Positions 1-20,000 of a stretch of 20,000 nucleotides of DNA are shown piece by piece. Below the pieces are notes generated by a model. That model did not search any database, was not told the DNA's origin, and saw nothing but the letters and a program-made list of their open reading frames with translations. This DNA is from Atractiella rhizophila. Lineage: Eukaryota. Position 1 is the first letter of the stretch. Each line of letters opens with the position of its first letter. Both the position numbers and the translations under genes were made by a program. The stretch spans positions 50,210-70,209 of the forward strand of contig MU271411.1 of assembly GCA_021432655.1 (NCBI GenBank), given 5' to 3'.

Positions 1-89
1 ACAAAATTTCTAACTTTCCTGTCAACTTTTTTTTTCTCCACTTATAGTAGACCGAGCAAAGGAAGGTGCCTTTGAGCTTAGCGTGGAGG

Positions 90-3000
90 CTACATCGTTG
101 TTTTCTTGCCCCCTAGCCGGAACGTTTTTCTGAGACTGAGATTGCTCTTGGCTCGTGGAAGCCGTAGACCTCTGACCCCTAAACGTTTCGACATCTTTGC
201 CCGCCACTATAAGCGATTAGAAAACGGCTGCTGAAGAACAGTTGAAGCACCTCTCACATCGTCTACCTTTTCTAGGTCACGGTTCCCAGATGTCTCTGAC
301 TCATCCGTTTCGCTTGTCACACTAGCAGCCGATGAAACCTCTTTGATGTCCCAATTGCGATGACTGGCGCCGGGTAAAGCATCGTTGCTTTCATGAACAG
401 GTTCGTCTTCTGCACTGCTCTCATCTTCGCTATCCCCATCTCCAGTGCTATTGCCGTCATCCTCCTCACTATCGCTGTGAGGAGTACGAACATCCGTCGA
501 AGGCCGTGTTATTGCGATTGACGGTGCGGTGCCTCCAACAGCACTCGTGCTAGCACTCGTTGACGGAAGAGAAGGTCCGGCAGGATGGGGTCGAGGAGTC
601 TCTGGGACGTCCTCTTGCGCGGCCGGAGGGAGAATCTCGTCATTCGCTTCCTCCTCATCGGAGCTATCGCTGTCATCATCCGCGTCGCTCGAACTAATAG
701 ACGAACCCTCTTCCTCAGATGCCACATGGTGGAATGGCTGAGGATCTGGCGTTGAGGCTGAAGCGTCTTCAGCGACACTCTCTGCATCTTTGGCGACGCT
801 CTCTACATCATCTGAGTCCTCAGATTCGGTCAGCGGTTGAGATTGAGTAGACGAAGACTGTGGTGGAGGGTCGACGGCTGGTGGAGTAGACAGTGATTGG
901 GCGACCGGAGCTTGTGTTCGGGAAGATATTTCAAGTAGAATTGTAGCGTCCGCTTGGTCATCTTCGCTGTCGTCTTCTGAATCTGGGGGACTGGACGTGG
1001 GCTGAAGCTCTGGTTCAGCTGTTTCTGGGGCTGGTCCCACCGTCTTCGTCGATATAATTCTCTTCCACAAGCAGATATGAGACGTACTTGTTGTCACAGG
1101 AGACGGAACGCCATCACCAGTTGCAGCCTCCCTCTTCCAAGTCTTTTCTGAATTCAGTAGCGAGCCTAGTTCTTCCACTATATTACTCTGTGCCGCCTCT
1201 GCAACGTCGGGAGGAGGCGCTGTCGCCTCTGTCACTTTCCCACCAACCTTCTCCTCGAACTCGTCGCCCCTTTCCAGCAACTCTCCACCATCAGATCCAG
1301 TCTTCACATTCATCTCTCCGTTCCCTCTACTCTCTTCAGCGCCCTCCTCATCCGAGTCTTCTGCCAGAACAGGTGCCAAATGCTGAGCGTCATCTTGCGA
1401 AATACTGCGAGCTTCTGTATCCTCAGCATCGCTTTCGTCTGAGCTGTCTAAATCGTGAGGTGCCGTGCTCGCCGTTGCATCTGGCACATTGCCGATAGCG
1501 TCAACTTCTTCGACTGACCCTTTTTGCTGCACAAATTCATTGTCTCTTCCAACCTCCTCCACCTCATCTCGTAGGAAAGGATCTCCCCCCACAGCGATGT
1601 CGGTAGTGGCCTCTCTGTCTTCCTCGTCCCCGCCATCAGAAAACTCGGATCCCTCCCCGTCAGCTATTACCTCCTCTTCGCCATCGGATTGCTCGGTTGG
1701 AGCTGTCTTTGGCACTTCCATCAATGCCGGCTGCACAAGCTCCACGCTTGTTGCCTGACTTGGAGGTGCAGCCTGCTCGGTTGGTGATCGCGCCACCTCC
1801 TCAGTTTCTTCCTTTTCTTCCTCATCCGATTGCTCAGCCAGAGCCAACGCATGAGCCGAAGTCACCTCCGCTTCTCCTTCACTGTCACTATCCTCTTCCT
1901 CCTCAGACTGTTCTGCCTCCGTGCCTGCCTGTGTTGAAGCTACCTTCAAAAGGGATCCTTTTCTCTCACCCTCTTCCGCCTTCAACGCTTCTGGCACTGC
2001 GGAATCCGGCGCAGGAGCATGTCTCGAGACAGTCACATCAGTTTCACTCTCGTCTTCATCCTCCTCTTCGTCCTCCTCGTCTGAATCATTAGCTACCTTG
2101 AGAGACTGTTCCGAAAGCACCTCCTTGCCAGCCGCTCGTTCTCCTGGCTCGTTTGCCTCATTAGCGGCCTGAGGAGAGTGTGCAGGAAGCAACGGCTTGC
2201 CAGCAGCTTCTTCGCTCTCTTCATCCTCCTCGTCTGACTCCTCAGATGAGTCGCTGTCGTGTTCCGAGGGGGCCACTTTTGCTGCTGAGTCTGTAGCATC
2301 CTCTTCAGAACTTTCCGCATCTTCTTCGTCCGAATCATCCGCCTCCCAGATCATCTTGACCACTCTGGCCGCATCCTCCCTCAAACTCTTCCCACTCTCT
2401 CCTTCACCCGCTCCATCTTTCGTTCGTTCATCAGTGAACCAGCCTACAACAGCCTCCTTCGTGATAACTTCTTCTTCCCAAAAGGTGGCAATCAAGCGGG
2501 CAAAGATAGGACGGTGAGATTCATGAGAGGCACAAAACTGTTGCATGGCGAGAAGGATATCGATTCCGGACTTCGTTGGTTCTTCCAACCAGGCCGAAAC
2601 GAGAGGGTTCCACTTCGCAATCACGTTTCGAGCGCGATCAGCCGTCTCTTTCGGAGTTGCAGCGGGTTCGATACGCTCGACCAGGAATCCGATCACGGTA
2701 CGTAGTACAAGGGAATTTTCGACGTTGCTTGATAAACGCAAGGTCTTGAGTTCGATGATGGTCGTCTCCGGTTGAAGGTTCTCGTCGTAAGCACGCCTGA
2801 GAGACTCGAGACAATGCACAATGAACTTTTGGTTTTTCTGTTCGACGGCTGCATTGCCCGAAAGGGACTCGATGTTGGCAATCGCAGGAGCCTCAAATTC
2901 GGAAGAGGGACCGGAAGAAAGGGATTCAGAGGCTGAGGAGGACGATCGCGAGCGGCCAGAAATGGATGAACTCGATGAAGCGGTTGAAGCAGCATAGTCG

Positions 3001-5176
3001 GCGCGTCTGGATCCTAAGTAGGCGTCAGTGGAGGAAGCGGCGAGCGGAATTTCCTACCTAGGTTGTAAAATATTTCCATCCTCTTGTCCCAATCCTCATC
3101 TTCCTCATCCTCCTCGTCTTCTTCGTCCACATCGTGAGGTTTCGACCATATCCACCCTTTGACTCCATCAACTCCTTCTCCCTCATCATCATCCCATCCG
3201 ATCCACAGATCTTCCACCTCCGCACCTTCATGTACCTCCACTTCATCGCCCAGGATGCAATTCAGAACCCTTGCTCCGCCCTCGATGACTACGCCTTCTG
3301 AAACAACACTATCCTTCACCACTGCACCTTCGCCAATTACTGCACCTGCCATGACGAAAGAGTTGTCGATGCTCGCTCTCATGCCGATCGTGACATTGGG
3401 GGAAATGGAAGAGCGGGAAATAGTTGCGGACGATCCGATATTGGCAGACGAAGAGATGATGGCCGACGGACCAAGCCTCGCCGAACTGTCAAACACTCAT
3501 ATCAACAACGACCAAGTTAGGATGACGAATACACACGAATGTACGCTCGCTGAGCTGGAAAGGAACACCTTCCTGGGGCGTAAATCAAATGTTGATGCTT
3601 CTTCAGGCAAGAGGTTGTCAAGACTTAATGGATAGAACCAGCGGCCGGTGATTGCTTCTCGAACGGATTGCCAACTTTTTGGACTCGAGAGGATTGCGGC
3701 GTATTCTCCGGTTTCGGATGGGGACGAAGAGTTGATGGTCGAACATCGCATGGTAAGGTCGAGGATATCAGACTGTAAGACACCGCGAACGAAGTCGGGA
3801 AAGATGGTTTGCCAGTCGAAATTCTCCGTGAATTGAGCTGGGACCTGTTTGCAACAAATATTAGACTACAACTGCAAATTCATCATGCGCCAACGGGTCA
3901 CAAACCTCTCCGGTACAAATCCAGACTCCGAGACTACTCAGACCAGTATTCATGACGACCTCTTTCCCGTCCGACAGTATCTCTTTGGGGACCTTTAACC
4001 GCCCAGTCAGACCCTTTGCTTTGGGGTATTTCGGCGTCTCTGAGTAGTGGACGAGTCCTCCTTGAGGAGTTGTCACGAAGCAAGTAAGGACTTCCTTAGT
4101 CTATCGCATAGCAATTGTCAGCGTTACCCAACATTGGAGTGGGGAAGGTCCGACGCACCCGATGCCGATCGACTCTCTCACCAGTGCATCCATGACCAGT
4201 TTCGGGTCTTTCTTCCGCAGGGCTCCAAATTGTGCGCATCGTTCGGTGAGAGGGATGTTACCAATGTAGCCCGCTTGAACGAGGAGAAATTCACGACCGA
4301 TGTCGAGAAGATTGAGGGAGTCGATTTCTCGAAGGACGTCTCCTACTGAGAGACATTGGGTCTGGCGAAGCGTTATTCGCAGACTTGAAGAAGGTAGAGT
4401 GCTGCAGCAAATCAGTGATGTAAGAGAAGGTACAGTGCAGGTACGTACGAGAGGTAGTCGCGGATGAAGGGATGACCACGCCGAGCGAATATTATTACTT
4501 CTTCGACACCTCCAAGCGCGAGTGACTGAAGTGTCCAGCTCAGGATTGGAAAGTCGAGGAATTTCAGGAGGCACTGTTAAACCAGCTCATCAATCAGCGG
4601 AAGTTGAGGACGAAGAGCACTGTCGTCGGCAGAATCAAGGGAAAGGAAGGTCAAGAAGGTGGGGCAGAAGACCTCACTAGGTAAAAGGGTTCTGGAGTCA
4701 TCGCCCTTCAGGTTTGCACTCGGCAAATGATATCCAATATAATATAATGAAACGATGCTTGATTTAATGACATTAATGGTTAATTTTGAAGCGAACGATT
4801 TGAGAAAATAATGCCTTGGTTTGACAGAATAACGCCCGATTGATAAAACCAATGGTTCGTCCGATAAATAATTAATGGTTTGAAAAACCCATTCTTGATT
4901 TGACATCCAGTCTGAAAAGAAGACTGGACATGAGAAGCTACAGCTTATGAAGCTCAAATTTCACATAATGCTAAATCATAAAAGCAAAAAGCAACGTAGA
5001 TCGATCAAATTGCACTGAAGAGAACGCACCCATGGCTTCCCTTCTACGTCCTCCTCATCATTATCAACAAGAGGACCCCAATAATGCACAGCTTCTTCTG
5101 TGAGATCAGCAAATACTACTGCCTGAAGCGGCAGCTCTTGGATGGTATCTTCTTTCGAGTCCTTCCCTGCTGCCAT
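90..5176 (-). CDS. GCD6: Translation initiation factor eIF2B epsilon subunit, multi-exon, with long acidic C-terminal extension
   Basis: ATG at 5176. Exon 5030-5176 (PLQAVVFAD...PW), exon 4449-4573 (CLLKFLDFPILSWTLQSL), exon from 4401 (SVGDVLREID; donor near 4154-4181 ambiguous), exon 3906-4100 (LVHYSE), exon 3537-3844 (FTENFDWQ motif, RWFYPL), exon 3058-3485 (hexapeptide left-handed beta-helix), then from 3013 the W2/HEAT domain (IELKTLRLSSN, FWEEEVITKEAVVGWF, WEADDSDEE). The ORF stop at 207 is the TAG of a likely intron (CTAAT branch), so the CDS probably ends at 90, or at 22 with the alternative donor. A possible in-frame intron lies near 1031-1087. Confidence 0.92.
4574..5029 (-). other. 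Oversized (456 nt) first intron of GCD6 with AT-rich core
   Basis: GTGCGT donor at 5029, CTGAT branch and AACAG acceptor at 4574. Splicing joins KPW|CLL in frame. Most other introns here are about 45-90 nt. Confidence 0.85.
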
Positions 5177-5472
5177 GTTTCTGACGTTTGGTGGATGTTC
5201 TCGGGTGCGAGATCGGTGGGAGGTGCAGTGATTGGGATCGTCGCACATGGACTGCTGCTGCTGCTGGTGGGGGAGGTGAGCAAGATGTCCCTACGTGCTG
5301 AATGATATCAGTTGCTGAATATGATGAGCTTTTGTTGTGACTGGGAAGAAACTAGGGCAGGACTACAGCCATGGTCATAGTCGCATCCGCAGCATCATAA
5401 ACGAAACGACGACGCGTCTTCCAACTACTAACCGACTTGTGTCAGTCGATAGCTAGCTAAACTCAGCCCAAC
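5177..5472. promoter_or_regulatory. Probable bidirectional promoter shared by GCD6 and RPN10
   Basis: The two ATGs (5176 minus, 5473 plus) diverge only 296 bp apart. No specific motif identified. Confidence 0.6.
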
Positions 5473-7625
5473 ATGCCGCTCGAAGCTACTATGATCCTGT
5501 ATCTTCTTTCTAGTTTTTGTGTAATCCAAAGAAACTGACGAGCGGTAGGCTTGACAACTCTTCCCACTCCATAAACGGCGATTACCTCCCTACTCGCTTC
5601 CAAGCTCAATCCGACGCTTCGACCATTGTTTTTAATAGGAAAACAGGTAGCAATCCTGAGAGTGAGGTTGGACTGATGACTATGGCTGGGAAGGGGTGAG
5701 TCTCTGCTTCTTGTTGTGCTTGTGCAGGTTGTGGGAAGGAGAGTTGTTTCTTTCTTATTTCACCTTGTTATCCAAAAGAGAGTTGTCAATCTGACCCCCC
5801 TCTTGATGGCCTTTGAGCGAAATGTCTGATGAAGCTGAAACGGAGACACATTGAAACCAACCCGGAGTGTGCTCGTTTTGTAGCCCAACTAGGTTTCTTC
5901 CTGTAGACAATCGAATGTCTATTTCTGTGCATATTATAGGCGTAGTCTGCTTTGATATCTTGTGCCCTTATCATCATACGCGCATGCTCCCGTCGAGGCG
6001 GGAATTGAAAGCGTCTGAGTGACTTTCGTTCCGAATCCTGAACTGCTGGAACCTTACCGCTCACGCTTGTGCCAACTGTGGCGATTATTCTTGGATAAAA
6101 CCAGATCGTATTGAATGTTTCATGCGGCTGCTGATGGTGATCATGGAGACTATTCTCTAGTACAGAGCCACGGGGAAACATTTGGATTAGCCTACATTCG
6201 CTTAGTAGGTAGCTCAGAGTTACTTTCCCTTACACATTGACCGCTGGGAGTATGTTGTTATCTCGGTCTTATCGCGCATCAATCTCTTTGTGCAATATGC
6301 GTCATTCAAGTGGAGCCATTTCTGCACCATGGGATGGCGAATTGATTAGCCATTGGGCAGCTTGAATAACCCGCGCAAAAGTGGTCAATGGTTTCCCTCT
6401 ACGAAGAAAATAATAATCTGTTGATCTCAACTGATTGGCTCGCAGGCCAGAAGTTTTGGTTACCCCGACAAAAGAACTCGGAGCCATTCTGACGAGTATA
6501 CACGAGATCAAACAATCTGGAGAAGCCGATTTTGTGACTTCTATCCAAGTTGCACAAGTACGCATCAATAGTGCACGATTTCTCCCGACCTGACCTGTCA
6601 ACAGCTAGCGCTCAAACATCGGTCGAACAAGAACCAGCGGCAACGTCTTGTCATCTTCGTCTCTTCCCCTCTAACCTCACCATCAACCTCAGTAGGCAAT
6701 CTCGAAAAGCTGGCGAAGAAGATTAAGAAGAACAACGTCGCTGTGGATATTGTACTCCTCGATGGATATGGGGCGGAAGAAGCAGAAATCTTAGCTGCGT
6801 TGGGAGGGAAAGGGAGCGGTGGGGAGACCACCGAAGAGCGTTTGAGGAAGTTTATTGAAGGGGTCAATAGCAGCGATGATAACAGGTCAGTTCCCCATCT
6901 GTCTATCGGAGGAGACTGACTCAAAGACGTCAGCCATCTTCTCGTCGTTCCTCCCGGCGTTGGTCTCCTCTCCGACATACTCATCTCTTCCCCCATTCTA
7001 TCAGAAGACATGCCTGGCGGCTTCGGCGACGGCGGCGGAGACGTCGCTGCTGGTGGAAGTGGAGCATTCGCGGATTCAGGAGGCATCGATCCGAACGCAG
7101 ATCCAGAACTGGCTATGGCACTTCGGATGTCTCTAGAAGAGGAGCAGGCCCGTCAACGAGCCGCCGCCGCTTCTTCGTCTTCGTCCACGAGCGCTGAAGT
7201 ACAAGCTCAAACTTCAAACGCTGCTCCTGTGGAGGATGCGGATACCGCTGATGCTCCGGCTGGGAAGGCGCTAGCTCAGTCGAAGAAGCGTAGTGGATCC
7301 ACTACACCGAGAGCGAAGACTCCACCGCCCGCAAAAAGGCAGAGAGAGGATGAGGATATCGACATGGAGGGAGACGATGATGCGGAGGAAGATGATGAAT
7401 TGGCACGGGCGTTGGCTCTCAGTCGAGGTGGTGCGTCACTCGTCCCCTGTCCTGATGCAGAATTGAAATAACGCCGGAGTAGACGATAACGCCGGAGTAG
7501 ACGATGACGTCGACATGGAGGGTGATGATGAAGGCGGAGCAGAAGAGGAAGAGATGAAGCGAGCATTGGCTATGAGCTTGAGAGATTACGAGAACGAGGA
7601 CAAGAATCAAGAGAGGCAGGAATAA
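5473..7625 (+). CDS. RPN10: 26S proteasome regulatory subunit Rpn10 (vWA domain + UIMs)
   Basis: Exons 5473-5498, 5549-5695, 6446-6557, 6605-6885, 6934-7430 and 7483(or 7501)-7625. They give [29 protein letters not shown]...[15 protein letters not shown]...[16 protein letters not shown]...[10 protein letters not shown], then UIMs [28 protein letters not shown] and [10 protein letters not shown]. Confidence 0.96.
5696..6445 (+). other. Oversized (750 nt) intron 2 of RPN10, candidate structured intronic RNA
   Basis: GTGAGT donor at 5696, CTGAT branch and CGCAG acceptor at 6445 join GKG|PEVL in frame. Many complementary segments found by eye (see findings). The intron is well supported; the ncRNA interpretation is tentative. 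Confidence 0.6.
7468..7503 (+). repeat. Perfect 18-bp tandem duplication across the last 3' splice site of RPN10
   Basis: ATAACGCCGGAGTAGACG occurs twice (7468-7485, 7486-7503). The AG acceptors at 7481-7482 and 7499-7500 are in the same frame. Confidence 0.9.
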
Positions 7626-7908
7626 GGTCATATTAGTGTAAAGGTCAGATTAAACAGGACAAACACGCTCCATTGGAATATGGAATTGACTGGCTATCAA
7701 GGGTACCACTAAGAAACACTCTTTACAGGCAAACTTCAGAAAAAAGCAAAGCGAACTCCCAGCCTCGCCGCTTTCGCAGCTAAGGTACCACCTCTGTGTT
7801 GCCCTCTGTGTTGTAAGGTTGCAGTATGGACTGGAAGTTGCGTTGCTGCCTGTGCGCCCATACGGTGAATGTTATGCGATGCGTGCGCTCGCGACTTGCC
7901 TTTTATCC

Positions 7909-9171
7909 TCAATGAAGATCGGGCTTGTCGGTTCCCACAACAGGCGCTATCACATGTCGCTTCCACCGTTGCACAGGGTTTTTGAAGCGTCGTGCGAGAC
8001 CAGGATGAACAAGGATGGCCATCAGCGAGCTGAAAATGCCAATCCCAGCCAGTACAGTCTGCTTAGTTTTGGTGAAGTAAGGAATAGCGGAAATGCTTGC
8101 TGCGAGTGCAGAAAAAGCGACCAAAATTGATAGAAATTCTCTTGCAAGGCGAGACAAAGCATCCAATTTTGAAATCTTGATCAGATCATCGTGTCGTTCC
8201 GTCAAGGTCCTACTGGAGTTAACGCCGTCAATGTTATTCATGTCGTCCTCGATCTTTCAAACTCACTTGTATTTCAGTGGTGCCCCGGGTCTGTGCCATG
8301 ATAGCAATTAGCAAATAAAGCACGAAAGTAACGACTGGCAAGTACGAACTCCGGTCTGTTCACTGGGCCAAGAAAGTCCGATCGGTAGACCTTTGTTAAC
8401 TGGAGACGCCGATGTTGAATTTTCAAGTTCTGTCCATCCTCAACGATTTGATCTCGGATGAACCCACTGGCAACGAGCGGTTCTGTCAACAAAGTAAGCA
8501 GCAACTGTACGAGAAGGACAACGCATACTGCTTTCATCGTCTATAAAAGTACTTAAGACGTCCACGCGAACAAAAGCATCGATTTCTCCAGATTTTGGTT
8601 CTGAAGTTGATTCTACATGAATTTCAAAATATGCGTACTGTCAATGGAGTGCAAGTCAGTTCGCCTACGTGAGTGTCATATTTTGGATGTTCGTACTGGG
8701 AAAAAGCAGGAATGATAGATATCTTTAGCGGCCCTGGTGCACGAGAACCGCGGTACCTTCCCTGGCCCTGACAACACCGTAACAGCCCACACATTGGCTG
8801 GTCATTCGTTTCAGATAGCCAATTTCTTCGCATAAGAGAAATAGCCCACAATCGGTGTGATATGAATTGAAACGTATACTTTTCAGGTCGTGACGATCCA
8901 CGGCCCCCCCAATTCCGCCTCCACTGAGACATCCTGTAGAAAATCAGTCAAAGTGACGCAGGGTCTTTGGGACACGACCTAGGGAATCTCTGACCAAGGC
9001 AAAAACCTTGTGGTGCAAAACAGCAGGTCTCATCTCCAAGGTAGCCTCGTCCTTCAAGCGAGTTACTTCGTTCTCCAATACTGCAATCCTCGCCTCCAAG
9101 CGTGTGAATTCATCCTCACAGTTGCGAGCGGGAGCCTGCGACGAGCCAGTGGAGGAGATGCCATTGGACAT
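7909..9171 (-). pseudogene. Six-exon orphan gene (N-terminal coiled coil, two C-terminal hydrophobic segments) with three in-frame TGA codons in exon 2
   Basis: Exons 8995-9171, 8697-8933, 8529-8637, 8350-8482, 8267-8290 and 7909-8209 splice in phase through 46-61 nt GT-AG introns (327 codons). TGA codons lie at 8883-8885, 8811-8813 and 8802-8804. Confidence 0.6.
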
Positions 9172-9593
9172 TGTGCCTTTCTTGGCGGATGAAGGAGGGC
9201 ACGATGGGACAGCTGGATTTGATCACAAAACTCCTTGACCAATTGGATGGATGCTTTAAAGACCTGGCTGCAACCGACCATGCAGGGAATTACGAGAGAT
9301 GTTCACCGCTTGGTCCTGTTCTACTTGCATGATTCGTTGTTGCAATGCAGGCACATTCTGAGGCATTGAACGTACGACACCTTCTTGAACATTGAATCGC
9401 TGGGTACTCCATCTCATGCATAATTATTGAATGGGGTCGGTCGATCGCAGCACATCGTTCAGTGGAAATTCGTGACGAGGGACGGACGGTCAAACAGACA
9501 TCCTGCGATCCAGCCTTGGATCACCATCTTCGCGAGCATTTGAAAGTTGCGCTAGAAAGAGGATCCACACTTCGTGTGAAAGTGAAGCTAAGG

Positions 9594-10477
9594 ATGTCCT
9601 CACAAGAACAAACGCCGTGAGTATTTCTCAAGGCTTTGCCTTATCACGAATTTGTTGTAAGTTGACGCAATTTTCAAGCCCTCCTGTGGTGCTGAAAATA
9701 TGCAAGGTGACCGTATACTCCCTTTCTCCAAGTCGTTGTTGCTGATGGGAGTGAGGTCCATTCAGGTGTACCTGCAAGATATTGGCATCATCGACCATGA
9801 TGGGGAGGCTGCCTTAGGACTTCGACTTTCATTTGATTTTGCCAACTCGCAGCATCGAAACCTTACCAAACTCTTTCTAAAAGTCGAATTTTCTGCGAGT
9901 ACAAACAACCCTACTCGAATAAAGACCATGTATCCCTACAAGTCATCAAAGAACTGGCCAGTTCAATCCACCAATCATCTGATCACAGTTCAGCTGACAA
10001 AACAATGTAGGAACAATGCAAGACATGAAGGAGATGCAGCGATCGCATATCCTTGTAAATTCGAGGATCTTTTTGGATCGCATAGCGATGAATGGTTTGC
10101 TCCTCAGCGTGGCGGCTTCCTGCCCATGGGAATTCATAGCCGCAAAGCAACCTGGGTGCTCGAAGGTGATATCATTGGCCATGTTCTACGACAAAGGCAC
10201 TGAATAATTAGCAGGCGAACAACTGATGGACTGGTCTGGCTTTTCCATTGTCGTCGAAACGCGAAATAAGGATTTTGATATCAACGTCGAGGTTAGAGCT
10301 AAATCTCACAGCGAATCTGGCATAATGTCTTTCTTGGGAATACACAAAGAAGTCGCGAAAGCCACACCTCCTCTTTCATCAGGACACGAGTGGCCCGAGG
10401 ACTGGCCTGACGCCAAGGATGTGGCTAATTGGAAAACCACGAAAGATGCTGCGGAGAAATGGAGTGCTAAAGTATGA
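9594..10477 (+). CDS. Hypothetical protein, multi-exon, beta-strand-like composition, no recognised family
   Basis: Exons 9594-9616, 9679-9712, 9766-10165 (possibly one more in-frame intron) and 10215-10477 give MSSQEQTPPPVVLKICKVTVYLQDIGII...WVLEGEQLMDWSGFSIVVETRNKDFDINVEV... The model joins ORFs 9700-10203 and 10226-10477. The end could extend to 10523 via a short intron. Confidence 0.6.
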
Positions 10478-10956
10478 ATCGTACTGCAAAATGTTCTTGT
10501 AACTGTACCAGAAGAAATCGTAGGAAGAAGTCGAAATTTGGAGGATACCTTAGTTTGGCAACAAGAGTTAGCCCGCCCGAAATTTTTCCACCTCCGCAGG
10601 TTGAAGTGGCATTTTTCGCCTCTGAACAACATATCATCAACCTCATGAATGAGACCGTAGCTTCTCCAGTCGCTGTTTCTTCGGAGAAGACAAACACTGA
10701 GGCAAACGCAAACAAGCGGTACCTCTGCCGCTCAGGCCCTCCGCATCTCTGGCGTCGTAGTGAATCATTTCCTGGACCAGAAGTTAGGTTCGGAAAGAAT
10801 GGAATGTGTTAAACGACTTTTGCGCCACATTTGGTTCTAGTTAGAGTTTGAACCTGGCTTCCTACCATCTGCCCGTTTCTCCTTTCTGTTGGAATTCTGT
10901 CTCAAGCAGAACCACCACCACCATCTGTCTCCTTTCCTCTCGTAACATACCTCTCT

Positions 10957-11196
10957 TAGTCTCGAACCAGCTTTTGTGTGAGGTGGAAATGGTGGTGGGT
11001 GGTGGTGGGTCACGTGCTCCGCCAAACTATCTTACCTAATAATTCGACCACCTTTTCCACCTCACTTAGTCTGGTCCTACCTCATAGAGGGAAAAGGGAG
11101 AAACTCAGAACTTGAATTTTTTTCAACTCAACCACATGTCTGTCCCTCAGTTTTCCTTATTGAGCCTGCAGTACAATTACAATCCGAGTTTTTAGG
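10957..11196 (+). repeat. Left long imperfect terminal inverted repeat of the Academ element
   Basis: Blocks TAGTCTCGAACCAG, GTCTGGTCCTAC (11069-11080), TTTTTTCAACTCAACC and CCGAGTTTTTAGG have inverted counterparts at 15571-15584, 15494-15505, 14526-14542 and 14464-14476. Confidence 0.8.
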
Positions 11197-11589
11197 TGCA
11201 TTCTCTAATTCCTACTGATTAATTTTCCTTCTCTTTAGCTCTCACAAAACCGAATTTTGCACAGAGTGAACGAGAGTGTGATGCGTTCCAACCACGCATG
11301 TAGAAGCTACCAAATTTGGCATGCGTGCTCAATAGGATCTATTGAAAGACTTCCAGAGGACAGGATATGTTTTGGAACATAGAATTTTCCTCGCTTTCTG
11401 ACTTCTGCCTTTTACTTACCTCAAGTAAAGTTGTTGATTGCATTTCGTGTTCACTGTTCTTTTTTGATGTTCTGAATTTAATGTCTCAGTTTCAGGGTCT
11501 TGAATGTTGTTTGGGATTCTGTCACACTTTTTGTAGGTTTACCATATTGCAATCCATGTGAAATCTTTACTCTTCTACATCTGTACCTT

Positions 11590-12840
11590 TGCAACCATGA
11601 GAGCCTGCATCGACATCAGCACTGGAGTAGTGCCCTGATACAATCCGACATGCTATTCTGCACGACGGCGATGACACGTTCTGCCATCACCTTCCCATCA
11701 CATCCCGATGTGTTTGACTTGCCACCCAACCACACCATTGTTTCCTTCGTCTGGGAACATTGCTACACTGCCAACTGAGTTTCAGACGTGAGGGCACTGT
11801 ACACACGAAAGTAAGCAGATGGACGCACCTCTCTGCACTGGGTTTCGGCTGAGTCCAGACGCTGAGCCGTAATTTCGACCTATTGAAAGAAGCGTTCAGC
11901 GTCAATCTGCCTTTCCCATTCGCATCAGCTGCAATATGACCCGTGATTAAGACTCCTACATCTGGTCAGAGGCTTGGTTCAAGCTTGACACTAGTTGCCA
12001 CAGATTGTCACTGAACGAGTGTTGATCTGTGCACAGCCGTTGAGGTTCGACAAAGTCTGAAAAGCTTCTCCCTCTTCTGTCTGCAGTTGCTTCTGCCCTG
12101 GTCGTGTTTGTTAGCATCTCCTTAAGGGAATGCATATCAATGACTTAGAGAAATAAAATATAGAATCATTTTTCTGGAGGGGTCATTTTCAGTGAACCAC
12201 CTTCACCGGTGTCTTCATTCATGTCGATATTAATTTCTGCAATGTTATCGCTTTGAAAGAAATCAGAGGAGGATGAGACTCGAACCCAGGAGCTGTAGAA
12301 CCAGTTTAGAAGAACTTGAGGGAATGACAACTGAGATAACGGTGCTCACCTGTTTTCTCATGATGCAACCACGTCTTTGTACCAGAGGGTTCAAATGACT
12401 TCAAAAGAATCAAAGTAGCTTAAATAAGCATTCTTCGTCCATTCCTCAATCCCCTGACTCCCTCATCAGTTGCAATAATGCGCGTTTGTCTCACTGTTCT
12501 ATCTGTTTCTATCATTGTTCAGTACTGTCCAAATATTTCAAGCAGCGATTCTTCGTTGCATCATTTATAACCTATCCATTCCAACATATGCCATTCCGTC
12601 AAAGTTACCACATCTTTAACTCTATCGGCAAGTTCATAAAATGTTCAATGATGTCTCTACGATTTTTCATCATTACACTCTTCTATAATATCACTTGAAT
12701 TTGTTTTGTTACTCTTCCAATTGACAAGTAAATCCTCAACGCAATCCTTTACGTTCATATATGTTTTTGTTGTATTTTGTTTGTCGCTCTTCCCATCAAA
12801 CAGCTCATTGATAAGTGAAAGGTTTTACATAACCCAAAGC
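11590..12840 (-). pseudogene. Decayed spliced cargo gene inside the Academ element
   Basis: A series of phase-consistent GT-AG introns (e.g. 12293-12349, 12098-12200). One frame (LINELFDGKSDKQNTTKTYMNVKDCVEDLLVNWK...FYELADRVKDVVTLTEWHMLEWIGYK...) is broken by about 11 stops, mostly TGA (12645, 12561, 12519, 12219). No recognised family. Confidence 0.45.
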
Positions 12841-13037
12841 TGAAATCACAATGAAATGATATAGATTAAACAGTACTATCAGACAAACAGGATGTACCAA
12901 CATCAAACAGGCAAGGTTCATACAGTGAGTTGTGCTTTGGATAACTTCGTCTAATTGCAACGTTGCAGGTATACACAGGTAGATATTGGTGCTTACGGTC
13001 GTTTGTGCAAGCTGAGGATGGCGAACTTTGCTTTGTA

Positions 13038-13671
13038 CTATAGAGCGAGGTGTGGGTTGTTGCACTTTGTAGTCGAAATAGAGGATGAAAGAAATGAATA
13101 ATTAACTATTGCTTTGTTCGACTACAAAGCGCAAGACCCCGCTGAGAAAGGACGAAGCGCTCACCCTAACCGACGAGGATTTGGATAGTACGCTCTATAG
13201 ACTTGGAGGAAGCAAGGGGACGGTGGGTGCGACTTAAAAAGAGGACACGTATGAAGACTGCTCGCGAGTGAGGAGCAGCAGAACTGAGCGTGAGGCGATG
13301 GTCGACTTTGCTTGCAAGCAAAGTAAGCGCCTCACGTGCACAAACGCAACTTTCGCTTCTTTGTGCCTCACTTCACTACTTATGGTCTAGTTAATGCGTT
13401 GCAGTTAGCTCGAGACAGGCGCTGTAAGGTGGCAACAGCTGTATGCATTACAATGACAAGGTAGTTGGCAGGTTGAGACTTACGGTGTAAGCCTACAACA
13501 GCAGTGTGCATTGCATAGACGGATAGGTTGACAGAAGCCAACTGGCGTTGTGAGGAGAGTGGATCCGTACACGGATCCACTGCGACAATGTGCGCAGTCG
13601 TCATCGACAGAACGGGGCCGCCTAGCCGAAATTTTGGTCCGTGTCCAGATTTTCAAAATTTGGCCGGACAC
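13038..13671. repeat. Cluster of inverted repeats and palindromes in the middle of the Academ element
   Basis: 10-bp IR 13038-13047/13191-13200 enclosing an 18-bp IR (17/18) at 13060-13077/13117-13134. Perfect 20-bp palindrome 13305-13324 inside a 9-bp IR. 11-bp IR at 13558-13581. Degenerate ~63-bp tandem pair at 13421-13535. Confidence 0.85.
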
Positions 13672-14560
13672 AGGAGATTTTCAGTTGGCAGTGTAGATTA
13701 GACAGGATCCAATTCATGAAGGAACCGATGCTGACGATGGAGATGGAACGTAGGGAGGGATGGGTCATCTGCTTTGCCGGGCAGATGTCGGAGAGAAGAG
13801 ACAATAGAAAGGGCATTGATGTGGAAAGATAGGAGAAGGGCTGGTGTGGATGGGAGGTGTGAAGATATGGGGAGGGAGTGGTTGGATGACGTTTGAATTG
13901 TCGTGACGGCATGATGGCATGGCAGTGTGGTGGATGTCAGTTGTTGCTTGGACTGACCCCGTTATCCATGCTATGCTACTGCAATCCAACGTCAGTCGAG
14001 AAGAAATGTGCATTCCTCATTGACTTGAACAACTCACAATTTCTCCAAAAACCAAGTGAGAGGGCCAAAGGAGGTCTTGAAACTGTGTACTGGGGCTGGA
14101 GAAGGGATGGGAAGGTGTCTGTGTTGCTAGTCACCTGTTTTCCAATGGAACCGTCTTGAGGCTAGGAGTTGGCCATCCTGTGGAGAGGACACAGCGTTAA
14201 GATAGTAGCCAGGCATGCTGAGAGGCGGCGGATGTCAGAGGAGGAGGCTCACTATGTTCAGGGGAAGGGGTGTTCTCAGTCGTTTCGATCTTCCTGACTT
14301 CATGCCACTTTAGACAGAAAGAAGATGTCCTAAGAAGTTGTTCCAATCCATTGTGCAACCTTCTAAAGGCAAAATGAGCAAAATATAAATGATTTGATGC
14401 ATGGAAGCTCAGCTTGTATAACCCCACCAATTCAAATATTTTAAGCTGGAACTGAAAGCTAGCCCTGAAAACTCGGGTTTGTAAAGTGTGAGAGCTGGAG
14501 CAGCTGTTGCGGGGAAGGTACACGAGGTTGAAGTTGAAAAAAGATTCCACTTTTTGATTT

Positions 14561-15469
14561 TGTCAGGCTTGCCCCTACACATTACCGAAATGCACCATGT
14601 GAAGTCACATAACCTACTTTACCACATCATAGGATCACGGGTCTACCCATCGCCGCTTTGTACATACCCGCGCTGTCCACCGCTTTCCCTTTTCTCACAC
14701 GAATCGCCACTCAGCAAACCTTATACATTTCGCCGGTCTGCACCATCCCCATTTTTGTCTTGTCATCCCTTCTCACTAGTATTGCTCAGTATATCTTATT
14801 TCCGATTATTCCCTTTATTGCTTTCCTGATCTAGCTATCCTACATGTTTCAAGAAACATATGTTACAGTTTATGGCAGTGCCTTTACATGTGTATATATA
14901 CTTTGAGATGTAGTGATGGTGACCTTAGAGTATTCTCTTAGGTTTACTGTTAGGGCTGACACTATGTGCGGTCGCTGATGGGCGATGTGTCTGTAGTGGA
15001 GATAAACCTAAGAGCATGATATGACATGAAGACTAACCTGTAGTGGAGATAAACCTAAGAGAATACTCTAAGGCTCCAATACTCTCCGATCTATATATAC
15101 AAGCGGAATAGCACTGCCACAGAGTGTAGAGAAGAGCAGATGAAACATGTAAGAGAACTAAAATGGAGAAGTGACAGTGGGATTACGCGGAGTTAATAAG
15201 AGGAGGATAGGCACAATTGGGCTAAGTGGTGATGTAGGCGCGAATAGGTGACGGGAGATGCAGAGTGGTAAACGGGCGCCGATTCGCAGGGAACGCAAAT
15301 GGGCGATAGGAGACACAATCCGGCGAACGGGTGCCGATTTGCGTAAGATGTAAACCTGACATTTACCTCCACTACAGGTTAGTCTTCTCATGTTATACTA
15401 TTCTCTTAGGTTTACCTCCACTGCAGACGCATCGCCTGTCGGCGACCGCACATAGTGTCAGCCCTAACA
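14561..15469 (+). mobile_element. Solo LTR (outer, about 490 bp once the nested LTR is removed)
   Basis: Starts TGTCAGG and ends CCTAACA. 5-bp TSD GATTT at 14556-14560 and 15470-15474. TATATATA box near 14893 suggests plus orientation. Confidence 0.88.
14948..15361 (-). mobile_element. Solo LTR (inner, 414 bp), related family, inverted inside the outer LTR
   Basis: On the plus strand it starts TGTTAGG and ends CCTGACA. 5-bp TSD TTTAC at 14943-14947 and 15362-15366. Its reverse complement aligns to the outer LTR. It has an internal 24-bp direct repeat CTGTAGTGGAGATAAACCTAAGAG (14991-15014, 15038-15061). Confidence 0.9.
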
Positions 15470-16206
15470 GATTTCTCTGGTTTCCCACTACGAGTAGGAC
15501 CAGACCAAGCTGAGTGGAATTGATGCCAATAATTTCATAATCAACCACATGATTCCACTCAGCAACAGGTCTGGTTCGAGACTATACCTCTCTGCCAGCG
15601 ATTCAGTTTCAAGCTTGTTAATAGACATTCAATTGGAGTCGACACCGATTGTGAAGTCAAACTAAGGAGTTGGAAATCAGATACACAAATTCGGTGCGTC
15701 TACGAAGCCTACAGGAAGGAGAGGATGGAAGGTTTTCACAGTGGCGTTGTTCTCATATAATTGAATGGATTACCTATTTTTCGGTAATAGAATGCTAGAT
15801 TTGATTAACCTGCCCTGGTTTGGATTGCATGTGAATGGAATGCGGAAGGGGGATCATTCCATTCATGCTTTTACATCCTTGACCAGAAGATAAGAACTCA
15901 CTGTGCCTTTTAATTTGTATGCAAAATGAGGCTCCCAGTAAAATAACTTGAAACGTATAAATCATCTCCGCCTTCACCCCACCGCACCTCCTGACAGGAG
16001 AACTCATCATCTTCTTTGTTTTCGTTGCGCTCACCCATTGAAAATGGCAAGATATTTTAGCACCACGTGACGTAGAACGTGAAATTCTCCGAAGTAGGAA
16101 ATGCTGACCAATCTTGGGCAGTAGATTATCTTTGTGATATCTCCCATTTTGCACAGTCGTCAGGTCGTGTGCCTTCTCATCTGCTCCCAACACAGCGAGA
16201 ATTGAG

Positions 16207-17412
<1,206 letters not shown>

Positions 17413-17790
17413 GAACTCATGGGACTTAAACTCGAATGTTTCGACAGACAATTGAAGCTGGATACTGCATGGGCTTTCTGTTGTAGAAATGCTTGAAATT
17501 GGGATTACTGATGAGGTATTCGATGGAGAGTACAACTGTACACATTTTCCTTAAGAACACAATCTAGATTGAAAGAATAAGCGGATATGAGCGAAGGGGA
17601 TGAAAATTTGCGAGAGCGATAATGCAACATACAAGTGACGCAGAGAATCCATGTAGAAATTGAAGTGTTAGGCCGTATGAGTTGGAGTTGGAAGGAAGTG
17701 GGGTGATGCGTGCGACTGATGAGCAAACTTGGACAAAACGAAAAGCAAGCAATCAATAATCAATTATCGATCCAAAAGCGATCCATTGAT

Positions 17791-20000
17791 TTAGCCAATG
17801 TGTGTAGTGGCAAAGAACCTCACGACCTCCCAAAACTTGGGCAGCATCTCTTCCCCCTCCTCCACCTGGATGCCCTCCGCGCGCACATCGCTCTTCAATC
17901 CTGCGCCTTTCCTCTCGCGATTCAAGGCTGCCAGACCATTCCACTTCCCTACCAAATCTCGCCGTAGCTTCTCCACCGTCACCCCTTCCTCACGGAACTT
18001 GTCGCCAAAGATTTTATTCTGGAACATCACCAACACATTGATCGCTAAGCAGGAGGTAACGGGAAGTATTGGATCGGATGACAGAGAATAGGCCAGAATG
18101 AGAGATGTTGCCGGAGGGACAATGGGACGGGATGGAGTGCGCCAACGCCAAACGGAAGAGTGAAAAGAGTGAATGTTCGTTATTGTGCCCATGAAGGGTA
18201 GATGCATGACGATGTTCCGTCGTGCGTTCGTGTCGATTAGCTGCCCTTTGCAGAGGGCTTCGCGTTTTTGGTTGGGAGGAGGGATCTCGGCAATATCTGA
18301 GTCGGCTGGACTTGTGGAGACTTCTTCTAGCAACTGACGCTGGCGTAGAACTGAGAAATGAGGAAACGATGTTTCATCAACTGAGACGAGGGTGAGATGG
18401 GCCGGCCGGTCGTAGATCGTGAAATCTTTGGATTTCGAGAAACTAATCCAAGCTTCACACAATTTCAGTTCCTGCCACCATATTAGAGAGAACGTAAGAG
18501 CATTCATACCTTTCATTTCCGGCCATCCTAGCTCCTCCGCCCTTCTTACAATCGCAATAGTCCTCCAAGCAGTATTGCTATTCTCCAGTGCATTAGCTCG
18601 GATCGTCTTCCACACCGTCTCCACCCTCTCTCTCTCTTGAGTTAGCTTCTTCTTCACAGCCACTCCATCTTCATTGTACGACAACCAGCTCTCGCCTTCC
18701 ACCCGGCAGACAGAAAAGTCTCTTCCTTCTCCTCGGTCGTCCTCCCAACAGACGAGCAACCTTTCTACCAACTTGCCATCTTCAGTATTTTTCGTCTCTT
18801 CATTGACTGTGTCCTTGACGGAAGGCAGAAAGCAGTAACCGACAAATAACACTCGCCCTTCGTTCATGTGGACTCCGCTTGGCGCTGTAGGAACGAGCTT
18901 CTTGAGAAACGGTCTCGTCCGTTCTCCGAAAACTGAAGCCAAGTTTGCGTCGTCTTCTGATAGGGTGAAAGAAGGGTGATAGAAATAACGCAAATGTTCA
19001 GCTTTATCCAGCTTCGCCTTTGCAGACTCGTCCTCCGCTATTCGTGGCCCATCCTCCGTATCCTCCGTCAGGTCTATGATTTCTCGTGGACGAGTTTCGA
19101 CGACGAGGGGAACAAGCCGTTTGGGACTATGTCGCCAAACTGGCATGTAGATCTGATCGTAAGTATTGAAAGACAGATGACGGAACCTAGCTGCCGCAGA
19201 TGGAGGCATGGGACCATCTGTTGCGACGCCGCTGAGACTTGTGATGAAGGTCGAACGATCAATGATGTGGATGTGAACCTTAGTCTTTGCGCCAATCAGT
19301 TTACGAATTTGAAGTGTAAGATCCACGACACCGGTCCCGCTCAGAACAAATATTACAGCAGAAGAGGATTTTGGGGTCGTAGTAGAAACATTGGTACCTG
19401 CGGGTGATGGCTCAGGATGAACAACCATGGGTGATAAATACTTACAGAGGTCAGTCAGATACTTAATTCGATCTGGAGTATCATAGGAAGGAAGCATAGC
19501 GACACTGTTGCTAGAAAAGGGTTGGAGGTCACCAAGGTATGAGTCCTGAGAATTTGTGAGGATTAACATAACCTAACTTATTCGAACACGCACACTATAG
19601 ACTTGCGCTAATTCATCGAGCCAGGCTGACCCTTTTGACTTCAGGGCTAAATCTGCTGGCTCCAGCAATAAGAGCGCATTGATAGTCTTTGCACCATAAA
19701 CTGGTTCTAACTGAATGTTCTCCCAGAACCGCAAAGACACAGCAGAAAGCTTGACCGTCCAACCTTGATGACAGACATTGATCCTCGGCGCCTCCGTGAA
19801 CACAAATTGGTTTGCTTGATTGACAGATGCAGGAGAAATGAATGGACTACATGAATGTACCGCCAACAGCTGAACCGCGTGCAATGATGATGGAACGGAA
19901 ACTGTAACAAGAGATATAAGACAAAGGAGGAAGCTGACAAGTGACGTACCAGACTCAGAAATGGATGGGGATGGGAATACATTGTCAGTTGCAAATAAAT
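17791..20000 (-). CDS. SSN2: Mediator kinase-module subunit Med13, 3' portion (gene starts beyond the window)
   Basis: Med13-like motif SLRFWENIQLEPVYGAKTINA, then LFVGYCF, LLVCWEDDRGE and WRTIAIVR...EMKAW, and a C-terminal 'LAAL...LP' pattern. Introns at 19902-19949, 19546-19593 and in-frame 18453-18509. Confidence 0.82.

Follow-up and report, generated by a model that had tools for sequence, protein, structure and literature searches.

Gene structure and transcripts at the locus

The window, which is the whole stretch of 20,000 nucleotides analysed here, contains a gene for the epsilon subunit of eIF2B, the rate-limiting control point of translation initiation. All of its features lie on the minus strand. 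Exon 1 (5030..5176) starts with an ATG at 5176 and encodes an N-terminus that carries the LQAVVFAD motif of eIF2B-epsilon and agrees with the alignment consensus; a loose end at 4574 in run X12 matches 5031 onward. The first intron (4574-5029) has 456 nt and the remaining ones 44-61 nt. Exons 2-5 (4449-4573, 4159-4401, 3906-4100 and 3537-3844; joints 4401/4449, 4100/4159 and 3485/3537, loose ends 3846 and 3904) encode a putative nucleotidyltransferase-like (NT-like) part with the motifs of the family; two exons searched singly gave no Pfam match, and the 4159/4100 joint is one base out of frame. Exon 6 (3058..3485, joint 3012/3057) encodes the left-handed beta-helix (LbH) domain (LbH_EIF2B, PF25084, E=7.4e-17, 61.7 bits against a cut-off of 54) and an acidic linker. 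The following minus-strand frame 207..3053 is uninterrupted over 948 aa and matches the W2 profile PF02020 (E=7.8e-12, 45.5 bits against a cut-off of 30). LbH and W2 belong to one transcript, as the exons that encode them are spliced together in one contig (X12 record 11).

The W2/HEAT catalytic domain was placed at 2319..2855 from PF02020, the alignment to yeast Gcd6 and an AF2 model with pLDDT mostly >90. It includes AA-box 1 (2436-2483) and ends with AA-box 2 (2319-2363). Its ELKTLR motif is invariant across 17 aligned sequences, as is the Glu at 2751-2753, which aligns with yeast Gcd6 E569 and which we take to be the catalytic residue. The best Foldseek matches of the modelled W2 region are C-terminal domains of eIF2B-epsilon, with a TM of 0.81 to 3JUI and 1PAQ. 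Loci resembling the remaining eIF2B subunits were found in the genome, and no further eIF2B-epsilon was found in the assembly. As judged from sequence, this is a normal eIF2B-epsilon (GCD6) gene with an intact predicted W2 fold, and exchange activity is predicted from its family.

At the joint between exons 3 and 4 (4100/4159) the assembled sequence lacks one base for a continuous frame; the X12 contig has one extra letter there, and the frame as assembled stops after 180 aa. Single-base gaps are frequent between paired gene copies in this assembly, and one of them shifts the frame in an eIF2B-gamma-like copy. Given how frequent such gaps are elsewhere, the exon 3/4 break is more likely an assembly error than a dead allele.

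Transcript evidence consists of contigs from 4 of 12 runs, with spliced joints in three of them (X1, X2 and X12). X12 record 11 starts at 3220, passes the 3057/3012 joint and reaches 2014, uninterrupted over position 2340 and the W2/tail junction, at a depth of 404; X12 record 10 covers the tail from 1798 to 747 at a similar depth of 452. X1 record 5 adds gap-free coverage of 1802-1952 at depth 4, X1 being only presumed to be RNA. Together the contigs cover the tail (258..2342) except 1953-2013, and no single record spans it. X12 has no contig over 1799-2013, and, as the contigs were filtered, the hole at 1953-2013 is no evidence either way. The continuity of the transcript across 2340, on which the original prediction depended, is thus borne out, and no splice to a stop after W2 was seen. 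An assembly artefact at 2340 was ruled out, since the spliced contig, ~98.5% identical to the window, crosses this position without a joint. That the tail comes from a second gene or a paralogue was likewise rejected: W2 protein and tail DNA each gave a single match in searches of the own genome, and neither an internal start nor a break in the transcripts was seen. No second gene copy was found beside a 91%-identical stretch on contig C16, of which 9.9 kb were examined.

The apparent stop at 207 is part of a splice acceptor, and the tail is not free of introns. Two were found, an in-frame GT-AG intron of 57 nt (1031-1087; joint 1030/1088 in X1, X2 and X12) and a last intron of 51 nt (207-257; joint in X1 and X12). 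The TAG at 207-209 contains the acceptor AG of the latter, so that spliced mRNAs continue beyond it into a last exon (90..206). The 51-nt splice gives a basic end of 38 aa, with 13 K/R and no D/E, and a stop at 90-92. Alternative joints at 207-250 (44 nt, X2) and 195-250 (56 nt, minor in X12) lead into another frame with a longer, Ser/Thr/Gln-rich end. The spliced model comprises nine exons from the ATG at 5176 and 1,420 aa, 714 of them after the 'WE' at 2342; the alternative last joints would give 1,441 or 1,445 aa, and retention of the last intron 1,398 aa. The gene thus probably encodes about 1,420 aa with 714 after W2, in agreement with the predicted doubling of the usual size.

A public model of this gene exists (P0001, 707 aa), which its source names a hypothetical protein from the root fungus Atractiella rhizophila (Pucciniomycotina) and which is identical over the W2 region. 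The one-base shortfall between exons 3 and 4 puts its start into a wrong frame, and further on it uses a 40-nt GC-AG 'intron' (1877..1916) that shifts the frame and brings a stop ~150 aa after W2. The model is probably wrong at both ends, and database surveys would therefore count too few such tails.

Composition and constraint of the acidic tail

The tail (258..2342) is acidic, predicted to be disordered and 676 aa long without the 57-nt intron. In the unspliced frame, the 711 residues that follow 'WE' (2342..210) match the roughly 710 open codons first reported; they contain 27.7% D+E with a net charge of -157, and the tail of the spliced model has a net charge of about -150. The other five frames over 207-2342 have 14-57 stops each. 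The distal 534 codons show a strong coding-type base bias by codon position, and their open length far exceeds the longest frame in 2000 base shuffles (mean 104, maximum 277), which argues against chance.

The prediction of a multiplied acidic array of CK2-type sites was correct for the blocks and not for CK2 sites in general. Indeed, there are 13 Ser-acid blocks in the 676 aa against 4.1+-1.8 in shuffled sequences, 15 S[DE][SDE][DE] motifs against 3.3+-1.8 and 24 [ST][DE]x[DE] motifs against 11.3+-3.0, values that none of 2000 shuffles reached, whereas [ST]xx[DE], the generic CK2 consensus, is about as frequent as in shuffles (41 vs 39.0+-4.6). The blocks alternate with Ala/Pro/Ser/Thr spacers from the first (2319-2339) to the last (414-434). 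They resemble the CK2-regulated end of AA-box 2, the segment that closes W2 in nearly all orthologues. Aromatic residues together with a helix packed on the folded W2 surface were not found in the tail blocks, and the tail has 7 F/W/Y among 676 aa. The tail blocks are thus copies of the acidic half of AA-box 2 and not full AA-boxes.

Of the internal duplications noted originally, the pair AAGKPLL/AAGKEVL was confirmed at the DNA level as a diverged tandem duplication (2076..2213) with 66-nt copies at 2076-2141 and 2148-2213, a 72-nt period and 73% identity. The other, ESVAKDAESVAEDA, is visible in the translation and was reported by neither repeat finder. A repeat search also revealed a family of 39-nt acid-block repeats, and these repeats, together with the 66-nt duplication, show the mode of tail growth.

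On a charge-hydropathy plot the tail falls on the disordered side and W2 on the ordered side. In the AF2 model of 1089-2900, W2 has a pLDDT mostly >90 and the tail part (1089-2324) one of ~45. The sole helix predicted in this modelled portion of the tail (1122..1208, 29 aa, pLDDT up to ~74) could possibly serve as a docking element. A search of the ESM Atlas with 1089-2342 gave no usable match.

Constraint was judged from positions at which the runs differ from the window; the counts rest on 40 of 71 differences, and 32 of the 40 lie in the tail or in W2. In W2, 8 of 9 are synonymous, with 2.9 expected (P=0.0006). In the tail, 9 of the 23 listed are synonymous against 6.8 expected (P=0.21); the part beyond the public stop accounts for 9 of 18 (5.4 expected, P=0.053) and the proximal part for 0 of 5. 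None of the 23 creates a stop, and the differences listed in 4 runs include no tail indel. These counts indicate that the frame of the tail is kept and its amino-acid sequence hardly constrained, which argues against a sequence-specific function. Moreover, the branch of the A. rhizophila eIF2B-epsilon core is very long (2.02 against a median of 0.53), which fits relaxed constraint overall. A single-protein metagenome scan found no close relative with an alignable tail, and the best W2 matches, from a separate search, are only 29-38% identical.

Distribution of long acidic tails

Had such tails been routine in basidiomycetes, the original prediction would have failed; they are not, the median extension past W2 being 12-16 aa in the two surveys below. 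Among 150 proteins surveyed, 149 match the W2 profile and 97 reach its end; these 97 have a median of 12 residues past W2 (90th percentile 24), and the only one >100 is that of Mixia, which is non-acidic. Four acidic tails of ~80-160 aa were found among the 52 proteins short of the profile end. A metagenome survey of 80 loci was reduced to 54 by removal of 22 duplicates and 4 cut-off rows. Past W2 the median over these loci is 16 open codons, a measure that introns would shorten, with a range of 7 to 251; 7 of the loci exceed 50 (one through an insertion inside W2), 3 exceed 100 and none exceeds 300.

A length-limited search (1,027-2,930 aa; 8,000 candidates scored) returned 13 proteins: six Agaricomycetes with acidic tails of 350-770 aa, two weak Mortierella matches with ~190 acidic residues, and five with fused domains. 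The six are Steccherinum ochraceum P0168, Abortiporus biennis P0169, Plicaturopsis crispa P0170, Panus rudis P0171, Cristinia sonorae P0172 and Tephrocybe rancida P0174. Their tails are like that of A. rhizophila, with 22-31% D+E, 7-16 Ser-acid blocks and Ala/Pro/Ser/Thr spacers, and in all six, as in A. rhizophila, the block pattern exceeds shuffles. They differ in belonging to another subphylum and in being annotation models only. P0168 has 1,026 residues after W2, which end in a hydrolase-like stretch, and a basic stretch near the tail end. The extension of Mixia P0016 (~190 aa after W2) and those of P0153, P0173 and P0175-P0178 were discarded as non-acidic extensions or fused domains. With these six models and a continuum of 60-250 aa, the long acidic tail is unusual and not unique.

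The three named Pucciniomycotina orthologues, from Austropuccinia, Meredithblackwellia and Mixia, have no such tail. In a 42-row core tree A. rhizophila groups weakly with the Pucciniomycotina orthologues (SH-aLRT 84-88), outside the Agaricomycete group (99). A single clade of the seven long-tailed rows was rejected (p-AU 5e-8), a test to whose outcome short and medium rows within the mushroom group also contribute and in which gains and losses are indistinguishable. The long tails share no alignable sequence with one another or with the A. rhizophila tail (best cross-match E>5). Given this and the rejected clade, separate expansions are the simpler reading, and the Agaricomycete and A. rhizophila tails apparently expanded separately, as far as sequence comparison can tell.

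A possible role at the interface with eIF2-beta

W2 and the lysine-rich K-boxes of eIF2-beta are a textbook pair. The gene for eIF2-beta (SUI3) lies outside the window, at ~67.3-68.8 kb of G000:C27, with a second copy on C354; its conserved C-terminal domain matches PF01873 above the cut-off, and human eIF2-beta matches with E=2.8e-46. The gene as read from genomic DNA has six predicted N-terminal K-boxes of the form (D/E)(D/E)FxxL-Kn in both assembled copies, a count from one genome that may be common in the group and unrelated to the tail. Five boxes share an exon, the sixth is separated from them by a 60-nt intron, and the spacers are Ala/Pro-rich. A PDB search with the eIF2-beta N-terminus returned nothing relevant, and the ESM Atlas only sub-0.9 matches.

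The competitors eIF5 and a 5MP-like W2 gene end few residues past W2, and a rough inspection of the ORFs at seven loci of other eIF2B subunits and relatives revealed no comparable acidic stretch. Among the factors examined, expansion is confined to two partners of one interface.

In human and yeast, eIF2-beta has three K-boxes, according to the available portions of PMC12439599, PMC12224906 and PMC9177959. As far as the excerpts go, eIF5, eIF2B-epsilon and 5MP can each bind any K-box (PMC12439599, PMC9177959); K-boxes make contact with the acidic, disordered tails of AA-box 2, with CK2 mimics raising the affinity of eIF2B-epsilon (PMC12439599), and hydrophobic helices that flank the K-box bind the folded W2 surface (PMC12439599, PMC9177959). 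Since full sites need this folded surface, the tail blocks would not be full binding sites.

The reading that we prefer, with a probability of roughly 45%, is that the tail is a multiplied acidic tether matched to a larger number of K-boxes. The C-terminus might have grown by repeated duplication and slippage of the Ser-acid segment ending AA-box 2, resulting in a disordered polyanion of ~700 residues with ~13 acidic CK2-type blocks. These blocks may make fuzzy, weak and dynamic electrostatic contacts with the K-boxes of eIF2-beta. Such a tether would keep eIF2-GDP close to the catalytic domain and could give eIF2B an advantage in its competition with the short-tailed eIF5 and 5MP, and CK2 phosphorylation may scale its effect. 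As charge pattern would matter here and not exact sequence, length and sequence of the tail would be expected to drift fast. The six-box eIF2-beta suggests this role and is the best hint of tail function in these sequences.

A close rival, to which we give a real if smaller chance, is near-neutral growth: the tail would be a translated and tolerated slippage-prone acidic end, located past the last folded domain and free to lengthen without cost, of which only frame and solubility are kept, and the K-boxes a separate expansion. The tail differences fit a neutral expectation (9/23 vs 6.8, P=0.21), the core evolves fast, the long tails are unalignable, lengths form a continuum (7 to 251 aa in the 54 loci, up to 770 in gene models), and three alternative splices lead the end of the tail into two frames. 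However, neutral growth accounts less readily for a block-and-spacer design that recurs in separate lineages, for the expansion of only two partners of one interface among the factors examined, and for ~700 extra codons kept open with a strong codon-position bias. The tether reading could also be taken further, although we find this doubtful: eIF2B-epsilon and eIF2-beta might have co-expanded into a multivalent charge zipper, with CK2-tunable blocks facing six K-boxes, that arose more than once in basidiomycetes and altered the competition of eIF2B, eIF5 and 5MP for eIF2; the spliced basic end could then imitate a K-box and serve as an on/off switch for the tail.

Control of assembly, rather than eIF2 binding, as the main role of the tail seems improbable to us. 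A polyanion on both epsilon subunits, with a net charge of about -150 per tail, would keep eIF2B soluble at neutral pH or block the stacking of decamers, and its protonation on cytosolic acidification would shift the threshold for filaments or bodies. Yeast eIF2B forms filaments on acidification, and Gcd6 has been suggested to mediate stacking, according to the part of 10.1101/467829 that was available. Nevertheless, nothing in our analysis points to eIF2B bodies in basidiomycetes, 7 aromatics in 676 residues offer few stickers, and the extra K-boxes would be left unexplained. Very unlikely, in our view, is a short main product made by the 40-nt GC-AG splice at 1916-1877 and ending ~150 aa after W2, with the rest being 3' UTR or a second transcript. 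P0001 ends in this way, and the gaps in the contigs (1799-2013 in X12, 1953-2013 in all runs) would agree with it. In contrast, the joint occurs in none of the 4 runs, X1 record 5 (depth 4, presumed RNA) passes it unspliced, its donor and acceptor fit the consensus poorly, the 534 downstream codons are open far beyond shuffles with a coding-type bias, and the same public model also begins in a wrong frame.

Searches of the literature at title and abstract level, with few subscription journals and no supplements, yielded no description of long fungal eIF2B-epsilon tails, of a six-box eIF2-beta or of K-box number. With few subscription journals included, we also found no paper on the eIF2B epsilon subunit in basidiomycetes or on eIF2B with CK2 at Ser712/Ser713.

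Current models assume three K-boxes and one short acidic tail per competitor (eIF5, eIF2B-epsilon, 5MP). Six K-boxes, with ~13 blocks on the exchange factor alone, offer a natural test of whether the valency of this interface sets exchange and eIF5 displacement, and basidiomycetes, with tails of about 10 to 770 residues, provide a natural length series. Should the tail be dispensable, it would be a measure of what an essential factor tolerates. The extra K-boxes of the partner raise the interest of the tail, the link being drawn from one genome.

By its sequence, the protein is a member of a known family, and what is new is the long acidic tail variant, a design shared with at least 6 other database models. 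Yeast, S. pombe and human eIF2B-epsilon have the same domain order as that read from the A. rhizophila gene (putative NT-like part, LbH, W2), and they share ELxTLR, with the Glu at yeast position 569, and the W2 fold. A Ser-acid segment right after the last W2 helix is also common to known eIF2B-epsilon and to the A. rhizophila protein. Known subunits have 712 aa in S. cerevisiae (1PAQ, 6I3M), 678 aa in S. pombe (5B04) and 721 aa in human (3JUI, 6CAJ) and stop no more than ~10 residues past the last W2 helix, whereas that of A. rhizophila continues for ~714 more, with two introns and alternative ends. Moreover, yeast W696 and W699 are replaced by Val and Met in A. rhizophila, and both Trp positions are also without Trp in many short-tailed basidiomycetes. 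The AA-box 2/K-box system, in so far as it is described in the available parts of PMC12439599 and PMC9177959, likewise has acidic Ser-containing blocks on the W2 protein, and in both systems the lysine boxes of eIF2-beta are flanked by acidic and hydrophobic residues. In that partial description, each W2 protein of the known system has a single acidic tail and eIF2-beta three K-boxes, whereas A. rhizophila has ~13 blocks without the aromatic part and six K-boxes.

Reading frame and alternative ends of the eIF2B-epsilon gene

At the exon 3/4 joint of the essential eIF2B-epsilon gene (window 4100-4159, minus strand), the assembled sequence breaks the frame by a single base, and an RNA contig carries one extra letter here relative to the assembly. 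Because of this, the public model, the 707-aa database protein P0001, begins in the wrong frame. The first intron of the gene (4574-5029) measures 456 nt, as against 44-61 nt for the other seven.

At the opposite end of the gene, the last joint (90-257) is spliced in three ways, with introns of 51, 44 and 56 nt, and these alternatives lead either to a strongly basic end of 38 aa or to an end rich in Ser, Thr and Gln. Among the differences listed between transcripts and assembly, those at window positions 64 and 79, together with a loss of 3 nt at 28, all lie beyond the stop of the basic splice form and, by hand reading, preserve the frame of the 44/56-nt form.

Paired gene copies and the lysine boxes of eIF2-beta

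Many translation-factor genes are present twice in the A. rhizophila assembly as near-identical copies (about 98-99.7%), on the contigs C1/C353, C27/C354, C175/C277, C454/C724, C102/C106 and C518/C126/C1160, and these pairs resemble those of a two-haplotype assembly. Single-base gaps are frequent between paired copies, one of them causing a frameshift in an eIF2B-gamma-like copy (L118). Unlike these many paired genes, eIF2B-epsilon occurred only once in our searches of the assembly. As read from the genomic DNA of this genome, eIF2-beta would carry six lysine boxes (K-boxes) instead of three, identically in both assembled copies (G000:C27:68104-68734 and, for the second copy, C354:8010-8640; loci L005:2155-2745, minus strand, and L102).

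Other genes of the window

A domain search placed a UIM motif in the neighbouring gene at 5408-7625 (plus strand), which by resemblance we take to be RPN10-like. A 91%-identical copy of this gene lies on contig C16 (L099, G000:C16:73685-75844), and no eIF2B-epsilon was found in the 9.9 kb preceding that copy. Further along, an exon of a uracil phosphoribosyltransferase gene was recognized at 16933-17379 (plus strand; PF14681), and a 593-codon open frame at 17791-19572 (minus strand) gave no match in a Pfam search.

Acidic tails beyond W2 in other organisms

The Mortierella W2 proteins P0179 and P0180 (1,065-1,170 aa), which may or may not be orthologues of eIF2B-epsilon, have about 190 acidic residues beyond W2, and a short motif is common to their two tails. 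In metagenome loci L087, L079 and L093, the frame stays open after W2 for 251, 137 and 110 codons, respectively, and these codons share the acidic block design of the A. rhizophila tail. The Steccherinum ochraceum gene model P0168 has a Lys/Arg-rich stretch (about residues 1380-1500) after its acidic tail, like the basic splice form of A. rhizophila.
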